From: Escherichia phage UGJNEcP3
Reading direction: 5' to 3' (one strand)
Length of the DNA: 64,000 nt
Sequence record: OV876907
In this document: piece by piece, positions 1 through 64,000 of the stretch
How the letters are laid out: each line of letters begins with the position of its first letter
How positions within the stretch are numbered: position 1 is the first letter of the stretch
Notes under the pieces: generated by a model
What the model was told of the DNA's origin: nothing
Databases searched by the model: none
Seen by the model: only the letters and a program-made list of their open reading frames with translations
Position numbers and translations under genes: made by a program

Positions 1-249
1 TCCGGCATTCAGCGAACTTAAAAGCTCTTTAGCGCCTTGGTGTTCAACTTCTGAAAGCGTACTGTTATCTAACGCAATACTCAATGCATTCTTAGAAGGC
101 ACTGCATTATATTCATTGACATGTTTTTTAATTTCTTTGAAAAGGGTCTTTGCAGGACCCTGGTCAAAATATGAATCATTCATATAAGGCCAAACCTTAG
201 TGAAATAATCACTATTGCCTAGCAGTTGAGCCAAAATAGTTTCTACCAC
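1..249 (-). CDS. 41: DNA helicase gp41, N-terminal part only (gene runs off the window start)
   Basis: Reverse translation of 1..249 reads (M)VETILAQLLGNSDYFTKVWPYMNDSYFDQGPAKTLFKEIKKHVNEYNAVPSKNALSIALDN, colinear with the T4 gp41 N-terminus as I recall it. GTG start preceded by AGGTGG, overlapping the gene 40 stop. Confidence 0.75.
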   Translation of the reverse strand, partial: MVETILAQLLGNSDYFTKVWPYMNDSYFDQGPAKTLFKEIKKHVNEYNAVPSKNALSIALDNSTLSEVEHQGAKELLSSLNAG

Positions 250-572
250 TTCCACCACCTCTTAGATTTAATTTTATCCAGTTCTTCTTGTATTTGCATT
301 GTAACACATTTTTCTACATGAAGCGCTAGCTCTTCTTTTCGGTCTTCGGAAGGTGTTCCGAAATCAACCGACACTTTTCCATCTTTCTCAATAACAATAT
401 TCATCACATAAACGATGTGAGCAGTGCCATCGGGTAAAGTAAGCATAATTTCCTGCTTAACAGAACCCATTGACTTACGGATTATATCTAATGATTTCTC
501 ATAATAACGAGGGTCACTAGGACCCTCTTCGGTATCTTTAACAAAATTATCTAAATCAGATAAATCAGTCAT
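243..572 (-). CDS. 40: gp40-like small protein (position between uvsX and 41)
   Basis: 109 aa ORF; ATG at 570-572 overlaps the uvsX stop; synteny with T4 uvsX-40-41. Sequence not independently recognised. Confidence 0.55.
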   Translation of the reverse strand: MTDLSDLDNFVKDTEEGPSDPRYYEKSLDIIRKSMGSVKQEIMLTLPDGTAHIVYVMNIVIEKDGKVSVDFGTPSEDRKEELALHVEKCVTMQIQEELDKIKSKRWWKW

Positions 573-1737
573 CTAAATCCATCTCTTCTAAATCGTTTTC
601 GATATCAGCAGCGCTTTGGGTATTTCCACCTAATTTAACAGCAACGTTCTTAGAGACGCGAGAGTTAATAAGGTCGTTAACCGCATCGTCAACTTCTTTA
701 ATAGAATTAATTGCACCGAGCTTATACTTATTCTCGATTGCTTCACGGAACGGAGCATGTTTAAACAGCGGTCCCCAGAACTCAACGCAATCGGTAGCTT
801 TAGCACGCCATGCTTTTTCTTCTTGAACCATTTCACCTGTGGTTTCGTCAAGGAATGCACGATTATACCAGCCAGCTTTAGGTTTCACGACAAAGCCGAT
901 ATCAGTAGCCATTTCAAGCAATCCACTGAATGGGTCGATACCACCTTCGAAGTTAACGGTGATAGGGAACGTTGATTTCTCTTTAACCGTACGAGATTTC
1001 TCGGCCTTCAGTGTGAAGTCATAACCTGTGAGCTCGGTACCATCTTTAACCTGACGTTTAGAGATAAAGAATACGGTAGAAGCAGAGTACAGAATACCAG
1101 TACCACCACCCATAATCTCTTTAGGATACATTCCACCAATTTCCATAGCCGTGTGGTTAATTGCTACACAAGGAATATCCTTGATGGTCAGATAAGGCGT
1201 TACGATACGGAACAGAGATTTCAGTGACTTAGCACGAGTCATATCACCTACAACTTTCTCGTTCAAAGCATCTTCGGTTTCTTTCTTAGAAGCAGTGTTA
1301 CCAATAGAGTCGATAAAGATAATAACCTTTTCGCCACGAGTAATTTCTTCTAACTGGTTGGTCATATCAACTTTAAGCTGTTCGACTGACTGGATTGGGG
1401 TATGAACCACACGTTCCAAATCAACACCCATCGAACGGAAATAAGATTCTGAAGCACCAAACTCAGAGTCATAGAACAAACAAATTGCGTCTGGATATTT
1501 CTTCATATATGCCGCAACCATGGTAAGTCCAAACAACGTTTTAAAGTGCTTAGATGGAGCAGCAAAGATTGTCAAACCTGATTGTAAGCCTGCATTCAAC
1601 GCACCACCCAATGCAATATTCAGCATAGGGATACGAGTAGGAACTTCGTCACGACCATTAAACAATTTAGATTTGGTCAGGTCGGCAGTCATTTTAGAAG
1701 TAGAAGCTTTAATCAAACGGGATTTTAAATCAGACAT
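565..1737 (-). CDS. uvsX: UvsX RecA-like recombinase
   Basis: 390 aa; MSDLKSRLIKASTSK N-terminus and overall sequence closely match T4 UvsX as recalled; length matches. Confidence 0.95.
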   Translation of the reverse strand: MSDLKSRLIKASTSKMTADLTKSKLFNGRDEVPTRIPMLNIALGGALNAGLQSGLTIFAAPSKHFKTLFGLTMVAAYMKKYPDAICLFYDSEFGASESYFRSMGVDLERVVHTPIQSVEQLKVDMTNQLEEITRGEKVIIFIDSIGNTASKKETEDALNEKVVGDMTRAKSLKSLFRIVTPYLTIKDIPCVAINHTAMEIGGMYPKEIMGGGTGILYSASTVFFISKRQVKDGTELTGYDFTLKAEKSRTVKEKSTFPITVNFEGGIDPFSGLLEMATDIGFVVKPKAGWYNRAFLDETTGEMVQEEKAWRAKATDCVEFWGPLFKHAPFREAIENKYKLGAINSIKEVDDAVNDLINSRVSKNVAVKLGGNTQSAADIENDLEEMDLDD

Positions 1738-1784
1738 TATATTTTTCCATAGGCATCATTATATTTTACTCACGTTTTAAGATA

Positions 1785-1825
1785 GGGTAATTATATCACT
1801 TCACATTTACAGCGTTAAAGGACCA
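1785..1825 (-). promoter_or_regulatory. Sigma70-type promoter with extended -10 (TGATATAAT) upstream of uvsX
   Basis: Reverse complement of about 1790-1798 is TGATATAAT; TTAACG-like -35 at 17-bp spacing. Confidence 0.5.
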
Positions 1826-2708
1826 CGTCCTCATAACTTGGCATTTCGTGCTCAGAATGGATATGGGCACCGAAATAAATGAATTCAGCTAGACCAGGAT
1901 GGAATACTAAACCAGGATTCTCGTGATAAATGATATGAGGTCTTGATTTCAGAATCTGATAATATTCAACCTTACTAGGTTTGAATTTAATAATCTCTAC
2001 ATCAGGACGATAGTCTTCACGTTTAAATGAATCATTCGGGTCGGTGATATAAAGGCGAGAACCTTCAGCTGCAGCTTGGTCTACAACTCTTTCGAATTGA
2101 TAACATTTATCAGAGATACGGAATGGATGGAAAATACCATCAATTTTAATAGGCGCTAGACCTTCAGAGTAACGCTCAATTACTGCGGGATTAATTACCT
2201 TTTGGTCTACAAAAATCTTATCAGAGGACGCACCTCGTGACACCAGGACGTCTTTCTGGCATTGATTCAGGACTGTAGTATAAATCGAACGTTCAACTGA
2301 GGACACGTCGGTATCAATAAACTCGTCGATATAATAACGAGGAACTTCAGGGTCCATTGTAATGTTAAAGTTGAATTGTACAGTCTGAGTGCCATCATAA
2401 CCTGTGATATCGGTTACTAATCCTGAGCAGTCATAGTATTCGATTAACGAATCAACAACGAACTCGTTTTCAGACCAAAAATGTTTACGAGTTTCATAAG
2501 CATTTTCTTTATACCAAAGCGGTACAAAATTCAGTTCAGGAAATAATTCAATGCATTCTTTGATATCGCTCGAATTTCTAGGATAAGCCAGATAATCACC
2601 TGGGCAAGCACGGTTTAAATGGAGTTGAAAATTACCGTCCTTAAGGACGGCATATTCACCTGTTTCGTAACTACGCATACTGAAAATAGGAACGATAAAC
2701 AGACTCAT
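1815..2708 (-). CDS. Hypothetical protein at the beta-glucosyltransferase position; candidate DNA base-modifying transferase
   Basis: 297 aa; no resemblance to T4 beta-gt as recalled; ATG overlaps the stop of the upstream TS-family gene (ATGA); last gene of the five-gene coupled operon. Confidence 0.6.
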   Translation of the reverse strand: MSLFIVPIFSMRSYETGEYAVLKDGNFQLHLNRACPGDYLAYPRNSSDIKECIELFPELNFVPLWYKENAYETRKHFWSENEFVVDSLIEYYDCSGLVTDITGYDGTQTVQFNFNITMDPEVPRYYIDEFIDTDVSSVERSIYTTVLNQCQKDVLVSRGASSDKIFVDQKVINPAVIERYSEGLAPIKIDGIFHPFRISDKCYQFERVVDQAAAEGSRLYITDPNDSFKREDYRPDVEIIKFKPSKVEYYQILKSRPHIIYHENPGLVFHPGLAEFIYFGAHIHSEHEMPSYEDVVL

Positions 2709-3403
2709 TTCAGGAATCCTCGAACATAGTCAAAATCACGTTCAAATACATGTGCACTAACCATAGTATGGGAATACGTACCCAGACCAACACCACACTG
2801 TTCAGCAATAAAGGCCATCAGTTTACCCTGCAGATAGAAATCCAGCTGCATAACGATAGCACAGTTCTGTGAACGCATATGAGTGTGTGCATACAGACGT
2901 CCATCACGAATATAATATGTCACCGAATCGGTACAAGGATATTCTAAGGATTCGTCAGAATCAAGGAGGGCTTGGTCTTGTTCTTGGAGAATCTGGAACA
3001 CAACTCTTCTTGAGTTAGGCTTCTCTTTAAGCTCTTTAAGTAAGGCTGGGAGTTGGGCCACAATTCGAGGTCCATAGAAAGTGTTGAAGTTTGCAGGCAA
3101 TACGTCACTTTTCGGCTTATCAATGAACTTAGCAACATTAGGGTATTCCTTAAATGCTTCGGCGGCGTCAGTACCACCGGAAATCATAAACTTCCAGAAA
3201 GATTCGGCATAATCATAGTTGATACGATTAATACGAGGGTCGGTGAATTTATAGGTGCTTGCATCCAGAACTTCAACTGAAGCCGAACCAATTTCATAAC
3301 AACGACCGATACGAGAATCAACTGCAAACTGTGGAGCTTCCAGGATTTCTTCGTTCATTTGTTTAAATGCATTTTCAAAACTAACAGCGGTAATGTGTTT
3401 CAT
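2705..3403 (-). CDS. 42: Thymidylate-synthase-family pyrimidine hydroxymethylase, dCMP hydroxymethylase-like (divergent)
   Basis: 232 aa; PNSRR, YPCT (candidate catalytic Cys) and MRSQNCAIVMQLD motifs align with the TS/dCMP-hydroxymethylase pattern; Asp at the position that is Asp in T4 dCH and Asn in TS; syntenic with T4 gene 42 but far more divergent than neighbouring core genes. Confidence 0.75.
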   Translation of the reverse strand: MKHITAVSFENAFKQMNEEILEAPQFAVDSRIGRCYEIGSASVEVLDASTYKFTDPRINRINYDYAESFWKFMISGGTDAAEAFKEYPNVAKFIDKPKSDVLPANFNTFYGPRIVAQLPALLKELKEKPNSRRVVFQILQEQDQALLDSDESLEYPCTDSVTYYIRDGRLYAHTHMRSQNCAIVMQLDFYLQGKLMAFIAEQCGVGLGTYSHTMVSAHVFERDFDYVRGFLK

Positions 3404-3936
3404 TTATTCACCTCATAATTAATGTATTCATTAAGACGTTTTAATTCTACCATATCGACGTTAAGCAAGTTATTATGGCCGTCGTGATTTAAGATTTTAA
3501 ACACGTTTTCAAAACATGTTTCATATTGGCGGATAGTTAGGTTGAACTCATCTTTAGTCAGTTTAATGAGGTCATCTTCAAAGTCTTTATCCAACGGATT
3601 ACGGGTTAAAATAACCTCAATGATATTGAATTCTTTTTTGAAATCAATCCAATCTGCTAGTTCTACATAAGGGTCCATTTCACCACGAAGGAATCCCGAG
3701 TAAACAATATTACTAGGATAACCACGGTCTAGGATGTAAACGAAATTAGGGTCTAAAAACTTATACAACGTCTCGACTAAAGCCTTGTCATTATCAGTTC
3801 CTAACGAAATACATTTACCATTAATCTTTTTAGGAAAATCAATAAGACGATATTTCTTATCAGATAAAAGGGTTTCGATTAAAGTAGACTTCCCGGAATT
3901 ATCCGGGCCGTCTATAACAATGATTTTTGGATTCAT
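3400..3936 (-). CDS. P-loop kinase, polynucleotide-kinase-like
   Basis: 178 aa; Walker A IVIDGPDNSGKST at the N-terminus, similar in layout to the T4 Pnk kinase domain; ATGA-coupled to neighbours on both sides. Confidence 0.7.
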   Translation of the reverse strand: MNPKIIVIDGPDNSGKSTLIETLLSDKKYRLIDFPKKINGKCISLGTDNDKALVETLYKFLDPNFVYILDRGYPSNIVYSGFLRGEMDPYVELADWIDFKKEFNIIEVILTRNPLDKDFEDDLIKLTKDEFNLTIRQYETCFENVFKILNHDGHNNLLNVDMVELKRLNEYINYEVNK

Positions 3937-4292
3937 GGATGATAGGCCTTATAACTATCAAGAGTTCCTTCGCGAACCATTTCTTTAAAGTGGTCAGGAC
4001 GAATTGCTCGGTCATCGATGATAAAAGTATAACTCGGCTTGTGTGTAAGCAAATTGTGATATTTCAATCCAATTTTTTCAAGGTTCTTAACCAATGCAGG
4101 AACTACTTCAACCAAGATTCGGCCTGGGCCGCATGAAGTCATACCACGGGCAGTGAACAATGTAATCTCATGACCTTCATCGTACAGCTTATTAATCATG
4201 GACACCATTTCGGTGTCCGGTTTAAAGTTTTCATAATCACGGTCATCTTGCCAGTGAGTAATGGTATTATCGATGTCAAAGCACAAATGCAT
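3933..4292 (-). CDS. HAD-superfamily phosphatase (Pnk-phosphatase/GmhB-like)
   Basis: Motifs FDIDNT (DxDxT), LFTAR and IIDDR; start placed at the second ATG (4290-4292), which has a GGAAGAAA Shine-Dalgarno, rather than the ORF-track start at 4307. Confidence 0.7.
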   Translation of the reverse strand: MHLCFDIDNTITHWQDDRDYENFKPDTEMVSMINKLYDEGHEITLFTARGMTSCGPGRILVEVVPALVKNLEKIGLKYHNLLTHKPSYTFIIDDRAIRPDHFKEMVREGTLDSYKAYHP

Positions 4293-5965
4293 TAAATTTT
4301 CTTCCATTGTTTGTGGAGTTCAGTAGAACCTGTAGGTTTATATTTTACACCAGTTTCCTGGTCAAGCAAAACCCACTTATCAGGGCATCGAGTGATAATT
4401 TGGGCCGTAATAGGGTCACGAACTTCATCGACAAATTCACCTGTAATAAGCTTACGCTTACGAGGATGCCGCTTCAGCAGCACACTCAGTTGATATAGAC
4501 CGTTGTAATAAGCGCCCAGAGCTTTCAGAGGGTTATTTTTAAAGTAACCTGCCAACGCCATCCAGATAACAGCAATCCAGAGCTTGTGCTTAAATGTACA
4601 CATTGGAATATCATCTAAAGGCATAACCTTTTCAATATCAACGAATACTCGAGTTCCATTACGAGTTAAGCCACCCCATAGAGGGTCAGAGTTAAATTTG
4701 TCATAACCATCGATAGAATAAAGCACCTTAGCTTCATCATAAATCGCAGGGCCTTTAGAACTATTACCAAAATAACCGCGTGGGTCGATGATTTTAATAT
4801 CACCTTCGTCCGACAGCATAATATTACTGTAGTGCGGGTCGCCGTGAATAAGTTGGTACGGTTCTTTATGTTCAGACAGAATTTCTAGTGCATGACGAAG
4901 AAGTTTTTCTGGGTCGCCTACCTTAAAGTCATTGACATGGGTAATGCCCTGTGGAGCAAAGCCTTCAATCAATCCAGCAATAGAAGCATTACGAATAAGG
5001 ACCTTGTCCAATACTTCTTTCTTAACATCGGAATACCATTGCTCATCGGATGGATTATCGATAGTTCCACCAAATGAACGTAATGCACTAATGACCTTAT
5101 AAACCATGAGGACTTTAGTTTCTTTAGACATAAACCGATAGGCATCTGCCATGGTGCGACCAAAGATACGTTCCATTTTAATGAATTCACCTGGAGCAAA
5201 GTCTACAATGCTCGGAACAAATTCAGAATCAATAGAATTATACCAATTGATTTCTTTAGATTGGATTTCTTTACCTAATTCGTTGGTAGGTACTTTAATA
5301 GCCAGATTCTCAGTGAACTCTAATTTATTAAATTCACGGTTAATTTCAGAATCTTCATGGGCCTTAGCCAGTTTCAATTTGTCACCGACATCAACTACAA
5401 AGTCCAGCTTACGTTCGGTCAAATGGACCATCGAATCTAGGTTATCAGCAAGGTCTTCGCCATAATTAGAACGGTTGAAGCCTGTCCAATTAGCCACCTG
5501 ATACAAACCAACCACACCACCGCCAGTACCAATTTCACGCAAGTACGGTTCTTCAAATGTAAAACGACAGTCAGTCCCGTAGGTATAGCAATAGTCGTTA
5601 TCCCACTCAACTTTATGACCCTCAGGAATGATGTCACACCAGTTAAACAAGACGTTATGGCCAATGATATCTTCAGCAATGCAATCGATAGCATGAGCTG
5701 AACCATTAGCCACATCTACGTTACGAATAGTGAATTTAGGCTTATCACTATTAATCATGTTAATGGATTTAATATAGCCTTTAACGAGGTCGTTAAATTT
5801 GCTGTGAATAACCAGAATAATTTCATCTGATTGGTTACTATACAAATCATACAAATGTTTTAATACAGTATGTTGTTTGTAGTTAACCAATACCTTCGGG
5901 ATTTCGTTAGTAATTGGATACAACCGTGAGCCAAGACCCGCGCCTAAAATAACAACCTTTTTCAT
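4292..5965 (-). CDS. Bifunctional sugar-phosphate nucleotidyltransferase / APH-type kinase fusion
   Basis: N-terminus KKVVILGAGLGSRLYPIT is the RmlA/GlmU-type G-x-G-x-R-L nucleotidyltransferase signature; C-terminal half has HGDPHYSNIM and IIDPRG (aminoglycoside/choline/sugar-1-kinase fold). Start trimmed to MKKVVIL (ATG 5963-5965, SD GAGGAA) because a TATAAT -10 overlaps the ORF-track start. Confidence 0.85.
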   Translation of the reverse strand: MKKVVILGAGLGSRLYPITNEIPKVLVNYKQHTVLKHLYDLYSNQSDEIILVIHSKFNDLVKGYIKSINMINSDKPKFTIRNVDVANGSAHAIDCIAEDIIGHNVLFNWCDIIPEGHKVEWDNDYCYTYGTDCRFTFEEPYLREIGTGGGVVGLYQVANWTGFNRSNYGEDLADNLDSMVHLTERKLDFVVDVGDKLKLAKAHEDSEINREFNKLEFTENLAIKVPTNELGKEIQSKEINWYNSIDSEFVPSIVDFAPGEFIKMERIFGRTMADAYRFMSKETKVLMVYKVISALRSFGGTIDNPSDEQWYSDVKKEVLDKVLIRNASIAGLIEGFAPQGITHVNDFKVGDPEKLLRHALEILSEHKEPYQLIHGDPHYSNIMLSDEGDIKIIDPRGYFGNSSKGPAIYDEAKVLYSIDGYDKFNSDPLWGGLTRNGTRVFVDIEKVMPLDDIPMCTFKHKLWIAVIWMALAGYFKNNPLKALGAYYNGLYQLSVLLKRHPRKRKLITGEFVDEVRDPITAQIITRCPDKWVLLDQETGVKYKPTGSTELHKQWKKI

Positions 5966-5984
5966 TATCTGTTCCTCAAGTGAA

Positions 5985-6020
5985 TGTAGGTACATTATAC
6001 ACTATTTTTAATAAATTGGT
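5985..6020 (-). promoter_or_regulatory. Promoter (-10 TATAAT) heading the five-gene modification operon
   Basis: Reverse complement of 5994-5999 is TATAAT, about 30 nt upstream of the nucleotidyltransferase-kinase ATG. Confidence 0.45.
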
Positions 6021-6025
6021 ATTGC

Positions 6026-6526
6026 TTAAATCTTATCTTTACCGATTTCAATACACTGTTCTATTGCCGCCGGTACTTTGGTCTTGAGCTTATCGATTTG
6101 TTTCTTATAATCACGAGCTTTACCGAAGCTCTCGGTTTCGAGCATTTCGTAATAACGAGCCTCGTGGATGGAAATCTGTAGATTGATATGGTTTACGCAC
6201 ATCGCATACAGTTTCTGCTTTTTGTACAAATCATCTTGGCGCTTCATTTCTGCCTGGTGTTTGGCTAGTACCGCTTCACGCTTAGACTCTTGTTCACGTT
6301 GGAATTCGATTTCCCTTTGAGCATATTTTGCACAGTTATTACCACATTGATTATTAGCTCGGGTATACACAAGTCCAGAACCGGCACGGAATTTCATTTC
6401 GCCATCGAATTGTTTCTGTTCAGCTGCGATACGAGCTTTACCAACTTCATCGGCTGAAACTGCATCACCATATTGGACCGCACAACCTGATAGGAGCATA
6501 CTCATTGCGATAATTAACTTTTTCAT
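6026..6526 (-). CDS. Putative lipoprotein
   Basis: 166 aa; N-terminus MKKLIIAMSMLLSGC is a signal peptide with lipobox; SD GAGGAT upstream. Confidence 0.65.
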   Translation of the reverse strand: MKKLIIAMSMLLSGCAVQYGDAVSADEVGKARIAAEQKQFDGEMKFRAGSGLVYTRANNQCGNNCAKYAQREIEFQREQESKREAVLAKHQAEMKRQDDLYKKQKLYAMCVNHINLQISIHEARYYEMLETESFGKARDYKKQIDKLKTKVPAAIEQCIEIGKDKI

Positions 6527-6533
6527 AATATCC

Positions 6534-6671
6534 TCAATTAAAACAGTTATACTTAATTTGTGCTATAAGAATAATCCATCCTATGATTAATGTCGGAATC
6601 ATTGGCGGAATTGCCACTGCCCAATAAACGGTAAAGGCAGCCATTATAAGAAATAAAATAATTATCTTCAT
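6534..6671 (-). CDS. Small hydrophobic membrane protein (imm.1-like position)
   Basis: 45 aa ORF found by hand (MKIIILFLIMAAFTVYWAVAIPPMIPTLIIGWIILIAQIKYNCFN); ATG overlaps the imm stop (ATGA); below the ORF-track size cutoff. Confidence 0.35.
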   Translation of the reverse strand: MKIIILFLIMAAFTVYWAVAIPPMIPTLIIGWIILIAQIKYNCFN

Positions 6672-6904
6672 TGTTTAACGATAATGATTTGTGCGGTTGA
6701 TTTACGTTCAGCGACGATAGCCCAGATTAAAGCCACTACCCAACCAATCATCGTCCATCCTAACAGGAGATTAAGGAAGAAGATTCCGACATTGTTACGA
6801 GTGCCTCGCAGAAGAGCTAGAATCCATGGTAAGAAGTAAGCGATGAACATCATAACCAGAGAACCGAATCCTAAAACACCAGCACTAACGATTAAAGCTT
6901 CCAT
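6668..6904 (-). CDS. imm: Superinfection immunity protein Imm-like membrane protein
   Basis: 78 aa, two predicted TM helices with the N-x-x-x-I-F-x-x-N-x-L-L-G-W-T-x-I-G-W-x-x-A-L-I-W-A pattern typical of the Imm family; directly downstream of gene 43 as in T4. Confidence 0.7.
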   Translation of the reverse strand: MEALIVSAGVLGFGSLVMMFIAYFLPWILALLRGTRNNVGIFFLNLLLGWTMIGWVVALIWAIVAERKSTAQIIIVKQ

Positions 6905-6929
6905 TGTAATTTCCTCTTAAGTAGTTGTT

Positions 6930-6968
6930 AGGAAGGATAATACCACGTTCCATGTGGTATGTAAACAC
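6930..6968 (-). promoter_or_regulatory. Early-type promoter (GTTTAC -35, TATTAT -10) upstream of imm
   Basis: gtaaac at 6961-6966 and ataata at 6937-6942 on the plus strand, read as GTTTAC-N18-TATTAT on the minus strand. Confidence 0.5.
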
Positions 6969-9680
6969 TTAAAAGTCAAACATGTCAAATAATGTTGCTT
7001 TTTTCTCGTAGTCGATTTTAGCAGACTCGGTGAAACCGGTAAGAGGTTTGATAAAGGTCTTTTGGAACAATACGTTGTAGTCCATCCAACGGAGGACTTG
7101 GTCACGAATCTGAACTGGAAGTTCAATACCTGATGGCCATGCCATACAAGCTTCACCGAACGGGTTGCCTTCTTTAAGTGGAAGTACATATACCTTTTCA
7201 CCGTCGACGATACGTGGCATAGTCAAATCACCAGCAGAAGCACGCATGTAAGCTAAGCAACCTTTGATGTGATACGGGCATTTAGAACCAGGGAATCCAC
7301 CTTCATTATATTTCTCGATGTTGTTAGCACTGGATACTGCTGCAATGCTTACATAGTTTAGTTCGTTAAATTCCTTATTAAACTGTTTGAAATATTCTTG
7401 CAAAGAGGCCTCGCCTTCCTGAAGCATACGACGGATACATTCTTTCAGAGCTTTCTGAACTGCTTTAGGTGTACTTGATTTCTGAGTTTCGAGACCCATG
7501 ATTTTCAAGTGTGGTTCAGCATAACGAGTACCTTCCATGTCCCAAACGTTCAGTGCATAACGTTTCTTGCCTGTCCAGAATCCACCAAGACCTTTAGAAC
7601 CAAGTGGAGGTCCTGCGATAGCTTCTCGGTCCATGAACATCAAGTGCTGTTTGTTGTTCATGTATTCACACATCTCACGGAAGCCTGCATCAATAGCAGG
7701 TTCCATACGTTCACGTGCAAATTTATCTAAGAAGTCGACCCAGTGGTTAGTATCACGGAATTTTTCTTCGCCAACTTTATTGATGATGGCATCTGCCTTA
7801 ACATAAATGGAGTCAGTATCACCATAGAGCACGAACTTCTGGTTTTCAGTCTTGCACACTCTATTCAGATATTCGTTAACCTTACGTTCAATCCATTGGA
7901 GGGCCATTTGACCAAACAGTGTGATTGCAGTTGCGTTCCTGAGGTCATAATAACGGAACCATACGTTACCAAGTGCACCATAAAGGGAGTTGATAAGCAA
8001 CTTACGGTTAATCTGAGCAGTGTTACCTGCAACTTCAGTGAGCTCGGCTTTCTTCAACATTTCTCTTAAAGAAGGCCCTGACAGTGCTTTAATCTGGGCT
8101 TTGATTTCGTCAGAGAAGTCAAAACGATAATCGATATCTAGTGGACTATCAACTGAGAGATTAGGATTTTCCAATGCTTCTTTAATTAACTCACCATTAC
8201 GTTGAGCTGCAAGCATGTAACCTTTATGTTCTTTACGCTGCAAGAATACCTTGGTGATTTCTGTCGGAATCACACCTTCACGGTCTTTATAATACATCAT
8301 GCCGTTAGGAGAGCAACTGTAGGTGTCGCTAGGACGCTGAGCAGTTCCGGCAATATATTCATGTATCGGTGCGTTGGCGAATGTCCCTGCGATGGTCTCT
8401 GGGCTTATATTCACTTGCCGAATGATACTCGGGTACAGAGATGTAAGGTCAAAACTCATTACATATTTGTAAGCGTTAGGAATAGGTTCCTTAACGAAAG
8501 CACCAGGATAAGGTTGGACCACGTGTGAACGACCCTGTGGAATTACCTTGCCTTGTTCTTTAAGACTATTAAAGATAATAGCGTCCCAAGTCTTAATTGG
8601 ACTGAACACCGACTGAATCTGCATCTTGGCATAATAACCCATGTCCAAACTCAGAAGAATGAACTGACGTTTCATATCAATCTGCACTACACGATATACG
8701 TCGATAATGTTATAGGAAATATATCGTTGGTGGTTCGTCTCACGTAACTTAGAGATTGGACCATCATATTTCAACTTACCTACTTTCAATTCATATTCAG
8801 AAACATAATCCAGAGAATAAGAAGGCTGGTTGGTAAAGCTGAATTTTTTATACAGGTCGATATAATCCAGAACAGAGATACCGAACAGTGTAATAATTTC
8901 ACGAGCACCGTACATGTTCTCAATAACTTTAACACGAGTTTTACGATGCGGGCTTAATCGCTTAGCAGTGTTCTCACCGAACAGATTTTTCAGACGGTTA
9001 TAAACGTACGGCACGTCAAATGACTCAACGTTCCACCCAGTCAAAATCACAGGAGTTTTCTGTTGCCAGAAATTCAGGTACTCAAGCATCATTTCTTCTT
9101 CAGAATTAAACGAAAGATAAACGATTTTGTCAATGATTTCCTGTGGAACTTCGTCACCACCTTCGTCTTGGAGTTTCTCAGCGATTTTAATCGACCACTC
9201 TTCAACAGTACCATAAGGCGAAACTAAAAGGTCGAATACATAGAATTTATCGTCAATCGAGTCGTAGTGGGTAATGGCATCGATAGGATGTTTAGCCTGA
9301 GCTGGTTCAGGGAATCCATCAGGAGATGTTACCTCGATGTCGAAGTTAGCAATACGAATCTTAGAAGAATCATATTTGATTTCTTTACGATAGGTATCAG
9401 ACAAATAGGCTAATTTATAGTCGTCCATACCCAGGGCTTCGAGACCCATATCGTCCATACGTTTCATCCATTGGGATGCATCACGCATAGAGTCGAATTC
9501 TTTCTTAACACAACCCTTACCATAGATATCAATGTATTTTACGGCTTGCTCTGGATTGGCATGCATAAACATTGTAGGCTTGTATGGAACTTCACGACTA
9601 CGTTCGTTACCATTTTTATCGATGTAACGTTCGAGAATATTATCACCGATTTGTTCGACTGTCAAATAGAATTCTTGCAT
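6969..9680 (-). CDS. 43: DNA polymerase gp43 (family B)
   Basis: Start trimmed to MQEFYLTVEQIGD (ATG 9678-9680, SD AAGGAAA); sequence closely matches T4/RB69 gp43 as recalled (FDIEVT exonuclease motif, YGDTDS). Confidence 0.97.
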   Translation of the reverse strand: MQEFYLTVEQIGDNILERYIDKNGNERSREVPYKPTMFMHANPEQAVKYIDIYGKGCVKKEFDSMRDASQWMKRMDDMGLEALGMDDYKLAYLSDTYRKEIKYDSSKIRIANFDIEVTSPDGFPEPAQAKHPIDAITHYDSIDDKFYVFDLLVSPYGTVEEWSIKIAEKLQDEGGDEVPQEIIDKIVYLSFNSEEEMMLEYLNFWQQKTPVILTGWNVESFDVPYVYNRLKNLFGENTAKRLSPHRKTRVKVIENMYGAREIITLFGISVLDYIDLYKKFSFTNQPSYSLDYVSEYELKVGKLKYDGPISKLRETNHQRYISYNIIDVYRVVQIDMKRQFILLSLDMGYYAKMQIQSVFSPIKTWDAIIFNSLKEQGKVIPQGRSHVVQPYPGAFVKEPIPNAYKYVMSFDLTSLYPSIIRQVNISPETIAGTFANAPIHEYIAGTAQRPSDTYSCSPNGMMYYKDREGVIPTEITKVFLQRKEHKGYMLAAQRNGELIKEALENPNLSVDSPLDIDYRFDFSDEIKAQIKALSGPSLREMLKKAELTEVAGNTAQINRKLLINSLYGALGNVWFRYYDLRNATAITLFGQMALQWIERKVNEYLNRVCKTENQKFVLYGDTDSIYVKADAIINKVGEEKFRDTNHWVDFLDKFARERMEPAIDAGFREMCEYMNNKQHLMFMDREAIAGPPLGSKGLGGFWTGKKRYALNVWDMEGTRYAEPHLKIMGLETQKSSTPKAVQKALKECIRRMLQEGEASLQEYFKQFNKEFNELNYVSIAAVSSANNIEKYNEGGFPGSKCPYHIKGCLAYMRASAGDLTMPRIVDGEKVYVLPLKEGNPFGEACMAWPSGIELPVQIRDQVLRWMDYNVLFQKTFIKPLTGFTESAKIDYEKKATLFDMFDF

Positions 9681-9724
9681 TTCATTTCCTTTATAGACGA
9701 GTGATTGTCTTTTGTTTGTTGATG

Positions 9725-9765
9725 AATCATTATACTCCAAAAGGGACCGAAGTCCCTTTGCTTAA
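9725..9765 (-). promoter_or_regulatory. Stem-loop (UUCG tetraloop, U-tract) followed by GGAGTATAAT element upstream of gene 43
   Basis: Minus strand AAGGGAC-TTCG-GTCCCTTTTGGAGTATAATG; terminator-like hairpin immediately followed by a -10 hexamer. Confidence 0.45.
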
Positions 9766-9977
9766 ATTTCTATTGTTTGACGTTTAATGGTTGAATTACC
9801 ATCTTCGTCTTTAGTTTTAATCATAGCCTGGAAGACTTGCTGACCGGGGTGTAGTAACTTTTGGAGGTCCTTTTGAAATTCTATTTGGAGCTCTTCGGAA
9901 AGGTCAAAAATCGTTTGAGTTGGAGAAAGTCCGTATACCTCTTTAAGACGTTCACACGTTTCAATTTCAAGAATCAT
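9762..9977 (-). CDS. Hypothetical small protein between regA and 43
   Basis: 71 aa from an internal ATG just after the regA stop; the longer ORF-track version overlaps regA. Uncertain. Confidence 0.3.
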   Translation of the reverse strand: MILEIETCERLKEVYGLSPTQTIFDLSEELQIEFQKDLQKLLHPGQQVFQAMIKTKDEDGNSTIKRQTIEI

Positions 9978-9978
9978 A

Positions 9979-10341
9979 TTAATTACCAATGGTATACTTA
10001 GACAGTAGTTCCCAGTCATTTTTCTGCTTAAAGGAAATGACACGGAAGTTATTGGTGATTTCGAACAGCTCAGAGTCGTCTACGATATCAATCAGTCCCC
10101 ACTCCTTAAGAAGCTGAGCAATTGAATCTCGACGTTGATAGTCTTCACCATCGATATCAACCTGGCGGCCATCCATACGTAACATCTCTTTAAAGTGGAC
10201 GATATAATATAGCCCTTGCTTTTGCAAAATGTGACAAGATTGATATAGTTTCTTTTCTTTATTATTAGCGATACCCATACGAGTTAGGGTCTCTTTCACT
10301 TTCAAGAAGTCTTCAGGTTGTTTCAGAGTAATTTCAATCAT
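9979..10341 (-). CDS. regA: Translational repressor RegA
   Basis: 120 aa, MIEITLKQPEDFLKVKETLTRMGIANNK; near-identical to T4 RegA as recalled. Confidence 0.95.
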   Translation of the reverse strand: MIEITLKQPEDFLKVKETLTRMGIANNKEKKLYQSCHILQKQGLYYIVHFKEMLRMDGRQVDIDGEDYQRRDSIAQLLKEWGLIDIVDDSELFEITNNFRVISFKQKNDWELLSKYTIGN

Positions 10342-10347
10342 TTTAAT

Positions 10348-10920
10348 TTACCATTCCAATGCTTTCTTTTTCAAGTCTTTTTGTTCTTTAACATTTTTAG
10401 TTACGGATTTCAGGAATTCGTCCGTAACCAACCCTTTCATCTTCTTAAGCACCGCCGGAAGATGGCCTTTAATTTTATAAGTCTCGAGATAACGATAAGC
10501 GTCATCATTATTAATTGAATGGTATTTCATCAATAAACGAGTAATAAAAACTACACTAACTTCATCATCATGGGCCTTAGCCCATTTACCAAATCTCTTA
10601 CCCTTAGGAACCGCGTGTAAAAGATAGTTAAAATGACTTTGGTCATCAAGTTTCAAACAGTTAACCATTGCAGCTTGCATAATGCAATCCACATGTTGGC
10701 TCAAACTATTATCGAGCCAAAATTGATTGTAGTTTTCCGACTGAGCCAAGTTACGTTGGTTCTTACCATATGTGATATCGTTCATAATGGCGAACAATTC
10801 GTTTTCAGCCTTTTCTTTAAATGAATCGGCCAAGGCTTGAATAGCCGCATCGTTACGTTGTTTCCAAGCAACTTCATGTTCGTTCAGTTCAACGTCATCA
10901 TCAAAAAGACTTATAGCCAT
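10348..10920 (-). CDS. 62: Clamp-loader small subunit gp62
   Basis: 190 aa; matches T4 gp62 along its length (LNEHQVAW, AVPKGKRFGKWAK, KNVKEQKDLKKKALEW). Confidence 0.9.
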   Translation of the reverse strand: MAISLFDDDVELNEHEVAWKQRNDAAIQALADSFKEKAENELFAIMNDITYGKNQRNLAQSENYNQFWLDNSLSQHVDCIMQAAMVNCLKLDDQSHFNYLLHAVPKGKRFGKWAKAHDDEVSVVFITRLLMKYHSINNDDAYRYLETYKIKGHLPAVLKKMKGLVTDEFLKSVTKNVKEQKDLKKKALEW

Positions 10921-11870
10921 TGGAGCTCCAGAGCAAGTTGGATGAACAGATAAGTCATGTGAATTTCTGGGTTAGCAGCAATACCATGGTATTGGTTATT
11001 TTCACCGACAATTTCATACATTCTAACAATGCTTGGCCCAGGCAATTTACCATAGAGTTCGTTAGCCAATGTCATAATAAAGTTGGCATAATCATTGACA
11101 TGGCGTGGGGCTAATGCACGGAGTTCTTTAAAGTTTTTATCTTTAAGTGCAGCCACTACTTCATCGATAGGCGAATTGGTATTCATTACAATACTCAAAA
11201 TGCCTGAATCGATTTTACCACCGGACGAGTAACGGTCTAGTTGGTTAACTGTTTTACGGAAGTCAGGAAAGTTTTGTTTAACTAAAGCAGCAATAACTTT
11301 AAGGTCTTCGACTTCGATATTTTCGTTTTTACAGATTGCTACAGCACGATGAATCATTTCTTTCATCATGTTTGTTTGGTCGGCCGGAGTGGCTTCACCA
11401 AATTTAATAACACGACAACGGGACTGAAGTGGACCGATAATACCATCAATATTGTTCGCTGTAATAATTACAGAACAGTTTGAGGAATAGGCTTCTAAGA
11501 ACGAACGAAGGTGACGTTGAGCTTCAGCAACACCGGCCCGGTCGAATTCGTCGATAACAATTACCTTACGCTTACCTTCGATAGATTTAGAAGATGCAAA
11601 ACGAGTAAGTTCATTACGAACGAAATCAATACGGCAGTCAGAACCGTTAACAAAAAGCATATCTGAATTTGTATCAGCACACAATGCTTTAGCTACGGTA
11701 GTTTTGCCAGTGCCTGGTGAAGCAGAGACTAGGATAATGTTAGGGATTAGGCCCTTATTAACAATGGCTTGGAGAGTTTCTTTATCATGAGCAGGCAGAA
11801 TACATTCAGATAAAGTACCCGGACGATATTTCTGCTCGAACATGAATTCATTATTATTTACTGTAAGCAT
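10911..11870 (-). CDS. 44: Clamp-loader large subunit gp44 (AAA+)
   Basis: 319 aa; Walker A SPGTGKTT, VIVIDEFD, SRC motif; close match to T4 gp44. Confidence 0.95.
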   Translation of the reverse strand: MLTVNNNEFMFEQKYRPGTLSECILPAHDKETLQAIVNKGLIPNIILVSASPGTGKTTVAKALCADTNSDMLFVNGSDCRIDFVRNELTRFASSKSIEGKRKVIVIDEFDRAGVAEAQRHLRSFLEAYSSNCSVIITANNIDGIIGPLQSRCRVIKFGEATPADQTNMMKEMIHRAVAICKNENIEVEDLKVIAALVKQNFPDFRKTVNQLDRYSSGGKIDSGILSIVMNTNSPIDEVVAALKDKNFKELRALAPRHVNDYANFIMTLANELYGKLPGPSIVRMYEIVGENNQYHGIAANPEIHMTYLFIQLALELQWL

Positions 11871-11931
11871 ATTAATTTCCTCAGGTTTGTTTTTACATTA
11901 TACTCCAAGGGAGGATATTCCTCCCTATGCT

Positions 11932-12630
11932 TTAGAACGAGTGGCTTGAGCCTGCTTCCATAGCCAATACATAAGAAGCTTGTGAACCTTCAAACTTGGC
12001 TGCGAAACGAGCATCCTGACCTTCACCACGAGCCCATAGCAATACATGGTAATCAGCCGGCATCATTTTCATATTGGTTTTGTTAATGATGAACTTAAAG
12101 TCAGGGCCATCATGGTCTGCAACCACTAAGGAATACAATGGACGTGCCAGGTCCTTATCATCAACTTGTTTGTAGCCATTGATTACAATTTTACCATTGT
12201 CTACAGTAATAGCAAATGTATCAATACCCAGACCGGAGGACACACGCATCAACTGTTGGTAATCTTCGGCTTTAAGGTCAAAAATAACTTCAGCCACTGG
12301 GAACGGAATAGCTTTGCTTGGGAATGCTATTGTGCTTGGGTCGGCAATAGGCCACTTAATAGTTGAACGTTGGTCTTTAATAATTAAGGTGGTTTGGTCT
12401 TCACTTACCGAAACTTCAGCACTTTCAGATACTAAAGACAGAATACTTAAGAAGCCGTTCAAATCATAAATTGCAGCTTCGATATCAAAGGTATCACTTA
12501 CAGTAGCTTCACCATAACTTGCACCTGTTACTGAACGGGTTAGAATAGTGTTACCAGGTTTAAGCATGATACCTGGGTTAATACCGGAGAAGTTTTTCAG
12601 AATGTTCAGAGTTTCTTTAGAGAATTTCAT
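11932..12630 (-). CDS. 45: Sliding clamp gp45
   Basis: 232 aa; close match to T4 gp45 along its length. Confidence 0.95.
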   Translation of the reverse strand: MKFSKETLNILKNFSGINPGIMLKPGNTILTRSVTGASYGEATVSDTFDIEAAIYDLNGFLSILSLVSESAEVSVSEDQTTLIIKDQRSTIKWPIADPSTIAFPSKAIPFPVAEVIFDLKAEDYQQLMRVSSGLGIDTFAITVDNGKIVINGYKQVDDKDLARPLYSLVVADHDGPDFKFIINKTNMKMMPADYHVLLWARGEGQDARFAAKFEGSQASYVLAMEAGSSHSF

Positions 12631-12654
12631 AATGTTTCCTTATCAAGACAAAAA

Positions 12655-13083
12655 TTAAGCAATAACGATCATTTGTTTACGAATGGATTCAGGCAGAGAT
12701 TCAATATACTCTGGAATCTGGGAAGCAACAATAGCACCGGCTTCAAGCAGTTGTTCGTCAAAATCTACGCAATAATCATCTTCGAGACGTTCAGAACCAT
12801 CACGGTCGATAACCAGTTTAGCACCTGCGGCCAGCGAATCGTTATAATGACGACGCATGATTTCTACCCACTTATCGGATACGTCGTTATCAATGATACC
12901 GTAGAGCATGAACTTGGTTTCTTGTGGAAGAGACTGCAGACGACGTGCAGAGTCGGTATCAATATTCAGTACCCATGATTTACGAATACGGTTTTGATTG
13001 TGTGGGTTGGAATCGGTACGAATGGTTTTAACTTGGATATCTTTAACAGTAATAGCGTTAGCAAACATAATATTTTCTCTCAT
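12655..13083 (-). CDS. rpbA: RpbA-like RNA-polymerase-binding protein (by position)
   Basis: 142 aa ORF between 45 and 46 as in T4; sequence itself not recognised; true start may be the internal MFANAITVK. Confidence 0.45.
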   Translation of the reverse strand: MRENIMFANAITVKDIQVKTIRTDSNPHNQNRIRKSWVLNIDTDSARRLQSLPQETKFMLYGIIDNDVSDKWVEIMRRHYNDSLAAGAKLVIDRDGSERLEDDYCVDFDEQLLEAGAIVASQIPEYIESLPESIRKQMIVIA

Positions 13084-13124
13084 TTGGTTGGTAAATGTAT
13101 TATAAATCTATATTTTAAAGCAAT

Positions 13125-13316
13125 TTAATCAAAGTACTCGTAGACAAACCATGCCGGATTTCTATTTGACATGATTTTATCATATTCTGACTTAAAAGCA
13201 TTTCGGAGATATTCTTCAGTAACAAGATGCTCATCTCCAGAGAAGTTGTTAACTAAAACGTATCTCTTTATTTCTGGAAAGGCCAACAAATGCTGGCCTG
13301 TTATAAAATCACTCAT
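13125..13316 (-). CDS. Hypothetical protein (45.2-like position)
   Basis: 63 aa ORF on the transcribed strand. Confidence 0.45.
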   Translation of the reverse strand: MSDFITGQHLLAFPEIKRYVLVNNFSGDEHLVTEEYLRNAFKSEYDKIMSNRNPAWFVYEYFD

Positions 13317-13999
13317 TATGAAGCATCCTTTAATTTACAATTATCAAAGTGCCATCGTTTCATAATGTTGTTAGAGCCAATTTTATCACAATATGGGCAC
13401 TTTACAGTTGGTCTGCTTTTAGCTTTTGCAGATTGTTTGCTTTTCATAGCCTGTTTTGCTTCGTCAGACCTAGAATTAAGGGCTATAGAAATTTTATCCC
13501 TTGTTTCTTGGCTATGAGTTTTTCCGAACATAGGGTTGTTCTCAGGCAAATATGTACCATTTCTTATATTACTCTGACGAATTTTTTCTATATGTTCTTT
13601 AGATTTATTTCTTAGCTCTAGGCATTTAGATTTCTTTCTAGTTTTAAAAAGGTTTTCATAAAATGAATACGGTCTATTTTTAGCAGCTATACTCTGTTTA
13701 AGTCTGGTTTCCTCTTTTATAAAAGGTGCGGCATTACCTCCTAAAGAAATATTATATGTAAGAGGGTTCTTTATAAATTCCTCATTGACTATAATTCTTT
13801 CCATTTGGATAGCCTCTTCTCTGGTATCAAAATTATAAAGTATTTCCTTTCTATGATTTTCCAAACCATATTTTTTAATAGAAGCTTTAATATATAAACC
13901 AGAGCCCATATACGAATCTTTAATATTTTCAGTACTATGTATCCCTACATAGTACTTATTATTAACTAAATTTATTATTTTGTAAACAAGATGTCTCAT
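13316..13999 (-). CDS. GIY-YIG homing endonuclease (Seg-like)
   Basis: 227 aa; N-terminal YKIINLVNNKYYVGIHS...GSG GIY-YIG signature, basic C-terminal DNA-binding region with CPYC; AT-rich gene inserted between 45.2 and 46. Confidence 0.85.
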   Translation of the reverse strand: MRHLVYKIINLVNNKYYVGIHSTENIKDSYMGSGLYIKASIKKYGLENHRKEILYNFDTREEAIQMERIIVNEEFIKNPLTYNISLGGNAAPFIKEETRLKQSIAAKNRPYSFYENLFKTRKKSKCLELRNKSKEHIEKIRQSNIRNGTYLPENNPMFGKTHSQETRDKISIALNSRSDEAKQAMKSKQSAKAKSRPTVKCPYCDKIGSNNIMKRWHFDNCKLKDAS

Positions 14000-15681
14000 T
14001 ATTCTAATACTGTAAAGCGGCCAACCTTCTTCATTTGTAAATGTTGTCCATACGATTGTGGGTCATGGTCTTTGTGTGAAATTATAAAGACATTAGAATC
14101 TTCCAAAGAATTTATAATATTTGATACACCTTTAATACCTTCTGCATCAAAACTTCCATCAAAGACCTCATCAAGAATAAGAGTAGATATATTAATGCCT
14201 GAAACCTTTGAAGCAATATCTCGCCAGGTAAATAACAGAGCCACATCTATTCTAGACTTTTCACCTTCACTAAATGAAGCATAACTAAAGTCTTCGCGTC
14301 CACGCGACTTAATCGTCTCATTGAACTCTTCGTCAAGAGAAAAACTATAATCCGCCTCTAACATCTTCAAATAAGAATTTATTTGCTTATTAAAGATAGG
14401 AATGTATTTCTTAATAATGGAACCTTTAATACCAGTGTCCTTCAACATTTCTGTCAGAATTCCACGGTGATATTTTTCCATTACCAATGACGATTTGGTA
14501 GAGACGATTTTATCAAGCTCTGCTTGAAGCGTGGCAATCTCTTCGGCATTACTTACGAACTCTGCAGCCGCTTGGTCAATTAATACTTTAACCTTTTTAG
14601 CTTTCTCGACAGCAGTAATGGCTTGCTGCTTATGAGTAGCTATCTGAGATTTAATAGCCAGCGCTTTATTACGTTGCTCGGTTACTTGGTCTTTAATAAG
14701 TTTGAGCTCTTGGTACTGCTCATTAATCTTATCCAAAGATTTTTGAAGCTCAAAGTTCTTATCCTTAATTTTAGTAAGGATGTTCCCATGTTCTTCCAAT
14801 CCTTGCATACATGTAGGGCAGTGACCACCTGTTTCGTATAACTTAACCACCTTTGTAAAGGTTGCCATATCATTTTTGATTGCAAACCCTTTATTACTCA
14901 GGTCACTCATGGAGTCGCTAGGGTCATCATCTACGATAACATTGAGTAATTCATCAGTCAGGAATTCTATGCTCGCTTTCGCAGTCCTGGCTTCTTTAAC
15001 GAGCTCATCATACATTAATTGTAGTCGTGCCGCATTCTCGCCGGATAATTTACGCTGACGCTCTTCGTTGTCATTATAAATTTTAATTTGCTGGGTAATA
15101 GAATCCTGTTTAACGTCTATCACCTGGATTTGGCTATTAGTCTCACGAATCAAAGATTTGTTCAACTTATCCATATCCGCTAATACAGAAACCTCTAAAA
15201 GGTCTTCCACCAGCTTTCGACGCGCTGGGGTTGACAAACCCATGAAGGGGGTATACCCTGCCGTGCCAAGAACGACAATCTGTTTGAAGCTTGCATAGGA
15301 CATTCCGATAAGCTGTTCAAATTCTGCTTGGAAGTCTTTACTGCTGGCAGATTCATCAAGACGTTCACCGCCACAAGAGATTTCAAAAACGTTCGGTTTT
15401 TGTCCGCGTTTGATATAGTATTCTTTGCCATCGTATTCCATCCACAGTTCGACCAAAAGGTCTTTCTTGTTACTTGAGTTAATCAACTGCCCTTTCTTAA
15501 CATCACGAAAAGGCTTACCGAACAGAGCAAATGTTACAGCTTCAAGGAATGTTGATTTCCCTGCACCATTTTTACCAGTGACTAAGGTCTTTTGGACCTT
15601 ATCAAGTTGGATTGTAATGGGCTGCTGCCCGACCGACATAATATTTTTATACGTTACTTTCTTTAACTTAAAAGTCTTCAT
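13999..15681 (-). CDS. 46: Recombination endonuclease subunit gp46 (SbcC/Rad50-like)
   Basis: Start trimmed to MKTFKLKKVTYKNIMSVGQ; Walker A GKNGAGKST; close match to T4 gp46. Confidence 0.93.
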   Translation of the reverse strand: MKTFKLKKVTYKNIMSVGQQPITIQLDKVQKTLVTGKNGAGKSTFLEAVTFALFGKPFRDVKKGQLINSSNKKDLLVELWMEYDGKEYYIKRGQKPNVFEISCGGERLDESASSKDFQAEFEQLIGMSYASFKQIVVLGTAGYTPFMGLSTPARRKLVEDLLEVSVLADMDKLNKSLIRETNSQIQVIDVKQDSITQQIKIYNDNEERQRKLSGENAARLQLMYDELVKEARTAKASIEFLTDELLNVIVDDDPSDSMSDLSNKGFAIKNDMATFTKVVKLYETGGHCPTCMQGLEEHGNILTKIKDKNFELQKSLDKINEQYQELKLIKDQVTEQRNKALAIKSQIATHKQQAITAVEKAKKVKVLIDQAAAEFVSNAEEIATLQAELDKIVSTKSSLVMEKYHRGILTEMLKDTGIKGSIIKKYIPIFNKQINSYLKMLEADYSFSLDEEFNETIKSRGREDFSYASFSEGEKSRIDVALLFTWRDIASKVSGINISTLILDEVFDGSFDAEGIKGVSNIINSLEDSNVFIISHKDHDPQSYGQHLQMKKVGRFTVLE

Positions 15682-15931
15682 CGTTATAAGCATCCTTGAT
15701 GCATGATTCAGCCATATGAATTAATGTTTCTGGAGTATCATCTACCATTACATTAAAGCTAAATTCTACAGCCCAATCGGTAGCAACATAAACTTTAATA
15801 AGCTCGCCGGTATCACGAGTGCTCACGGCTTCAAACCAGAACTTAATTGTACTAGGTTGACCATCATCATCAATAACTATACAGTCGTGTTCCAGTTCAA
15901 GTCCCGATTTTTTGAATTCATCTAAAGTCAT
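15668..15931 (-). CDS. Hypothetical protein between 47 and 46
   Basis: 87 aa ORF overlapping both neighbours by a few bases. Confidence 0.45.
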   Translation of the reverse strand: MTLDEFKKSGLELEHDCIVIDDDGQPSTIKFWFEAVSTRDTGELIKVYVATDWAVEFSFNVMVDDTPETLIHMAESCIKDAYNDEDF

Positions 15932-16950
15932 CGTGTAACCTCATTATAAAGTTGTGCAGCCATAGTCTTAAGGGCTTTAACATCGGCTTCAGTGTGGCCA
16001 TCAGGAAGGGCATCGATATAATCATACATCATATCCAAGAGGGATTTAACTTCGTCTTCCTCTTCAGAATCATCAATATCAACACTATTATCTACCTTAG
16101 ACACAATACGTAAAGAGTGAACAACCTTTTCAAGCTCTGATTCGAACTTAGTAAGACCGTCATCGATTTTATCGACTATAACACGAACTGCGATATTTGT
16201 AAAATCTTTGTAATCGATAGTCTCGTTAGGATAATGAATCTTACGATGCCAACAGGTTTCATTAATGATGAAATCCATTTTATGAGTTTCGGTATCGAAA
16301 ATCCAGAAACCACGAGGGTCGTTCTCATCGCCTGCAGTAAGGGTCCATGGCGTACCAATGTACTTGACGTTTGCTGCATCAGAAATGGTGTGGAAGTGGC
16401 CAGACCATACTTGCTTATACTTCTTAAGGAAATCAGGTTCTAAACCATGTGATTTCATTCCTTTATAGAAATAGAAACCATTTAATTCCCAGTGGCCAAT
16501 ACAGAAATCTGCCGTGGTATTTTTGATATGGTCCATGATATCAGTGGTGTTTTCTTCACACATCCATGGAATCAAATCAATTTCGGTGCCATCAAAGTTA
16601 ACCGTAGTAGGTTTCTCAATAACCTTGATATGGTCATATTTACCCAGAACTTCAGAAGCTGCGTTCGGCGTCAGGGTATTTTTGTAGTGGGCATCATGGT
16701 TACCAACGACCGTATACATGGTAATGCCACTTTCTTTAAGCAAATCAGAGATTTCGCGAGCGAATTCCATACACTTATGGGTAATTGCTTTACGAACGTC
16801 AAAGATATCACCGTATTGAATCCACACGGTAATACCATTTGCTTTAGAATAATTGATAGCGTCTTGGATACCTTGACGTTGGATATTTTGTACCCACACA
16901 TCATCGGCCTTCACTCCAAGGTGCCAGTCACCTGTGTTTAATATTTTCAT
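15928..16950 (-). CDS. 47: Recombination endonuclease subunit gp47 (SbcD/Mre11-like)
   Basis: Start trimmed to MKILNTGDWHLG (the ORF-track start is a TTG extension); phosphoesterase motifs GDWH, GNHD. Confidence 0.93.
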   Translation of the reverse strand: MKILNTGDWHLGVKADDVWVQNIQRQGIQDAINYSKANGITVWIQYGDIFDVRKAITHKCMEFAREISDLLKESGITMYTVVGNHDAHYKNTLTPNAASEVLGKYDHIKVIEKPTTVNFDGTEIDLIPWMCEENTTDIMDHIKNTTADFCIGHWELNGFYFYKGMKSHGLEPDFLKKYKQVWSGHFHTISDAANVKYIGTPWTLTAGDENDPRGFWIFDTETHKMDFIINETCWHRKIHYPNETIDYKDFTNIAVRVIVDKIDDGLTKFESELEKVVHSLRIVSKVDNSVDIDDSEEEDEVKSLLDMMYDYIDALPDGHTEADVKALKTMAAQLYNEVTR

Positions 16951-17090
16951 AAGCCGAGCACCGTTATCGCAATGCAAAATAAAATTATTGAGATGAACCC
17001 ATCAGGAGTAGAAAAGAATCCTATCCAACAGGCTCGTGTGAATGTGTAGAATGCCATGAATAACACGACATATCCTAAAAGTAATTCCAT
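16947..17090 (-). CDS. Small hydrophobic protein upstream of 47
   Basis: 47 aa ORF found by hand (MELLLGYVVLFMAFYTFTRACWIGFFSTPDGFISIILFCIAITVLGL); SD GAGGAG; stop overlaps the gene 47 ATG (ATGA). Confidence 0.35.
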   Translation of the reverse strand: MELLLGYVVLFMAFYTFTRACWIGFFSTPDGFISIILFCIAITVLGL

Positions 17091-17133
17091 ATGTTCTCCT
17101 CAGTTGGTTCATTTTATCATCCGAATATAAAGC

Positions 17134-17155
17134 AAAAAAGGAGCCTAAGCTCCTT
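17134..17155 (-). terminator. Intrinsic terminator
   Basis: Minus strand GGAGC-TTAG-GCTCC followed by TTTTTT. Confidence 0.6.
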
Positions 17156-17318
17156 TACCAATTAATACGCCATACAGAGGTTCATGAGAAGACCTGAACT
17201 TGATAGGCTTATAGGTAATAGTACCTTCATTTTCCGCTTTAATACGAGCAGCTTCAAATTTAAGTATCATCTCATTTTTGTCAGATTTAATCTTATCAAA
17301 ATCCATCGAATTCGTCAT
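17142..17318 (-). CDS. Hypothetical small protein
   Basis: 58 aa ORF found by hand with SD AAGAGG; stop lies inside the terminator hairpin at about 17134-17155. Confidence 0.3.
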
Positions 17319-17590
17319 TCATAAAACCTCTTAAACTTTTTCGTATTCGTCATTCATAGCTTAAAAATCTGGATGTTCGTCTTTCATTAGCCACCTGTCC
17401 ATGTTATCATCGTTGCCACCACTTCTTAAGTTGATGTGAATCCACCCAAACCTTGGCTACAGGCTCAATCCGAAAAATTTCATCGGAATACTGCCCAACC
17501 ATTTTATATTCGGTTTCAGTCTGCTTAATACAAATATTACCGTATGAGCGAAGTCTGAAGGCGGCTCCAATAAGAAGCCGTTTAAAGGGT

Positions 17591-17902
17591 TTATTTACTA
17601 GCGCCATTGATAATTTCCCAAATCTGTTTACGCGTAGTTTCCCACATAACTCTAACGATTTCGTCAGTAGTTGGTTGACGGTAAATACCACGTAATTTAA
17701 TTATAGCATATTTGTAAGCTTCGAAATTGTTTTCGAGAACAGCGCCCTGAGCATGTGTATTAAGACGCTTAATTTCACGGGCATTCTTTTTAAGAATTTT
17801 GGCAGCTTGGGAAGCGGCTTCTTTAGCATTATTCTCTTCTAAACGCTTCTGGGCTTCTTCAATTTGCTCTTCGGTCAATTGAGAAATGTCGGTGCTTTGC
17901 AT
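17591..17902 (-). CDS. Hypothetical protein
   Basis: 103 aa ORF on the transcribed strand, charged and helical. Confidence 0.5.
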   Translation of the reverse strand: MQSTDISQLTEEQIEEAQKRLEENNAKEAASQAAKILKKNAREIKRLNTHAQGAVLENNFEAYKYAIIKLRGIYRQPTTDEIVRVMWETTRKQIWEIINGASK

Positions 17903-17903
17903 A

Positions 17904-18131
17904 TTAATCCTTGTAATTCAGTTTTATATAAAAATCTTCGTCGGTAACGTGATAGTTATAAGTTAATGTTCCTTTTTCAGCTTTAATTTCTACCGAATCA
18001 GGGTGTTTTGGGTCTATTACAATAGGAAGCTTGGCAATATCCTTAAGATACATTTTAAGAACATAAGGAATTGCCGAATACTCTCCATCTACTTCTTCTA
18101 AAAGGCCTACCAGGTTAATCTTGAGTTCCAT
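17904..18131 (-). CDS. Hypothetical protein
   Basis: Trimmed to first ATG ([11 protein letters not shown]); overlaps the gene 55 3' end by 17 nt. Confidence 0.4.
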
Positions 18132-18672
18132 ATAAAAAATCCAGCTCACCAACTTTAGATTCGGCGCTCTTATCAGACCCTGGCGCTTTAACTAAAGAGG
18201 TTTCATACTGAGTCATTTTGTCGTAAATATCCTGGATAAAAGTTTCATCTGCGATACCTACCATGTCGTCGTCATTGGCGTCATAAACGTTATGGACGAA
18301 GTAGCTGTATTTCTTTGCCATTTCTTTACGTTCTTTCTTGATACGCTGAACAAAGGCATTAAAACAAGCCATAGTGATATATGCATGTGGGTTGTCGTAT
18401 TTTGTTTCGTCGAAGTTATGAAGACCTTTAATAGAGGCTTCGATTCCATCAGCAATCATTTCTTGCTTCCAAGATTGGGTATATCCGGAGAAGTTGAAAC
18501 GCTTAGAAAGGCCTTCAGCAATGAGCATAATAGCCAAGCCGATAACGTCGTTCTGACGAACTATTTTATTAGGGTCGGTATTTTCTCGGAGTTCTGTTTT
18601 CCACTGGGTAATGGCTTTCAGAAGCTCCTTATTATTTACATAGTTATTTTTAGTCAGTTTAATTTCGGTCAT
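18115..18672 (-). CDS. 55: Late-transcription sigma factor gp55
   Basis: 185 aa; long identical stretches to T4 gp55 ([48 protein letters not shown]). Confidence 0.95.
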
Positions 18673-18738
18673 TGTTACCTCAGATAACTCAAATCATAGG
18701 TCTATTATATCATAGTATTTGGAGACCCGTTTAAAGCA

Positions 18739-19002
18739 TCAACGGAGTAAGCAATAAGCCTGAAATACTGTTTCAAGGATTTGTATGAACTCGGGATAAG
18801 AAATTGTATCAGTACATCCATGTTCGGACATATATCCGCAAAATTCTTTAAAAAGTTCCGGATAATCCCGATGGTTGTATTTGGAAATACGAGACTTCCA
18901 TACTAAAGAAGTCTCACCACAAACAAACTCAACATCCATACAGTTATCTATTAAGAAAAATCCGAGACCTTCATAAGCGAGGGTGGTGGATATGGGTTTC
19001 AT
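18739..19002 (-). CDS. Hypothetical protein
   Basis: 87 aa ORF. Confidence 0.45.
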   Translation of the reverse strand: MKPISTTLAYEGLGFFLIDNCMDVEFVCGETSLVWKSRISKYNHRDYPELFKEFCGYMSEHGCTDTISYPEFIQILETVFQAYCLLR

Positions 19003-19265
19003 TGTAGGAATCGAGCTCCTTCTAATGCATCATCAAGATTATCAAACTCATCGACGTAATCAATACCGCCAACTTCATCTTTAGCGTATAGCCAGTACCG
19101 TTTAAATTCATATTCGATAATAAAGTGGTCACCTTCAATCTGGAGAGCCCCATCACCATTAAATTGGACTGCATAACCTGTAAAGCGGACATCATTCAGG
19201 AGTTCTTCTTTCATAGCAATCATTTCCAAGTTTTTATCGTAATTAGAGAGTTTTATTTTAATCAT
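18999..19265 (-). CDS. Hypothetical protein
   Basis: 88 aa ORF, 4-nt overlap with neighbour. Confidence 0.45.
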   Translation of the reverse strand: MIKIKLSNYDKNLEMIAMKEELLNDVRFTGYAVQFNGDGALQIEGDHFIIEYEFKRYWLYAKDEVGGIDYVDEFDNLDDALEGARFLQ

Positions 19266-19506
19266 TTAAATAATCCTCAAATTCATTTAATGTCATGCCT
19301 TCATCCCAAGCTATTTTAGGATCCGGCATTTTCATATAAGTGGTCTTAGAGCTTATAGGAAATATCCTAAAATCGCGATGACTTCCACTTAGCATATTAG
19401 CCGCTTTTATAATGGTTTCACTATTATTCATCATAGGGGTACGTTGGAAACCGGCTAAAGCTTTAAGGACTATTATAACCGATACATCTTCAGGCAAATT
19501 ACTCAT
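19258..19506 (-). CDS. Hypothetical protein
   Basis: 82 aa ORF. Confidence 0.45.
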   Translation of the reverse strand: MSNLPEDVSVIIVLKALAGFQRTPMMNNSETIIKAANMLSGSHRDFRIFPISSKTTYMKMPDPKIAWDEGMTLNEFEDYLND

Positions 19507-19832
19507 TTAGCTGCCTTAACAATTTTCAGGTCAACGAATTTTTTCTTACGTTGATTCTTCATACGACGGATGGTTTTGTCTGTGATTTCACCTGGCTGCC
19601 AAGCTTTAGATTCGACACCAAAGGCGGCCACATCAAACTCGTCGAGAATATATTGAACCAGGATTTCACGAATACCGTTCTTACCAATTTTTTGGTCTTT
19701 AGAGTGCATGATTGGTAACAGTTCAGCAACCCATTGGTCAAGAACCTGAGGAGTTACAAAGCCAGTTTTCATCAGTTCATTAACTTTATCGAAAGCGAAA
19801 GAGTTCAGTACGTTTTTAATAGCTTGTGACAT
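19503..19832 (-). CDS. Hypothetical protein
   Basis: 109 aa ORF, basic C-terminus. Confidence 0.5.
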   Translation of the reverse strand: MSQAIKNVLNSFAFDKVNELMKTGFVTPQVLDQWVAELLPIMHSKDQKIGKNGIREILVQYILDEFDVAAFGVESKAWQPGEITDKTIRRMKNQRKKKFVDLKIVKAAK

Positions 19833-19901
19833 AATAATTTCCTCAGTTTAAAAATTTATAATCCGTAGGACCATTATACTCTGGTCCCAAGAGTTTGTAA
19901 A

Positions 19902-20102
19902 CTATTTTTGTGCTAATGCACCTTTCCAACCTTCATACATCATTGCGGCTGATATTAATATTGCTCCTGCGCATTTTGAATATTTGTTATTCCAAAACCA
20001 GTTTAGAAAAACTTCGTCATCAATACCTTGAGCTATCATATTTTCAAAGAACTGACGACGGGCTTCAGCAATTCGTTGTGATAATTTAGATTCAGGATTC
20101 AT
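19902..20102 (-). CDS. Hypothetical protein
   Basis: 66 aa ORF. Confidence 0.4.
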   Translation of the reverse strand: MNPESKLSQRIAEARRQFFENMIAQGIDDEVFLNWFWNNKYSKCAGAILISAAMMYEGWKGALAQK

Positions 20103-20234
20103 TTAAATTTTCCAGTTGCCGTTTTCATCAATAAATTTAATCCAGTCATTTACTGACCACTTAGTCGTATCGCCTTTTGGAGTAACATTTAAAGTGTATA
20201 ATCCTTGTTTAAAAAGCATACGTTTGATATTCAT
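20103..20234 (-). CDS. Hypothetical small protein
   Basis: Trimmed to the internal ATG (MNIKRMLF) with SD GAGGAAAA; this removes the overlap with 20242..20535. Confidence 0.35.
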   Translation of the reverse strand: MNIKRMLFKQGLYTLNVTPKGDTTKWSVNDWIKFIDENGNWKI

Positions 20235-20241
20235 ATTTTCC

Positions 20242-20535
20242 TCAGCTGTAACGATAGCATTCGTTTGATTTACGTTTTGCAACTCGATGAGAAGTATTGT
20301 AATCGGGTTCATCGTCGCTGTAAACATCTTTTTTCAGTTTTCTCACTTCTTTACGAAGTTGGCGGTTCATTTCATTCTTAACTTCAGAATCAACGCCGCT
20401 AAAGCGTTTCCATTTATCTGACCGGAAGATATTTTCATTCAAAGTTTCTTCCGATACGCCATCAGGTGCTTTACGTCTAGCAATGCAATTAAAATCTCTA
20501 GATGGCAATTCTTTACGACGGATAGTTTTACCCAT
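20242..20535 (-). CDS. Hypothetical basic protein
   Basis: 97 aa, Lys/Arg-rich. Confidence 0.45.
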   Translation of the reverse strand: MGKTIRRKELPSRDFNCIARRKAPDGVSEETLNENIFRSDKWKRFSGVDSEVKNEMNRQLRKEVRKLKKDVYSDDEPDYNTSHRVAKRKSNECYRYS

Positions 20536-20537
20536 AG

Positions 20538-20792
20538 TTACCTCAACAGTTTGTATCCAATAAGGTTTTTAATGTACTGGATGTCTTTGATATCCAAATC
20601 CAACTTAAGGTCTTTCAGACGGTCGGCCAGGGTCAAAAAGGTTACATGCTTCCAATTCTTAACAGGACAGCAATAAGTCTTAGGACCATTTGCAATTTCA
20701 ATATTCTTATCAGTGACGGTGAGAAAAATTAGGCGCTCATCATCCAGATTAAGGGTGATGACATTTTTCATTGAATGCAATTTCAGGCTCAT
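20538..20792 (-). CDS. Hypothetical protein
   Basis: 84 aa ORF. Confidence 0.45.
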   Translation of the reverse strand: MSLKLHSMKNVITLNLDDERLIFLTVTDKNIEIANGPKTYCCPVKNWKHVTFLTLADRLKDLKLDLDIKDIQYIKNLIGYKLLR

Positions 20793-20965
20793 AATTTAAT
20801 TTCCTTAGCTATCGAACAAAATACACCACGGTCACAAATCATTTTAATATTAAGGTCAATTATGGTATACCACACGTCTAGGCTAGATATTTCAGTTACT
20901 AGAACAGCTTTGCCGTTGATTGAATAATACTGGTTGACTTTAATTTCTTTATCTTGGATAGTCAT
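20789..20965 (-). CDS. Hypothetical small protein
   Basis: About 58 aa ORF found by hand (MTIQDKEIKVNQYYSING); SD GAGGAG; stop overlaps the next ATG. Confidence 0.35.
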   Translation of the reverse strand: MTIQDKEIKVNQYYSINGKAVLVTEISSLDVWYTIIDLNIKMICDRGVFCSIAKEIKL

Positions 20966-21024
20966 AATGTTCTCCTCATGTGTTGATAGGATAGACTATA
21001 ACACGTGAGGAGAGGAAGTAAACA

Positions 21025-21348
21025 CTAATCTTCAATTAAATCTCGGTCATAGCCAAGCTCAATCAAAAGGGATTTGAAGGCAGGAATATTTTCTATTTTC
21101 TTATTATCAACAAAGATTACAGGATAGCGTATAGCTAAGCTCTTGAAGCCGGCACGTTTGGCCAATGATACTATAAGAGGCTTGTCATATACTGCGCCTG
21201 ACGGCGTCTGGTTAATCACAGGATAGAAAGTATGTGGGATAGAAAGGGAATTTAGGAGCGATAGAACTGCAATGCACCCTGGACAGCGCATGACTGCCTC
21301 AGGGATACCGTAAATCTCAATTTTAGTTAACTTTTGGTCCACAGGAAA
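21025..21348 (-). CDS. nrdH: Glutaredoxin-like protein (NrdH-like)
   Basis: CPGC redox motif after KIEIYGIP; start placed at a GTG with AAGGAG 9 nt upstream, because the ORF-track extension overlaps the upstream gene. Confidence 0.6.
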   Translation of the reverse strand, partial: FPVDQKLTKIEIYGIPEAVMRCPGCIAVLSLLNSLSIPHTFYPVINQTPSGAVYDKPLIVSLAKRAGFKSLAIRYPVIFVDNKKIENIPAFKSLLIELGYDRDLIED

Positions 21349-21619
21349 TAACTCCTTGGTAGTCCCAAGTTTTGATAACTTCGTCTTCATTAGTTCCGTA
21401 TGGGACGTAAATCTGGATAAGGAAACCCGTGTCATCAAAAGAGAAATAAACCGTTGGTTTAATACCATGAATCTCTGACAGAGCATAGATGTCCTTAAGG
21501 TCGTCTTCCTTACCTTTAAAGAATTCAGGGTTCAGGTCACAGTCATGGAAGTACCAGTCATTACCGAACTTGTCCCATGCGGTCCAATTCAAAGCTACAT
21601 ACTCTTCAAAACGTTTCAT
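21323..21619 (-). CDS. Hypothetical protein
   Basis: 98 aa ORF. Confidence 0.5.
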   Translation of the reverse strand: MKRFEEYVALNWTAWDKFGNDWYFHDCDLNPEFFKGKEDDLKDIYALSEIHGIKPTVYFSFDDTGFLIQIYVPYGTNEDEVIKTWDYQGVISCGPKVN

Positions 21620-21843
21620 TCTTTCACCTTCATCATTTTAGAAATAACACTATGAACAGCCTGGATTCGTTTGTCGAACTCAGTCCCTTCAAGACCCTTT
21701 TCAGTACTCAATGCACCAATAATAACGAACAGCACTCCAAATGGGATAACCAGGATTAAAAGGCACACAATAAACAGGACAAATGTAATATTGGCCAGGA
21801 TATCAGAAGCAGCATTACGAAATTTATTCATACGATAGTCCAT
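21616..21843 (-). CDS. Hypothetical membrane protein
   Basis: 75 aa with one long hydrophobic segment. Confidence 0.45.
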   Translation of the reverse strand: MDYRMNKFRNAASDILANITFVLFIVCLLILVIPFGVLFVIIGALSTEKGLEGTEFDKRIQAVHSVISKMMKVKE

Positions 21844-21937
21844 GTATTAGTTACAACAAATAACCATTGAGCAGGATACTCAACACCCATGCGCCGGATA
21901 ATATCGTTCATAGATTCGGTTAAGGCATAAAAATTAA

Positions 21938-22411
21938 TCATTTAAGCGATTTCCTCAGTTGTTTTTTAAATGAATCGACCATTTGTTTCTTTGTGTCAGA
22001 TTCATTATAAGTCATTCCGTGTGAAAGCATTTCAGCAATCATTTCTTCCTTACCTAATCTACTGAACTCTTTGGTTTTATCAGGAACGAAATTAGGATGG
22101 ATATTGTTTTCAGTATAATCAGATTTCAGATAGACAAGCAAATTCTCTAACCATTCGAGGTAGTCAACGTTTTGACCTTTAAGACCAGAGCGGTTAAACT
22201 TATGCTTCATTTGTCCTTCTGCGGCATTACACAGGTTGCATAGTAACCCACGAACCTTACCAGCTTTTGGCCCGTTTAATTCGTGGTCATGGTCAAGGTG
22301 GTTGCTTTGAACATCAGGGTTTAATTCACGGGTACAGATTAAACACTTACCATCCTGTGCATCATAAAGTTTTTGTTTTTCTTCTTTGTATAATTTACCA
22401 GTCAACAACAT
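21938..22411 (-). CDS. 49: Endonuclease VII (Holliday-junction resolvase) gp49
   Basis: 157 aa; MLLTGKLYKEEKQKLYDAQDGKCLICTRELNPDVQSNHLDHDHELNGPKAGKVRGLLCNLCN is near-identical to T4 endo VII as recalled. Confidence 0.95.
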   Translation of the reverse strand: MLLTGKLYKEEKQKLYDAQDGKCLICTRELNPDVQSNHLDHDHELNGPKAGKVRGLLCNLCNAAEGQMKHKFNRSGLKGQNVDYLEWLENLLVYLKSDYTENNIHPNFVPDKTKEFSRLGKEEMIAEMLSHGMTYNESDTKKQMVDSFKKQLRKSLK

Positions 22412-22622
22412 AATAAACCCTTACCTGTATTAGATAAGGGTATTTATTAAACATTATAAAATGAGCGATGCAACCGTTTAAATTGACGAATCATCTTTTT
22501 AGTAGGACGAGTATACAATCCAATACAGGTGGCCATAAACTGGTCGGTAGGACTTCCTTTAATAAGAAGTTTCCAGACTTTGTCACCATTTAACTTTTCG
22601 GTATAGACTAATTTAGTTTTCA

Positions 22623-23051
22623 TCAGAATGCCTCATCAGAATAGCGAAGTTGAGCTTCAAGCCAATGGATATAATCAGCTGCGGCAGCAATCAGATTTGA
22701 TTCCTGGTCTGGTAATGAACCGGAATCTGCTAGTTCATAAAGTGAATTCTCAATCAAACGACCTTTATGACGTCCTGGGTGGTGACGTTCTTCAAATTCT
22801 TCAACTTCTTTAAGTTGATTCATTGTGGCATTGCAATAGAAGCACCAGAAGCAAGATTCGCGACTATTTACATGGAGATACACGCCATTCTTAATTTTAA
22901 CAGAAGTAATACCATCCGCATAATCAAGGTCACGAGCGGCAGTGGTAATAACCTTGAATACAACACCCTTCTTCAATTCAGGAAACTGCATCAGCAACTC
23001 TTCATCGTCGGCGATGATTTCAAATACTTTATTCACTAAATTCATACCCAA
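22623..23051 (-). CDS. Hypothetical protein
   Basis: 142 aa ORF. Confidence 0.5.
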   Translation of the reverse strand: MGMNLVNKVFEIIADDEELLMQFPELKKGVVFKVITTAARDLDYADGITSVKIKNGVYLHVNSRESCFWCFYCNATMNQLKEVEEFEERHHPGRHKGRLIENSLYELADSGSLPDQESNLIAAAADYIHWLEAQLRYSDEAF

Positions 23052-23161
23052 ACTCCATATCGATTAAATCATTGTTTGAAGGTTCATTATAATCTATTTC
23101 GGAACCGTTGTAAACCGGTTCCTCTGGCTCGGTAGTTTCCCACCGAGCGACATACCACGGC

Positions 23162-23470
23162 TTAACGGTCACACCACCAACTCGATACTTCAAAATCAGG
23201 CTCGCCGTTTTCCCAATACCAAGGGCCAACTGGATGCCAATCGCCATGCTCATCTTCTTCAAATTCTTCAGATTCTAGCCCAACGTATTGCCATTGGACT
23301 TCATAAGCAGTGCCACCGATTACAACAGTATTCTCGCCATATGGGTTAGCCACAACAAAATCAATACCTTCTGCTTTAGCCAACCAAACCATATATTCGT
23401 ATAGCTTATATTCCAGGTCATCTTCGGTACCATCACCTAGAAAAATAGTCTGTTCATTTAATTCAATCAT
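23162..23470 (-). CDS. Hypothetical acidic protein
   Basis: 102 aa, Trp- and acid-rich. Confidence 0.45.
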   Translation of the reverse strand: MIELNEQTIFLGDGTEDDLEYKLYEYMVWLAKAEGIDFVVANPYGENTVVIGGTAYEVQWQYVGLESEEFEEDEHGDWHPVGPWYWENGEPDFEVSSWWCDR

Positions 23471-23712
23471 AACTCCGCCATAAATTCAAATAGTTGGTCA
23501 CGTACACAGGTATCAGTCCAGCCCCATTCGGTGGCTTCTTCTTTTAACCAAACCGGGAGATTTGCCAATACGGTTTCTTTACTAGGGGCAGGAGTATCAA
23601 ACTCTCCTGCGCAGGTTTCATAAGCTGTATCAAATTCAGTCATTTGAAGTTCCAGAATGAAGCACCAACCAGAAATAAAGGCCAACAAATCATTGACGTC
23701 AACCACCAACAA
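23467..23712 (-). CDS. Hypothetical protein
   Basis: 81 aa ORF. Confidence 0.45.
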   Translation of the reverse strand: MLVVDVNDLLAFISGWCFILELQMTEFDTAYETCAGEFDTPAPSKETVLANLPVWLKEEATEWGWTDTCVRDQLFEFMAEL

Positions 23713-23797
23713 AAATCACCGGAATCATCCAATTTAGCTAGGGTCTTAGCATAACCAATGCCAATGATAAGATACAAAATAACTAATGATAATTCAA

Positions 23798-24061
23798 TCA
23801 TTTGAAATATGCTCGCAGTTGGTCAAAGCCGCCAATAGAAGTTCCGTCCGGAGCAAATACCTGAGGCATAGTCAAACCCACCTGAGATTCACGTCCAAGA
23901 GCGGCCAGGAGTTCAGCAATCTTCTCATCATCAAACACACCTTTTTCTGGCATAATGTTGATGAATTCGTAAGGTTGTTTCTTAACATCCAAAAAACGTT
24001 TAGCATTATCACAGAAAACACAACGATGAATATTTGAATCATAACCATAAATTTTAAACAT
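23798..24061 (-). CDS. nrdC: Thioredoxin/glutaredoxin NrdC
   Basis: 87 aa; KIYGYDSNIHRCVFCDNAKR...MPQVFAPDG closely matches T4 NrdC as recalled. Confidence 0.93.
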   Translation of the reverse strand: MFKIYGYDSNIHRCVFCDNAKRFLDVKKQPYEFINIMPEKGVFDDEKIAELLAALGRESQVGLTMPQVFAPDGTSIGGFDQLRAYFK

Positions 24062-24062
24062 T

Positions 24063-24299
24063 TTAAATTCCTAATACTTGTTTGAAGGTCTCAGTATAAT
24101 CCGGGTATTGACCGGTTTGTTCTTTATGTTTGTCCATAATATCATAAACTTCTGAACGCATATTATTATATGAGCGAGTTAAAGCAGATTTCAATACTGA
24201 ATAACTGTCTGGGAATTTACCATGCTCTTTATAATAAGCCAGAGTAAGTTCACGAACCGCCTTATCGGCGGCCTCTACATATTCTTTACGCTTTGCCAT
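24063..24299 (-). CDS. Hypothetical protein
   Basis: Trimmed to the internal ATG ([13 protein letters not shown]) to limit overlap with 24286..24507. Confidence 0.4.
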
Positions 24300-24507
24300 T
24301 ATCTTCTCGCTCAAATTTATGTTTGCAATGTCGGCATTTGTAACGAAGATTACTAGACTGCCAATGGACCAGTTGGACTTGTTCGGTTCCGCATTCCGGA
24401 CAGTTAGGAACATTCTTGGAAGCTTGTTCACGGCGATGAACCATAGCCATCACAGCATCCCAATCAGGAATAGTTTGGTCAATATCGTCAGCTAATTGAT
24501 ATTTCAT
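24286..24507 (-). CDS. Zinc-ribbon protein
   Basis: 73 aa with CPECG...CRHCKHKF (two CxxC pairs). Confidence 0.5.
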
Positions 24508-25514
24508 TTCAACAGCTCCAGAGCTTGTTCAAGGCGGTCTAAACGATTAGTAGACTCTTCCCAAAGTTTCTTGGCAGCAGTATATTGTCCAGTCAGTTTT
24601 TTGTTAATAGCAAGGGCGTCTTTATACGCTTTTTCCAGAGCAACGACTTCTGGTAACTTGGATTTAGTAATTGGTGTAGGGACCATGATAGGGCTGTTCA
24701 AGTCGTTAATCAAGTCTTCTAATGTAGCAGGCTCTTTATCAGTATTCACAATTTCCTCACATTTTTCTTGGTAAATTTCAGCATCGGTTTTTGGAACATG
24801 ACATTTGATTTCACGGACTGTTACTAAAACTTCATATCCTTTCCAGCCTAAGTGGTGTTTAACTTCTTGGGTCTCATATTTCTCTACGGTATCCATCAGA
24901 GCTAAAGCCTGTTCGATAGTATTCAAGGTATCGTAAGCAATATCTTGATACTTTACAACTTCTGGCTCATCTTTAGGTTTCCGGTTTGGTGACCAGATAA
25001 CGGAAATAAGCACCTTTCCTTTATAGGCGTTTGTTTTAATCATGCAATTTGCCATAGGATGAATGGTGCGGCTATCACCAGCAACTACTGTTTTAGTGGC
25101 GGCTTTGAGGATTAATGCAGAGTTAGCCTTGAATTCAGCGGCCCAACGTTGTGGAAATAAACTACTAGGGTCCATACCTTTAATTTTGACATAACCTTTT
25201 ATGGTATCGCCAAACCATTTGTAGCTAACAACATGGCTAGAACCAGGATATTTCTCTCTACCAAACTCAGAAAGGATGTCCTTATTGACCAGCCGCGAAA
25301 GCAGTCGAGAACCTTTAAATGTATCTACGATATCATTAATAAACAAGCGACCCGCGATCTTTTCGATTTCAGCTTTGAAACAGCGCGATAATGCATCATC
25401 AATTTGGTCGACCCATTTATTGATATTAGAAACTATTACCACATATGGGGTTAATGGAGGGGTATTGGCAGTGATATACGTAGTAAAGGCATTGATGTAT
25501 TCGGTACGAGTCAT
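24504..25514 (-). CDS. Hypothetical protein with C-terminal coiled coil
   Basis: 336 aa ORF; SD GAGGAG; promoter cassette upstream. Confidence 0.6.
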   Translation of the reverse strand: MTRTEYINAFTTYITANTPPLTPYVVIVSNINKWVDQIDDALSRCFKAEIEKIAGRLFINDIVDTFKGSRLLSRLVNKDILSEFGREKYPGSSHVVSYKWFGDTIKGYVKIKGMDPSSLFPQRWAAEFKANSALILKAATKTVVAGDSRTIHPMANCMIKTNAYKGKVLISVIWSPNRKPKDEPEVVKYQDIAYDTLNTIEQALALMDTVEKYETQEVKHHLGWKGYEVLVTVREIKCHVPKTDAEIYQEKCEEIVNTDKEPATLEDLINDLNSPIMVPTPITKSKLPEVVALEKAYKDALAINKKLTGQYTAAKKLWEESTNRLDRLEQALELLK

Positions 25515-25571
25515 GATATTCTCCTCAAGTTGATAGAAAGATTATACTCCATCCGTCCTTGGATGTAAACA

Positions 25572-26477
25572 TTATTTTAGAGCTAATACTGCAGCGCGAA
25601 GCTTATCACGTTGGAGTTCCATGTTCTTGATGCGAATCAATACGTCTTGAATGCTCTTTTTCTCATCTTCAATCTGACCATTTAAACGGTGGATTGATTC
25701 CTGAATGCTATCTGCATAATAGGTCTCAATAGGTTTCATCGTAGGGTTAGTAACAACCAAAGAATTATCAGGTTTAATTTTCCAATGATATGGTTCGGAA
25801 TTGAATGGACTAGGCACAGCAGTGGTTTTGAATTTGTCATAGGCTGCATACTGGGCTACACTGTCACATGATACTGTAGAGGTAGCGATAGATATACGAC
25901 GTTCCATTTGTGGGTCCTTTTGTTGGGATTGATAAGGGGCATAAGACAAAAGATATTCACGAGTTAGTTTAACATTAAAATACACCGCATCAGCCCGTCC
26001 AGAACAATCAGCATATTCATCGGTTGTAACTTTATATGATTCTACGGCCTTAATACGAGTCATTGCTTCTCTGAATAAGGTTTCGAATGCTTCACGAAGG
26101 GCCTTATTACCTTTTGAGGTAGGACGGAAACGAACTTGAATACCGTCAGCCAGAATATTAATGACTAGGTTACGAGCCGTAAAATTAATACTTTTGATAT
26201 TAACAGGAACCGTAGAAATACGTCCTGCGGTAGCCAAGAGGTCTTTGATATTAGCCCGCAATGTTGCACCAAACAGGTGGGCTGGGCAACGGCAATAATC
26301 GTTCAAAGAACCGATATAAGTTCCTTTACGTCCTACACCATAAGTATAATTACCATTACGAATATAGCCAAAGTCGGCTAGCCGATCGATAGCGATACGA
26401 CGAGTCGTGTCATGGTCGTATATAGAGTATTCTTTACGTGTTTTAATGTTCATATTAAAGTCCAAATAATTTTTCAT
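25572..26477 (-). CDS. Hypothetical protein
   Basis: 301 aa ORF. Confidence 0.6.
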   Translation of the reverse strand: MKNYLDFNMNIKTRKEYSIYDHDTTRRIAIDRLADFGYIRNGNYTYGVGRKGTYIGSLNDYCRCPAHLFGATLRANIKDLLATAGRISTVPVNIKSINFTARNLVINILADGIQVRFRPTSKGNKALREAFETLFREAMTRIKAVESYKVTTDEYADCSGRADAVYFNVKLTREYLLSYAPYQSQQKDPQMERRISIATSTVSCDSVAQYAAYDKFKTTAVPSPFNSEPYHWKIKPDNSLVVTNPTMKPIETYYADSIQESIHRLNGQIEDEKKSIQDVLIRIKNMELQRDKLRAAVLALK

Positions 26478-26655
26478 AGAATTTAGCGATTGGCCAGGTT
26501 ATAATAAAAACTATCCCAAACATAACAAGAACTGGCCAGATAAAGGTGGCAAACACTGCTTCACCACCTGAGTTAATTTCCATATGATTACGACCAATAA
26601 GGACAGTAATGAATCCTAATGCAAGGTACAGAAGAATAAAACCTGCGATTTCCAT
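26455..26655 (-). CDS. Hypothetical membrane protein
   Basis: 66 aa, two hydrophobic segments. Confidence 0.45.
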   Translation of the reverse strand: MEIAGFILLYLALGFITVLIGRNHMEINSGGEAVFATFIWPVLVMFGIVFIITWPIAKFYEKLFGL

Positions 26656-26657
26656 AA

Positions 26658-27503
26658 TTAATCCTTAAGAAGATTTAAAATATCTGTATATTTCCTACGT
26701 TCAGCCTTAGCTTTAGCGTTCAGACCAGAGAGTCGGAAAATCTCATCATCTTGTTGTTGGATTGTAACATTCAAGCAAGTAAGCAAATTGCTAAAATACT
26801 CGATTTGAGCTTGATGCTTCTCATTGCTGCGCACTGGTACAGGTTCTGGTTTAGGAGCTTGTTCTGAAGGCTCTTCAGCCAGGTCTTTAATTTTATAAAG
26901 TTTAATACGCTGACCCACTCCAGTTTCGGCATCACCGAAACTAAGAACACCATGCTGTTCTAATTCAGACAGGGCCAAGCGCAGATGGAACTTCCAGTTG
27001 TCGTATTGACACCCACTGTAATGGGAAATAGTATACTCATTTTCATTTCCTGGGTGGTTAACAATATTAAAGATAATCCAATCACCTGAGCCATTGGTCT
27101 TAAAGGTCATTTGTTTATCAAGACCTTTTGCAAGGCGAGCGCCAAGAGCCAGTAGACGTCGTTGGTTGGCATTAAGGTCTTGAACAACTTCGTCAAATGA
27201 CATCGCCGGGATTAAACGACCATAAAGGTCGTAGCCTTTGTTATAATTTTTAAGAATAATTTTGGCATTAGCACGAGACAACATACCTGTTTTACGAAGA
27301 GTTTTCATGACCCGGTCTTCTAAGGTAAAAGACCCTTTGGTCTTTTCAAAGATTTTAGTGAAGTCATCTTTAACAGTACAAACATTGAACTTGTCCCACA
27401 TCATATATAGAACCTTTTCAACTACTTCTTTAGAACTCGGAATACGACCAAATTTAATAACTTTTTTAACTTCAGAACGAATTTGATTAATTGCCTGTGA
27501 CAT
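26658..27503 (-). CDS. Hypothetical protein
   Basis: 281 aa ORF. Confidence 0.6.
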   Translation of the reverse strand: MSQAINQIRSEVKKVIKFGRIPSSKEVVEKVLYMMWDKFNVCTVKDDFTKIFEKTKGSFTLEDRVMKTLRKTGMLSRANAKIILKNYNKGYDLYGRLIPAMSFDEVVQDLNANQRRLLALGARLAKGLDKQMTFKTNGSGDWIIFNIVNHPGNENEYTISHYSGCQYDNWKFHLRLALSELEQHGVLSFGDAETGVGQRIKLYKIKDLAEEPSEQAPKPEPVPVRSNEKHQAQIEYFSNLLTCLNVTIQQQDDEIFRLSGLNAKAKAERRKYTDILNLLKD

Positions 27504-27566
27504 AATAATTTCCTCAGTAAGTAATTAAGAACCTAGAACCATTATACCATCCTTGGTATAAAGCGT

Positions 27567-28091
27567 TTATGCGAGAACCGTCTTTAAACGCTCTTCAAAT
27601 TTCTGAAGCAGAACTTGGCGTTCAGCTCGTTGTGATTTGTACTGCTCGATACGACCTGAAGTGAGGGCGTACTGTTCGTTTACTGATTCCCGCATGAATT
27701 CAGGAATCTCTTTACAAGCTTTGATTTCGTCAAACTTATCAATAACAGCTTGTTGTTCAGCAATCAGATTATCGAAATAAGCGATATCAGATTTAACGTT
27801 TGCCAGGTCAGATTCGGTAGGCATTAAACGTTTGTTACGTTCAGCTTGATAAGCTTGATTGGTTTCACGGCTCCAGTGAAGAGTACGTTTTTTGTTAGTG
27901 TTTTTATAGAGCTCTACAATACCAACTGAATCGATGACTGCAATCCAGTTCCAACGGCTTTTGTAAATCTCTCCTCCAGATACGGTAATCTCATTACCAC
28001 AAGCAACGTCGTTAAAGAACTTGCTTTGTTTTTCAGATTTGAAATTACCGTTGTTGAAATTAATCAGTGAAAAAATATCTTTAGCGTTCAT
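27567..28091 (-). CDS. Hypothetical protein
   Basis: 174 aa ORF. Confidence 0.55.
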   Translation of the reverse strand: MNAKDIFSLINFNNGNFKSEKQSKFFNDVACGNEITVSGGEIYKSRWNWIAVIDSVGIVELYKNTNKKRTLHWSRETNQAYQAERNKRLMPTESDLANVKSDIAYFDNLIAEQQAVIDKFDEIKACKEIPEFMRESVNEQYALTSGRIEQYKSQRAERQVLLQKFEERLKTVLA

Positions 28092-28097
28092 GATAAC

Positions 28098-28147
28098 CTC
28101 CAGTAGTTGATAGGTCTATAGTATCATTTCTACTGGAGATGTAAACA
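28098..28147 (-). promoter_or_regulatory. Early promoter cassette, family i (GTTTAC-N17-TACTAT then AGACCTATCAA)
   Basis: Plus strand ttgataggtctatagtatca ... gtaaac (gtaaac at 28141-28146); flanked by a 9-bp inverted repeat ctccagtag / ctactggag. Confidence 0.55.
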
Positions 28148-28148
28148 A

Positions 28149-28490
28149 CTAATAGAAACTTTTTTCACCGGATTGTCCACTAAACCATGCTGATTGGGTG
28201 TTCTCTTTCCGTTGATGTTCAATACGAATGCGATATTCATTCCTGATGGCGCAGAGTTCACCTCGGAAGTCGCCTGCCAACTTTACCTGCTTGCGGTCTA
28301 GATTTATTAAGGCCTGGGTCTTCGCTGCCAAGAGCAGTCTCTTGTAGTCTCCTTCTTCACAATCAGTTTTATAAACTCTATTAGTATATCCATCGATAAG
28401 TTCTTTATCATAGTCCTCGACAGACTGTTTCATGGCTTTGGAAAAAGTCTGACCTGCGTTATAAAGATTGTAAATAAATTGTTCGAACAT
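28149..28490 (-). CDS. Hypothetical protein
   Basis: 113 aa ORF. Confidence 0.5.
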   Translation of the reverse strand: MFEQFIYNLYNAGQTFSKAMKQSVEDYDKELIDGYTNRVYKTDCEEGDYKRLLLAAKTQALINLDRKQVKLAGDFRGELCAIRNEYRIRIEHQRKENTQSAWFSGQSGEKSFY

Positions 28491-28500
28491 AATTTCACCT

Positions 28501-29481
28501 TTATTTCAGAAGTGTAACTTCAGCGATTTCGCTCCAGTCATTTTTATCGGTGGCAATGAAATCCGCCAGATAAAGAGCTGTACGTAATGATACGTTACGA
28601 AGACGAGATACATTAGCCTTCATCCAGGACAGTGCTTGATAAGTCTCGGCATCAGTCAGACCACGGTTTTGCATCATATCAGTGGACAGGATAACGTCTT
28701 CAACACGAACCATAATCTCTTCGTTAGAGTGAACTCCGAGGTCTAAGTAAACTGAACGAGATACTAAAGCCTGGAGGTGTGGAGCAAGTTTAGTTCCACG
28801 CTCTAATTCACGGTCAATATCAACGTTGGTGATGAACACGATGGTGCCTTCGTATTCGAATTCTTTATCGATATTTTTATCATCAAGGTAAGAACTTGAA
28901 GTGCTCCAGCACACCTTACGTTTTTCACCGGTATCCAATGCTGCTTTTAACAGGTTCAGGATATCCATATCAGAGAATACATCAACATCATCAATAAGAA
29001 GAACACTATTAGGGCCGCGGTTATTCCAAAGCTGCTCGTAAAGACCGATTCCACTAATCTTTCCGTTGATTGATTTATATTCGATAGTTTCATTTTCGTG
29101 GGCATTTTGTAATGCTTTATCCAAAGAGTACGTTTTACCAATACCTGCTGCACCAGAGATGATAAGGGAACGAATTTTACCATCGATGATTCCATTAGTC
29201 ATCATATTCATTACTTTAAAACGTTTGTTGATGCGGTGTTTCATTTCATCCTGGGATTCAGTTACGACTACAGGAGATTCAGTACCTTCCATTTCGATGT
29301 CACATTTGAACACCCATACACCACGTTCAACACCATCAATCTGTACAAATACCTTGCCATCACCGAGATGAGCTTCGGATTCATGAATTTTATTAGGGAA
29401 CCAGGTTTTACCTGAACTCATGAACGTACCAGAGATTTCATTACCGCGATAGATGCCTTTGTTGATTTTGATAGTTAACAT
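28501..29481 (-). CDS. AAA+/P-loop ATPase
   Basis: Walker A GAAGIGKT and Walker B VLLIDDVD; start trimmed to MLTIKINKG (SD GGAGAA) because a promoter cassette lies inside the ORF-track N-terminal extension. Confidence 0.7.
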   Translation of the reverse strand: MLTIKINKGIYRGNEISGTFMSSGKTWFPNKIHESEAHLGDGKVFVQIDGVERGVWVFKCDIEMEGTESPVVVTESQDEMKHRINKRFKVMNMMTNGIIDGKIRSLIISGAAGIGKTYSLDKALQNAHENETIEYKSINGKISGIGLYEQLWNNRGPNSVLLIDDVDVFSDMDILNLLKAALDTGEKRKVCWSTSSSYLDDKNIDKEFEYEGTIVFITNVDIDRELERGTKLAPHLQALVSRSVYLDLGVHSNEEIMVRVEDVILSTDMMQNRGLTDAETYQALSWMKANVSRLRNVSLRTALYLADFIATDKNDWSEIAEVTLLK

Positions 29482-29561
29482 TTTATTCTCCATTTCACTC
29501 AGTAGATTTGATAGGTCCATAATAACATGCTCTACGAGGTTGTAAACACTTTTTTGCACTA

Positions 29562-29590
29562 GACCCAAAAAAGGACCCTTCTGGGTCCTA
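29562..29590 (-). terminator. Intrinsic terminator after the nucleotidyltransferase-like gene
   Basis: Minus strand AGGACCC-AGAA-GGGTCCT followed by TTTTTT. Confidence 0.65.
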
Positions 29591-29597
29591 AATTTAG

Positions 29598-30638
29598 TTA
29601 TCGATAATAGGCGTTGTGGTTGTCAAGATAAACCTCTTCAACAAATTTGTCCCAGAAGCTCATGTCTACCTTATCAGGCATACCGTTCTTGGCGGCCCAG
29701 ATAGCATTTGTTTCGACTTCATCAACGATTGATTCAAGCTCAGCTTGGACATCTTTAAAAGCGTGTAGACCCTGCTTGATTTCCAGGATAAACGGAGCAG
29801 TTCTTAAAGGGTACTTTAAGTCACCAGTCATATAAATTTCTTTCAACTGATAACCAGCACGATAAGCATGACTCAGAGCTTTCCAGTCAATACCTTCATT
29901 AGCTTCGGCCTTACGAGCACGTTCACCATATTCAGCGTCCAGTTTGTTCAGAGACTGCTTAAGCTCGATAAGAGAAAGCGTTGTCTGATATTTTCGACCC
30001 AACACAGTGTAGAATGTTTGTGGACCTGTTTTCTCGTGATTGTGGAATACCCATTCGCAGAATTCGTTCTCTGGGAGTCGATGTTTAATATCTTCTACCT
30101 TAGTACGACGTTGTTTAGTTGAACCATCTTCTTGATAATCGACCCATTGTTCAGGAATCTGGTTGACGATTGCCAGTACACCACGCAGAGCAGCCAGACG
30201 AGAACCTTTAACACCATATTTAGAAGCTTGCTTACGGACGTACCCTAAATAGGCTTTCATGTTAGTCGTATAGAACCGAGAACGGTTATCTTGGATAAAT
30301 TTCCATACATCAGGTAAATCGGATTTAACCACCATTTCAGGCGGAGTATGGAGCATATCCAGAGCAACGGTTTCGCCTTCAGCCGCTAGTTTAAAGAAAT
30401 ATTTCAGACTGTAAAGCTCATGGTCAACATCATCTTTAGTGTTTTTGGACGCAGTGTTATTCGTGTTCAGGTTGGTATGGTTCATTGCCGTACCCAACAG
30501 AATATCACGCGGATGTGGAACAAAGATTTCTTTAAAATCGACATCAGATTCCGGAGTACTTGTTCCATAAAGATGGCTACCGAAGTAGCCTTTCATAATT
30601 GTTCTCATTCTTTGTTCTCGAAGTGGATTACAGGACAC
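29598..30638 (-). CDS. Pol-beta-superfamily nucleotidyltransferase-like protein
   Basis: N-terminal GSHLYGTSTPESDVDF fits the G-S-x(n)-D-x-D minimal nucleotidyltransferase signature; followed by an intrinsic terminator. Confidence 0.6.
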   Translation of the reverse strand: MSCNPLREQRMRTIMKGYFGSHLYGTSTPESDVDFKEIFVPHPRDILLGTAMNHTNLNTNNTASKNTKDDVDHELYSLKYFFKLAAEGETVALDMLHTPPEMVVKSDLPDVWKFIQDNRSRFYTTNMKAYLGYVRKQASKYGVKGSRLAALRGVLAIVNQIPEQWVDYQEDGSTKQRRTKVEDIKHRLPENEFCEWVFHNHEKTGPQTFYTVLGRKYQTTLSLIELKQSLNKLDAEYGERARKAEANEGIDWKALSHAYRAGYQLKEIYMTGDLKYPLRTAPFILEIKQGLHAFKDVQAELESIVDEVETNAIWAAKNGMPDKVDMSFWDKFVEEVYLDNHNAYYR

Positions 30639-31057
30639 ATCTTAGATTTACGAGCTTTAATATATTGGATAACGATGTTTTCTTTAATTTCCTTTCCTGC
30701 TCGTCGGGCTTTAATACGTTCCCATTCCTTTTCTTCTCTACGCATATCATACCATGCGTGTAAATTCATCGCGCCGAATGCCAAACCAATGGATAACGCA
30801 ATAATAAGAGCTATTGCAACCAACCCTAAAACAAACCCTAGACTCAACAGAATAGGGGTACTTAATACAAAGAAATGCTCTAATACACCAGCGCCTGCAA
30901 CAGTCAATCCAAAAAGCGTACTACCCGCAACAACAGCACAAGCAAAACAGGCCCAAACCATTTTCCAGAAATAAGCACACAAAGAGTGTGGTCGAGAATG
31001 ACGGTCATAAAAACGGTCGTGTAATTTAACGTGCCAAGAGTTTGTATTGATAATCAT
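30605..31057 (-). CDS. Hypothetical polytopic membrane protein
   Basis: 150 aa with several Ala/Gly/Leu-rich TM helices. Confidence 0.5.
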   Translation of the reverse strand: MIINTNSWHVKLHDRFYDRHSRPHSLCAYFWKMVWACFACAVVAGSTLFGLTVAGAGVLEHFFVLSTPILLSLGFVLGLVAIALIIALSIGLAFGAMNLHAWYDMRREEKEWERIKARRAGKEIKENIVIQYIKARKSKMCPVIHFENKE

Positions 31058-31067
31058 AATATTTTCC

Positions 31068-31628
31068 TTAAGAGTTCATAGTTGGGATAACAGAGTTCAG
31101 ATAAGAGACTAAAGCCTTGAGCTCGTCTTTAGTAAATACCACTTCATTTTCACCATCATGTCTTTGGACCAAGGATAGCAAATCACGGCCCTGGTGTTGA
31201 TACACAGATAATTCGGTATCATAATCCAGTTCTTCTTCGTCGCCTTCAAAGGTTTCACTAGAACGAATCACAGCATCTTGGCCTGGGACTTTCCATTCAA
31301 CTTCAGGCTTACATTCTTCTTGGAAGAGTTTAAAAATGCATTTAAAGAAATTAGCAGAATCACTAATGCTTAGGCATTCTGCATCCGTTTCCAAATTAAA
31401 CCCGTTGTCATGGTTATAAATCTGGGCCCACGTATTATCGTTAATAACAAATACACCTCTAAAACTACCATTAAGATATTCGTGTTTGTCCAAAACCTTT
31501 AAATCGTAAAGTGGTTTGATATCTTGGATAGTTAGTACGATTTTATCGTCTTCTTGTGAAAGCTCAATTGCGTTATTAACTACTTCAGCAGTCAGGTCAC
31601 CAAACAAGCCAGATGTTTCGATAATCAT
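31068..31628 (-). CDS. Hypothetical protein
   Basis: 186 aa ORF. Confidence 0.55.
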   Translation of the reverse strand: MIIETSGLFGDLTAEVVNNAIELSQEDDKIVLTIQDIKPLYDLKVLDKHEYLNGSFRGVFVINDNTWAQIYNHDNGFNLETDAECLSISDSANFFKCIFKLFQEECKPEVEWKVPGQDAVIRSSETFEGDEEELDYDTELSVYQHQGRDLLSLVQRHDGENEVVFTKDELKALVSYLNSVIPTMNS

Positions 31629-31639
31629 TTTCTATTTCC

Positions 31640-31822
31640 TCATTTCACATTTTGTTTAATAAAATTTAGCAATTCTTTAAGAGCTTTATCTTCTTCTTTA
31701 GAAAGCCTAGTACAATCATCAACCGAGTAATGGTGGCAAAATGCTGTTTCGAATCTAGCAACTGTACCGGCATAGGCCTCGATAAGCTCTTCAAGCTTTA
31801 AGTGCTTTTCTTTAGTTTTCAT
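31640..31822 (-). CDS. Hypothetical protein
   Basis: 60 aa ORF. Confidence 0.4.
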   Translation of the reverse strand: MKTKEKHLKLEELIEAYAGTVARFETAFCHHYSVDDCTRLSKEEDKALKELLNFIKQNVK

Positions 31823-31825
31823 AAA

Positions 31826-32098
31826 TCACCGGTTGTGTTTTAAAATACTATAAAGCTCTTCAACTTGACTCGCGTCCAAACAAATCATATCATTTTCTTG
31901 TTGAAGCGTAATTCCACCATGGCAGTCCCACTCTGTAACGAAAACATCGTCGTCAGAGTCTTTGTTATCCGCAAAAAGGACAATAATACCATCTTCAGAA
32001 TTACCACTCGGATCATATAACATTACAGTTTCCTCGCTAACCATGAAAAGAATAAACCAATTAAAACAGGCCCTACAAGCATTGTTAACCAAGCCCAA
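31826..32098 (-). CDS. Hypothetical protein
   Basis: 90 aa ORF. Confidence 0.45.
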   Translation of the reverse strand: MGLVNNACRACFNWFILFMVSEETVMLYDPSGNSEDGIIVLFADNKDSDDDVFVTEWDCHGGITLQQENDMICLDASQVEELYSILKHNR

Positions 32099-32143
32099 GG
32101 TTCAAGATAGTAAATCATCTTCAGGCTCCTGTGCCAATAGCCG

Positions 32144-32326
32144 TTATGCTTTCAACTCATTCAGATACTCAACCAAGGCTGCTTTAGAGTTAGCCAAATC
32201 TCGTTTACACTGCTCTATTCCGGAATACGAATAGCCTTCACAATGTTCTACTGCACTATCATAAGAATCACGTTCAATATCAGTAGCAAGTTTAATAATT
32301 TTCTCAATCTGTTCGGTAGTTAACAT
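32144..32326 (-). CDS. Hypothetical protein
   Basis: 60 aa ORF. Confidence 0.4.
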   Translation of the reverse strand: MLTTEQIEKIIKLATDIERDSYDSAVEHCEGYSYSGIEQCKRDLANSKAALVEYLNELKA

Positions 32327-32391
32327 AACTTTCTCCTCATTAGTTGATAGGTGTATAGTATCACGTTCCTAGAGGATGTAAACACTAAAAC

Positions 32392-32420
32392 GAAAAAAGG
32401 TCCCACCGAAGTGAGACCTT
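32392..32420 (-). terminator. Intrinsic terminator
   Basis: Minus strand hairpin GGTCTCAC-TTCG-GTGGGACC followed by TTTTTT. Confidence 0.55.
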
Positions 32421-32423
32421 TGG

Positions 32424-32810
32424 TTATTCTAACGTTAACAAATACTTAGTCTGGTAAAAGACACCAGTGATGTCGTCCAAAGTCGATTGGATGGCCTTAG
32501 GAAGATTTTTGTAGATTTTATCAGACGCTTTAATAAGTTCATCAAGAAAATCTATAGGGTCTTTAGGCAGTTCTGAAGCAGATGGTAGTGATGCTTTATA
32601 TTCTTTGCCACTAAATCCTAAATACTGTTCACTGAACTGGTCTAGTGGTCCTTGAACTTCTGTATAATAGAAGTCATATGCTTTGTGTCTTGCATAGCTT
32701 TTGGTTTCCAAATGGGCTGACTTAAAATAGGCTAAAGAAACCAACAGCCAACCAATATAAGAATCTACTTCAGTCCCTCGACTAAGTACGAAATCATTGA
32801 ATTTCATCAT
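32424..32810 (-). CDS. Hypothetical protein
   Basis: 128 aa ORF followed by a terminator hairpin. Confidence 0.5.
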   Translation of the reverse strand: MMKFNDFVLSRGTEVDSYIGWLLVSLAYFKSAHLETKSYARHKAYDFYYTEVQGPLDQFSEQYLGFSGKEYKASLPSASELPKDPIDFLDELIKASDKIYKNLPKAIQSTLDDITGVFYQTKYLLTLE

Positions 32811-33087
32811 CTACCTTCATTAGTTTAGCGTATCGTTCTCCGATAGCCCGACCTTCAATCGAGCAAGACTCTATTGTATTGCAATTTGAAATTTTCCAAG
32901 AAGCAGTTACATAAGCCCAGTAGTCTTCGGAGGCCTTTACACTAGGTTTACTCATTTGCGCATAAACTGGCATCGCACTACTAGCAAAGGCGTCCATCAA
33001 TTTAGGGTCGGATTTGTTTGCTAGTGAAGATGTTGGGCTTAAACATCCAATCATAAGGATACAAGCCACTGTACGGAAAATACCCAT
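32794..33087 (-). CDS. Hypothetical secreted protein
   Basis: 97 aa with N-terminal signal peptide MGIFRTVACILMIGCLSPTSSLA. Confidence 0.5.
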   Translation of the reverse strand: MGIFRTVACILMIGCLSPTSSLANKSDPKLMDAFASSAMPVYAQMSKPSVKASEDYWAYVTASWKISNCNTIESCSIEGRAIGERYAKLMKVDDEIQ

Positions 33088-33180
33088 ACAAAAGTCCTTT
33101 GTTATTTTATACGAATTTGCCTTTCGGCCTTAACCGATAGCGATTACCAAAAGCTAAAGCTCTACGGTTAGTATTACTAT

Positions 33181-33459
33181 TTATAGCTTTTTAAGCTTAC
33201 GACAATAAGAATAGAACACGTCGTTAAAATTATATTCAACCCAATTCCTCTGTATAGGCGAGGTAATGGAAAGCATATAATGTGCTTTAATTAAATCCAT
33301 TCCATTTTTATTAGGGCATTCTTTATTATTAGCATTATACGTCGCTGCTACAACTTCTATCTCTCTTTTGTAAGCCGCATCATCCATGATGGGCGAAAGA
33401 ACAATATAAGAGATGGCCACAGCGAACGCTAGAATTAAAATCTTTGAATTTAGGTCCAT
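33181..33459 (-). CDS. rI: RI-like lysis-inhibition regulator (by position and topology)
   Basis: 92 aa with N-terminal signal-anchor, immediately upstream of tk as rI is in T4; sequence not recognised. Confidence 0.4.
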   Translation of the reverse strand: MDLNSKILILAFAVAISYIVLSPIMDDAAYKREIEVVAATYNANNKECPNKNGMDLIKAHYMLSITSPIQRNWVEYNFNDVFYSYCRKLKKL

Positions 33460-33466
33460 AGTACCC

Positions 33467-34039
33467 TCAACTCGTTATTTCTATCCAGTGCTTCCTGCAC
33501 AATGACACGTAAGAATCGTTGCCACCTATAGAAACTTGGGCTCCGTCCTTAATTGCGACACCATCTTGGACCCTAGCAGTCATAGTAGCTTTACGGCCGC
33601 AATGGCACACACCTTTGTACTCAACGAGTTTATCTGCCGTAGCGAGTAATTCAGCAGAACCAGGAAACAGTTTACCCTGAAAATCAGTTCTTAGCCCATA
33701 ACACATAACTGGAACATTATAATTGTCTACTATCTTTGCCAGTTGTTTTATCTGTGCAGGTTCTAAGAATTGTGCTTCATCCACAAACACACAGTGGATA
33801 TCTTTTTGAGATTCAGCCCAACGATAGAACTCGTATAGGTCCATATCTGGAGTCACCCCATTAGCCTCTTGACTAATCCCTATACGAGACGAAATGGTAT
33901 GGCTTGATTCTCTATTATCTATCGCAGGCTTTAAAAGGAGTACGCCCATACCGCGTTCTTTGTAGTTATGAGCTGCCGTTAGCAATGAAGCGGTCTTACC
34001 GGAATTCATTGCTGCATAATGAAAATAAAGTTGGGCCAT
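33467..34039 (-). CDS. tk: Thymidine kinase
   Basis: 190 aa; YAAMNSGKTASLL P-loop, DIHCVFVDEAQFL, C-terminal CHCG...LCRKHW zinc motif; close match to T4 Tk. Confidence 0.95.
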   Translation of the reverse strand: MAQLYFHYAAMNSGKTASLLTAAHNYKERGMGVLLLKPAIDNRESSHTISSRIGISQEANGVTPDMDLYEFYRWAESQKDIHCVFVDEAQFLEPAQIKQLAKIVDNYNVPVMCYGLRTDFQGKLFPGSAELLATADKLVEYKGVCHCGRKATMTARVQDGVAIKDGAQVSIGGNDSYVSLCRKHWIEITS

Positions 34040-34208
34040 ATTACCTTCTTAAAGACTATTTACATAAGCAATTAATTCATTTTCCTTTTTAGAAAACTCA
34101 TCCTCTTCGTCACCTCTCCAGTCCCAATCCAGAGAGTTATCAAATTCACATTCTGTGTTGAGTTCCATAAGCTCATGGATAAGCTCAAACAATTTATCTT
34201 TCTGCTCT

Positions 34209-34664
34209 TTACTTAGGCTCATAATCTACCACCACCAAATTAATATCAGGAGTAAACAAATTAATCAATTGATAAACCTTATCCCAATCACCACCGGCAA
34301 TACCACAACCAATACGAGGGATATAAATTCTCGGTTTAAACAAAAGACCTTTTGCTTGTTGATTTAATTCTATCATACAGTTTACTAAAGCACTGTAATC
34401 AAGATTAGGACCTGGTTCATATTGCGTATAAAGATTATAGCAAATTTGGCCGTTATTGCCTGTGGCTTTAGTAAATGTTCCAAGTTTTGCTGCATCACCT
34501 AAATAGGTGGCTTCTCTATCAATAGCAAGAATAGGTGAATACGCCTTAGCCAATTGACCTGCTACACCTGAACCCATAGTATGGAAACAGTTACACCCAT
34601 GAGCAACGTTATTACCTTGAAGAAACAGGGCGACGATATCGCCCTTAATATAATCAATAATCAT
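34209..34664 (-). CDS. Macro-domain protein (ADP-ribose binding/hydrolase-like)
   Basis: 151 aa; VAHGCNCFHTMGSGVAG and IGCGIAGG glycine-rich motifs typical of macro domains. Confidence 0.65.
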   Translation of the reverse strand: MIIDYIKGDIVALFLQGNNVAHGCNCFHTMGSGVAGQLAKAYSPILAIDREATYLGDAAKLGTFTKATGNNGQICYNLYTQYEPGPNLDYSALVNCMIELNQQAKGLLFKPRIYIPRIGCGIAGGDWDKVYQLINLFTPDINLVVVDYEPK

Positions 34665-35017
34665 TTAGAGTTTAGCCCTCGGTTGTAAGAGTCAACGAGT
34701 CTGTCTACCATAGACGCGCACATTTCTTTGTACTTTTTATCAGATGGAACACATTCAGTGACGTTTAGACGTTGCTCGTATCTTTTAGAAAGAGTTTTCT
34801 CTTTCATTCGACGATGCTCGACGTCGTTCTGCCCATCTTTAAAAGCAGCTGTTATTTTTGAACTGAATTCAATAACACATTCAGTATTACTCGGATGACA
34901 ATAATCTTTTGCTGTACGGGTGGCATACTCGACAATTGAATTATTTGTATCATCAACCTGTGATGCTAATACTCCCGGAGCAATCAACATAAGCGCTATA
35001 GTCATCTGTTTAATCAT
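34661..35017 (-). CDS. Hypothetical periplasmic protein
   Basis: 118 aa with signal peptide MIKQMTIALMLIAPGVLASQ. Confidence 0.5.
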   Translation of the reverse strand: MIKQMTIALMLIAPGVLASQVDDTNNSIVEYATRTAKDYCHPSNTECVIEFSSKITAAFKDGQNDVEHRRMKEKTLSKRYEQRLNVTECVPSDKKYKEMCASMVDRLVDSYNRGLNSK

Positions 35018-35557
35018 TTAATATACCGCCTCAAACATCTTTTTAGATTTTAGGTAATTGGCCTTTTCTAGAACTTCGGAAGCATATTTACTGCCTGCTT
35101 TGACATTCCAGCCCGCATTATAAGAAGCAATCGCTTTTCTCAGGTCACCTTTGTGAACATTAATCCAATAAGACAGTTCAATGTAGGCCCAAGAGGCACT
35201 GTTCTGTCGTTTTTGGACCATACGAATTATTTCTTTGTCAGACATCTTCCAACCTACCTGTTGAACACGACTTCTTAACGTAGGCAAGTAATTTTGGAAC
35301 ATGCCATAAGCATGGTGCTTATCTTTATTTAAACCCTGATTAATTCCGGCGGATGATTCCTGCCATAGTAATCCGGCCATAATATATCCTAATCCTTTTT
35401 GATTAGGGTTTTCTTTGAACTTTCCCGACTTTTGGTATTGTTCACCGAAAGCATACGCATAATGTAAATTATCGAGTTGTTCATTACTGAAAGTAGGCTC
35501 TACGCTATGGGCAGACATACTAACTGTCAATAGTAAAGTGGCTAATACTTTTTTCAT
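35018..35557 (-). CDS. Secreted lytic-transglycosylase-like protein
   Basis: Signal peptide MKKVLATLLLTVSMSAHS; GLLWQESS and ASYNAGWNV resemble the SLT-domain E-S and A-Y-N-A-G motifs. Confidence 0.5.
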   Translation of the reverse strand: MKKVLATLLLTVSMSAHSVEPTFSNEQLDNLHYAYAFGEQYQKSGKFKENPNQKGLGYIMAGLLWQESSAGINQGLNKDKHHAYGMFQNYLPTLRSRVQQVGWKMSDKEIIRMVQKRQNSASWAYIELSYWINVHKGDLRKAIASYNAGWNVKAGSKYASEVLEKANYLKSKKMFEAVY

Positions 35558-35569
35558 GAGACCTCATTA

Positions 35570-36028
35570 TTAAAGATAGATTACTTTCGTGCTGGTTTTA
35601 CCTTCTAAACGTTTAGAGTTAACAAATGCCATACGACATTTAAGGGAATATCCTTTATCAGGATGTTTACGATCTACGGTCATACCTAGCCATAAGGTTT
35701 TATCGGTAATTTCGAGACGCAGTGGGCGATACACCTTACCTGGGACAATTTCAGATTCTACGTCAGGAAGAGGCTCCTGGATTAAAAATTCATGGATTTC
35801 TTTAACATGGTTATGGAGCTTCTTGAACAAAGAGAAAACATATTTTTCGTCAATTTCACGTTGGATAGCACGGTCCAACAAGTGATTAGAGTACTTAATA
35901 AAGAAAGCTGGGACACCGCTCTTAATGGCGGCTTTTTTGATGGACGCGTTAAGTTCACGAAATTCGGTTTCGAACTGACGACGTAATTTGTTGCGGCGGA
36001 TGAATACTTCTGAATTAATTTCTGACAT
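35570..36028 (-). CDS. regB: Endoribonuclease RegB
   Basis: 152 aa; EVFIRRNKLRR...HLLDRAIQREIDE...RLEITD closely matches T4 RegB as recalled. Confidence 0.9.
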   Translation of the reverse strand: MSEINSEVFIRRNKLRRQFETEFRELNASIKKAAIKSGVPAFFIKYSNHLLDRAIQREIDEKYVFSLFKKLHNHVKEIHEFLIQEPLPDVESEIVPGKVYRPLRLEITDKTLWLGMTVDRKHPDKGYSLKCRMAFVNSKRLEGKTSTKVIYL

Positions 36029-36090
36029 TTTATAATCTCCTGTAGTTTATAGGTCTATAGTATCATGTCTACAGGAGATGTAAACTGCTT

Positions 36091-36369
36091 TTAGTATTTT
36101 TCTTCAGGTTGGAAAACGGAACGACAGGCCCACATGGATGCTTCTTTCAAGCGTTCGATTGCCGTACGAATCTGGGCGAGACGTTCATGAGTGAGGTCGA
36201 ATTCTTCATCACTCATTTTATCGACACCTGAGCATGTAAAGGCTTCAACGTATTCTTCTTCTAATGCTTTAAAGATTAAGCCTAATCGAACTTCAGCATC
36301 TTTAATGGCATTCACTTTACCGATTTTATCGTCGGTATGCGGCTTGTAACCTTTGATATCTTCAATCAT
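36091..36369 (-). CDS. Hypothetical protein
   Basis: 92 aa ORF. Confidence 0.45.
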   Translation of the reverse strand: MIEDIKGYKPHTDDKIGKVNAIKDAEVRLGLIFKALEEEYVEAFTCSGVDKMSDEEFDLTHERLAQIRTAIERLKEASMWACRSVFQPEEKY

Positions 36370-36584
36370 TTTACTTCCTCATCAGATGCAATATCATATT
36401 CTACAAAACGAAGGCCATCGTATCCACCACTAACAGAGATATACGTAGTCGGGTAAACAATTTCTTTACCGTTCCATTGGCCACCGTCCCAACACTCCAT
36501 AAAGCCTTGTTCACCCTGTTCGTGGAACCAGTCAACAAACATCTTCAGAGCTTCATCAGAGCCTTCAATTGTCAATTTAGACAT
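36366..36584 (-). CDS. Hypothetical protein
   Basis: 72 aa ORF. Confidence 0.45.
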   Translation of the reverse strand: MSKLTIEGSDEALKMFVDWFHEQGEQGFMECWDGGQWNGKEIVYPTTYISVSGGYDGLRFVEYDIASDEEVK

Positions 36585-36873
36585 ATTTTTTCCAGTCAGA
36601 AATCATATGAATCTCTTGGTCATACGTCAAGAGACTGCGAGTAATAATACCCTTACACGGCCCAGAGATGAACTCGAGAGTGAAGTAAGGAACCTGTTTC
36701 ATTAATCGGATGCTTGGGGCATGACATCTAAAACGAGAGCCCTTAAAGGGCCCTGACATGAATACATATTCTAATGGATAGAAATAAGCATATTCGAAAT
36801 TTGCAGTAAGGTCCTCTCTTCGAACCTTACGTGAGAAATAACAGAACTCAAAAAGCTCTTCATCAGTCATCAT
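36577..36873 (-). CDS. Hypothetical protein
   Basis: 98 aa ORF. Confidence 0.45.
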   Translation of the reverse strand: MMTDEELFEFCYFSRKVRREDLTANFEYAYFYPLEYVFMSGPFKGSRFRCHAPSIRLMKQVPYFTLEFISGPCKGIITRSLLTYDQEIHMISDWKKYV

Positions 36874-37397
36874 TGCATTCCTATCACAAAGAACAGTGGC
36901 AGAGGTTTAGAACCCTGGCACATAAATTTGTTAATCATTACCTGGTAAGCTTCATAGAACTTATCCATCGATGGAAGGCGCATTGGCTCTTCGATAATAA
37001 TCAATAATCGAGTAACTGATAGACCACGATACTTATGGAAGTTATCTTCGTCTAAAAATGAACGCACGGTATCATATACAACAAATCCAGGACCTTCTAC
37101 TTGAAGGTGTGGTTGGGCCTTAGAAACCCTTTTTATTATATTACAGATTTCTCGTGAGCGATGCGAAGAACTTGACATAACAATCACATCATTACCCTTG
37201 GAAACCCAATCAGCTGCGAACTGAGCAAGGGCACTTGTTTTACCTGTTTGACGCCCGCCGTCAAGTCGAAGAGTACCAAACTCTTGCATTCTTGAAGTGG
37301 GTTCGTACCAGGTATATTGGTCTGAGTCTAAACGTTCAATGGCGCGTTCAGCGAAGGCGTGCATTAAGGTTAGATAAATGGGAGTTAAAAATTTCAT
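36870..37397 (-). CDS. Hypothetical P-loop protein
   Basis: 175 aa with GGRQTGKTS Walker-A-like motif. Confidence 0.5.
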   Translation of the reverse strand: MKFLTPIYLTLMHAFAERAIERLDSDQYTWYEPTSRMQEFGTLRLDGGRQTGKTSALAQFAADWVSKGNDVIVMSSSSHRSREICNIIKRVSKAQPHLQVEGPGFVVYDTVRSFLDEDNFHKYRGLSVTRLLIIIEEPMRLPSMDKFYEAYQVMINKFMCQGSKPLPLFFVIGMQ

Positions 37398-37557
37398 AAT
37401 GGTCTCTTAGTTGTGGGGCCGTTCCTTGGCACATAATTCAACCATGTATCCGAATGTAAACCCCTTACCGCACTCGGGCTCGACCTTATTACAGGTAGGG
37501 AAAGGTCCATCACTCAGAGGACGCGACGTTCATGAGGAGAGGGTCGGTTTGCCTTTA

Positions 37558-37857
37558 TTAGAAAGAACCAGAACCTCTAATTGTGTTCTGGCGACCTTTA
37601 TTTTCTAATTCGGAGTGGTCGATTTCATATGCTTGTGCTACGCCAAAGGCCTTTTTAACTTTAGCTAAAGAACCTTTAGATGTAACAATATTAAAAGTAT
37701 TACCTTTGGTAAAATCAACAAAATCGACTTGTACGCCCTGTTTACCGAGGCTTGCTACAATAGCATCAACATATTCTTGGTCTAAATTGCCTTGAACTCC
37801 AATTTGAAATGCTTTAGGAGCTTTGGCTTCTGTGATAAATTCTTGATAAGTTTTCAT
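37558..37857 (-). CDS. Internal-protein-like head protein with capsid targeting sequence
   Basis: N-terminus MKTYQEFITEA matches the T4 IP capsid-targeting sequence (cleaved after Glu by the prohead protease). Confidence 0.7.
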   Translation of the reverse strand: MKTYQEFITEAKAPKAFQIGVQGNLDQEYVDAIVASLGKQGVQVDFVDFTKGNTFNIVTSKGSLAKVKKAFGVAQAYEIDHSELENKGRQNTIRGSGSF

Positions 37858-37900
37858 TGTTATTCCTTAAGTTGATAGAAGTATTCTATCACGGATTTAA

Positions 37901-38317
37901 TTAAGCGTAAATAGCCTTGCCATAATGTTTGTACCAGGTAGGACGCTGTGCAATTTTTTCATCCAAACGGGTCTGAGATATAGCAATAGAAGCTTCGTGT
38001 GGAGTATAGTCACCACGGAATTCCTGAGGAATGTCACTAATGTCCTGGACAGTAGTGTCCTTGATATTAAAACCACGTTTTAAACATTCGGCTATAAGCT
38101 CAATTTGTCGCTTACGTAAAAATTCAAGCTTATCGTAAAAGAATGTAACATGGCCTGTGCCAAGGATAAAAGTAGGACTGATTTTGAAATCACGGACACG
38201 TTTACCATTAGCAACATGCTTACGAACTGCACCGAAAACACGTGGTAATTCACGGTACTCGGCCATTAAGTGTTGGTCAGCCAATTCAGATACTAAGGTA
38301 AGGTTGATACGAGTCAT
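37901..38317 (-). CDS. denV: Endonuclease V, pyrimidine-dimer DNA glycosylase
   Basis: Start trimmed to [34 protein letters not shown]; essentially identical to T4 DenV as recalled. Confidence 0.97.
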
Positions 38318-38377
38318 TTTAGTGTTCTCCATGTTTGTATGAGAACACTATATCACAACTATCGTAAAAATAAACCG

Positions 38378-38680
38378 TTATTTACCTTTAATTGCTTTAG
38401 CTGCTTCGGTAGCCGCTTGCTGAAGGTCATCCATAGACATACCGAATTTAGAAGCAAAGTTATCAATTTTCTTTTCGACAGAATTCAAAGGCTTGGCCTG
38501 TTTACCTTCATTAGCGCCAGGGAGAGCGAGAATACGCTCTTTCTCAATATAAAGGCTTACAAGTTTCTTACGGTCTTTATCTGGCAAATCATGAAATGAA
38601 TGGGCCTTTTTATTTACGGCGGCTTCTAATTTACCTGCAGTTACGCGGGCTTCAGTGATAAATTCTTGATAGGTTTTCAT
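38378..38680 (-). CDS. Internal-protein-like head protein with capsid targeting sequence
   Basis: N-terminus MKTYQEFITEA. Confidence 0.7.
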   Translation of the reverse strand: MKTYQEFITEARVTAGKLEAAVNKKAHSFHDLPDKDRKKLVSLYIEKERILALPGANEGKQAKPLNSVEKKIDNFASKFGMSMDDLQQAATEAAKAIKGK

Positions 38681-38721
38681 ATGTTTCCTTTAAAGGTAAA
38701 TAGGTCTAAGTAATCTCTTTA

Positions 38722-39318
38722 TTAATTACCACGGGCTGCATTAGCAACGGCGTAAGCGTACTGAATATTAGCGTCTTTAAACGTACCTTTAGAGGTATCT
38801 ATTTCTGCCTTAAAGCCGCCTTTAGCCATAACATCAGCAAATTCTTTACGGAAAGTCATTGCATCAAGACCTTTCCATGTTGATTTGTGCTTGGCAAATT
38901 CAAGACCAGCGAAGTTAACTGCTTTAGCCAATTTATTATCAATAGTCCATTTACCTGCTTTAGGTACAAATACCGGACCTTTCTGTTTAGAGAACAGTTT
39001 TAAATTCCAGCGACGAAGGTCACCGTCAGCTTTAACAAAAGCTGCGTCCAAGTTACTAGCAACAACATCTTGGATATGGGCAAATTTAAGTCCATCAGCT
39101 TCAATATTTAGGTCGTTACGCCAGCGAAGTCCTTCCCAGGCGAAAGCTTTAAAGTCGGAAGCTTTTGTAGCCAAGTACCGTTCAATAGGAGCTGTTTTAG
39201 CGTCAAAACCGTTTCCTGGGTTGTCAACGCCGTTTCCTTTGTAAGTCCACTCATCTTTATTAATGCCTTGGACCTTTCCTACAGAAGCTTCGGCGATAAA
39301 TTCTTTATACGTTTTCAT
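38722..39318 (-). CDS. Internal-protein-like head protein with capsid targeting sequence
   Basis: N-terminus MKTYKEFIAEA. Confidence 0.7.
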   Translation of the reverse strand: MKTYKEFIAEASVGKVQGINKDEWTYKGNGVDNPGNGFDAKTAPIERYLATKASDFKAFAWEGLRWRNDLNIEADGLKFAHIQDVVASNLDAAFVKADGDLRRWNLKLFSKQKGPVFVPKAGKWTIDNKLAKAVNFAGLEFAKHKSTWKGLDAMTFRKEFADVMAKGGFKAEIDTSKGTFKDANIQYAYAVANAARGN

Positions 39319-39400
39319 ACGGGTTCCTTAAAGGTAAATATTTTAATTGGTCTGTTCAAGTAACTGTAGATATACTATCACAATTCTAGGAGATGTAAAC

Positions 39401-39799
39401 TTATTTGTAGGTTTTCATCCAATTCTTGAACAAAGCCGCGACGTCTTTCTCTTTAACGTTCAGTTTAACATCCAACATTTTACCACCCGCTGCTCTTGTT
39501 TGGCGAATCTTAGCAGTACCGGTTTCGCCATTCCACTCAACATAATACTGTCCAGTGTTCATTGCAATACCATCGCCGTAGTCTTCGTTTTTAGAAGTGG
39601 TGAAGGCCAGCTTCATAGTCTTAGAGACACGAGCCTGCATGCCTGTCTGAAGAGCATTACGAACGCGAATAACCTGAGGAGTGGCCTGGGTCAGGTTCTC
39701 ATTCAGTTCTTCAGTGAACTCTTCAGATTCAAACATAGCCAAAAGTTCTTTAGATGCAGGAATTACATTCTCTGCGATAAATTCATTATAAGTTTTCAT
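39401..39799 (-). CDS. Internal-protein-like head protein with capsid targeting sequence
   Basis: N-terminus [11 protein letters not shown]. Confidence 0.7.
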
Positions 39800-40280
39800 A
39801 TGCTTTCCAAGTACCTGTTTTAAATGTAGAAATCACGCGCTTAGCACGATTAGGAGTTTGTCTATACCAACGAGATTGGGCCAGGTTAACTGCCGCATCG
39901 TCCCAACGTTTCTGTTGGAGCATACGTAAAGAGTTAGTGAACCCGGCTACACCTGCTTCACCCATCTGGAAGACCATGTTAATTAAAGCACAACGACGAA
40001 CTTCGTCTAATACATCATAAACAGGTTTCAATTTAGGATTACGCAGAATAGCTCTACGAGCATTTTCAACCGATCGATTAAAGAGTTGCTCGGCTTCAGC
40101 CATAGTAATACGACCATTACAAACTCGGCCCATAAGCTTATCAAGTTCAGCACGAGCAACATCTTTAGATGGGTTCTTGGTAACTAACTGGCCAATACCA
40201 ATAGTCCAATAACCTTCGGTGTCTTTATAAAGATTTAAATCAAGACCTTCGTCTTGACGCAACATATCAAAAATATCCAT
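39786..40280 (-). CDS. e: Endolysin (T4 lysozyme)
   Basis: 164 aa; DEGL...[13 protein letters not shown]...[30 protein letters not shown] closely matches T4 lysozyme. Confidence 0.95.
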
Positions 40281-40284
40281 AATA

Positions 40285-40310
40285 CCTCCTGAGTATAGGA
40301 GGTATTTATA
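40285..40310 (-). promoter_or_regulatory. Late promoter TATAAATA plus SD-sequestering hairpin upstream of gene e
   Basis: Minus strand TATAAATA (about 40303-40310) then CCTCC-TATACTCA-GGAGG hairpin whose 3' arm is the Shine-Dalgarno of e. Confidence 0.65.
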
Positions 40311-40760
40311 TCAAAAGAGCGAATCTAAAACCTTAAACATCGACGGGCCCATGACATATTCCCATTGCGGACGTTTAATCAAGGCAAAAGCATCAAATTC
40401 AGGAATAGTACGACCATCAGGGAACGTATGGTAAGCTGTACATTTGCAATCCTTGAACTGCTCGTGTTCCACAGGCACTGTATATAAGAACAGATGTAGA
40501 TTCTTATTGCTTGAATATTTGAACTCACCTAGGTCTTTCAGGAATGCAGGATCGTATGCTGTGAATCCAATCTCTTCTTCGGTTTCGCGCATTGCCGCTT
40601 GAATAGGCTCTTCGCCTGGTTCGACATGACCCTTAGGAATGTCCCATTTATGACGCATGTTCTCTGGATTACGAGAGCCTGTTACACGGCCCATGACCAG
40701 TTCTTTATCAACGGTCATGAATAAAATACCTGCCGATAATTCCTTAGCTTTCTTACTCAT
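40311..40760 (-). CDS. nudE: Nudix hydrolase NudE
   Basis: Start trimmed to MSKKAKELS; Nudix box GHVEPGEEPIQAAMRETEEEIGF. Confidence 0.85.
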   Translation of the reverse strand: MSKKAKELSAGILFMTVDKELVMGRVTGSRNPENMRHKWDIPKGHVEPGEEPIQAAMRETEEEIGFTAYDPAFLKDLGEFKYSSNKNLHLFLYTVPVEHEQFKDCKCTAYHTFPDGRTIPEFDAFALIKRPQWEYVMGPSMFKVLDSLF

Positions 40761-40989
40761 CGTCTCGTTCCCATGATTGTTTAAAGATATCTCGTATAAT
40801 AATTTCAACACATGTTTCTGTTGACGGGCTTTCACTATCAGATATTTGGACCATATAATCAGAAATAGGTCGGAACATATCCAAGTCACTTTCTAAATCT
40901 TCTTTGATTTTCTCTTCTGATGTTCCGGTGTCATAGGAATACAGATAAGAATCACATGACTCAGATTTAATATAAATTGCAATACTCAT
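40753..40989 (-). CDS. Hypothetical acidic protein
   Basis: 78 aa ORF. Confidence 0.45.
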   Translation of the reverse strand: MSIAIYIKSESCDSYLYSYDTGTSEEKIKEDLESDLDMFRPISDYMVQISDSESPSTETCVEIIIRDIFKQSWERDDE

Positions 40990-41573
40990 TTACGGCATTC
41001 CTTAATAAAAGAGTTTAATGTATTTTTCTTAGTGATATCGTCATATACCTTTTTAACTTTAGAAATACGAAAAGGTACTTCGATAACAGAGGTCCATAAA
41101 AATGATGCGATAAGACCTAAGATAGCAGCAGACATCGCTGAAGCGAATACACAAATAGGCAGGTCATTATCTGTTGTCAGGAAAAACCCTAGGAGTGGGA
41201 AAAATAATATACCCATCCAAACATAGAATCTAGAACTCACCAATTTGTCGTATTCATCACTCCATGCACGGAAGCCGTATTTTTTGCTATAACAAATCAA
41301 TGGGTCTGGAGTCTGTTCTTTATGTGGTTCCGCTTGCCAGCCGTTTACGATATAGCCCATTTTATATTCCTCAATTAAAAGCTGTTTCATTTCGGCAGTA
41401 CAACCTGACCAATCTATTGTACTGGCTGAAATTCCTTCATCGCCGTCATCGATATTTCGCCAGGACTTTTTAATAATCATAGTCTCACCACTTGGGATAA
41501 TAATTCCAGCATTTTCCGACCGACGGATGAAGTTTGTGTCAATACCCATACAACCGGGTTCATAAAGGGCCAT
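40986..41573 (-). CDS. Hypothetical membrane protein (FIKEC C-terminal family)
   Basis: 195 aa, TM helices, C-terminus LNSFIKECRK. Confidence 0.5.
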   Translation of the reverse strand: MALYEPGCMGIDTNFIRRSENAGIIIPSGETMIIKKSWRNIDDGDEGISASTIDWSGCTAEMKQLLIEEYKMGYIVNGWQAEPHKEQTPDPLICYSKKYGFRAWSDEYDKLVSSRFYVWMGILFFPLLGFFLTTDNDLPICVFASAMSAAILGLIASFLWTSVIEVPFRISKVKKVYDDITKKNTLNSFIKECRK

Positions 41574-42262
41574 TACCAGCCCTCCATAGGGAATTCCAGA
41601 TATACTTGAGCATTAACGCGGATTTCATTTGTAATCTTTTTAACACGGTCTGTATTACGAGACACACGACCAAACCAGCGCCACCCGTTACTTACTGCAC
41701 GAGAACCTGTATGCCATGTCTGCCAATCAAACTGGAGCAACGTGCGGTCAGGAGCATCCCACTTGGTTAATTCATTGGACTCAATTTTTTCCAGAACTTC
41801 TTTATGCCACTGGCGATAGATAAGTTCGCCTTCAGGAATCTGACTAAATTGAGCAGTTCCGGTTGCAAAATGAGTAGGACACACATCAGCGTTAACAAGA
41901 CCAAGAATATGTTCAGAATGGTATCGAGGATTATCATAATCAGGTTGCCCTGCGGTAATAAAGTGTTGACCCACCGGAATATCCGGGCGTGGTACATCAT
42001 CATGGTGGAAGCCTGGAATTGCAGGGTACCAGCCAGGCATTAACATATGTACACGGGAATCAAATACAATATCAGGGCCACATTGCCAATCTTCAGGCAG
42101 GTTTTCAATAAAGCTACGAGTAATAGGACCGCCGTGTTTATGAGCAAAATAAGCATCGCAATTAAAGAACATAGGCTCATTTTTAATCATATCATTATTG
42201 ATATCTTGAGCAAAACCACCGACTGCACGAGCTTGAGAATTAAAAGTTTTCGGGCCGTTCAT
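41573..42262 (-). CDS. Hypothetical protein
   Basis: 229 aa ORF, His/Asp-rich; function not recognised. Confidence 0.55.
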   Translation of the reverse strand: MNGPKTFNSQARAVGGFAQDINNDMIKNEPMFFNCDAYFAHKHGGPITRSFIENLPEDWQCGPDIVFDSRVHMLMPGWYPAIPGFHHDDVPRPDIPVGQHFITAGQPDYDNPRYHSEHILGLVNADVCPTHFATGTAQFSQIPEGELIYRQWHKEVLEKIESNELTKWDAPDRTLLQFDWQTWHTGSRAVSNGWRWFGRVSRNTDRVKKITNEIRVNAQVYLEFPMEGW

Positions 42263-42276
42263 AATATTTTCCTCAA

Positions 42277-42567
42277 TTACTTTTTGTTGAAAAAGTACAT
42301 TTTACCTTTAGGAGATAAGGATACACGAAGTGCGTTACCAATACCAACTGAACATTTAACCAGGTCAGCAGATTTCAATTCACCAAATGCTTGACGAAGG
42401 TCACCGTCACGAGTGTTAACCATCAGACATTTAGCACCAGCTGCACGAACTTCGTTTAACATGTTGATTGCTTGGTTAGAAAGTTTCATTTTATTCTCCA
42501 TTTCACTCTGTTGTTTTGATAGGTCTATAGTATCACACCTATAGACCTTGTATACTGTTTTATGCAA
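42277..42567 (-). CDS. Hypothetical protein
   Basis: 96 aa ORF. Confidence 0.45.
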   Translation of the reverse strand: MHKTVYKVYRCDTIDLSKQQSEMENKMKLSNQAINMLNEVRAAGAKCLMVNTRDGDLRQAFGELKSADLVKCSVGIGNALRVSLSPKGKMYFFNKK

Positions 42568-43605
42568 TTATTTTTCGAAAGGACGAATTAAATGATGGTT
42601 ATCTTGGAACCGCTTGATGTAGTCATTTTCACCTAGGGTCTTATACATGTTCACTACCGAGTTATAATTCTCGTATGCGTATTCGCGGAACCAACCTGAA
42701 GTGATTGAGGTGCACACTTTCTCAAGAGCCATATAGAAACTTAATGACGGCGAAATATTAAAGTCATTAGGAACCTGTGAACGTTCTAGTGCCAGGACAC
42801 AAGTTTCTTCATACACACCGGCCAATTTAATAGCTTCAGGCAAAGCTTCAAACTTCTCACGAGAGGTCATGACTTCAGAACCATCCTTCATATAAAAGGT
42901 ATATGCAGGGCGCCCTGCCAATGCTACTGCTTCGTGGATGGAGTCATGGTCCAGCGTATAAATGGTATCATTAAAGAATGATGATTTGTTAACGTCTAAT
43001 TTAGGGTGAGAATAGCTCAACGTTTCTTTTTGACGTTGCAACATAATTTCCTGGAGTTCTTCGTTCAGGGTCACGCCTTTATTACGAAGGTATTTGATGT
43101 GGGACATAGTTTTCAAGAAGAACGGATTATTCTTAAGGAAACGATGAGAGGTTTTGATAGCCAGACAGATATCAGGGGTTGCCCAATAGAAACCTGTAAG
43201 ACGGTCCTTTTTAATATGATTTTCAGCATATTTCAGGAGACGATAGCTTGAGGTGTAGTCTTCATCTTGGAGCTCACCGGTAATTTCTCGTACATTAGTC
43301 AGGGCACGGACGATATAAGCTTCGAAATAGGTTTCTTTACCATTATGCATACATTTGAAAGCCTGAACATCAGGATTGTCAACGTGTACATGGGCGCCGA
43401 ACATCCGAGCTTTAAAGTGGTTCCATGAGCCTTGGTCGGCAATGAAATCCCAATCAGAATTTTCGATATACTTATTTTCAATCAGACCTGCGTGGTGCAG
43501 TGCACGAGAACCAATAACTAGCATCATAATATTTTCCTCAGTAAACTTAAATTTCGGCAACGTAAGTATTATGTAATTCCCACATATCATTGGAATTACT
43601 CTCAA
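42568..43605 (-). CDS. Hypothetical protein, possible nucleotidyltransferase fold
   Basis: 345 aa; GSRALHHAG...SDWDF weakly fits G-S-x(n)-D-x-D; start uncertain. Confidence 0.5.
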   Translation of the reverse strand: MRVIPMICGNYIILTLPKFKFTEENIMMLVIGSRALHHAGLIENKYIENSDWDFIADQGSWNHFKARMFGAHVHVDNPDVQAFKCMHNGKETYFEAYIVRALTNVREITGELQDEDYTSSYRLLKYAENHIKKDRLTGFYWATPDICLAIKTSHRFLKNNPFFLKTMSHIKYLRNKGVTLNEELQEIMLQRQKETLSYSHPKLDVNKSSFFNDTIYTLDHDSIHEAVALAGRPAYTFYMKDGSEVMTSREKFEALPEAIKLAGVYEETCVLALERSQVPNDFNISPSLSFYMALEKVCTSITSGWFREYAYENYNSVVNMYKTLGENDYIKRFQDNHHLIRPFEK

Positions 43606-43786
43606 CGATAGGAATTATCTCATTAGAGATTTCTTCTGCATAAGGGTCATTGATACAGTGAGCATCTTCAAAACGAACACCGTAATCAGACTTCTTATAA
43701 GAGAAGCCATAAATCTTTTTAAACTTGGCACGAGTAATGCGTACCGGTTCATTAGACTTATCGGACATCGGGGCGTAATACCACAT
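43547..43786 (-). CDS. Hypothetical protein
   Basis: 79 aa ORF. Confidence 0.4.
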   Translation of the reverse strand: MWYYAPMSDKSNEPVRITRAKFKKIYGFSYKKSDYGVRFEDAHCINDPYAEEISNEIIPIVESNSNDMWELHNTYVAEI

Positions 43787-43829
43787 ATGTACTCCTCATG
43801 TTTGTGTAAGGTAATAGTAACACGTATTT

Positions 43830-44180
43830 TTAGAGTTGTACATCACTTCTGCAATATTCTAAAAATAATTTATCGTTGTCTACTGTATCCCAACGACGCC
43901 AAGATGGATTCCAGACCAGAGCGTTGTCACCACAATCATTGAGCTTAAAATGGTCGTAGTACATAGCTATATGTCTAGTTTCGTCACCAGAGAACCCCAG
44001 TATAGGCTCACCATGGGTGTGATACATATGATGGTGCATTGAGAGGTCGCATTTGTAAAACATCTCACGTTTACCACGAACGAACAAGAAGGCCTGTCCA
44101 TTCATATAGAATTCTTTATTTGTTTTCAAAAGATATTTGAATACTGAATCTTTATGCATAAGTCCTCCTACCACATCCAT
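43830..44180 (-). CDS. Hypothetical protein
   Basis: 116 aa ORF. Confidence 0.45.
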   Translation of the reverse strand: MDVVGGLMHKDSVFKYLLKTNKEFYMNGQAFLFVRGKREMFYKCDLSMHHHMYHTHGEPILGFSGDETRHIAMYYDHFKLNDCGDNALVWNPSWRRWDTVDNDKLFLEYCRSDVQL

Positions 44181-44189
44181 GTGGTTAAA

Positions 44190-44417
44190 TTATTTTCCTA
44201 ACGAAACACGAGTAGGTTTTTTACCAAAATAGTCTTCGTAAGAACCATCTAAACGGCCTGCTTTAGACCGACAATACGAATCATACTTTTTGTAATAAGT
44301 CATCTCGGTATTATAACGTGGGTGTCTATCAGCCATAATAATACTTAGTGGCCAACCTTTGGCATAATCGCGAAGACCATTTATTTTACGAATGTATCGT
44401 TTTTTCAATTTTAGCAT
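44190..44417 (-). CDS. Hypothetical protein
   Basis: 75 aa ORF. Confidence 0.4.
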   Translation of the reverse strand: MLKLKKRYIRKINGLRDYAKGWPLSIIMADRHPRYNTEMTYYKKYDSYCRSKAGRLDGSYEDYFGKKPTRVSLGK

Positions 44418-44635
44418 GAGCTTGGGTACCAGATTTTACCATCGGCCTGAGCAACGAAGGTGCGACCAGCTTCTTCACCATAACAAGAGCTATTCAGCCA
44501 ATCTTCGAGACGAACTTCACCGTCATAATCATCGAGCTCAACACCGAAATCCTGGGCAGAAGCCATATCTTTTACTTTCTTATACAGTGCAGCCAGTTCA
44601 AGAGCAGCTTTTTCTAATTCATTAATATCAGACAT
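44411..44635 (-). CDS. Small protein, W-x-SS-x-x-C family member 1
   Basis: Trimmed to MSDINELEKAAL (SD AAGGAAA); ends KIWYPSSC. Confidence 0.5.
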   Translation of the reverse strand: MSDINELEKAALELAALYKKVKDMASAQDFGVELDDYDGEVRLEDWLNSSCYGEEAGRTFVAQADGKIWYPSSC

Positions 44636-44645
44636 TTTTATTTCC

Positions 44646-44858
44646 TTAGCAAGACATAGAAGAAGTAAACCAGAAACCATCACCATCAGGAATGCCGTAA
44701 TCATCACGGACCCATTCGTAATCATCATATTCCGGGTTCTTTGGAGAAATGTATTGTCCACGACCAGAAACATGGAACTCTTCACCTGTTTCGTCAGCCA
44801 CGGACTGGCCTTTACGTACTAATTCACGGATTTGTTTTTCAATTTCATCAATAGTCAT
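44646..44858 (-). CDS. Small protein, W-x-SS-x-x-C family member 2
   Basis: 70 aa; ends GFWFTSSMSC; SD TAAGGTAA. Confidence 0.5.
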   Translation of the reverse strand: MTIDEIEKQIRELVRKGQSVADETGEEFHVSGRGQYISPKNPEYDDYEWVRDDYGIPDGDGFWFTSSMSC

Positions 44859-44867
44859 TTTATTACC

Positions 44868-45065
44868 TTAGCATTCGTAAGAGGAGGACACCCAAGAGGT
44901 ACCACTAATAGTAATACAACCGTTATAAAGCGTGATATGTCGTTCTAGGTCACGAACACCATCGATATAGATATCAGCTTCTTCGCGTTCTTCTTTACAA
45001 ATCTGGATAACGTTTTCAATAGCTGCGGCTGCAGTACGGATTGCACAATCTAGTTCACGAGACAT
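44868..45065 (-). CDS. Small protein, W-x-SS-x-x-C family member 3
   Basis: 65 aa; ends TSWVSSSYEC; SD TAAGGAA. Confidence 0.5.
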   Translation of the reverse strand: MSRELDCAIRTAAAAIENVIQICKEEREEADIYIDGVRDLERHITLYNGCITISGTSWVSSSYEC

Positions 45066-45074
45066 AATAATTCC

Positions 45075-45356
45075 TTAACATTCAGAAGAAGAGGATACCC
45101 ATCCACCATTTTCTAGGCTGGTAGTGTAATCATGTTGGTTTACAATAGCGTACTGAGCTTCACCGTATTCTTCCCAGTGGGCAAGGTCGGCTTTCAGGGC
45201 GCCAGGAGAATAATAGTCACCGCCCATACCGCGAGCAGGGTATATATTAAAATGAGTCTCATATTTGTTAGCAATTTCCTCAGCACGACGAATAGCTTTA
45301 TGAATATCATTTACTGCTTCAGCCAGCTCTTTATTTTTACGGTAATCATTCATCAT
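45075..45356 (-). CDS. Small protein, W-x-SS-x-x-C family member 4
   Basis: 93 aa; ends GGWVSSSSEC; SD TAAGGAAA. Confidence 0.5.
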   Translation of the reverse strand: MMNDYRKNKELAEAVNDIHKAIRRAEEIANKYETHFNIYPARGMGGDYYSPGALKADLAHWEEYGEAQYAIVNQHDYTTSLENGGWVSSSSEC

Positions 45357-45365
45357 AGAATTTCC

Positions 45366-45656
45366 TTAGCACATTGCTGAAGAGGAGACCCAAGCACCAA
45401 CTGTAACGACACCGTTTTCAACTTCACCGCCATTGTTTTCAATTTCATCTTTAAACCACTGGGAGCATTCATAACCGACAGGATAATATGTACGGCCTGA
45501 ACCATAATCACCGGTACCGAATTGAATACCGTACTTATCGGCAATAGCTTCGCATTCATGTTCGATGGTATCTACTTTATTCAGAAGAGCATAGATAGCC
45601 TTTTCTGCAGACAGCGCGCTGTTGTATTCAGGGATTTCAATTTCAATTTTATTCAT
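45366..45656 (-). CDS. Small protein, W-x-SS-x-x-C family member 5
   Basis: 96 aa; ends GAWVSSSAMC; SD TAAGGAA. Confidence 0.5.
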   Translation of the reverse strand: MNKIEIEIPEYNSALSAEKAIYALLNKVDTIEHECEAIADKYGIQFGTGDYGSGRTYYPVGYECSQWFKDEIENNGGEVENGVVTVGAWVSSSAMC

Positions 45657-46042
45657 GATTTACATTCCTTAATAAAGGTTTCAAGGTCATTACGTTTAGT
45701 TTGTTTTACATACTCATTATAATTAGCCATAGCTAAAGCATATCTCTTTTTACGTGGCTTGTTTATTTTATTAGTTTGGGCAATATCAAAGACCCATGGG
45801 ATAAAAAATCCTATTAAAGCCGGAACCCAAATCCACGCGAGGCTCATATCTTCAAACGGATGGCGAGGCATACCATTAATAATCCCACCGACAAGAAATC
45901 CAATTATCCCTGCAGTCATACTAGTAGCAATGCCGAGGAATAATGAAATAGAGATATCGTAATCTGCTAATGCGTAACCAGGGTCGGTTTTACTAGGCTT
46001 ATGCATTTTGAACCTCTTTAGCGTATTCGCGACATTCAGCAA
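45653..46042 (-). CDS. Hypothetical membrane protein (FIKEC C-terminal family)
   Basis: 129 aa, two TM helices, C-terminus LETFIKECKS. Confidence 0.5.
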   Translation of the reverse strand: MLNVANTLKRFKMHKPSKTDPGYALADYDISISLFLGIATSMTAGIIGFLVGGIINGMPRHPFEDMSLAWIWVPALIGFFIPWVFDIAQTNKINKPRKKRYALAMANYNEYVKQTKRNDLETFIKECKS

Positions 46043-46535
46043 TAAAACGATTAAGCTTACGTTGTTGTTTACGACTTTCTAATGTGTACTCATTAGACAA
46101 AATAATAAGCTCATCTTTATCGTAATTTTTAATATCAGAGTAAGATGGGCGACGGTCAACCATTCCAAATACATCACCATTTTCTAAAGCTACATAGCAT
46201 ACTAAATGGTAATCATCGTCTGCCATATTAAGAAGCACACAATCAGCGCTCTCGTTTAAAGAATATACTGAATAACGTAGTCCAGCGAATTCCACTCGTT
46301 GAATAGCCAGATTTACGTCAATAATTTCCAAAGCATCTTCAAAAGAAAGGTCTTCAGCTAAAGCAAAAATAAAAGGTAATTTGGTAGTATCGCCACGGCT
46401 AGATGTTCTGCTTAAGAAATCGTTTGAATAGCCTAGGTCTTGGCGAATTCTATAAAGAACTGAATTGGTTTCATGGGAAAGACCACTATTTTTAAACCAA
46501 TCAATATTTGATATCAGGTCGTCATATAAACTCAT
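45999..46535 (-). CDS. Hypothetical protein
   Basis: 178 aa; SD GGAGGAG; C-terminal region contains KLNRFIAEC. Confidence 0.5.
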   Translation of the reverse strand: MSLYDDLISNIDWFKNSGLSHETNSVLYRIRQDLGYSNDFLSRTSSRGDTTKLPFIFALAEDLSFEDALEIIDVNLAIQRVEFAGLRYSVYSLNESADCVLLNMADDDYHLVCYVALENGDVFGMVDRRPSYSDIKNYDKDELIILSNEYTLESRKQQRKLNRFIAECREYAKEVQNA

Positions 46536-46583
46536 AATATTCTCCTCTCCTCCAAATAGGGAGACCGAAGTCTCCCGGTAACA

Positions 46584-47177
46584 TTACTTAAGTGAATTAA
46601 TGTAGTCTTCGATATCAGCAGAAGTCGTATCCATTCCAACTTGCGGGCCTTTAAACGTTTCTACGCGCATCAGGGTGTCTTCGATATCAATCTTGGTCAG
46701 TGCAGCAATTTCAACAACATCGTCGGCAGTAGCAATACCAAGGGCAGCCATATTACGAGTTTCACGAATGTACTCAAGCTTAACCGCTAGTTCCTGGCGA
46801 GAGTCATCAAGTTCCTTGACCTTAAGCTTAATTTCATTACGCATTTCAACATAATCATCGGCTTTCTTACGAAGTTGAGTAGCCGTACGACGATAAAGGA
46901 GGCCGAGTTTAGCATGTACCTGGACATCGGCACCTTCTTTAATCAGTTTACGAATTTCGCGTTCTTTGGAACTAGCCAGTTGGTCCTTTTCGTTAGCGAG
47001 TTCACGAATACGTTTTTCTTCATTCACAGACTTAACATGGGCAGTCTGGAGCTCAGTGATTTTATCAATCAAGGTAGAAGCAGCTTTAGTATACTGGTCT
47101 TCAATTGACAGGTTCTGAGCCATTGCGGTACCCAGTTTAGAACGAATGAATTCAACGAGTTTCTTTAAAGTGTTCAT
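46584..47177 (-). CDS. Hypothetical coiled-coil protein
   Basis: 197 aa, heptad-rich, followed by a UUCG-loop hairpin. Confidence 0.55.
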
Positions 47178-47255
47178 AGTATTTCCTTCAGTTGGTTAAC
47201 GTTTTGTAATCCATGAGGACATTATACCCTGTCCTCTGAGGGTTGTAAACATTTT

Positions 47256-47654
47256 TTATTTCATTTTTGCGAGGCAAATTTCATTGGCTTCCCATTGAGC
47301 TTGCTTAATAATAGCTTTGGATACAGGAGCCCTTTGGCCATAAGTTTTTGACGTTGAGAGAACAATACATTTGTTTGCTTCATTATGCCAGCCCCATGAT
47401 TTTTCGCCATGGGTGCCTTTAACTACAGCTGACACCTCAACAGAGCAACCACCATCAGAAATCTTGGTTTCGACAATCCATTCATTTCTCTCAACAGCTT
47501 CAATTTCTAATCTAGTTTTTTCTTCATACATCGCGGCCCAATCAGTTTTTGCCAAGTTGAAAGTAAGAGCTTTCTCTAATTCTTTGGCATATTTTTGTTG
47601 TTCAGGTGTTAATGAATTATACAACTCTTGCATTTCTTTATCTTCGATATTCAT
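47256..47654 (-). CDS. Hypothetical protein
   Basis: 132 aa ORF; promoter cassette upstream. Confidence 0.5.
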   Translation of the reverse strand: MNIEDKEMQELYNSLTPEQQKYAKELEKALTFNLAKTDWAAMYEEKTRLEIEAVERNEWIVETKISDGGCSVEVSAVVKGTHGEKSWGWHNEANKCIVLSTSKTYGQRAPVSKAIIKQAQWEANEICLAKMK

Positions 47655-47712
47655 TATGTTCTCCTCAAATTATGGGCTCATAATATCTTAATCATGAGCC
47701 CATGTAAACGTT

Positions 47713-47991
47713 TTATTTCATATTATTGAAATAATTTTCTGCATCAAAATCATTACCATGGTAAACTTTGGTAGACGATTTGGCGTAACCTTCAGCTGAG
47801 AACATATTAATCACAACTTTAATTGTATACCACTGTCCATCTTCATTACCCATTACTGCATAGGTTTCATACACCGGGTGTTCAGGACCGATAACTTTAA
47901 TATCGTTAACTGTAGCACCAAATTCTTCCGGAACACATTTCATAAAGAAATTAAACACTTCACCATAATTATCCATTTTACTCTCCTTCAC
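47713..47991 (-). CDS. Hypothetical protein
   Basis: 92 aa ORF. Confidence 0.45.
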   Translation of the reverse strand: MKESKMDNYGEVFNFFMKCVPEEFGATVNDIKVIGPEHPVYETYAVMGNEDGQWYTIKVVINMFSAEGYAKSSTKVYHGNDFDAENYFNNMK

Positions 47992-48065
47992 ACTGTTGTT
48001 TTGATAGGTCTATAGTATCATGTTCTACGAAAGAGTAAACATCTTTTTTAAACTTTTTAGAAACA

Positions 48066-48098
48066 AAAAAGGCCCAACCTTTCGGAAGGGCCTAGAAT
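48066..48098 (-). terminator. Intrinsic terminator (GAAA loop)
   Basis: Minus strand AGGCCC-TTCCGAAAGGTT-GGGCCT followed by TTTTTT, directly after the stop at 48098. Confidence 0.6.
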
Positions 48099-48673
48099 CA
48101 GTTCTTGTAGAACCGGAACGGGTTTACATGGAAGGCTAACATGGCCTTAGGGATTTTACGAGACAAAAGGCTCTTAAGCTTCCAACCACAGTACACGCGA
48201 AGGTAAAAGGTAATCCCACCAACCTTAAGATATGGAACTGAAGCAAATACACCCCAGGCGTCGTCATTCCACATCCATAACCACCCGTGATGAGCTTTAT
48301 CAGGAGAACCGGATTCAACGTCGGGATTACCACGATAATGGAATTCTGAGCTACAATCACGACCGAGTTTATGGTAAGCAAAGTTATAAGCTTTATTTCG
48401 CCATAGCCAAGCTACTCTCTGGAGATAAACACCACCTGGCATTTTCCTGATTTTAGCCCAACGTTTAATGTGACCTTTGTCACCGTCAATTGGATTATCG
48501 TATGTCATCATCCAATCAAAGCCATAAGGCAATTTACCGGTCTTTTTATTGTGGAAAGGAACTACAAAAGGCGCAAGGATAACAGCCAGAACCATAGAGA
48601 TAAAATCCAGTGGAACCAACAGAACCCAACTCAAATATTTTAAAAGTTTCATATATTTCTCTAATTTAACCAA
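48098..48673 (-). CDS. Hypothetical membrane protein
   Basis: 191 aa, N-terminal TM helix, Trp-rich; intrinsic terminator immediately downstream. Confidence 0.55.
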   Translation of the reverse strand: MVKLEKYMKLLKYLSWVLLVPLDFISMVLAVILAPFVVPFHNKKTGKLPYGFDWMMTYDNPIDGDKGHIKRWAKIRKMPGGVYLQRVAWLWRNKAYNFAYHKLGRDCSSEFHYRGNPDVESGSPDKAHHGWLWMWNDDAWGVFASVPYLKVGGITFYLRVYCGWKLKSLLSRKIPKAMLAFHVNPFRFYKN

Positions 48674-48696
48674 AAAAGCACCAGATGGGGCTTTCG

Positions 48697-49161
48697 TTAT
48701 TTGATTTGTTTAGCGGACCAGATACGGTCTTTGATGATTTTCTGAATATCTTCAACATACTCTAAGTCGTGAGCATGCGGATTATCTTTGAAGCTATGTG
48801 CTCGTGCCAGTTTCTGGCCTTCTGTTTTGATTACTAAAAGCTCTTTAAGAATTGCTTCATACTTAGAAATAATTCCTTTGGCGATATTTTTTTCTTGAGC
48901 GGCTTTAGGGTCCGCTTTTGTAGCAGGTGCTTTACCTGTAGCTTTCTGGAACAATTCACCTGATGCAGCTAGGCTTTTAAAAACTCGGCTAACAGTATTA
49001 GCATTAGTAAAACCTTCGGCTTTAAAATCTCTAATAAAACGGAAACGTTCTTCATCAGAGGCGTCTTTGTAAGAATATTTACCTGCTTGAATTGCTGCAA
49101 TCGCAGCGGCTTTTACATCTGAACTAGATTGTTCAGTCAAAAATTCATTGTAAGTTTTCAT
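48697..49161 (-). CDS. Internal-protein-like head protein with capsid targeting sequence
   Basis: N-terminus MKTYNEFLTEQ. Confidence 0.65.
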   Translation of the reverse strand: MKTYNEFLTEQSSSDVKAAAIAAIQAGKYSYKDASDEERFRFIRDFKAEGFTNANTVSRVFKSLAASGELFQKATGKAPATKADPKAAQEKNIAKGIISKYEAILKELLVIKTEGQKLARAHSFKDNPHAHDLEYVEDIQKIIKDRIWSAKQIK

Positions 49162-49202
49162 TATTATTTCCTAAGTTAATTAACTTATCTATTTATTATG
49201 CC

Positions 49203-49235
49203 AAAAAGCCCCAACCTTTCGGAAGGGGCTATGCC
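49203..49235 (-). terminator. Intrinsic terminator after the tRNA cluster (GAAA loop)
   Basis: Minus strand AGCCCC-TTCCGAAAGGTT-GGGGCT followed by TTTTT; core nearly identical to the terminator at 48066. Confidence 0.6.
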
Positions 49236-49282
49236 TTGCGGCAACCTTGTCGGGGTTCCACCTGCTAGGCAAGTGTTTGTAC

Positions 49283-49437
49283 GAAACGCCGGGATTCGAA
49301 CCCGGTTATTAAGTAGTTGACGCTACTCAATATTTTTAAAAGGCCATATCTCGACCATATCCGAACGTTCCGTCAAAAACGCTACTCGGCTTACGGCAAA
49401 GATATTTCCTCGAATCGATAATTCGGTGCGCCGTTTC
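49283..49437 (-). ncRNA. tRNA-like or small stable RNA element (not a canonical tRNA)
   Basis: Contains a perfect T-arm CCGGG-TTCGAAT-CCCGG at about 49291-49307 but I could not fold a standard cloverleaf of normal length around it. Confidence 0.3.
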
Positions 49438-49611
49438 TGCTGTGATGTAAGGGGGCGTTAACAGATCGTAAAGATTTGTTAATGCCAGTCCTTACTCAGG
49501 GAACATCAGTCCGACGACTTACCGGTAGCGACCCGGTTTCTTGTTTGTTGCGCCGGTGAATGCTGGTAATCAGTCTTCATACGACGGCTTGACTATATAA
49601 TAGTCTTCATT

Positions 49612-49686
49612 TGGTATCCCGCCCTGGGATCGAACCAGGACCGCAAACTTAGAAGGATCGTATGCTATCCATTACACCAGCGGGAC
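49612..49686 (-). tRNA. tRNA-Arg (anticodon UCU)
   Basis: 75 nt; manual cloverleaf with 7-bp acceptor stem, T-loop TTCGATC, anticodon loop CUUCUAA, CCA encoded. Confidence 0.8.
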
Positions 49687-49691
49687 ATAGT

Positions 49692-49769
49692 TGGTGACCC
49701 GGACCAGATTTGAACTGGTAACCTTTCCCTTATGAGGGGACTGCTGCTAACCAATTGAGCTACAGGGCC
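49692..49769 (-). tRNA. tRNA with anticodon CAU (Met, or Ile if lysidinylated)
   Basis: 78 nt; acceptor GGCCCUG pairs with CCGGGUC, T-arm CCAG-UUCAAAU-CUGG, anticodon loop CUCAUAA, CCA encoded. Confidence 0.75.
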
Positions 49770-49774
49770 TTAAT

Positions 49775-50047
49775 TTAAATTACAAATCCAGCAGGAGCAT
49801 TATCATCTTTAGCCATGTGCTGAATTGTATGATAAGTCATTTCTTCAGGAGCAACCAGATAAGCCGCAACGTTAACTAGTGGAATTATTTTTGGTTTAGC
49901 GAACGTGCTATCAGAAATTGCCATAAAGGGCTCGCCATCGGTCTCAACTTCACCAAATTGGCATTCATATGAAATAGAACAACGTTTGGTAGTTGTTGTC
50001 TTGGTTTTAGGGTCATAAAAAGCTAATTTCAATACTAACATAAACAC
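49775..50047 (-). CDS. Hypothetical protein
   Basis: 90 aa ORF. Confidence 0.4.
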   Translation of the reverse strand: MFMLVLKLAFYDPKTKTTTTKRCSISYECQFGEVETDGEPFMAISDSTFAKPKIIPLVNVAAYLVAPEEMTYHTIQHMAKDDNAPAGFVI

Positions 50048-50170
50048 CTCAAATAAAATTAAGTAAAGTAAGTTTTATTAATAGACCTTGTCTATTATGA
50101 AAGGTTCTTTGAGGGAAGAACCTTTGGTAATAGAGGGTATTAATGATAGAGTAATAATATCACATAATTC

Positions 50171-50656
50171 TTAAAGCATATTAAGTGCTTTAACACTAGG
50201 TATTTGGATTTCTTCTTCAACGATGTACAGCTTAACATAAGAAATTACACGGATGAAATCGCCATCATATTCACAAGCCATACCAAGGAGCTCAGTAAGA
50301 GCTTCATTCAAGTAGTATGCTTCTTCATCGTCATTCAACAAGGCTTCTAAGTCTTGAATACCTAGGACCTTATCTAAAAATTCCGGAGTCAACTGGCCCG
50401 ATTTTACACCAGATTCAATGTGAGCAATAACCAAATGCTTAACTACGCCCCAGTCTTCGTTACCACATTTATCCGGGCTGTTACAATGCGAACCATGGAA
50501 AAGTTCTAAGATATATTTGTACTGTTGGATTTCCTGTTCTTCTACACCAAATACAGTCTGGGTTTTATAGTTATCACCATCATTTTCCCAGGTTTCGATT
50601 TCAAGAACATAACCTTTAGGAATAACTTGTCCAAATTTAATATTCATTGCGGCCAC
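50171..50656 (-). CDS. Hypothetical protein
   Basis: 161 aa ORF. Confidence 0.5.
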   Translation of the reverse strand: MAAMNIKFGQVIPKGYVLEIETWENDGDNYKTQTVFGVEEQEIQQYKYILELFHGSHCNSPDKCGNEDWGVVKHLVIAHIESGVKSGQLTPEFLDKVLGIQDLEALLNDDEEAYYLNEALTELLGMACEYDGDFIRVISYVKLYIVEEEIQIPSVKALNML

Positions 50657-50934
50657 ATATTAATGTAATCAAGTTTAATAGAAGCAATCTTCAAAGGATT
50701 TTTAAAGATGTCGTATTCGATCAATCCATTTTCAGTTGCGGTATAAAAAGTAAAGTTAACAGAATTATAACGATGGCTGTTAACTTTGAGTTTAACATCG
50801 CTTGAACTACGGCCAATATTAACCTGTTGAACATCAAGCACAGCATCTTTGCCGTAATTTCGAATCAACAACTCGGCTGCAACCTGGTCTGAATTATAGC
50901 CGTTCTCCGGATTAGTAACCTTAACGTATAGCAT
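50644..50934 (-). CDS. Hypothetical protein
   Basis: 96 aa ORF. Confidence 0.45.
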   Translation of the reverse strand: MLYVKVTNPENGYNSDQVAAELLIRNYGKDAVLDVQQVNIGRSSSDVKLKVNSHRYNSVNFTFYTATENGLIEYDIFKNPLKIASIKLDYINMWPQ

Positions 50935-51363
50935 TTAACCCTCGTCTACAATAGTGTGGGTATTGGCATTAACAATTTGCCACCAGTCAAAACGATTGGA
51001 CCCATATTGAGGTGTATTCTCGTTTTCTTTAATGATATCACGTAGTTCATCTTCAGTAGCAGCTTTTGCGATTAAGTCGGCATAGCCGCCGCGAGGATAA
51101 TAGTTATCACCTGCGAAAAGTAAAAAGTTTGGTTTGATATTATTGAACTCTTCAAGAGTAATAACCGTTCCGTTTGGTTGAACAATATCTACATAACTAT
51201 ATCCTAATTTCTGAGCTTCGGAAACCGCTTCAAGCAGGGTATCATGGGCCCATCCAATTTGACAATCGGGTTTTTCGGATGGATTAGCTTGGTAGTCCGC
51301 ATACACTTTATACATTTTACTCACCTTTAGAGATTTTATCCATAACAAAAGAGATTGAACCAA
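50935..51363 (-). CDS. Hypothetical protein
   Basis: 142 aa ORF. Confidence 0.5.
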   Translation of the reverse strand: MVQSLLLWIKSLKVSKMYKVYADYQANPSEKPDCQIGWAHDTLLEAVSEAQKLGYSYVDIVQPNGTVITLEEFNNIKPNFLLFAGDNYYPRGGYADLIAKAATEDELRDIIKENENTPQYGSNRFDWWQIVNANTHTIVDEG

Positions 51364-51514
51364 TTAAAAATGCCACTACTAAAGAGATTATATTCTCGGA
51401 AGTTGAAAGCATATCGAGCATGAATCCTGCAAACATACTAAAGCCAAAAGCAGTAACGGCGGCCAGTGCAGTAACATTTCTAATTAATTCACAACGTTTC
51501 ATTTTATTCTCCAA
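51317..51514 (-). CDS. Hypothetical membrane protein
   Basis: 65 aa, two hydrophobic segments. Confidence 0.4.
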   Translation of the reverse strand: MENKMKRCELIRNVTALAAVTAFGFSMFAGFMLDMLSTSENIISLVVAFLIGSISFVMDKISKGE

Positions 51515-51570
51515 TCACTCATTTGTTTTGATAGGGCTATAGTATCATCACTAGAGCCCGTTGTAAACAA

Positions 51571-51843
51571 TTATTTTAGATAAATTGCATACTTTTTATA
51601 ACCAGCCGTTTCGTGACGCAGTCCTTTTTCATTAGCAAAACGTTCAATATTGTTAATTTGATTCTGGTCGAGTTCTGAAGTATCAAAAACAAAAAAGTTT
51701 CGCTTATTGCCTAAAGTTACGTGATTAGTCAAATCAATGTTATAGAGATGATTTATATTATCAATCATAGTCTTAACAGATTTGTTAATTTTTACTTCTT
51801 CATTAAGAATAGATTCAGCGATAAATTCTTGGTATGATTTCAT
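51571..51843 (-). CDS. Internal-protein-like head protein with capsid targeting sequence
   Basis: N-terminus MKSYQEFIAES. Confidence 0.65.
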   Translation of the reverse strand: MKSYQEFIAESILNEEVKINKSVKTMIDNINHLYNIDLTNHVTLGNKRNFFVFDTSELDQNQINNIERFANEKGLRHETAGYKKYAIYLK

Positions 51844-51844
51844 T

Positions 51845-52066
51845 TTATTCTACGCCCGCGGCTTTCAAAAGTTTTTTAAGATTGGCAGTGCCTTGAGCAG
51901 AAAATGTGACCTTGCCGCCTTTTTCGCTGATGCTCCCAGTCAATTTAGCAAGTTTATCACTAGAGACTTTTTTAAAATCAGCCAATGTACCGTCAAAGGT
52001 TTTTGTAACAACCGGCAGTTGGTCATGTTTTTTAGCTTCTGTAATAAATTCTTGATAAGCTTTCAT
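51845..52066 (-). CDS. Internal-protein-like head protein with capsid targeting sequence
   Basis: N-terminus MKAYQEFITEA. Confidence 0.65.
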   Translation of the reverse strand: MKAYQEFITEAKKHDQLPVVTKTFDGTLADFKKVSSDKLAKLTGSISEKGGKVTFSAQGTANLKKLLKAAGVE

Positions 52067-52144
52067 TTTGATTTCCGTTTGGTTAGTTTGTTTTGATAGG
52101 TCTATAGTATCACGCCTATAGACCTTGTAAACACCTTTTTTAAA

Positions 52145-52837
<693 letters not shown>

Positions 52838-52845
<8 letters not shown>

Positions 52846-53599
52846 TTTTATTTCCTAATAATTTATCAATAGTAGTGTATAGTTCAGAAAGAGTGCCGTT
52901 ATTTTCAACAACAACGTCACCAGGTAAAATTGGTAGACCCGCTTCAGTGATGTGCGAGTCTTGTACTTGACCGGTTTCAGCGCGAACTACATGAATAATC
53001 GTAGCACCCATCGCTCTGAGTGAATCAATTTCGTGTGTTTGACGAACATCAGGTACGACATAGTATTTCGCATCAGAGTATATTTTATCAAAATAGTCTA
53101 AAGCGAACAACTTAACCCAATACATCTTATCAAATTGGTTAACAATAATATCAGTCCCAAGGGTCTGCATGAGACGACGTACTGACCAATTGTTATTTTT
53201 ATTTATTACTTCAAATAGCTGGTCTTTTGTTTCTTCAGACAGATATTGGACCGGGGTAAGACCGTAATGATATGCGGTAAGAACATCAATTCCTGGAATA
53301 GGAAGGATATTATTCAGTTTAACAATAGCATGTTCAAAAATATCAACCACATCATACGGTTTTAAAGGAAGGGTTTCTTCACGGTCGTAACCGATACCTT
53401 CAAAACAATTAAAATCAAGTTTAGGCATATAGCTACGGTCGAATACAGGGTCATCAGATATGTATTCATAAGCTTCAGCCAGATACTTTTTAATAGGACC
53501 AGCGAGTTGGAATTTTACGGAATCCATATTCTCAATTACATAGTTAGCAACGGTATCCTTACCGCTACGTTTGATTCCTACAATTGATATTAGTTTCAT
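52838..53599 (-). CDS. 1: Deoxynucleoside monophosphate kinase gp1
   Basis: 253 aa; P-loop GIKRSGKDT and WSVRRLMQTLGTD...MYWVKLFALDY...MGATIIHVVR match T4 gp1. Confidence 0.93.
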
Positions 53600-54189
53600 T
53601 ATTTTCTCATAGATGGATGCATAGACATACGAGCCACACGTTGTTCGGCATACGAATCAATTTGTGGACGACCTGTAACTATTGTACCATCTATTTCTAC
53701 AGCAAACGATTTGAAGTTGAATGTTGCTGTAGCGATTATCGCAGGGTCAGAATCTTCTTTATAAGAGTACTGAATCTCGGAAAGGTCGGATGGCCAACCG
53801 CCGTAGTAATGAATGCTCATTACGATTTTCTGTTTGTTGTTGTCAAGAATGTGGAGGGTGATAGCCTCCGGCTGACCTTTAGGATGCCAGGCTTCAGATT
53901 CATGTGTTACATAGTTGTTTAATGATAGCATCCATTTATAAACATCCATCCATGATTTCAGCTCGCGGTCTACAAGAAAGTTTACAATCAAGGGGTCGAA
54001 TTCTACAGTAGAACCTGGCAGTTTAGCACGATGTATGCCCTGGGTCGATCCTGGGACGTCTGAGATAGGAATATGGATACCCGGTAGTGTTACATCTTGC
54101 ACGTTCAATTTGAATGACTGCGTCATTCCTGAGTCACTAACCTCTAAGATAAAGTTGGTAGTGTTAGTTTGGTTAAATAAACCGTTCAT
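53599..54189 (-). CDS. 3: Tail completion / sheath stabiliser protein gp3-like
   Basis: 196 aa ORF in the gene 3 position between 2 and 1; sequence not independently recognised. Confidence 0.7.
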   Translation of the reverse strand: MNGLFNQTNTTNFILEVSDSGMTQSFKLNVQDVTLPGIHIPISDVPGSTQGIHRAKLPGSTVEFDPLIVNFLVDRELKSWMDVYKWMLSLNNYVTHESEAWHPKGQPEAITLHILDNNKQKIVMSIHYYGGWPSDLSEIQYSYKEDSDPAIIATATFNFKSFAVEIDGTIVTGRPQIDSYAEQRVARMSMHPSMRK

Positions 54190-54271
54190 AGGATTCCTAT
54201 ATTGCTTAAGTCCTAGCCAGTGTATAATGGTCCTAGGTCTGTTCCATTCAATAACTGGCTGGGATAATAGA

Positions 54272-55108
54272 TTATGAATTCTTCCATACTTTCTGAGATG
54301 AATAACGCTTACCTTTAGACATGAACTGCTGGAGAGGCATCATTACAACATTAGCCCAATCAGAAGGTTTTATCTCTACTAAAGGTCCCTTGATATTTCC
54401 AGGGATATAAGCCTTAATCATCACGTCAGCACCAGCAAATCCTTTTACCTTACTCCAATCGATTTTTAATTTGGTTGAGTTCGTAATGGTAGGAGTACTC
54501 GCGTATTGCTTCAGCAATTCTTCTAGAAATTGTTGGCGTGCTTTAGGCGGAATATAGTGTAAGTTCAACCCGTACATCAGATTATGCTTACCAAGTCCAA
54601 GATAAATGATTAAAGGATACTTGTCCCAGTAGGGTAATGTGTCCTTGTGTTTAGCATCATAGATATAAGCATAAAGCTTACCAGGAGATGGTTTAGATAC
54701 CTGGTGTCCTCTAATTCCTTTCTTTAATGTTTCTGTAAACCATTTAGCTGATTTATTGTTTACAGCAGCACCTTCATTAGCAATCTTATCACGAATACTC
54801 TTTCTAAAACTATTCACCAAAATCAATTGACGCTCAGCTTTGGTCAATTTATTGCCAGGTTTCTTCTGGAGTTTTTCGACCTGTACAGCAGTTTTAATTC
54901 GACTCGAGTATCGAGACATCGCAGATGTAAAGCTAGAATACTTAATGCCTTTATCTTCAGCGAATTTCTTAGCCGAGACACCTTTGGCCTTAGCTTTGGC
55001 ATATTCAACACCTAAAGCTATCCATTGTTGCTCTGAACGAGTAGGCTTAGAACCTTTTGTGGTTTCAGTAGCCTCATTGATGTAGGAAAATATACTCATC
55101 CTTTCCAT
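54272..55108 (-). CDS. 2: DNA end-protector protein gp2
   Basis: 278 aa in the gene 2 position; an alternative ATG at 55097-55099 overlaps the gene 4 stop (ATGA), so the start is ambiguous by 9 nt. Confidence 0.8.
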
Positions 55109-55545
55109 CCTAATTTTTTCAGTGAGTTTTCAGTTATCAATCTAAAATTGATTCCCATTTTATCTGCTGTAGCTTTAGCAGCTTTCCATTTATCTTTATT
55201 TACACTCCATGTATAATGTTCGTTGATATATCTCTTTTTAGCGGCTGTAGTCATTTTAGCAGGAGCCGCTGGAGGATGGGTTTCTTTAAAAGGTTTGACT
55301 TCAAAAAAGAATTGTTGGCCGTTATCAAACTTAACCCAGAAGTCCATAAAATATCGACGTTTCTTTCCATCAGCATTACTAAAATACGGAATAACTACCT
55401 CTTCAGAGTTCCATTGGACTACGTTAGGATGATTGTCAAGCCAACGCATGAGCCATGCTTCCCATGAGGAACGATATTGGATTTTCTTCCAGTCACCTTT
55501 ATATTTTTGTAAGTTGGTAGGTTTAAATTTCCCTGAGTAAGCCAT
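55096..55545 (-). CDS. 4: Head completion protein gp4
   Basis: 149 aa; [18 protein letters not shown]...[11 protein letters not shown]...YTWSVN matches T4 gp4; late promoter TATAAATA about 27 nt upstream. Confidence 0.9.
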
Positions 55546-55556
55546 AGTTGCCTCCT

Positions 55557-55579
55557 TATAAATATTAATATTATTTATA
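55557..55579. promoter_or_regulatory. Divergent late promoters (TATAAATA on both strands) between genes 4 and 53
   Basis: Plus strand tataaata at 55557-55564 (for 53) and tatttata at 55572-55579 (TATAAATA on the minus strand, for 4). Confidence 0.65.
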
Positions 55580-55591
55580 CTCGGAGGCCCT

Positions 55592-56194
55592 ATGCTCTTC
55601 TCATTTTTCGATCCTATCGATTACGAATCAAAAACAGTCAAGCCAGATTCCGGCTCATTAACAAATGCCGATGTATTGAGCGTGCCAATGACTGATATAT
55701 TTAGAAATTATAAAGAATATTTTGATAGAGTGGCTAAAAATTATACACTAAAAACTTATTACATCAATGGAGCCCCGCGTCCGGAAGAATTGGCCCATAT
55801 TCTTTATGGCAATGTCCAATTATATTGGGTTTTACTGATGTGTAATAATATATACGACCCGTATTATGGATGGATTACCGGTCAAGAAGCCGCCTACCAA
55901 GCAGCCATCCAAAGATATTCTACCGCTGGTGGAAACCAGGTCCTTTACCATGTAAACGAAAAAGGTGAGAAATTCTGGAATCTTGTCAACACGCCAGAAA
56001 ATCCGTATACTTGGTATGATAAAGGCGATACAGAAAAACGTTATCCTCAATACGAAGGCCCATTGGCCGCAGTAGATATTTACGAGGATGCTATTCGCAA
56101 AAATGAATATAAGCGCGAAATAAAAATTATAGACCCTAATGATATTGAGTCTTTTATTTCTGCTCTTATTCGTGAAATGGAGAAAGCCCTCTAA
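55592..56194 (+). CDS. 53: Baseplate wedge protein gp53
   Basis: 200 aa; SD GGAGG; late promoter TATAAATA at about 55557-55564; position and size as T4 gp53. Confidence 0.9.
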   Translation: MLFSFFDPIDYESKTVKPDSGSLTNADVLSVPMTDIFRNYKEYFDRVAKNYTLKTYYINGAPRPEELAHILYGNVQLYWVLLMCNNIYDPYYGWITGQEAAYQAAIQRYSTAGGNQVLYHVNEKGEKFWNLVNTPENPYTWYDKGDTEKRYPQYEGPLAAVDIYEDAIRKNEYKREIKIIDPNDIESFISALIREMEKAL

Positions 56195-57936
56195 TGATTA
56201 ACATGTCTGATAATTTAAGTTGGTTCGTCGGTGTAGTTGAAGACCGAATGGACCCACTCAAACAGGGCCGAGTACGCGTACGCGTCTGGGGTATGCATCC
56301 ATATGAAAAAGTACAAGGTCCTGTAAAAGGCCTTCGTACAGAAGATTTACCATGGATGTCGGTATTAATGCCTACATCTTCTGCCTCGGTTTCAGGTATC
56401 CAAACCGCTATGACCGGTATGGTCCCGGGTACACAAGTTTACGGACACTTTCTTGATAAGTGGAAATTAAACGGGCTTGTCCTCGGTACATACGGTTCGG
56501 CTTCAAAACAAAAGGCAAATCCAAACGAAGGTTTTAGTGACCCAACAGGACAGTATCCGCTTTATTTAGGTAATGATGCCGCTGCACTAAACCGAGGTGG
56601 CGAAGTTGGATATGATGCCGCTTCTAACGTAATACAAGATGCAAACACTGATGTAGGTATTAATCCGGATGGATTAGATTTAAGCCAAGTTAAGCCTGAT
56701 GATAATCCTAATTTCACAATAGAAAACATGCTTCATCGTGATGAGGGTCTTCGTCTGAAGGTATATTGGGACACCGAAGGATATCCTACTATTGGTATAG
56801 GTCACCTTATTACACCACAACCTATTAGAGATATGACCCAGATAAACAAAATATTATCTAATCAAATAGGTCGTGAAGTTAAAGGTAACCCTGGTGCAAT
56901 ATCAATGGACGAGGTTTCTAAATTATTCCAAGACGACCTTAAAAAAGTCCAAAACGATATAGGAAGGCATAGTGTTGTAGGTCCTGTTTACAATAAAGAA
57001 AACCGTTCAAGACAAATGGCTCTTGAAAACATGGCTTTCCAAATGGGATTAGGTGGATTGGCTAAATTCCGTGGAATGCTTAGTGCAATGCTAATAGGCG
57101 ATTATAAAAAGGCATTTGAGGAAGCTCGTAATTCAGTATGGTTTAACCAAACTAAAGGTCGCGCATCAAGGGTATCAATGATTATCCTTACAGGTAACAT
57201 GGAATCATATGGTATTATGGCCCCTAAAGAAAGGTCATTTAATGGTCGTTCGTATAGAATGATTCAAACCTTTGCGGCCCCTACAAATTCGGACCCTGCA
57301 GACCCGTGGACTCCAGAAGACACAAGGATTCTTTTTAAAGAACCTGATTCTAGTTATAAAGGCGAATATCCATATGTCCAAACCATGCAAACTGAAGGTG
57401 GGCATATCCAAGAATTCGATAATACCCCAGGGCAAGAACGTTATCGATTAATCCATCCTACCGGTAGTTATGAAGAAGTTGCTCCTGATGGTCGTAAAAC
57501 TTCTAAGACGGTAGCCGATGGTTATTATATGACCCAAGGCGATTCAAATACTTATGTTGGTGGTAATAACAAAGTCAACATAGGCGGTGATGAAACATAT
57601 TATAATATGGCAAACGTGCGCCGTCAAACTGACGGGTCTGAAAGCATTCATATTCGTGGTAATGAAACCAAAACAGTAGAAGGTGATGGAACCCTTATTG
57701 TTAAAGGAAATGTCACAGTTCTTGTTGAGGGTAATGCCGATATAACTGTTAAAGGCGATGCTAAAACATTAGTTGAAGGCAACCACGACTATACAGTAAA
57801 CGGAAACGTTAAATGGTCTGTAAATGGAAACGTTGATATGACTGTTGCAGGTAATTGGTCCGAAACTATGTCGACTATGAGTTCTATTGCATCAGGTCAA
57901 TACACTATTGATGGTTCGAGGATTGACATTGGCTAA
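56194..57936 (+). CDS. 5: Baseplate hub and tail lysozyme gp5
   Basis: 580 aa; N-terminal LSWFVGVVEDRMDPLKQGRVRVRV OB region, central lysozyme domain (DEGLRLKVYWDTEGYPTIGIGHLI), C-terminal VEGN repeat beta-helix. Confidence 0.95.
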   Translation: MINMSDNLSWFVGVVEDRMDPLKQGRVRVRVWGMHPYEKVQGPVKGLRTEDLPWMSVLMPTSSASVSGIQTAMTGMVPGTQVYGHFLDKWKLNGLVLGTYGSASKQKANPNEGFSDPTGQYPLYLGNDAAALNRGGEVGYDAASNVIQDANTDVGINPDGLDLSQVKPDDNPNFTIENMLHRDEGLRLKVYWDTEGYPTIGIGHLITPQPIRDMTQINKILSNQIGREVKGNPGAISMDEVSKLFQDDLKKVQNDIGRHSVVGPVYNKENRSRQMALENMAFQMGLGGLAKFRGMLSAMLIGDYKKAFEEARNSVWFNQTKGRASRVSMIILTGNMESYGIMAPKERSFNGRSYRMIQTFAAPTNSDPADPWTPEDTRILFKEPDSSYKGEYPYVQTMQTEGGHIQEFDNTPGQERYRLIHPTGSYEEVAPDGRKTSKTVADGYYMTQGDSNTYVGGNNKVNIGGDETYYNMANVRRQTDGSESIHIRGNETKTVEGDGTLIVKGNVTVLVEGNADITVKGDAKTLVEGNHDYTVNGNVKWSVNGNVDMTVAGNWSETMSTMSSIASGQYTIDGSRIDIG

Positions 57937-57970
57937 TATCCTACCAATGAGCACTGATTTAGGAGACTCC

Positions 57971-58468
57971 ATGGAAGGGGCCTCAATCGATGTTACGTTT
58001 ACCGCTCAATTAGAAACAAACGAAACATTAGTTGAAATAAATATAACAGAATATGAGCCTACAGAAGGCATTATTGTCGATGGAGCTCATTTATATGGAA
58101 CCTACGAATCGGTATTTGGGTTCTCTGAAGATGCCTTGAAATATCGATTAAACGATGAATTTAAAACGGCCGGTTCATGGAAAGACCTACCGGCCGACAG
58201 TAACACTCAATTATACCTCTGGAAAGCCCCTAGTAATCTCCAGAAGACGTTTTCTTACACAGTCACATTAATCTATGACTTTCAAGAAGAGTCGTCAGGA
58301 GGTGATACAGGGAACTCAGGCGGTAGTAATTCTAGGGCCGGTAGCGAAACAGACCCTCCTCCGGCTCCTGTAAGAAAAACCCTTACTAAGGTTTATACCA
58401 AGGTTATTGTCGGTAATTGGTCCAAATGGGCAAATCAATTAAGAGAATACGTATATGCGAGGCCATAA
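57971..58468 (+). CDS. gp5.1-like hypothetical protein
   Basis: Trimmed to ATG 57971 preceded by AGGAGA; the ORF-track version overlaps the gene 5 3' end. Confidence 0.55.
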   Translation: MEGASIDVTFTAQLETNETLVEINITEYEPTEGIIVDGAHLYGTYESVFGFSEDALKYRLNDEFKTAGSWKDLPADSNTQLYLWKAPSNLQKTFSYTVTLIYDFQEESSGGDTGNSGGSNSRAGSETDPPPAPVRKTLTKVYTKVIVGNWSKWANQLREYVYARP

Positions 58469-58762
58469 ATGTCAGGCTTAAGTTATAACCAATGCGTAAC
58501 GGCAGGTCATGAAGCGTGGCCTCCTACAGTAATAAATGCCACTCAAGGTAAAGTATTTACAGGTGGTATTCCTGTGTTAGTTGACGGGGACCCTATTACA
58601 GAACACACAGAAATTAAAAAACCATATGAAACCCATGGTGGGGTAACCCAACCTAGAACATCAAAGGTATATGTTACAGGCAAAAAGGCTGTCCAAATGG
58701 CAGACCCTATTTCGTGCGGAGATACAGTCGCACAAGCCTCATCTAAAGTATTCATAAAATAG
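58469..58762 (+). CDS. 5.4: PAAR-repeat baseplate spike tip protein gp5.4
   Basis: 97 aa, same size as T4 gp5.4, glycine-rich PAAR-like beta repeats, located between 5 and 6. Confidence 0.8.
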
Positions 58763-58770
58763 GAATTAAA

Positions 58771-60729
58771 ATGGCTACTCCTACGAATTACCAATTAACA
58801 AGAACCGTTAACGCTATCCCAAAAGTATTTGTGGGAGCTACGTTTGAAGAGATTAAAAAGAATATTATCGATTGGCTTTCTAGCCAGGACGAATTTAAGG
58901 ATTACGATTTCGTTGGTTCGCGAATGAATATCCTGATTGACATGTTAGCTTACAACACCCTGTATATGCAGCAGTTTGCTAGTACCGCGGTATATGAATC
59001 TTTCATCGGTACTGCTAACTTGCGTTCCTCCGTCGTCCAGGCTGCACAGGATAACGGCTATTTGCCAAGTTCTAAATCAGCAGCCAAAACAAGTATCATG
59101 TTGACCTGTACCCAAGCCCTGAATGAAAAGAATATTCGTATCCCACGTGGTACTAAATTCTTGGCCTATGCCCGTGATACTTCAGCGGACCCATATGCTT
59201 TTGTTACCACGGAAAACGTTATTGCCGTACGTGATGTTAATAACCAATATCTTCCTATCGTATCTTTAGCACAAGGCCGTATTATTCGTACCGAACTTAA
59301 GTACGACCCTAAAACCCCTATTCTTATTCGTGACCCAGATATCGATAGACAAGAAGTTAAACTTTATGTCGATGGCGCAGAATGGACTAACTGGACTAAT
59401 AAATCCATGGTTCATGCTGGTAGTACATCAACAATTTACTATATGCGTGAAACCGTAGATGGTAATACTGAATTCTTCTTTGGTGAAGGTGTTGCTGAAA
59501 AATCAGTTGCAGGTGGGGTATTAGAAGCTAATTATATTGGCGGTTTAAAACCTGTTAAAGATGCCACCATTGTTATAGAATACCTTCGTACAGACGGCGA
59601 AGTTGCTAATGGGGCAGTGGACTTTAGTTATGCGGATTCTTTGGCGTATATTACAGTTGAAAAAATTACAGAAAACTACGATGAAAACCCGGATTATGTA
59701 GGTGCTGACGGTGGTGGTGACCCTGAAGATATTGAACGTATTCGTGAACTTGCTGTAGTTAAACGTGAAGCCCAGATGCGTGCTGTAACTGGTACAGATT
59801 ATGATACATTCGTTTCAGAGCGATTTGGTTCTATTGTACAAGCAGTACAAACCTTTACAGACCCAAATAAACCAGGTTACGCCTTTGTTACCATTAAACC
59901 TAAATCAGGATTGTATTTGACGGCAGTACAACGTGAAGATATCCAAAATTATCTTTCAGAATTTAACTTGGCACCTATTACCCCTTCGGTTATTTCTCCT
60001 GACTACTTGTTCTTGAAGCATAAAATTAAGGTTTCATATGCACTGAACAAATTACAGGAATCCGAACAATGGTTAACGGCTCAAATCCTTTCCCAAATAG
60101 ACCGTTATTATATTAACGAAGTTGAAATATTCAACCATGGATTTGCCAAGTCTAAAATGTTGACTTATATTGATAATGCAGACCACAGTATCCTTGGCTC
60201 TTCGGCTACGGTAACAATGGTTCGCGAGGTATTAAACTTCTTCAAAACACCTGAAGCAGGTATTAAATACTATAATCAATACACCAACCGTTCTGTAACT
60301 TCTAGTGAATTTGAGTTCGTCCCAACAAACGTATCGGATGTTGTTAAATCTTACAACGTACGTATTGTTGCCACAGATAAAGACGAACGAGGCGATGGTA
60401 AAATGGTTATAGGTCCTTTCCGACCTGGCGATGTAATTGAAAACCAATACATTCAACCTTATACCGGAGATGACTTTGATAAAATGGCAGCGCCTGCAGA
60501 CCAATCAGTCTACTATGTTATTGGCGAAATTGATTATTACTCAGACTTTATTTTCTGGGATATCGCCGCAATAGGCCTTACTTCCGACCGTTTTGAAGTC
60601 CAGTCTATTGAACTTTATGCAGGGCCAGACCAAGACAACATCTTTACCAAAGACGGTTCTTTAATCGTATTTGAAGATGACCTTCGTCCTCAGTACACAA
60701 CTATAGAGTTGGAACCAATTACAATATAA
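58771..60729 (+). CDS. 6: Baseplate wedge protein gp6
   Basis: 652 aa in the gene 6 position; size as T4 gp6. Confidence 0.93.
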   Translation: MATPTNYQLTRTVNAIPKVFVGATFEEIKKNIIDWLSSQDEFKDYDFVGSRMNILIDMLAYNTLYMQQFASTAVYESFIGTANLRSSVVQAAQDNGYLPSSKSAAKTSIMLTCTQALNEKNIRIPRGTKFLAYARDTSADPYAFVTTENVIAVRDVNNQYLPIVSLAQGRIIRTELKYDPKTPILIRDPDIDRQEVKLYVDGAEWTNWTNKSMVHAGSTSTIYYMRETVDGNTEFFFGEGVAEKSVAGGVLEANYIGGLKPVKDATIVIEYLRTDGEVANGAVDFSYADSLAYITVEKITENYDENPDYVGADGGGDPEDIERIRELAVVKREAQMRAVTGTDYDTFVSERFGSIVQAVQTFTDPNKPGYAFVTIKPKSGLYLTAVQREDIQNYLSEFNLAPITPSVISPDYLFLKHKIKVSYALNKLQESEQWLTAQILSQIDRYYINEVEIFNHGFAKSKMLTYIDNADHSILGSSATVTMVREVLNFFKTPEAGIKYYNQYTNRSVTSSEFEFVPTNVSDVVKSYNVRIVATDKDERGDGKMVIGPFRPGDVIENQYIQPYTGDDFDKMAAPADQSVYYVIGEIDYYSDFIFWDIAAIGLTSDRFEVQSIELYAGPDQDNIFTKDGSLIVFEDDLRPQYTTIELEPITI

Positions 60730-60756
60730 GCCTCTTCGGAGGTTTAAGGAGATTTA

Positions 60757-63700
60757 ATGTCTGTACAAGCGCCTTATGTTACTAGTCTGAGAATTGATAA
60801 ACTCTCGGCTAACCATGTGAGCATTCTTTGGGATGACGTAGGCGCCAACTTCTATTATTTCGTAGAACTGGCCCAAACGAAGGATGCGGGTGTAGAAATT
60901 CCCGACGATAGATTATTTTGGAGAAATTTAGGTTACACCCCTAATAACGAATGGTTTGAAGAGGCATTCATTTCTCCTAATTCATTTTATAAAATGCGAG
61001 TTGCGGTGGCCGCCCAGGGGTTTGAGCAGTCTGAATGGGTTTACACTGAAGAATTTGAAACTTTCTCTACCAACGCATATACATTTGAGCATATGCGCGA
61101 ATTCACTTTGTCTAATAAATTTATTGAAGAAAAATTCACAAAAAATAATCAGAATTATGTGAATTTTAATACTGATGCCATTATGGCTTCCTTAATGACG
61201 GAAGATTTTAACTTTACGCCGGCGTATTCGCATTTGTCATCTATATCAAATTATGTTTTAAAAGCTGACCGTTTCCATGAAATCCAAGGAAGCATTCAAG
61301 CAGTTTGTAAAGACCCTAAACGTTCTATTTTAATGGAACTTGGTGGCGTACTTTACCTTTTAGAAAGATTCCAAAGCACAGCTAAGGTTTCTAATGATAA
61401 AGGGCAGAACTGGCATTATATCCGTTTGTTTAATGACCGGGTAGGTAACCCTGTTTCACGTACGGTACATTACCAAACCGACACAACTACTTATGTTCTA
61501 GGTTATGACCAAATATTTTACGGACGTAAATCAAGTGATATTCGTTGGTCTGCTGACGATGTCCGTTTTAGCTCCCAAGATATAACATTTGCTAAAATAG
61601 GTAGTGATATCGACCTTCCATTTGAAATCGAGATATTCGGGTCATATGCAAAACTTCCTTTGCCTATTTCCACTATTGCTGAAGCTATATGCGCTTCTGA
61701 CGATTTCATTTATGTTGCAGGTAGAGATAGAGTTTATAAAGCAAAAACATCTGAGGCTCCTATAGACACCGACCCCAGTTCTCCGACTTATGGAGAGAAG
61801 ATATTTGAAAGCGGATATTCAACTATCACAGGGAACCCTAAAGCAGTTTGTTATAAATTAGATTCTATCCAAGGCCATACATTTGCTTTAATTACAGGTG
61901 AAGTTAAAGAAGAAAAAATGGACCCTACGGTCGAATCTAATGTGGTTGATTCTGAATCCAAAGGTGTTTATTGGTTAGACACTTCAACTGATACATGGAC
62001 TCGTGTATTTGGAAACACCGAAGAAGAACGTCGTCGTATAGAGCATGGGTATACCAGCATGTCTACTGATGGAGAGGAATTATTTTTCAGTTCAAGCAAC
62101 TTTAGATATGAAGTAGAGGTTGATTCTGAGCTTCCTTTGGAATACCCTGGAATTGTCACCTCCGCCGTTAAATATGTTAAAGATGAACAATGGATTCACG
62201 ATAAACATTATTTGATGATGAGTTTTAGGTCTAACTCTAAATCCGATTTCAAAGAATTTAAACCCGGGCGTATGGCTTATTATGCCGAACCATTCTTTAG
62301 TTGGTCTCGTCGTGATGGAACCCGTTCATGGATTACTACTGGTGACCATGCGATGGTTGTTTATAACGATGCTTTATACCAGAAAATTATCGACCTGAAC
62401 AGTGGTTCTTCACCTGAACGTATTGTTCATGAGATTTGGAATAAAGGTTTTTGTAAAGTCACATCTCCTAATATAGAGTTCAACGGCTTTAAGAAATATT
62501 CTTCCGGAATGATGATTCACAAATCTACAGGTGAATTGGTTGGATATTTTGAATTCGACTATCGTGTACGCGATGAAGTCCGTGTTATTTGGAAGCCTAA
62601 AGAAATTATGTTTACGGCTGAATTGCAAAACCAAGAACATGAAATCCCGTGGAAACCTAAAGAGGAAGTTGGTGAGCAAGACCCAGACCTCCAGCCTTTA
62701 CTGGTTAAAATGATTCCAGATAGTTATTTGCTTCAAGATAGCAACTTTGAAAAATTCTGTGAATACTATCTCCAATTTATTAGTGATGGCTCGGGTACAC
62801 ACTATAATAATTTGTTGAATCTTATTCGTAACCAATACCCACGTGAAGAAGATTCATGGGAATATTTGTGGTCGGAAATCTATAAGCGTAATATCTATTT
62901 GTCGAAAGAAAAACGCGACGAAGTAGTTCGTTTTTTCCAGGCGCGCCAAACTGATTTTTGGTCTACAAAAGGTACCGAAGCTTCATATAAATTCCTGTTT
63001 AAATTGCTTTACAACGAAGATGTCGAAATTGATATCGAATCCAAGAACTCTATCGAATATGATATCATCGTAGAATCCGACAATATCAGTGAAGATATCG
63101 TAGGCCAAACGATTTATACTCCTACAGGAAGAAGTAATGTTACTTATATAGAACGAAATTACAAAGATGGCAAACTGCAATGGCGTTTAACCATTCATAA
63201 TCTTTTAGGTCGTTTTATAGTCGGACAGGAAATTAAATCTGAACGTACTTCGTTCAAGGGTATGATTGTTCAGGGCGTACGTGGTAAAGAGCTTTTGAGT
63301 AACAATATCGACTATATCAACCGTAACCGTTCTTATTATGTGATGACTATTAAGTCTAATCTCCCTACCTCTCGTTATCGCAACGATGTTTTGAGATTTG
63401 TTCATCCAGTAGGTTTCGGCTTTGTAGGTATAACTTTGCTTTCTATGTTCGTTAACGTAGGTTTAACGCTAAAACATACAGAAACTATTATTAATATCCT
63501 TAAGAACTATAAATGGGACTCAGGTTTGCCATCTGAATGGTATGATAGAGTTGCTGTAATAGGTTTTGATGGTAATATAGAACGAGACCCTAGAACAGGA
63601 CTTCCGGTTTATAACGTTGGACCTAAAGCAGGAGAACCGTTTGATATTCCTGCTGATTATGATGCAGAAAATGATTCCTCTGTATTCCAAGGTCAATTAC

Positions 63701-63852
63701 CACACGAACGTATTAAAAAGCATAGTCCATTGTTTGACCAAAGTGCTGTGACCTTTGCCAATTGGCGTGCACTGGTTGATAAGCGTCTTAAAGACGATAT
63801 TGGAAATCCTAGAGACCCTAAAGTTCCAACTCAGGTAAAAATTAATGATTAA
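60757..63852 (+). CDS. 7: Baseplate wedge protein gp7
   Basis: 1031 aa in the gene 7 position; size as T4 gp7. Confidence 0.93.
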   Translation: MSVQAPYVTSLRIDKLSANHVSILWDDVGANFYYFVELAQTKDAGVEIPDDRLFWRNLGYTPNNEWFEEAFISPNSFYKMRVAVAAQGFEQSEWVYTEEFETFSTNAYTFEHMREFTLSNKFIEEKFTKNNQNYVNFNTDAIMASLMTEDFNFTPAYSHLSSISNYVLKADRFHEIQGSIQAVCKDPKRSILMELGGVLYLLERFQSTAKVSNDKGQNWHYIRLFNDRVGNPVSRTVHYQTDTTTYVLGYDQIFYGRKSSDIRWSADDVRFSSQDITFAKIGSDIDLPFEIEIFGSYAKLPLPISTIAEAICASDDFIYVAGRDRVYKAKTSEAPIDTDPSSPTYGEKIFESGYSTITGNPKAVCYKLDSIQGHTFALITGEVKEEKMDPTVESNVVDSESKGVYWLDTSTDTWTRVFGNTEEERRRIEHGYTSMSTDGEELFFSSSNFRYEVEVDSELPLEYPGIVTSAVKYVKDEQWIHDKHYLMMSFRSNSKSDFKEFKPGRMAYYAEPFFSWSRRDGTRSWITTGDHAMVVYNDALYQKIIDLNSGSSPERIVHEIWNKGFCKVTSPNIEFNGFKKYSSGMMIHKSTGELVGYFEFDYRVRDEVRVIWKPKEIMFTAELQNQEHEIPWKPKEEVGEQDPDLQPLLVKMIPDSYLLQDSNFEKFCEYYLQFISDGSGTHYNNLLNLIRNQYPREEDSWEYLWSEIYKRNIYLSKEKRDEVVRFFQARQTDFWSTKGTEASYKFLFKLLYNEDVEIDIESKNSIEYDIIVESDNISEDIVGQTIYTPTGRSNVTYIERNYKDGKLQWRLTIHNLLGRFIVGQEIKSERTSFKGMIVQGVRGKELLSNNIDYINRNRSYYVMTIKSNLPTSRYRNDVLRFVHPVGFGFVGITLLSMFVNVGLTLKHTETIINILKNYKWDSGLPSEWYDRVAVIGFDGNIERDPRTGLPVYNVGPKAGEPFDIPADYDAENDSSVFQGQLPHERIKKHSPLFDQSAVTFANWRALVDKRLKDDIGNPRDPKVPTQVKIND

Positions 63853-64000
63853 TTCTACAGTAGTTTATCGTTCTATTGTTACTTCAAAATTTAGAACGGA
63901 AAAAATGTACAACTTTTACAGAACAATAGGTGATGGCGAAGACCAGAACACTATGTATGTATCTTTCGGAAGGGCCCGACCATGGGCCGATAACGAAAAC
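63845..64000 (+). CDS. 8: Baseplate wedge protein gp8, 5' part only (runs off the window end)
   Basis: Translation MINSTVVYRSIVTSKFRTEKMYNFYRTIGDGEDQNTMYVSFGRARPW matches the T4 gp8 N-terminus as recalled; ATG overlaps the gene 7 stop. Confidence 0.85.
   Translation, partial: MINSTVVYRSIVTSKFRTEKMYNFYRTIGDGEDQNTMYVSFGRARPWADNEN

What the first reader, a model, noticed from the sequence alone, without database searches (positions are those of the whole stretch)
3400..4292. Split polynucleotide-kinase-like pair (HAD phosphatase then P-loop kinase) embedded in the modification operon
The HAD protein (FDIDNT, LFTAR, IIDDR) and the P-loop protein (IVIDGPDNSGKST) resemble the two domains of T4 Pnk but as separate ORFs in reversed order, translationally coupled to each other and to the hydroxymethylase. 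In this context they may act on a phosphorylated sugar or on a phosphorylated hydroxymethyl base rather than on nucleic-acid ends.
Basis: inference. Interest (0 to 1): 0.65.

Follow-up and report, generated by a model that had tools for sequence, protein, structure and literature searches.

The report
Arabinose-DNA pathway phosphatase plus kinase
These two small phage genes are not a split DNA-end repair enzyme; they are two separate steps of an already published pathway that replaces cytosine in phage DNA with arabinose-decorated 5-hydroxycytosine: a sugar-bisphosphate phosphatase, and a thymidylate-kinase-like nucleotide kinase whose exact substrate is still untested.

Summary
The window is Escherichia phage UGJNEcP4 (Dhakavirus, T4-like; 100% identity). 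Both ORFs, their motifs and the overlapping start/stop codons are real, on the minus strand.

The neighbouring "hydroxymethylase" is really a flavin-dependent dCMP 5-hydroxylase (79% identical to RB69 gp48).

HAD-kinase adjacency is limited to Dhakavirus and close Klebsiella phages. The phage also encodes a normal fused Pnk and a T4 gp1-type dNMP kinase.

So there is no split Pnk. This is a known system of low novelty. The only open point is the kinase's substrate, most likely 5-hydroxy-dCMP.

The parts
4292..5965 (-). Bifunctional AfhE-like enzyme (557 aa; longest ORF extends to 5995). The N-terminal domain is a sugar-1-phosphate nucleotidyltransferase and the C-terminal domain is an APH/choline-kinase-fold sugar kinase. 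Predicted reactions: D-arabinose-5-P 1-kinase, then UDP-arabinofuranose pyrophosphorylase.
   Evidence: Pfam NTP_transferase 34.3 bits and APH 25.6 bits, both above cut-off. 44% identical over full length to DLP3 gp82 and 41-44% to RB69 gp52:53. Function taken from HY126 AfhE as reported in PMC13326640. GAGGA Shine-Dalgarno 8 nt upstream, and a TATAAT about 30 nt upstream.
3933..4292 (-). HAD phosphatase, AfhF ortholog (119 aa; alternative start at 4307 gives 124 aa). Predicted Mg-dependent D-arabinofuranose-1,5-bisphosphate 5-phosphatase giving Araf-1-P.
3400..3936 (-). Thymidylate-kinase-fold P-loop kinase (178 aa), homolog of RB69 gp45 and DLP3 gp78 ('nucleotide kinase'). Predicted modified-dCMP kinase (5-hydroxy-dCMP to 5-hydroxy-dCDP); the substrate is untested.
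2705..3403 (-). Thymidylate-synthase-fold dCMP 5-hydroxylase (5hodCMP synthase) homolog, 232 aa. It is not a hydroxymethylase.
   Evidence: E 1.5e-125 to PDB 9IQU/9IQC/9IR2 (deposited only as 'Thymidylate synthase'; that they are the HY126 enzyme is inferred from the entry-code range shared with 9IQW and from He et al. as cited in PMC13326640), against E 4.7e-6 to T4 gp42 1B49. 79% identical to RB69 gp48 and 71% to DLP3 gp80, both experimentally shown to make 5hodCMP (PMC13326640 section 24). The MRSQNCA(I/V)VMQLDF active-site segment matches 9IQU apart from one conservative I/V change.
1815..2708 (-). First DNA arabinosyltransferase candidate (AraT1; 297 aa), homolog of DLP3 gp79 and RB69 gp46:47.
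   Evidence: 50% identical to DLP3 gp79 and 64-69% to RB69 gp46:47. No Pfam or NCBIfam hit. Role proposed in PMC13326640 section 26.
52838..53599 (-). T4 gp1-type deoxynucleoside monophosphate kinase of the same phage (253 aa). It is a second, unrelated dNMP kinase that probably also phosphorylates 5hodCMP.
   Evidence: Annotated in OV877765.1 at 76066-76827; translation checked in window coordinates. The RB69 ortholog gp159 converts 5hodCMP to 5hodCDP in vitro (PMC13326640 section 24).

Best explanation
The two ORFs belong to the five-gene arabinosyl-5-hydroxycytosine (Ara-5hoC, 'Afh') DNA-hypermodification operon of a Dhakavirus. They serve two different branches of it. Sugar branch: AfhE-like enzyme (4292-5965) phosphorylates D-arabinose-5-P at C1. 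The HAD protein (AfhF ortholog) removes the 5-phosphate from Araf-1,5-bisphosphate. The N-terminal domain of AfhE then makes UDP-Araf from Araf-1-P. Base branch: the ThyA homolog hydroxylates dCMP to 5-hydroxy-dCMP. The thymidylate-kinase-like P-loop protein most likely phosphorylates this modified dCMP to the diphosphate, alongside the T4 gp1-type kinase. Host NDP kinase and the phage polymerase then place 5hoC in DNA, and the 297-aa glycosyltransferase arabinosylates it. How well each step is supported: by orthology to characterised enzymes for the HAD, AfhE-like and hydroxylase steps; by inference from fold, motifs and gene linkage for the kinase substrate. The phage encodes no arabinose-5-P isomerase and no second glycosyltransferase. 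It therefore probably draws A5P from host KdsD/GutQ and makes only mono-arabinosylated 5hoC.
Against: No enzyme of this phage has been assayed, and its DNA has not been analysed chemically. RB69's gp1-type kinase already converts 5hodCMP to 5hodCDP, so a second 5hodCMP kinase looks redundant. Yet it is kept in about 340 T4-like genomes, which hints at a distinct substrate. The kinase scores below the curated Pfam and NCBIfam Tmk cut-offs (15.8 vs 27 bits; 18.7 vs 83 bits). Its LID region carries an invariant acidic F-x-D-D motif instead of the usual arginines, which is not typical of NMP kinases. Distant family members are fused to an MBD4-like DNA glycosylase domain, which could point to an action on DNA.
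Confidence: 0.7

Rival explanations
1. Split polynucleotide kinase/phosphatase: the HAD protein removes 3'-phosphates and the P-loop protein phosphorylates 5'-OH ends of nucleic acids, working together like T4 Pnk (end healing against anticodon nucleases).
Confidence: 0.03
2. The Tmk-like kinase is specific for the glycosylated nucleotide. The first arabinosyltransferase acts on 5hodCMP before replication, the kinase phosphorylates arabinosyl-5hodCMP (which gp1 cannot handle), and the polymerase incorporates an already arabinosylated dCTP analogue.
For: The trio ThyA homolog + GT1 + kinase is conserved as a unit across very different phages, in different orders. The kinase is retained although a gp1-type kinase already handles 5hodCMP. 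PMC13326640 section 26 reports no arabinosylation of 5hoC-containing DNA by single GTs in vitro, and states that the experiments do not distinguish mononucleotide-level from post-replicative first arabinosylation.
Against: All characterised phage DNA glycosylations (T-even glucosylation; DLP3 gp76/77 on RB69 DNA) act on DNA. In T4 the hydroxymethylase and beta-gt genes are also adjacent without nucleotide-level glycosylation (my own knowledge of the T4 map). There is no direct evidence.
Confidence: 0.12
3. The kinase acts on DNA: it phosphorylates the 5-hydroxyl of 5hoC in the polymer (by analogy with 5-hmdU DNA kinases), or it works with a base-flipping glycosylase-like module.
For: Six distant family members (E 1e-14 to 1.5e-4) carry a C-terminal MBD4-like HhH-GPD domain. 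For the three whose contigs were read (P0113, P0116, P0110), two sit next to a ThyA homolog; P0110's contig starts just upstream of it, so its neighbour there is unknown. The profile of those domains matches MBD4 glycosylase at E 5e-20 with the catalytic Asp retained. The family has an invariant extra acidic residue D121 that could be a general base for hydroxyl phosphorylation. Precedent: 5-HMUDK plus HhH-fold aGPT-Pplase (PMC8989533).
Against: M6 gp54 (5-HMUDK) shares only the P-loop with the window protein. The fusions' C-terminal domains gave no aGPT-Pplase hit in Pfam searches that listed hits up to E 1 and 0.01. No MBD4-like domain exists anywhere in UGJNEcP4, nor in the RB69 and DLP3 cluster regions fetched. 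The Tmk-type NMP-site motifs, including the P-loop Asp, are conserved. A phosphorylated 5hoC has no obvious role in O-glycosylation.
Confidence: 0.06
4. The kinase serves the sugar branch or general nucleotide supply, for example a UMP/CMP kinase boosting UTP for UDP-arabinose, or a second sugar-phosphate kinase.
For: In this phage it lies between the sugar-branch HAD gene and the base-branch hydroxylase and is translationally coupled to both. There is a weak N-terminal NCBIfam hit to (d)CMP kinase (E 2e-4, P-loop only).
Against: In other lineages it follows the ThyA homolog and GT, not AfhE/AfhF, and it occurs in loci with no visible arabinose genes (L015, L018). AfhE already supplies the sugar kinase activity. 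The P-loop acidic residue and the DRxxxSNxxY motif fit a pyrimidine-nucleotide site of the Tmk type (the reading of these residues rests on recalled Tmk structures).
Confidence: 0.06

Closest known systems
Phage HY126 AfhF, D-arabinose-1,5-bisphosphate phosphatase (PDB 9IQW; He et al. 2026 as cited in PMC13326640); orthologs RB69 gp51 and DLP3 gp81
   Different: The N-terminus is a few residues shorter or ambiguous (start at 4292 or 4307). It lies in a cluster that lacks the arabinose-5-P isomerase. No assay exists for this protein.
RB69 gp45 / DLP3 gp78 / RL38J1 gp214 'nucleotide kinase' of glycosyl-5hoC clusters (PMC13326640 Table 1; PMC8056088)
   Same: Homologous over the full length (37-38% identity, E about 1e-30). 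Same Tmk-like fold hits (4S35, 3KB2/YorR in the paper; 2V54, 4DWJ, 2AXP here). Same cluster.
   Different: It is the most diverged component of the cluster (37% vs 61-79% for its neighbours) and has lower GC (33% vs 39-42%). It sits between HAD and hydroxylase rather than after GT1. Homology to RL38J1 gp214 was not tested here.
Thymidylate kinase family (e.g. vaccinia A48R 2V54, S. aureus 4DWJ, yeast 1TMK) and B. subtilis SPbeta YorR (2AXP/3KB2)
   Different: Only 14-17% identity. Below the Pfam and NCBIfam cut-offs. The LID region is replaced by a hairpin carrying an invariant F-x-D-D-x-I motif. About 25-35 residues shorter than the Tmk structures matched (178 aa vs about 187-212 residues). 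The family is tiny and phage-restricted (59 representatives at E<=1e-3 among 1.84 billion).
T4 polynucleotide kinase/3'-phosphatase (PseT, 1LTQ)
   Different: Pnk is one polypeptide with the kinase first. Here there are two genes, HAD first, and they are not adjacent in most relatives. The kinase fold is closer to Tmk. The phage has its own complete Pnk.
GmhB, D,D-heptose-1,7-bisphosphate phosphatase (2GMW), and the EcbF/BcbF capsule biosynthesis phosphatase family (TIGR01689)
   Different: Different substrate (pentose 1,5-bisphosphate). Scores are far below the family cut-offs (52 vs 162 bits). It is not a member of either family.
T4 gp1-type dNMP kinase (1DEK; RB69 gp159)
   Same: Probable overlapping substrate (a modified dCMP). 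Both are encoded by this phage.
5-hmdU DNA kinase (5-HMUDK, e.g. M6 gp54) with HhH-fold aGPT-Pplase
   Same: A P-loop kinase encoded beside a ThyA-family enzyme in a hypermodification cluster. Distant relatives of the window kinase are fused to an HhH glycosylase-like domain.
   Different: No similarity beyond the P-loop. The fused domain is MBD4-like, not aGPT-Pplase. No such domain exists in this phage.

Membership tests
AfhF (arabinose-1,5-bisphosphate phosphatase) of Ara-5hoC phages | Close sequence and structural similarity to the characterised HY126 enzyme | tested here: met
AfhF (arabinose-1,5-bisphosphate phosphatase) of Ara-5hoC phages | Intact HAD catalytic motifs I-IV (DxDxT, T/S, K, DD) | tested here: met
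   D6, D8, T47, K85, D93 and D94 are invariant and T10 nearly invariant (>=90%) in 27 homologs.
AfhF (arabinose-1,5-bisphosphate phosphatase) of Ara-5hoC phages | Encoded immediately downstream of the bifunctional AfhE gene within a cluster holding the 5hodCMP synthase and an arabinosyltransferase | tested here: met
   Window gene order and overlaps; the same order in RB69 and DLP3.
AfhF (arabinose-1,5-bisphosphate phosphatase) of Ara-5hoC phages | Mg-dependent dephosphorylation of Araf-1,5-P2 to Araf-1-P | not testable with these tools
   Needs an enzyme assay; known only for HY126 AfhF (PMC13326640 section 27).
T4-type polynucleotide kinase/phosphatase (Pnk) | Kinase and phosphatase in one polypeptide, or at least an evolutionarily conserved gene pair | tested here: not met
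   Separate ORFs. In RB69 the kinase (gp45) and HAD (gp51) are about 3 kb apart with four to five annotated genes between them; in DLP3 two genes lie between them. Adjacency is seen only in Dhakavirus and related Klebsiella phages.
T4-type polynucleotide kinase/phosphatase (Pnk) | Kinase domain related to the Pnk 5'-kinase domain | tested here: not met
T4-type polynucleotide kinase/phosphatase (Pnk) | Phosphatase domain related to the Pnk 3'-phosphatase domain | tested here: inconclusive
Thymidylate kinase superfamily | Tmk fold with P-loop GxDxxGK(S/T), FP-x-x and DR-x motifs | tested here: met
Thymidylate kinase superfamily | Passes the curated family thresholds for dTMP kinase (that is, is an equivalog of Tmk) | tested here: not met
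   Pfam PF02223 15.8 bits vs cut-off 27; NCBIfam TIGR00041 18.7 bits vs 83.25. It should not be annotated as 'thymidylate kinase'.
Thymidylate kinase superfamily | Phosphorylation of a (modified) deoxypyrimidine monophosphate | not testable with these tools
   Inferred from motifs and gene linkage only.
Arabinosyl-5-hydroxycytosine (Afh) hypermodification cluster | ThyA-fold dCMP 5-hydroxylase ortholog | tested here: met
   E 1.5e-125 to 9IQU/9IQC; 79% identical to RB69 gp48; T4 gp42 only E 4.7e-6.
Arabinosyl-5-hydroxycytosine (Afh) hypermodification cluster | AfhE-like bifunctional kinase/nucleotidyltransferase and first arabinosyltransferase | tested here: met
   44% identity to DLP3 gp82 and 50% to DLP3 gp79 over full length.
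Arabinosyl-5-hydroxycytosine (Afh) hypermodification cluster | Phage-encoded arabinose-5-phosphate isomerase and second arabinosyltransferase (as in RB69 and DLP3) | tested here: not met
   tblastn of RB69 gp55 and gp3 and DLP3 gp83, gp76 and gp77 against the whole UGJNEcP4 genome found nothing at E<=0.01. The rIIA-topoisomerase interval holds only three small ORFs. These are accessory, not defining; Shewanella phage Thanatos is also reported as mono-arabinosylated with a single ara-GT.
Arabinosyl-5-hydroxycytosine (Afh) hypermodification cluster | Arabinosylated 5-hydroxycytosine actually present in virion DNA | not testable with these tools
   Needs LC-MS or NMR of UGJNEcP4 DNA.
5-hmdU DNA kinase (5-HMUDK) | Sequence similarity to characterised 5-HMUDK and co-occurrence with aGPT-Pplase | tested here: not met
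   M6 gp54 matches only the P-loop (31 residues, E 8e-4). No HhH or aGPT-Pplase-like ORF in the phage genome.

The most novel reading that the evidence does not exclude
The Tmk-like kinase is not a redundant 5hodCMP kinase. It would be dedicated either to an arabinosylated nucleotide or to 5hoC in DNA. In the first case the first arabinose is attached before replication, at the mononucleotide level, and the polymerase incorporates a glycosylated dCTP analogue. In the second case the enzyme is a DNA base kinase, as its relatives fused to MBD4-like glycosylase domains might suggest. Either would break the rule that phage DNA glycosylation is strictly post-replicative, or would add a new DNA base kinase.
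Probability: 0.15. Interest if true: 0.6.

Novelty: already known. Interest (0 to 1): 0.22.

Why it matters
The finding does not reveal a new system. It places this Dhakavirus in the arabinosyl-5-hydroxycytosine group described in 2018-2026 (RB69, DLP3, HY126, Bas46/47, Serratia and Acinetobacter phages).

It corrects misleading public annotation: 'phosphoheptose isomerase', 'thymidylate synthase' and 'thymidylate kinase' in OV877765.1 and RefSeq relatives.

The cluster here is a compact five-gene, translationally coupled version without isomerase or second transferase. That predicts mono-arabinosylated DNA and dependence on host KdsD/GutQ. It could also serve as a minimal cassette for engineering arabinosylated DNA.

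This matters in practice because the modification determines sensitivity to restriction, CRISPR and type IV systems in phages considered for therapy.

The one real gap is the Tmk-like kinase: it is conserved with the hydroxylase and transferase everywhere, yet I found no assay of it in the papers I could read.

Tried and rejected
1. Direct Pnk comparison. PDB sequence searches with both proteins found no Pnk. BLASTP against the phage's own Pnk gave only a P-loop match. The split-Pnk idea was rejected.

2. 5-hmdU DNA kinase idea, raised by the kinase-HhH fusions. M6 gp54 shares only the P-loop. The fused domain is MBD4-like, not aGPT-Pplase. No such domain exists in the phage. It is kept only as a low-probability rival.

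3. The search for related loci with the 37-sequence kinase alignment failed because no stretch was conserved enough. Scans of IMG/VR with the fusion proteins P0129 and P0113 found nothing. Contexts were obtained with the look-up of encoding contigs instead.

4. The word-indexed homolog search for the kinase gave only 9 hits. The exhaustive search gave 59.

5. He et al. 2026 (Nat Chem Biol) and Mahler et al. 2025 (Cell Host Microbe) are not held in the library. Whatever they say about the kinase could not be checked. A full-text search for AfhA/AfhB names found nothing useful.

6. A search for an AfhF-like HAD in the metagenomic kinase loci found none in the sequence available. The L008 contig ends shortly after its AfhE-like gene.

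7. The promoter/terminator consensus scan of 1500-7100 was no better than shuffles (17 sites vs 17.2 expected). Only a hand-read TATAAT upstream of the first gene is noted.

8. BLASTP alignment to E. coli ThyA (sequence recalled from memory) was ambiguous around the published D169N signature because of a two-residue gap. I rely instead on near-identity of that segment with the HY126 structure sequence.
Full report
**Source and gene layout.** The window is 100% identical to Escherichia phage UGJNEcP4 (OV877765.1), a T4-like Dhakavirus. Window position 1 corresponds to record position 23229. All genes around the finding lie on the minus strand. In transcription order they are:
- DNA polymerase gp43 (6969-9740) and imm (6668-6904)
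- a small membrane ORF and a lipoprotein-like ORF (6026-6526)
- five tightly packed genes: a 557-aa gene (4292-5965), the HAD gene (3933-4292), the P-loop gene (3400-3936), a thymidylate-synthase homolog (2705-3403) and a 297-aa gene (1815-2708)
- uvsX

The gene junctions are TAATG, ATGA, ATGA and ATGA, so translational coupling along the whole five-gene block is plausible. Both proteins are conserved in hundreds of phage genomes: 343 records for the kinase and 390 for the HAD protein.

**The HAD protein.**
- Generic libraries barely recognise it: Pfam Hydrolase_3 scores 16 bits, and NCBIfam 'capsule biosynthesis phosphatase' scores 52 bits against a cut-off of 162.
- A sequence search of the PDB gives E 2.1e-51 to 9IQW.
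- All four HAD motifs are invariant in 27 homologs.
- According to Lee et al. 2026 (PMC13326640, section 27), AfhE phosphorylates arabinofuranose-5-P to the 1,5-bisphosphate. AfhF removes one phosphate to give Araf-1-P, and the N-terminal domain of AfhE then makes UDP-arabinofuranose.
- The window's 557-aa protein is the AfhE counterpart. It has NTP_transferase and APH domains and is 44% identical to DLP3 gp82.
- The HAD gene follows it directly here, in RB69 and in DLP3.

**The neighbouring 'hydroxymethylase' is a hydroxylase.** It matches PDB 9IQU/9IQC at E 1.5e-125. These entries are deposited only as 'Thymidylate synthase'; I infer they are the HY126 enzyme. The match to T4 dCMP hydroxymethylase is only E 4.7e-6. 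The protein is 79% identical to RB69 gp48. Lee et al. showed experimentally that RB69 gp48 makes 5-hydroxy-dCMP using O2 and a flavin. The 297-aa protein is 50% identical to DLP3 gp79 and 64-69% to RB69 gp46:47, the proposed first arabinosyltransferase. The operon is therefore the arabinosyl-5-hydroxycytosine pathway.

**The P-loop protein: family.**
- It is 37% identical to RB69 gp45 and 38% to DLP3 gp78. Lee et al. list both only as 'nucleotide kinase' on structural grounds.
- A profile of 37 family members hits B. subtilis SPbeta YorR (E 1.3e-12) and yeast Tmk (E 3.6e-9).
- That alignment lines up the P-loop GxDxxGKT, the FP-x-x motif and DR-x-x-x-S.

**The P-loop protein: conserved residues.**
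- Invariant across the family: D12, K16, D70, R71 and D121. Nearly invariant: G10, G15, S75, N76, Y79 and Y138.
- From my own knowledge of Tmk structures, a lead rather than a test: the P-loop acidic residue contacts the 3'-OH of the deoxynucleotide, and the DRxxxSNxxY segment of M. tuberculosis Tmk contacts the base and the 2' position. This fits a deoxypyrimidine monophosphate site.
- The protein scores below the curated Tmk cut-offs, so it is a divergent superfamily member, not a thymidylate kinase.
- Its LID region carries an invariant acidic F-x-D-D motif of unknown role.

**Gene linkage separates the two proteins into different modules.**
- *Adjacency is not conserved.* In RB69 the order is isomerase, AfhE, HAD, gp50, gp49, hydroxylase, GT1, kinase. 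In DLP3 it is isomerase, AfhE, HAD, hydroxylase, GT1, kinase, GT, GT. HAD-kinase adjacency is seen only in Dhakavirus and related Klebsiella phages.
- *The family is tiny.* An exhaustive search of 1.84 billion representatives found only 59 relatives of the kinase.
- *Relatives sit with a ThyA homolog.* Their contigs read:
  - [flavodoxin-like][ThyA homolog][GT1 homolog, 41% identical][kinase] (L015/16)
  - [ThyA homolog][kinase][GT4][radical SAM] (L018/19)
  - [ThyA homolog][kinase fused to an HhH domain] (L007)
  - [dCMP deaminase][dUTPase][ThyA homolog][63 aa][kinase-HhH][FMN reductase][A5P isomerase][AfhE-like] (L008)
  - one protein, P0129, is a kinase-ThyA-like fusion
- *The HAD protein occurs without this kinase.* It is found in 27 Synechococcus-phage records. 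In the one informative row (S-CAM1) it lies next to a separate nucleotidyltransferase and a carbohydrate kinase.
- *Conclusion.* The HAD belongs to the sugar-activation module and the kinase to the base module. Their adjacency here is a local rearrangement. The kinase gene's lower GC (33% against 39-42%) and much lower identity to RB69 than its neighbours point to a separate history.

**The phage does not need a split Pnk.** It encodes a canonical 301-aa fused Pnk at record 138895-139800. That Pnk shows no significant similarity to the HAD protein (E 0.79) and only a P-loop match to the kinase (E 0.013). The phage also encodes a T4 gp1-type dNMP kinase (window 52838-53599). The RB69 ortholog of that gp1-type kinase converts 5hodCMP to 5hodCDP in vitro.

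**Most likely mechanism.** AfhE-like and HAD make UDP-Araf from arabinose-5-P. The ThyA homolog makes 5hodCMP. The Tmk-like kinase, together with or instead of gp1, makes 5hodCDP. After incorporation into DNA, the 297-aa transferase adds arabinose. The HAD, AfhE-like and hydroxylase steps rest on orthology to characterised enzymes. The kinase substrate is inferred.

**A minimal version of the cluster.** Whole-genome tblastn found no arabinose-5-P isomerase, no second or third arabinosyltransferase and no RB69 gp50 homolog. I therefore predict reliance on host KdsD/GutQ for A5P, and mono-arabinosylated 5hoC.

**What stays open.**
- The kinase seems redundant with gp1 yet is universally retained with the hydroxylase and GT1.
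- Lee et al. could not get single transferases to arabinosylate 5hoC-DNA. They state that their data do not distinguish nucleotide-level from DNA-level first arabinosylation. A kinase dedicated to arabinosyl-5hodCMP is therefore not excluded.
- Distant relatives are fused to an MBD4-like glycosylase domain (E 5e-20 to MBD4, catalytic Asp kept), which could hint at a DNA-level role. Against that, the characterised 5-hmdU DNA kinase M6 gp54 is not similar beyond the P-loop, and this phage has no such domain.
- He et al. 2026 may already assign the kinase; I could not read that paper.

**Novelty.**
- The pathway is published: Thomas 2018 (PMC6024577), Mahler 2025, He 2026 and Lee 2026 (PMC13326640).
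- Lee et al. name Dhakaviruses among the lineages with the conserved cluster.
- A 2021 survey already listed RB69p045 as a thymidylate-kinase homolog and RB69p051 as having 'the phosphatase domain of polynucleotide kinase' (PMC8056088).
- The finding is therefore ordinary: a correctly observed gene pair whose Pnk interpretation is wrong and whose true role is known or predicted in the literature.

Noticed in passing
window 3400-3936: The kinase gene has 33.3% GC against 38.6-41.6% for its four operon neighbours. It is only 37% identical to its RB69 counterpart, whereas the neighbours are 41-79% identical. It also occupies a different slot in the cluster. This suggests relocation or replacement by a divergent copy in the Dhakavirus/Klebsiella-phage lineage.
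   Followed up: partly
L007 1446-2390; L008 10001-11074; L009 127-1092 (metagenomic contigs): Distant members of the kinase family are fused to a C-terminal MBD4-like HhH-GPD DNA glycosylase domain. The profile of these domains matches MBD4 at E 5e-20, with the GxGKYxxDSY motif and catalytic Asp conserved. In L007 and L008 they lie next to ThyA homologs. A nucleotide-kinase/DNA-glycosylase fusion in hypermodification clusters appears undescribed. No such domain exists in UGJNEcP4, nor in the RB69 or DLP3 regions fetched.
   Followed up: partly
L006 268-1251 (protein P0129): A single 327-aa protein joins the Tmk-like kinase domain to a thymidylate-synthase-like C-terminal domain. This is a Rosetta-stone link between the kinase and the base-modifying enzyme.
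   Followed up: partly
L008 11068-11613 (FMN_red) and L015 4383-4877 (Flavodoxin_2): Flavin reductase-like genes sit beside the ThyA homologs in two unrelated metagenomic clusters. This fits the flavin-dependent hydroxylase chemistry. The window's operon has no such gene, so reduced flavin would have to come from the host.
   Followed up: no
whole UGJNEcP4 genome (window plus L001, L004, L020, L022, L023): The genome has no arabinose-5-phosphate isomerase, no RB69 gp3- or DLP3 gp76/77-type second arabinosyltransferase and no RB69 gp50 (U32 peptidase-like) homolog. The rIIA-topoisomerase interval, where RB69 keeps gp3, holds only three small ORFs. This is a minimal five-gene version of the pathway; it predicts mono-arabinosylation and dependence on host KdsD/GutQ.
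   Followed up: yes
window 6026-6526 (minus strand): A 166-aa ORF has a lipoprotein-type signal peptide and lipobox (MKKLIIAMSMLLSGC). It lies between the imm region and the modification operon and has no family match. It may be a superinfection-exclusion or envelope protein.
   Followed up: no
window about 5966-6025 (minus strand): The 60-nt gap upstream of the first operon gene contains a TATAAT about 30 nt before the ATG and a GAGGA Shine-Dalgarno. No convincing -35 or MotA box was seen in the correct orientation. The consensus scan of the region was no better than shuffled sequence.
   Followed up: partly
L018 1006-3681: A cluster reads ThyA homolog - kinase - Glyco_transf_4 - radical SAM/SPASM enzyme, with no arabinose genes visible. 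It may make a different glycosyl-5-hydroxycytosine or a further-processed sugar.
   Followed up: no
window 3933-4292 and 2705-3403; public records OV877765.1, NC_028847, NC_019500 and others: Public annotations are misleading. The HAD phosphatase is called 'phosphoheptose isomerase' (from PHROG 1238) or 'capsule biosynthesis protein'. The dCMP 5-hydroxylase is called 'thymidylate synthase' or 'dCMP hydroxymethylase'. The phage has a separate genuine thyA at record 147158-148021.
   Followed up: yes
L022 37075-43338 (record 124074-130337, outside the window): Three tandem Alt-like RNA polymerase ADP-ribosyltransferase paralogs are annotated (about 680-710 aa each). A homing endonuclease is also annotated between two 'DNA helicase' ORFs, at record 114599-115381.
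   Followed up: no

What the first reader, a model, noticed from the sequence alone, without database searches (positions are those of the whole stretch)
4292..5965. Fusion of an RmlA-type nucleotidyltransferase to an aminoglycoside/sugar-kinase-fold kinase
The N-terminus carries G-A-G-L-G-S-R-L-Y-P-I-T, the classic sugar-1-phosphate nucleotidyltransferase signature. The C-terminal half carries H-G-D-P-H-Y-S-N and I-I-D-P-R-G, the catalytic-loop pattern of the APH/choline-kinase/anomeric sugar-kinase fold. Such a fusion would phosphorylate a small hydroxyl compound and then nucleotide-activate it in one protein. I know of no T4 counterpart.
Basis: partly seen in the sequence, partly recalled or inferred. 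Interest (0 to 1): 0.85.

Follow-up and report, generated by a model that had tools for sequence, protein, structure and literature searches.

The report
Phage UDP-arabinose synthesis enzyme (AfhE-type)
This gene encodes a real two-domain enzyme (sugar kinase fused to a nucleotidyltransferase) that T4-like phages use to make the activated arabinose they attach to their DNA as protection against bacterial nucleases, but the enzyme family was predicted in 2018 and characterised biochemically in 2026, so the finding is correct but not new.

Summary

The window is a Dhakavirus (100% identical to Escherichia phage UGJNEcP4). The gene sits between uvsX and DNA polymerase in an operon-like run. Its neighbours are a translationally coupled HAD phosphatase, a P-loop kinase, a thymidylate-synthase homologue with the published 5-hydroxy-dCMP-synthase signature, and a homologue of DNA arabinosyltransferase 1.

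This is the arabinosyl-5-hydroxycytosine DNA-modification cluster of RB69-type phages. The protein is the orthologue (43% identity) of RB69 gp52:53 and Bas46_146, which are equated in the literature with AfhE of phage HY126. AfhE is a D-arabinose-5-phosphate 1-kinase plus UDP-D-arabinose pyrophosphorylase.

The only residual novelty is that the Dhaka/Marfa/Braga-type clade lacks its own arabinose-5-phosphate isomerase, the U32-family gene and the second transferase. I found no chemical data for its DNA.

The parts
4292..5965 (-). Whole gene (557 aa plus stop): AfhE-type bifunctional sugar kinase / nucleotidyltransferase
   Evidence: ORF. Pfam NTP_transferase + APH. PHROG 4098 E 3e-269. 42.7% identity over full length to Bas46_146. 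AF2 pLDDT 91.1, pTM 0.86.
5351..5965 (-). N-terminal sugar-1-phosphate nucleotidyltransferase domain (aa 1-205). Includes signature GAGLGSRLYPIT-x3-PK (5894..5944), NWCD111 (5633..5644) and VDVGDKLK (5372..5395).
4475..5350 (-). C-terminal APH/choline-kinase-fold kinase domain (aa 206-497). Includes K224, E238, catalytic loop HGDPHYSN (4823..4846) and metal-binding IIDPRG (4775..4792).
4295..4474 (-). C-terminal extension of about 60 aa (aa 498-557), conserved in the T4-like phage homologues that carry it; function unknown
   Evidence: Present in 21 of the 22 T4-like-phage-type rows of the alignment (P0059 lacks it), including two more distant ones (P0061, P0064). Absent from the 13 jumbo-phage-type homologues. 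pLDDT is lower here, 67-86.
5973..5977 (-). Shine-Dalgarno GAGGA, 7 nt before the ATG at 5965
   Evidence: Read from the sequence.
3933..4292 (-). HAD-family phosphatase (AfhF-type), 119 aa, starting MHLCFDIDNT (DxDxT motif). Its ATG overlaps the stop of the upstream gene (TAATG, 4290..4294).
   Evidence: Sequence. 61.5% identity to Bas46 phosphatase. PDB 9iqw E 2e-51. NCBIfam TIGR01689 capsule biosynthesis phosphatase E 6e-14, below its cut-off. PHROG 1238.
3400..3936 (-). P-loop nucleotide kinase (thymidylate-kinase-like), 178 aa
   Evidence: PHROG 761 E 1e-38. 37% identity to Bas46_140. Weak P-loop Pfam/NCBIfam hits only. Role in the pathway is not established.
2705..3403 (-). Thymidylate-synthase homologue of the 5-hydroxy-dCMP synthase type, 232 aa
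   Evidence: Pfam Thymidylat_synt E 5e-14. 78.8% identity to Bas46_142. PDB 9iqu/9iqc E 1.5e-125. The published D169N signature and N177D are both present (signature from PMC13326640).
1815..2708 (-). Homologue of DNA arabinosyltransferase 1 (RB69 gp46:47 / Bas46_141), 297 aa
   Evidence: 66.7% identity over full length to Bas46_141. PHROG 3891 E 1e-158. No Pfam, NCBIfam or PDB sequence hit. The role is taken from PMC13326640 Table 1.

Best explanation
The gene encodes the Dhakavirus orthologue of AfhE, the bifunctional enzyme that makes the activated sugar for arabinosylation of phage DNA.

Proposed sequence of events:
1. D-arabinose-5-phosphate is taken from the host (KdsD/GutQ), because this phage has no isomerase of its own.
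2. The C-terminal APH-fold kinase domain uses ATP to phosphorylate the anomeric C1 hydroxyl, giving arabinofuranose-1,5-bisphosphate.
3. The HAD phosphatase, encoded by the translationally coupled downstream gene, removes the 5-phosphate.
4. The N-terminal RmlA/MurU-type nucleotidyltransferase domain condenses arabinofuranose-1-phosphate with UTP to give UDP-D-arabinofuranose.
5. The neighbouring glycosyltransferase transfers the sugar onto 5-hydroxycytosine in phage DNA. That base is made as 5-hydroxy-dCMP by the neighbouring thymidylate-synthase homologue.

The resulting arabinosyl-5-hydroxycytosine shields the genome from restriction and CRISPR nucleases.

Shown here: the domain architecture, conservation of the catalytic residues, orthology of all five cluster genes, and genome-wide absence of the isomerase, the U32-family gene and the second transferase.

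Inferred from published work on homologues: the substrates, the order of steps, UDP as the carrier, and the DNA product. With only one transferase, the product is probably a single arabinose per cytosine.
For: - Architecture and fold.
- Catalytic residues of both domains are invariant across 36 homologues.
- Full-length orthology to the Mosigvirus protein, which is annotated as a UDP-arabinose biosynthesis enzyme.
- PMC13326640 equates RB69 gp52:53 and DLP3 gp82 with HY126 AfhE (A5P kinase + UDP-D-Ara pyrophosphorylase) and the adjacent HAD protein with AfhF. It lists Dhakaviruses among the lineages with the syntenic cluster.
- Thomas 2018 cites the Dhakavirus IME08 homologue.
- Neighbours: phosphatase 61%, ThyA homologue 79% with the D169N signature, GT1 67% identical to Bas46. 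Solved structures of the Mosigvirus-type phosphatase and hydroxylase match strongly.
- Stop/start overlap with the phosphatase gene.
- Independent genomic linkage. The isomerase co-occurs with this gene in about 270 of 367 phage genomes. A SIS protein sits directly upstream of a 33%-identical homologue on a jumbo-phage-like contig. Single polypeptides exist that fuse HAD + SIS + NTase + kinase.
- Close relatives by sequence come from phages with measured pentose/arabinose-cytosine DNA: Serratia 92A1 and Shewanella Thanatos-1 (PMC13326640; PMC12838424 abstract).
Against: - There is no biochemical or DNA-composition data for any Dhakavirus in the literature I could reach.
- The protein is only about 43% identical to the Mosigvirus form and sits on the longest phage branch of the family.
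- The AfhE sequence itself and the primary paper (He et al. 2026) were not available. The link to AfhE therefore rests on a secondary description, and on my inference that HY126 is Mosigvirus-type.
- This clade lacks the phage isomerase found in nearly all other carriers. A different sugar-phosphate supply cannot be excluded.
- PMC13326640 itself gives two orders of steps: Table 1 has phosphatase first then kinase on free arabinose, while the text has kinase first.
- Nucleotide specificity (UTP) is not deducible from the sequence analyses done here.
Confidence: 0.85

Rival explanations
1. Same pathway and product but a different order of steps. The HAD phosphatase first dephosphorylates arabinose-5-phosphate to free arabinose. 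The kinase domain then acts as an anomeric sugar kinase on free arabinose, and the NTase domain immediately uses the arabinose-1-phosphate. The two domains would then catalyse consecutive steps, as in AmgK-MurU.
For: Table 1 of PMC13326640 annotates the proteins this way: 'dephosphorylates Araf5p to Ara', 'phosphorylates Ara to Araf1p'. The closest structural analogues of the kinase (APH, choline kinase, fructosamine kinase) act on unphosphorylated hydroxyl compounds. A fusion of two consecutive enzymes is the commoner pattern (my own knowledge).
Against: The text of the same paper, citing the in-vitro work on HY126, states that AfhE phosphorylates Araf5P to Araf1,5P and that AfhF then removes a phosphate. 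The HAD protein resembles bisphosphate phosphatases of the GmhB type according to that paper. Nothing in my sequence analysis discriminates between the two orders.
Confidence: 0.07
2. The Dhaka/Marfa/Braga-type enzyme has shifted specificity. Lacking a phage isomerase, it activates a different, abundant host pentose phosphate (for example ribose-5-phosphate) or uses a different nucleotide, so the DNA carries a sugar other than D-arabinofuranose.
For: The divergent enzyme subclade coincides with the set of phages that lack the isomerase, the U32-family gene and the second transferase. The enzyme is the second most diverged of the five shared cluster proteins between Dhakavirus and Mosigvirus, after the P-loop kinase: 43% against 61-79% for the phosphatase, GT1 and the ThyA homologue. 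Residues next to the catalytic loop differ: HGDP-HY-SN versus HGDP-NF-SN.
Against: All catalytic and most substrate-proximal invariant residues are kept. Divergence is spread evenly over both domains. Several clade-specific residues (G12, S13, V85, H91, G150) are shared with the jumbo-phage outgroup, at least one member of which has a SIS isomerase next door, so they look ancestral rather than newly derived. The transferase and phosphatase remain 61-67% identical to the arabinose-pathway proteins. The enterobacterial hosts make arabinose-5-phosphate for Kdo synthesis via KdsD (established knowledge).
Confidence: 0.06
3. The protein is not part of DNA modification. It would be a LicC-LicA-type (CDP-choline) or MurU-AmgK-type (UDP-MurNAc salvage) fusion that alters host envelope metabolism.
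Against: The gene context is nucleotide and DNA modification, not envelope. There is tight co-occurrence with, and fusion to, arabinose-5-phosphate isomerase and the HAD phosphatase. Published biochemistry exists on the orthologous system. Sequence similarity to LicC/MurU is only at superfamily level, 15-20% identity.
Confidence: 0.02

Closest known systems
AfhE of Escherichia phage HY126 (He et al., Nat Chem Biol 2026; known to me only through PMC13326640)
   Same: Same two-domain architecture (N-terminal nucleotidyltransferase, C-terminal kinase). Same partner (HAD phosphatase AfhF next door). Same cluster (5-hydroxy-dCMP synthase, arabinosyltransferase).
   Different: I could not obtain the AfhE sequence. 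PDB entries that appear to come from that work (9iqc, 9iqu, 9ir2, 9iqw) are Mosigvirus-like, so identity to the window protein is probably about 43%. The window's phage lacks the isomerase, U32-family and second-transferase genes.
RB69 gp52:53 (ORF53_52c), Bas46_146, DLP3 gp82
   Same: Full-length orthologues: 42.7% identity, 100% coverage, E 1e-129 to Bas46. Same position between DNA polymerase and uvsX. Computationally assigned the same two activities.
   Different: The window protein belongs to a separate, early-branching subclade (Dhaka 98-100%, Marfa about 80%, Proteus/Providencia about 72%). Gene order in the cluster differs, with the P-loop kinase between the phosphatase and the ThyA homologue instead of next to uvsX.
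MurU + AmgK (Pseudomonas MurNAc recycling) and LicC + LicA (phosphocholine pathway)
   Same: The same pair of folds doing the same pair of chemistries: an APH/choline-kinase-fold kinase makes a phosphate ester that an RmlA-type nucleotidyltransferase converts to an NDP-derivative. MurU, LicC and LicA are top structural matches.
   Different: They are separate proteins (or fused only in some bacteria), act on consecutive steps without an intervening phosphatase, use different substrates, and share only 12-20% identity.
Nucleotide-heptose pathway: GmhA (SIS isomerase), HldE or HddA (kinase), GmhB (HAD phosphatase), HldE or HddC (nucleotidyltransferase)
   Same: Identical pathway logic: ketose-phosphate isomerase, anomeric kinase giving a bisphosphate, HAD phosphatase removing the distal phosphate, then nucleotidyltransferase. 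E. coli HldE is likewise a bifunctional kinase/nucleotidyltransferase whose two steps are separated by the phosphatase (established knowledge). HddC is the best sequence-profile match of the NTase domain (E 2e-12). The phosphatase is reported to resemble GmhB.
   Different: HldE's kinase is of the ribokinase (PfkB) fold and its transferase of the cytidylyltransferase fold, so the resemblance to HldE is analogy, not homology. The substrate is a heptose, not a pentose.

Membership tests
AfhE-type bifunctional arabinose-5-phosphate kinase / UDP-arabinose pyrophosphorylase of phage arabinosyl-5-hydroxycytosine clusters | N-terminal sugar-1-phosphate nucleotidyltransferase domain with G-x-G-x-R-L-x-P...P-K signature | tested here: met
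AfhE-type bifunctional arabinose-5-phosphate kinase / UDP-arabinose pyrophosphorylase of phage arabinosyl-5-hydroxycytosine clusters | C-terminal APH/choline-kinase-fold kinase domain with H-G-D-x4-N catalytic loop and I-D-P metal-binding motif | tested here: met
AfhE-type bifunctional arabinose-5-phosphate kinase / UDP-arabinose pyrophosphorylase of phage arabinosyl-5-hydroxycytosine clusters | Full-length homology to the described members (RB69 gp52:53, Bas46_146, DLP3 gp82 type) | tested here: met
   42.7% identity over 561/561 aa, E 1e-129 to Bas46_146. 44% to Acinetobacter DLP1/Stupor-type proteins. PHROG 4098 E 3e-269.
AfhE-type bifunctional arabinose-5-phosphate kinase / UDP-arabinose pyrophosphorylase of phage arabinosyl-5-hydroxycytosine clusters | Direct sequence comparison with AfhE of HY126 itself | not testable with these tools
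   The primary paper and sequence are not held. No solved structure of the bifunctional enzyme is in the PDB copy.
AfhE-type bifunctional arabinose-5-phosphate kinase / UDP-arabinose pyrophosphorylase of phage arabinosyl-5-hydroxycytosine clusters | Adjacent AfhF-type HAD phosphatase | tested here: met
   Downstream gene 3933..4292 with DxDxT motif and overlapping stop/start. 61.5% identity to the Bas46 phosphatase. PDB 9iqw E 2e-51.
AfhE-type bifunctional arabinose-5-phosphate kinase / UDP-arabinose pyrophosphorylase of phage arabinosyl-5-hydroxycytosine clusters | Cluster contains a 5-hydroxy-dCMP synthase (ThyA homologue with D169N signature) | tested here: met
   Window 2705..3403 has N at the D169 position and D at the N177 position. 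79% identical to Bas46 and to PDB 9iqu.
AfhE-type bifunctional arabinose-5-phosphate kinase / UDP-arabinose pyrophosphorylase of phage arabinosyl-5-hydroxycytosine clusters | Cluster contains a DNA arabinosyltransferase | tested here: met
   Window 1815..2708 is 66.7% identical over full length to Bas46_141, the RB69 gp46:47 'arabinosyltransferase 1' homologue. Transferase activity itself was not tested.
AfhE-type bifunctional arabinose-5-phosphate kinase / UDP-arabinose pyrophosphorylase of phage arabinosyl-5-hydroxycytosine clusters | Phage-encoded arabinose-5-phosphate isomerase (RB69 gp55 type) supplying the substrate. This is a feature of the cluster as described for RB69/DLP3, not of the enzyme itself. 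| tested here: not met
   No homologue anywhere in the 170.6-kb genome at E<=1. The isomerase is missing across the whole Dhaka/Marfa/Braga-type clade. Host KdsD/GutQ is the presumed source (inference).
AfhE-type bifunctional arabinose-5-phosphate kinase / UDP-arabinose pyrophosphorylase of phage arabinosyl-5-hydroxycytosine clusters | Enzymatic activities: ATP-dependent C1 phosphorylation of D-arabinose-5-phosphate, and UTP + arabinofuranose-1-phosphate to UDP-arabinofuranose | not testable with these tools
   Needs recombinant protein assays. Reported only for HY126 AfhE.
AfhE-type bifunctional arabinose-5-phosphate kinase / UDP-arabinose pyrophosphorylase of phage arabinosyl-5-hydroxycytosine clusters | Virion DNA contains arabinosyl-5-hydroxycytosine | not testable with these tools
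   No nucleoside analysis of a Dhakavirus was found in the held literature.
HldE (bifunctional heptose kinase/adenylyltransferase) | Ribokinase (PfkB)-fold kinase domain and cytidylyltransferase-fold transferase domain | tested here: not met
   The domains here are APH-fold and RmlA-type, and no PfkB or CTP_transf_like hit was found. The resemblance is in pathway logic only.
LicCA / LicC+LicA phosphocholine activation | Genomic association with choline uptake or phosphocholine transfer genes, and choline-kinase family membership at sequence level | tested here: not met
   The context is DNA-modification genes. Similarity to LicA and LicC is structural only, 11-15% identity. No Pfam Choline_kinase hit at E<=0.1.

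The most novel reading that the evidence does not exclude
The Dhaka/Marfa/Braga-type phages (81 database records) run a stripped-down five-gene version of the pathway. It has no phage isomerase, no U32-family gene and only one transferase, together with an early-branching, 43%-identical form of the bifunctional enzyme. The most novel reading not excluded is that this form activates a different pentose phosphate drawn directly from host metabolism (for example ribose-5-phosphate), so that these common coliphages and Klebsiella phages carry a cytosine-linked sugar not yet described. A milder version is that they make arabinosyl-5-hydroxycytosine but depend strictly on host KdsD/GutQ, which would be an exploitable host dependency.
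Probability: 0.08. Interest if true: 0.55.

Novelty: already known. Interest (0 to 1): 0.2.

Why it matters
Arabinosylated 5-hydroxycytosine is a recently resolved DNA hypermodification. It makes T4-like phages resistant to many restriction enzymes and CRISPR nucleases, and sensitive to some type IV systems. [quoted passage not shown]

For this window the practical value is annotation. In the roughly 60 Dhakavirus-clade records listed, the gene is labelled 'hypothetical protein' wherever it is annotated. Its neighbours carry misleading labels ('phosphoheptose isomerase', 'thymidylate synthase').

The finding does not open a new question, because the family has been predicted (2018) and characterised (2026). 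The one open point is whether the isomerase-less Dhakavirus clade makes the same modification and depends on host arabinose-5-phosphate. That matters for phage-therapy candidates of this genus.

Tried and rejected
- Primary sources. He et al. 2026 (DOI look-up), and searches for AfhE/HY126 and for Mahler et al. 2025, found nothing held. No supplements are held for PMC13326640. The pathway description is therefore second-hand.
- Sequence search of the PDB with the protein and with its family profile gave only superfamily-level NTase hits and marginal kinase hits (RIO2 E 0.035). Fold comparison was needed for the kinase half.
- I first labelled the 30-33%-identical homologues 'cellular'. Their contigs (310-316 kb, gyrase/topoisomerase, UvrD, NinX, many small ORFs) look like jumbo phages, so I withdrew that label.
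- Substrate switch in the Dhakavirus clade. I looked for evidence through per-domain identity, a neighbour-joining tree and clade-specific residues. Divergence is uniform and many differences are ancestral states, so there is no positive evidence. It is kept only as a low-probability rival.
- The promoter/terminator scan of 1600..7100 found no more sites than shuffled sequence (17 against 17.5 expected). No operon boundaries are claimed from it. The TATAAT at 5994..5999 is noted but unverified.
- Two scripts failed because several loci are stored in one file. No result was taken from them.
The active-site geometry is argued from secondary-structure order and fold matches only.
Full report
**What is there.** The window is a T4-like phage. 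Its first 12 kb encode UvsX, gp43 DNA polymerase, RegA, clamp loader and sliding clamp. It is 100% identical to Escherichia phage UGJNEcP4 (genus Dhakavirus), record positions 23229..87228.

The flagged region is one gene on the minus strand. The mechanical ORF runs 4292..5995, but the true start is the ATG at 5965:
- A GAGGA Shine-Dalgarno lies 7 nt upstream.
- The ATG at 5995 lies inside a TATAAT hexamer.
- All homologues begin M-K-K.
- The GenBank CDS maps to 4292..5965.

The product is 557 aa.

**Domain and fold evidence.**
- Pfam finds NTP_transferase (aa 3-100, E 2.4e-8) and APH (aa 346-417, E 1.2e-5), both above their curated cut-offs.
- A 36-sequence alignment reaching down to 30% identity keeps the catalytic residues of both domains invariant. 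In the transferase these are G10, R14, L15, P17, P23, K24, D111 and D192-G-D195-x2-K198. In the kinase they are K224, E238, H374-G-D376, N381 and I393-D-P-R-G-Y-F-G400.
- An AlphaFold2 model built on that alignment is confident (pLDDT 91.1, pTM 0.86).
- In the model, K224 lies in a strand and E238 in the following helix. The HGDxxxxN loop is followed by two short strands and then D394. This is the canonical order of a protein-kinase-like active site.

I could not measure distances because the model coordinates are not exposed.

**Context.** The genes downstream on the same strand are, in order:
- A HAD phosphatase. Its ATG overlaps the stop codon of the flagged gene (TAATG), and it begins MHLCFDIDNT.
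- A P-loop thymidylate-kinase-like protein.
- A thymidylate-synthase homologue.
- A 297-aa protein with no Pfam match.
- uvsX.

Compared with the Mosigvirus Bas46 cluster, which its depositors annotated as UDP-arabinose biosynthesis, the identities are:

| Protein | Identity to Bas46 |
|---|---|
| ThyA homologue | 79% |
| 297-aa protein (RB69 gp46:47, 'arabinosyltransferase 1') | 67% |
| HAD phosphatase | 61% |
| Bifunctional enzyme | 43% |
| P-loop kinase | 37% |

The ThyA homologue carries the published predictor of 5-hydroxy-dCMP synthases, Asn at the E. coli ThyA D169 position. It also carries Asp at the N177 position, which gives cytosine specificity. The phage's separate, genuine thymidylate synthase has D and N at those positions (signature from PMC13326640).

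**What the literature says.**
- Thomas et al. 2018 (PMC6024577) showed that RB69 ORF053c and ORF052c are one 561-residue gene. They noted full-length homologues, including gp43 of the Dhakavirus IME08, and proposed a role in UDP-arabinose synthesis together with an arabinose-5-phosphate isomerase.
- Lee et al. 2026 (PMC13326640) showed that RB69 and Acinetobacter phage DLP3 carry arabinosylated 5-hydroxycytosine, not hydroxymethylcytosine. They showed that the ThyA homologue is a flavin-dependent 5-hydroxy-dCMP synthase, and they modelled RB69 gp52:53 and DLP3 gp82 as an N-terminal nucleotidyltransferase plus a C-terminal kinase.
- Lee et al. equate these proteins with AfhE of phage HY126 (He et al., Nat Chem Biol 2026). 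[quoted passage not shown] The adjacent HAD protein AfhF is described as a Mg-dependent phosphatase that converts arabinofuranose-1,5-bisphosphate to the 1-phosphate.
- The same paper lists Dhakaviruses, Marfaviruses and Bragaviruses among the lineages with the syntenic cluster.

I could not obtain He et al. or Mahler et al. 2025. The mechanism is therefore taken second-hand.

**How close is the window protein to the characterised one?**
- PDB entries 9iqc, 9iqu and 9ir2 ('thymidylate synthase') match the window's ThyA homologue at E 1.5e-125. Their sequence is almost the same as Bas46's.
- PDB entry 9iqw matches the phosphatase at E 2e-51.
- From this I infer that the HY126 system is Mosigvirus-type, so the window enzyme is about 43% identical to AfhE. 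This is an inference, because the PDB copy gives no organism.
- No structure of the bifunctional enzyme or of the first transferase has been deposited.

**Independent support for the pathway from genome context.**
- The isomerase gene occurs in 270 phage records, against 367 for the bifunctional gene.
- On a 316-kb jumbo-phage-like contig, a SIS-domain protein lies immediately upstream of a 33%-identical homologue.
- Metagenomic proteins of 922-946 aa fuse HAD, SIS, nucleotidyltransferase and kinase in one chain. They sit beside glycosyltransferases or a sulfotransferase.
- The closest relatives outside the Dhakavirus clade include Serratia phage 92A1 and Shewanella phage Thanatos-1. Arabinosylated or pentose-modified cytosine has been reported for both (PMC12838424 abstract).

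**What is particular to this window.**
- A genome-wide tblastn of the 170.6-kb phage finds no homologue of the Mosigvirus arabinose-5-phosphate isomerase, of the 386-aa Peptidase_U32-family gene (RB69 gp50), or of the second arabinosyltransferase (RB69 gp3).
- The rIIA-topoisomerase interval, where RB69-type phages keep that second transferase, holds only three tiny ORFs.
- The per-genus shortfall of isomerase-carrying records matches the membership of the Dhaka/Marfa/Braga-type enzyme clade: Escherichia 39, Enterobacteria 5, Shigella 1, with Klebsiella and Proteus missing from the isomerase list. The lack of an isomerase is therefore clade-wide.
- That clade is an early, long branch inside the T4-like group, with mean identity of 45% to the others against 52-60% among them.
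- I looked for signs of a changed substrate and found none. Divergence is even across both domains. Several clade-specific residues (G12, S13, V85, H91, G150) are shared with the jumbo-phage outgroup and so look ancestral.

The simplest reading is a minimal five-gene pathway. It draws arabinose-5-phosphate from the host's KdsD/GutQ and, having one transferase, adds a single arabinose. This is inference. I found no nucleoside analysis of any Dhakavirus.

**Comparison with known systems.**
- In fold terms, the protein is a fusion of a MurU/LicC/RmlA-type transferase with an AmgK/LicA/APH-type kinase.
- In pathway logic, it parallels nucleotide-heptose synthesis (GmhA isomerase, kinase, GmhB phosphatase, nucleotidyltransferase). 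There, E. coli HldE is likewise bifunctional, with a phosphatase acting between its two steps.
- HldE uses different folds, so that resemblance is analogy. The logic of the heptose pathway is from my own knowledge.

**Verdict.** One refinement applies: a separate phosphatase acts between the two domain reactions, and the kinase substrate is a sugar phosphate.

The finding is not novel. The fusion was described in 2018, its Dhakavirus homologue was cited then, and the family was characterised in 2026. Its value for this window is correct annotation, because in the Dhakavirus-clade records listed the gene is labelled 'hypothetical protein' wherever it is annotated. There is also a modest open question about the isomerase-less clade. 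Interest 0.2.

Noticed in passing
window 4295..4474 (-), aa 498-557 of the flagged protein: A C-terminal extension of about 60 residues (consensus ...TKxPxKWxLxDxETGxxYxP...W). It is present in 21 of the 22 T4-like-phage-type rows of the alignment (P0059 lacks it), including the more distant P0061 and P0064, and absent from the 13 jumbo-phage-type homologues. It has no family match and lower model confidence (pLDDT 67-86). Its role (oligomerisation, or docking to the phosphatase or transferase?) is unknown.
   Followed up: partly
window 6026..6526 (-) and 6537..6656 (-): Where Mosigviruses encode the arabinose-5-phosphate isomerase next to the DNA polymerase gene, this phage has a 166-aa protein with a lipoprotein-like N-terminus (MKKLIIAMSMLLSGC; PHROG 1754, function unknown). 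Next to it is a small ORF 55% identical to the 47-aa Bas46_147.
   Followed up: no
window 3933..4292 (-) and 2705..3403 (-): Database labels for the neighbours are misleading. The HAD phosphatase is called 'phosphoheptose isomerase' (PHROG 1238 and many GenBank records). The 5-hydroxy-dCMP-synthase-type protein is called 'thymidylate synthase' or 'dCMP hydroxymethylase', although it carries the D169N/N177D signature.
   Followed up: yes
L001 11129..12289 (Bas46_144, the RB69 gp50 homologue); absent from the window's phage: The Mosigvirus-only gene is a genuine Peptidase_U32 family member (Pfam E 7e-11) with a faint UbiU-like hit. From my own knowledge, U32-family proteins include oxygen-independent hydroxylases (UbiU/UbiV) and the RNA C5-hydroxylases RlhA and TrhP. 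It could be an anaerobic route to 5-hydroxycytosine that complements the O2-dependent flavin enzyme. If so, Dhakaviruses would lack that backup. This is pure speculation and was not tested.
   Followed up: partly
L006 7297..9665; L007 8001..9659: Homologues at 30-33% identity sit on 310-316-kb contigs that look like jumbo phages (GyrB/topoisomerase IV, UvrD helicase, NinX, Fapy-DNA glycosylase, many small ORFs). One has a SIS-domain protein immediately upstream. This suggests NDP-arabinose-type DNA glycosylation in uncultured jumbo phages.
   Followed up: partly
L008 9001..11775; L009 14..2854: Single polypeptides of 924-946 aa fuse HAD phosphatase + SIS isomerase + nucleotidyltransferase + kinase, which would be the whole route from ribulose-5-phosphate to NDP-arabinose. 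They lie beside multi-domain glycosyltransferases (GT11/GT2/GT25) or a sulfotransferase, which points to use of the same sugar donor in glycan synthesis outside phages.
   Followed up: partly
window 3400..3936 (-): The P-loop thymidylate-kinase-like gene is the least conserved shared member of the cluster (37% to Bas46). It has moved: here it lies between the phosphatase and the ThyA homologue, whereas in Mosigviruses it lies next to uvsX. Its substrate is not established in the literature I could read.
   Followed up: no
window 5994..5999 (-): A perfect TATAAT hexamer lies about 29 nt upstream of the gene's start codon and overlaps the spurious upstream ATG. It is a possible promoter -10 element for the cluster. 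The consensus scan did not report it, and overall it found no more sites than chance.
   Followed up: no
PDB entries 9iqc, 9iqu, 9ir2, 9iqw (matched from window 2705..3403 and 3933..4292): Recently deposited structures, named only 'thymidylate synthase' and 'capsule biosynthesis protein', are near-identical to the Mosigvirus 5-hydroxy-dCMP synthase and AfhF-type phosphatase. They would serve as templates for the window's neighbours (79% and about 60% identity).
   Followed up: partly

What the first reader, a model, noticed from the sequence alone, without database searches (positions are those of the whole stretch)
13316..13999. Free-standing GIY-YIG homing endonuclease inserted between 45.2 and 46
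The ORF has the GIY-YIG catalytic module and a basic C-terminal DNA-binding region, and the gene is visibly AT-richer than its neighbours, as expected for a mobile Seg-type element. Its cleavage site is probably in the equivalent locus of related phages lacking it.
Basis: partly seen in the sequence, partly recalled or inferred. Interest (0 to 1): 0.5.

Follow-up and report, generated by a model that had tools for sequence, protein, structure and literature searches.

The report
Seg-like homing endonuclease gene cassette
A selfish nuclease gene of a well-known phage type (a free-standing GIY-YIG "Seg-like" homing endonuclease) sits exactly at the junction of genes 46 and 45.2 of a T4-like coliphage; it came in together with about 360 bases of foreign gene 46 sequence, which makes it a clear but ordinary example of how such genes move between phages.

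Summary

The gene is sporadic. Of 39 Dhakavirus genomes, 2 carry it, 31 have an empty junction, and 6 carry an unrelated HNH "mob-like" gene on the opposite strand at the same junction.

The new result concerns gene 46. Its last ~360 nt fall into three allele classes that follow the junction state. Classes are 70-82% identical to each other and mostly 96-100% within (phage FB is the exception). The first 1318 nt are 92-99% identical in all phages, regardless of state. The allele linked to this gene is nearer to T4 (78%) than to other Dhakavirus alleles (70-73%).

The mobile unit is therefore the gene plus the 3' end of gene 46, as in SegF/SegG intronless homing. Cleavage activity and the target site are untested. 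It is a new member of a known kind.

The parts
13316..13999 (-). Seg-like free-standing GIY-YIG homing endonuclease ORF (227 aa, stop codon included)
   Evidence: ORF; annotated 'homing endonuclease' in OV877765.1; PHROG 314 E 2.7e-50; the N-terminus aligns with the N-termini of homologues.
13724..13999 (-). GIY-YIG catalytic domain (residues 1-92)
13487..13603 (-). NUMOD3 DNA-binding motif (residues 133-171)
   Evidence: Pfam PF07460, E 8e-8, 32.5 bits against a cutoff of 20.4.
13328..13408 (-). C-terminal CCHC finger CPYCDKIGSNNIMKRWHFDNC (residues 198-224; C201, C204, H217, C221)
   Evidence: Nearly invariant in the homologue alignment. Modelled as two short strands plus a helix, pLDDT 93-96. 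67% identical over 33 aa to the last finger of the mob-like endonuclease of phage FB. Absent from all T4 Seg and Mob proteins.
13996..14001 (-). Upstream junction UAAUGA: the gene 46 stop codon (UAA) overlaps the endonuclease start codon (AUG) by one base
   Evidence: Read from the sequence. T4 nrdA/mobE has the same arrangement, interpreted there as translational coupling (PMC2988022).
13314..13318 (-). Downstream junction UAAUG: the endonuclease stop codon overlaps the 45.2 start codon by one base. ATAATGAG occurs at both ends of the insert.
   Evidence: The N-terminus of gp45.2 (MSDFITG) is unchanged from the empty allele.
14000..14362 (-). Foreign 3' end of gene 46, linked to the endonuclease gene (inferred co-converted flank). 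It encodes the Walker B and H-loop end of gp46.
   Evidence: 70-73% identical to other Dhakavirus alleles and 78% to T4, while gene 46 nt 1-1318 are 92-99% identical among Dhakavirus. UP19 against JS98 shows 99 differences in 14000-14362 and sparse SNPs on either side. GC 34.7% against 41.0%. Apart from UGJNEcP4 and UP19, no record among 50,697 phage records exceeds 86% identity.
13281..14379 (-). Block identical between UGJNEcP4 and UP19 (endonuclease gene + gene 46 tract + first 35 nt of 45.2)
   Evidence: No differences over 1099 bp; this is the longest identical run in the 33.4 kb compared (overall identity 94.9%), but the next runs are 998 and 935 bp.
13999..15681 (-). Gene 46 (Rad50/SbcC-like recombination nuclease subunit), the probable target gene
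   Evidence: PHROG 77 E 3e-190; annotation.
13125..13316 (-). Gene 45.2, immediately downstream
   Evidence: Pfam Gp45_2, E 1e-27.

Best explanation
The ORF encodes a Seg-type, free-standing GIY-YIG homing endonuclease. It forms a mobile cassette together with the last ~360 nt of gene 46.

Proposed mechanism:
1. The gene has no recognisable promoter or Shine-Dalgarno sequence of its own. It is most likely transcribed as part of the 47-46-45.2 message and translated at a low level by termination-reinitiation at the UAAUGA overlap with gene 46.
2. In a mixed infection with a Dhakavirus lacking the gene, the enzyme would cut that phage's DNA in or near the 3' end of gene 46 or the 46/45.2 junction.
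3. The break is resected until homology is reached (upstream of about nt 1320 of gene 46, and in 45.2) and repaired from the endonuclease-bearing genome.
4. This copies the endonuclease gene and the recoded gene 46 end into the recipient. The recoded gene 46 end probably also protects the carrier from self-cleavage.

Shown here: the fold and catalytic motifs, the free-standing position, the sporadic distribution, the foreign composition, the linkage of the gene 46 3' allele to junction state, and the block boundaries.

Inferred only: nuclease activity, the position of the cleavage site, translational coupling and self-immunity.
For: - Free-standing: no Rfam family in 12500-14800.
- Sporadic: 2 Seg-like, 6 mob-like and 31 empty junctions among 39 Dhakavirus phages.
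- Foreign composition: 30.1% GC, the lowest 684-bp window in 64 kb.
- Rare lineage: the nearest other homologue is 39-40% identical, in 50,697 phage records, IMG/VR and 5.8 billion proteins.
- Cassette structure: gene 46 nt 1319-1680 form three allele classes that follow junction state, while nt 1-1318 do not. For example, UP19 (Seg-like) is 99% identical to IME281 (mob-like) and 98% to JS98 (empty) in the first 1318 nt. Against JS98, UP19 looks like a JS98 backbone with a replaced block running from about 14362 to 13316.
- Literature: free-standing T4 endonucleases cut hundreds to thousands of bp from their own gene and co-convert flanking sequence. Many are promoter-less cassettes that overlap the upstream ORF, and mobE has the same UAAUGA arrangement (PMC2988022).
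Against: - No cleavage assay or cross has been done, so activity is inferred.
- Pfam GIY-YIG models score below their thresholds.
- The catalytic Arg of I-TevI (R27) has no alignable counterpart. The same is true of T4 SegA-E.
- Only two copies exist and they are identical at the DNA level, so selection on the ORF cannot be measured.
- The 1099-bp block shared by the two carriers is the longest identical run but not an outlier (998 and 935 bp elsewhere). It could reflect shared descent plus flank shuffling rather than a recent homing event.
- The donor lineage of the gene 46 tract is unsampled: the best match is FB at 84-86%, which carries the other endonuclease.
Confidence: 0.8

Rival explanations
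1. The gene is a currently inactive or silent remnant. It persists only because it is wedged between coupled essential and conserved genes and linked to a diverged gene 46 end that suppresses crossovers. UGJNEcP4 and UP19 share the block by descent, and ordinary recombination has shuffled their flanks.
For: Identical runs of 841-998 bp occur elsewhere between the two phages. The gene has no promoter or ribosome-binding site of its own. Only 2 of 39 genomes carry it. About 27% divergence within the tract would block crossovers inside it.
Against: The ORF is full length with every family-invariant residue intact. Decaying endonuclease genes in T4 (mobA, I-TevIII) are truncated. The precise stop/start overlaps at both ends suggest maintained expression.
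Confidence: 0.12
2. The enzyme is active, but its recognition site spans or lies beside the 46/45.2 overlap itself or the 5' end of 45.2, not the inside of gene 46. On this view the foreign gene 46 tract is only a leftover of the original cross-genus acquisition.
For: Both unrelated endonuclease genes landed within a few bases of the same ATGA overlap. The insertion disrupts that sequence, which alone would give immunity. The tract's origin from a non-Dhakavirus donor (closer to T4) fits a single ancient event.
Against: The gene 46 3' allele classes follow junction state for both endonucleases, whereas the 45.2 side shows no private allele. Free-standing T4 endonucleases usually cut at a distance from their gene (PMC2988022).
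Confidence: 0.3
3. The protein has been co-opted for something other than homing, for example general exclusion of competing phages, or DNA-binding regulation of the 45.2/rpbA/45 transcription unit.
For: I-TevI also acts as an autorepressor (PMC2988022). A MotA-box-like TGCTTCA lies at the 3' end of the gene, 12 nt from TATAAC.
Against: That -10 element lacks the conserved final T, and a better middle-promoter match already lies upstream of rpbA. Being present in only 2 of 39 relatives argues against a needed host function.
Confidence: 0.05

Closest known systems
T4 SegD and SegB (also SegC, SegE, SegA): free-standing GIY-YIG endonucleases
   Same: The catalytic domain is 51% (SegD, SegB), 48% (SegC), 47% (SegE) and 39% (SegA) identical, with the same GIY...YIG...YxGSG...E...N motif pattern. 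It is intergenic and of similar size (205-223 aa).
   Different: There is no detectable similarity beyond residue ~94-110. None of the T4 Seg proteins has the CPxC...WHFDNC finger. T4 has no endonuclease gene between 46 and 45.2.
T4 SegF and SegG 'intronless homing' (Belle 2002; Liu 2003, as summarised in PMC2988022 and PMC2330249)
   Same: A promoter-less cassette sits directly downstream of a conserved gene that is the presumed target. A flanking stretch of that gene travels with the endonuclease gene. Cleavage is expected at a distance from the insertion point.
   Different: Cleavage, marker exclusion and co-conversion were shown experimentally for SegF and SegG. Here they are only inferred from comparative sequence. 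SegF is only 29% identical, and SegG gave no BLASTP match at E <= 10.
T4 mobE (HNH) at the nrdA/nrdB junction
   Same: Identical UAAUGA overlap of the upstream gene's stop codon with the endonuclease start codon, no translation initiation region of its own, and dependence on upstream promoters (PMC2988022; sequence).
   Different: A different nuclease family (HNH against GIY-YIG). No terminator was found in the sense orientation here.
I-TevI (intron-encoded GIY-YIG endonuclease of T4 td)
   Different: I-TevI lies inside a group I intron. This gene is free-standing. The I-TevI finger is CX2C...CX2C in the linker, whereas here a CCHC finger sits at the C-terminal end.
Mob-like HNH endonuclease at the same 46/45.2 junction in Dhakavirus FB, MX01, Bp7, KIT01, 04086 and IME281
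   Same: Same junction (within a few bases). It also has its own linked gene 46 3' allele. It carries three CCHC fingers, two of them with the CPHC...WHFDNC motif; the last finger in FB is 67% identical to the finger here.
   Different: An HNH catalytic domain (PHROG 655, E 3e-66), the opposite strand, short spacers on both sides, and it alters the first codons of 45.2.

Membership tests
GIY-YIG nuclease superfamily | GIY and YIG tripeptide motifs in the first two beta-strands | tested here: met
   VYK (Y6) and YVG (Y17, G19). Y6, Y17 and G19 are invariant in 40 homologues and align with I-TevI GIY/YVG.
GIY-YIG nuclease superfamily | Conserved catalytic Glu and Asn (I-TevI E75, N90) | tested here: met
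   E67 and N83 are invariant. They align with the I-TevI ERE and YN positions.
GIY-YIG nuclease superfamily | Conserved Arg of motif B (I-TevI R27) | tested here: inconclusive
   No conserved Arg appears in the alignment. The region is YxGSG...K43 (Y30 and S33 invariant, K43 nearly so). T4 SegA-E show the same replacement, and SegA, B, C and E are listed as active in PMC2988022 Table 1.
GIY-YIG nuclease superfamily | GIY-YIG alpha/beta fold | tested here: met
GIY-YIG nuclease superfamily | Pfam PF01541 or PF19835 above the gathering score | tested here: not met
   PF01541 scores 14.6 bits (cutoff 22.6) and PF19835 scores 16.2 bits (cutoff 25). This is a limit of profile sensitivity rather than a missing motif, since PHROG 314 matches at E 2.7e-50.
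Free-standing (Seg-type) homing endonuclease gene | Located between genes, not inside an intron or intein | tested here: met
   No Rfam family in 12500-14800. Genes 46 and 45.2 are complete on either side.
Free-standing (Seg-type) homing endonuclease gene | Presence/absence polymorphism among close relatives at an otherwise collinear locus | tested here: met
   2 of 39 Dhakavirus phages carry it, and 31 have genes 46 and 45.2 overlapping by ATGA.
Free-standing (Seg-type) homing endonuclease gene | Flanking sequence is transferred with the gene (co-conversion) | tested here: met
   Comparative evidence only. The last ~360 nt of gene 46 form a private allele linked to the gene, with sharp boundaries against a JS98-like backbone in UP19. 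No cross was performed.
Free-standing (Seg-type) homing endonuclease gene | Site-specific double-strand cleavage of the allele that lacks the gene | not testable with these tools
   Needs protein and DNA from JS98-type phage.
Free-standing (Seg-type) homing endonuclease gene | Endonuclease-dependent over-inheritance (marker exclusion) in mixed infection | not testable with these tools
   Needs phage crosses with wild-type and catalytic-mutant donors.

The most novel reading that the evidence does not exclude
The 46/45.2 junction of Dhakavirus may be a contested landing site. Two unrelated nucleases (GIY-YIG and HNH) carry homologous CCHC 'WHFDNC' fingers and would compete for the same target in the essential Rad50-like gene 46. 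Each carries its own recoded, cleavage-resistant gene 46 end, so endonuclease rivalry would drive allelic replacement of the Walker B/H-loop end of a recombination enzyme that homing itself depends on.
Probability: 0.2. Interest if true: 0.5.

Novelty: new member of a known kind. Interest (0 to 1): 0.3.

Why it matters
Seg-type endonucleases are textbook selfish genes of T4-like phages, so the gene itself is no surprise, and the public record already labels it a homing endonuclease.

What this locus adds is an unusually clean natural example. Near-isogenic phages differ only by a cassette made of an endonuclease gene plus ~360 nt of gene 46: UP19 against JS98 and IME281 are 98-99% identical in the rest of gene 46. 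Three junction states exist, and two unrelated endonucleases use the same junction.

This gives a ready experimental system for three questions:
- intronless homing outside T4/T2;
- mapping a new Seg target in an essential recombination gene;
- testing whether rival endonucleases exclude each other.

It also matters for phage-therapy cocktails that mix Dhakavirus isolates, because such cassettes bias recombination outcomes.

Tried and rejected
- **Group I intron or other RNA element around the ORF:** no Rfam match at E <= 1.
- **T4 late promoter:** no TATAAATA near the gene; the nearest of the 4 in the window is about 19 kb away.
- **Sigma-70-like promoters and terminators in 12900-14500:** no more than chance. 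The one terminator-like hairpin is followed by a T-run only on the antisense strand. The 5' region as a whole does not fold better than shuffles (z -1.0).
- **Middle promoter at the endonuclease/45.2 junction:** TGCTTCA-N12-TATAAC matches a relaxed pattern but fails the TAnnnT -10 rule. Rejected as evidence.
- **PDB sequence search:** no meaningful hit. Only the fold comparison found I-TevI.
- **Conserved context among relatives:** the nearest homologues (Vibrio phage ValKK3 at 39%, metagenome protein P0002 at 40%, and 80 IMG/VR loci) are not next to the 3' end of a gene 46 homologue. Context therefore gives no clue to the target.
- **The 1099-bp identical block as proof of recent transfer:** downgraded after a 33-kb comparison showed runs of 841-998 bp elsewhere.
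- **The shared zinc finger as evidence that the Seg-like and mob-like genes exchanged a targeting module:** rejected as specific evidence, because the finger is nearly universal in the Seg-like homologue set.
- **Literature search for UGJNEcP4:** nothing found.

Full report
**1. The observation**

The window is 100% identical to Escherichia phage UGJNEcP4 (OV877765.1, Straboviridae, Dhakavirus). A 227-codon ORF lies on the minus strand at 13316-13999. Gene 46 (13999-15681; PHROG 77 SbcC-like, E 3e-190) is upstream. Gene 45.2 (13125-13316; Pfam Gp45_2, E 1e-27) is downstream, followed by rpbA and gene 45. The public record already calls the ORF 'homing endonuclease'.

At 30.1% GC, against 39.0% (sd 2.2) for 684-bp windows, the ORF is the lowest-GC stretch of its size in the 64 kb. 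All 15 lowest windows fall on it. It is the only Seg/Mob-type gene that tblastn finds in the window with T4 Seg and Mob queries.

**2. The protein**

- **Family matches.** PHROG 314 (homing endonuclease) matches end to end at E 2.7e-50. The Pfam GIY-YIG models stay below threshold (PF01541 at 14.6 bits, PF19835 at 16.2 bits), while NUMOD3 (residues 133-171) passes at E 8e-8.
- **Conserved residues.** In an alignment with 39 homologues, Y6, Y17, G19, Y30, S33, E67 and N83 are invariant. C201, P202, C204, W216, H217, F218, D219, N220 and C221 are nearly so.
- **Comparison with T4.** The first ~94 residues are 51% identical to SegD and SegB, 48% to SegC, 47% to SegE and 39% to SegA. The rest resembles no T4 Seg or Mob protein, and none of them has the CPxC...WHFDNC finger.
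- **C-terminal half.** It is strongly basic: 32 K+R against 14 D+E, pI 10.0.
- **One gap.** The motif-B arginine of I-TevI has no alignable counterpart. The same YxGSG replacement occurs in T4 SegA-E, four of which are listed as active enzymes in PMC2988022.

**3. Free-standing and precisely embedded**

No Rfam family matches 12500-14800 on either strand. In relatives without the gene, genes 46 and 45.2 overlap by ATGA. Here the gene 46 stop codon overlaps the endonuclease start (GAA-UAAUGA-GAC). The endonuclease stop codon in turn overlaps the 45.2 start (UCA-UAAUG-AGU). ATAATGAG is therefore present at both ends, and the N-terminus of gp45.2 is unchanged.

No late promoter motif, no convincing sigma-70 or MotA-type promoter and no Shine-Dalgarno sequence precede the ORF. 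The review of T4 mobile elements describes exactly this class: promoter-less cassettes that overlap the upstream ORF. T4 mobE has the identical UAAUGA arrangement with nrdA, which is read there as translational coupling that keeps endonuclease levels low (PMC2988022).

**4. Distribution**

In 50,697 phage records only UGJNEcP4 and UP19 carry the gene, with identical protein. The next best match is 39% identical (Vibrio phage ValKK3). In 5.8 billion proteins the next best is 40%, and in IMG/VR 38%. Those relatives lie in unrelated contexts.

I classified 39 distinct Dhakavirus phages by the span of the gene 45 to gene 46 match and checked eleven of them by annotation. Two have this gene, 31 have the empty ATGA junction, and six (FB, MX01, Bp7, KIT01, 04086, IME281) have a 238-aa ORF on the opposite strand at the same junction.

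That ORF is an HNH 'mob-like' endonuclease (PHROG 655, E 3e-66, with an ERHHIIP...N...H motif). It has three CCHC fingers, two of them of the CPHC...WHFDNC type. Its insertion resumes homology a few bases further into 45.2 and changes the first codons of 45.2.

**5. The main new result: the 3' end of gene 46 travels with the endonuclease gene**

- **First 1318 nt of gene 46.** All Dhakavirus phages compared are 92-99% identical, with no relation to junction state. UP19 (Seg-like) is 99% identical to IME281 (mob-like) and 98% to JS98 (empty). All are 67-69% identical to T4.
- **Last 362 nt.** The sequences fall into three classes that follow junction state: Seg-like (100% within the class), mob-like (98-99%, with FB an outlier) and empty (96-98%). 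Identity between classes is only 70-82%.
- **Origin of the Seg-linked allele.** It is closer to T4 (78%) than to any other Dhakavirus allele (70-73%). Its GC and GC3 are lower (34.9% and 27%, against 41.0% and 37% in JS98). Apart from the two carriers, no record in the phage collection exceeds 86% identity to it. The best is FB, then Tequatrovirus at 79%.
- **Nature of the changes.** Most differences are synonymous. The encoded Walker B (LILDEVFDG) and H-loop (FIISH.DH) segments are kept.
- **Boundaries.** Against JS98, UP19 shows sparse SNPs, then 99 differences between 14362 and 14000, then the endonuclease gene, then sparse SNPs again from 13279. UGJNEcP4 and UP19 are identical from 13281 to 14379 and differ by about 5% outside that block.
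- **FB.** Compared with KIT01, FB carries a contiguous 600-bp divergent patch covering the 3' end of the mob gene and the gene 46 end. That patch is 84-86% identical to the Seg-linked allele. An unsampled lineage with this type of gene 46 end therefore exists.

**6. Interpretation**

The transferable unit is the last ~360 nt of gene 46 plus the endonuclease gene. The gene 46 part has a non-Dhakavirus, lower-GC origin. This pattern is expected for intronless homing as described for SegF (target gene 56) and SegG (target gene 32). In that model the enzyme cuts the endonuclease-free genome at some distance from the insertion point. The break is resected to the first usable homology. Repair then copies both the endonuclease gene and the flanking donor sequence (PMC2988022; PMC2330249).

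The tract is about 27% diverged. Strand invasion can therefore only start upstream of about nt 1320 of gene 46 and downstream in 45.2. This explains why the block boundaries coincide with the edges of the diverged tract. The recoded gene 46 end would also make the carrier resistant to its own enzyme.

I put 0.8 on 'Seg-type homing endonuclease cassette that has moved as described'. Within that, the cut site lying inside the gene 46 end rather than at the junction is roughly 2:1.

**7. Caveats**

- Nothing here shows catalysis.
- The 1099-bp identical block is the longest in the 33.4 kb compared, but runs of 998, 935, 877 and 841 bp exist elsewhere. Shared descent with recombining flanks could therefore explain it as well as a recent second homing event.
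- With only two identical copies, selection cannot be measured.
- The ATAATGAG repeat at both ends exceeds what the stop/start overlaps require by only three bases. It is weak evidence for microhomology-mediated first insertion.
- The shared finger between the two rival endonucleases is a family-wide module: it is present in nearly all of the 39 aligned homologues. It is not evidence of a specific exchange.

**8. Comparison and novelty**

In how it works, the closest systems are T4 SegF and SegG (cassette downstream of its target gene, co-converted flank) and mobE (UAAUGA coupling). By sequence, it is a Seg protein nearest to SegD and SegB in the catalytic domain, with a different DNA-binding half (NUMOD3 plus a CCHC finger). 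It has no orthologue in T4, and T4 has nothing between 46 and 45.2.

It is a new member of a known kind, already labelled generically in the database. Interest is modest (0.3). The gene is expected for this phage group. The three-state junction and the strict allele linkage in an essential recombination gene nevertheless make it a good experimental system.

Noticed in passing
window 15668-15693; L004 (JS98) 3899-4111: The window, UP19, MX01, KIT01, ABTNLS3 and 04086 lack gene 46.1 between 46 and 46.2. JS98, FB and Bp7 carry a 207-213 bp 46.1 there. This is another small presence/absence polymorphism about 1.7 kb from the endonuclease gene.
   Followed up: partly
L005 (MX01) 267-833 and L006 (Bp7) 255-833, between genes 45 and 44: MX01 and Bp7 carry a second, different Seg-like ORF (188 aa; PHROG 314, E 8.5e-16) between genes 45 and 44. 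It is absent from the window, so this replication-gene cluster holds several endonuclease landing sites.
   Followed up: partly
window 13931-13956: A perfect 11-bp inverted repeat with a 4-nt loop (AGTACTATGTA-GGGA-TACATAGTACT on the mRNA strand) lies inside the endonuclease 5' coding region, over the YIG motif codons. It persists in the centroid RNA fold. No U-run follows it on the sense strand, so it is not a sense terminator like those reported in T4 mobE and segF. Its function is unknown.
   Followed up: partly
window 13300-13325 (-) and 13099-13122 (-): TGCTTCA-N12-TATAAC straddles the endonuclease stop codon and the 45.2 start. It resembles a MotA box, but the -10 element lacks the final T. 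A full middle-promoter-like match (TGCTTTA...TATAAT) lies just upstream of rpbA. The TGCTTYA-N11-13-TANNNT pattern is enriched in the window (8 found against 1.65 expected).
   Followed up: partly
L003 (FB) 2701-3300: Phage FB differs from KIT01 by one contiguous ~600-bp patch (56-78% identity) spanning the 3' end of the mob-like gene (its C-terminal fingers) and the last ~300 nt of gene 46. Within gene 46 the patch resembles the Seg-linked allele (84-86%). This implies an unsampled lineage in which a mob-like variant sits next to that type of gene 46 end.
   Followed up: partly
L006 (Bp7) 3171-4671: Gene 46 of Bp7 is annotated in two pieces, and its 3' end translates out of frame in my alignment. 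This is either frameshift sequencing errors or a disrupted gene 46 next to the mob-like endonuclease gene.
   Followed up: no
window 1-36000 against L098 (UP19): UGJNEcP4 and UP19 are mosaics: 94.9% identical overall, with alternating identical runs (up to ~1 kb), stretches of 80-90% identity, and three unalignable gaps at window 22776-23041, 26497-26649 and 31643-31825.
   Followed up: no
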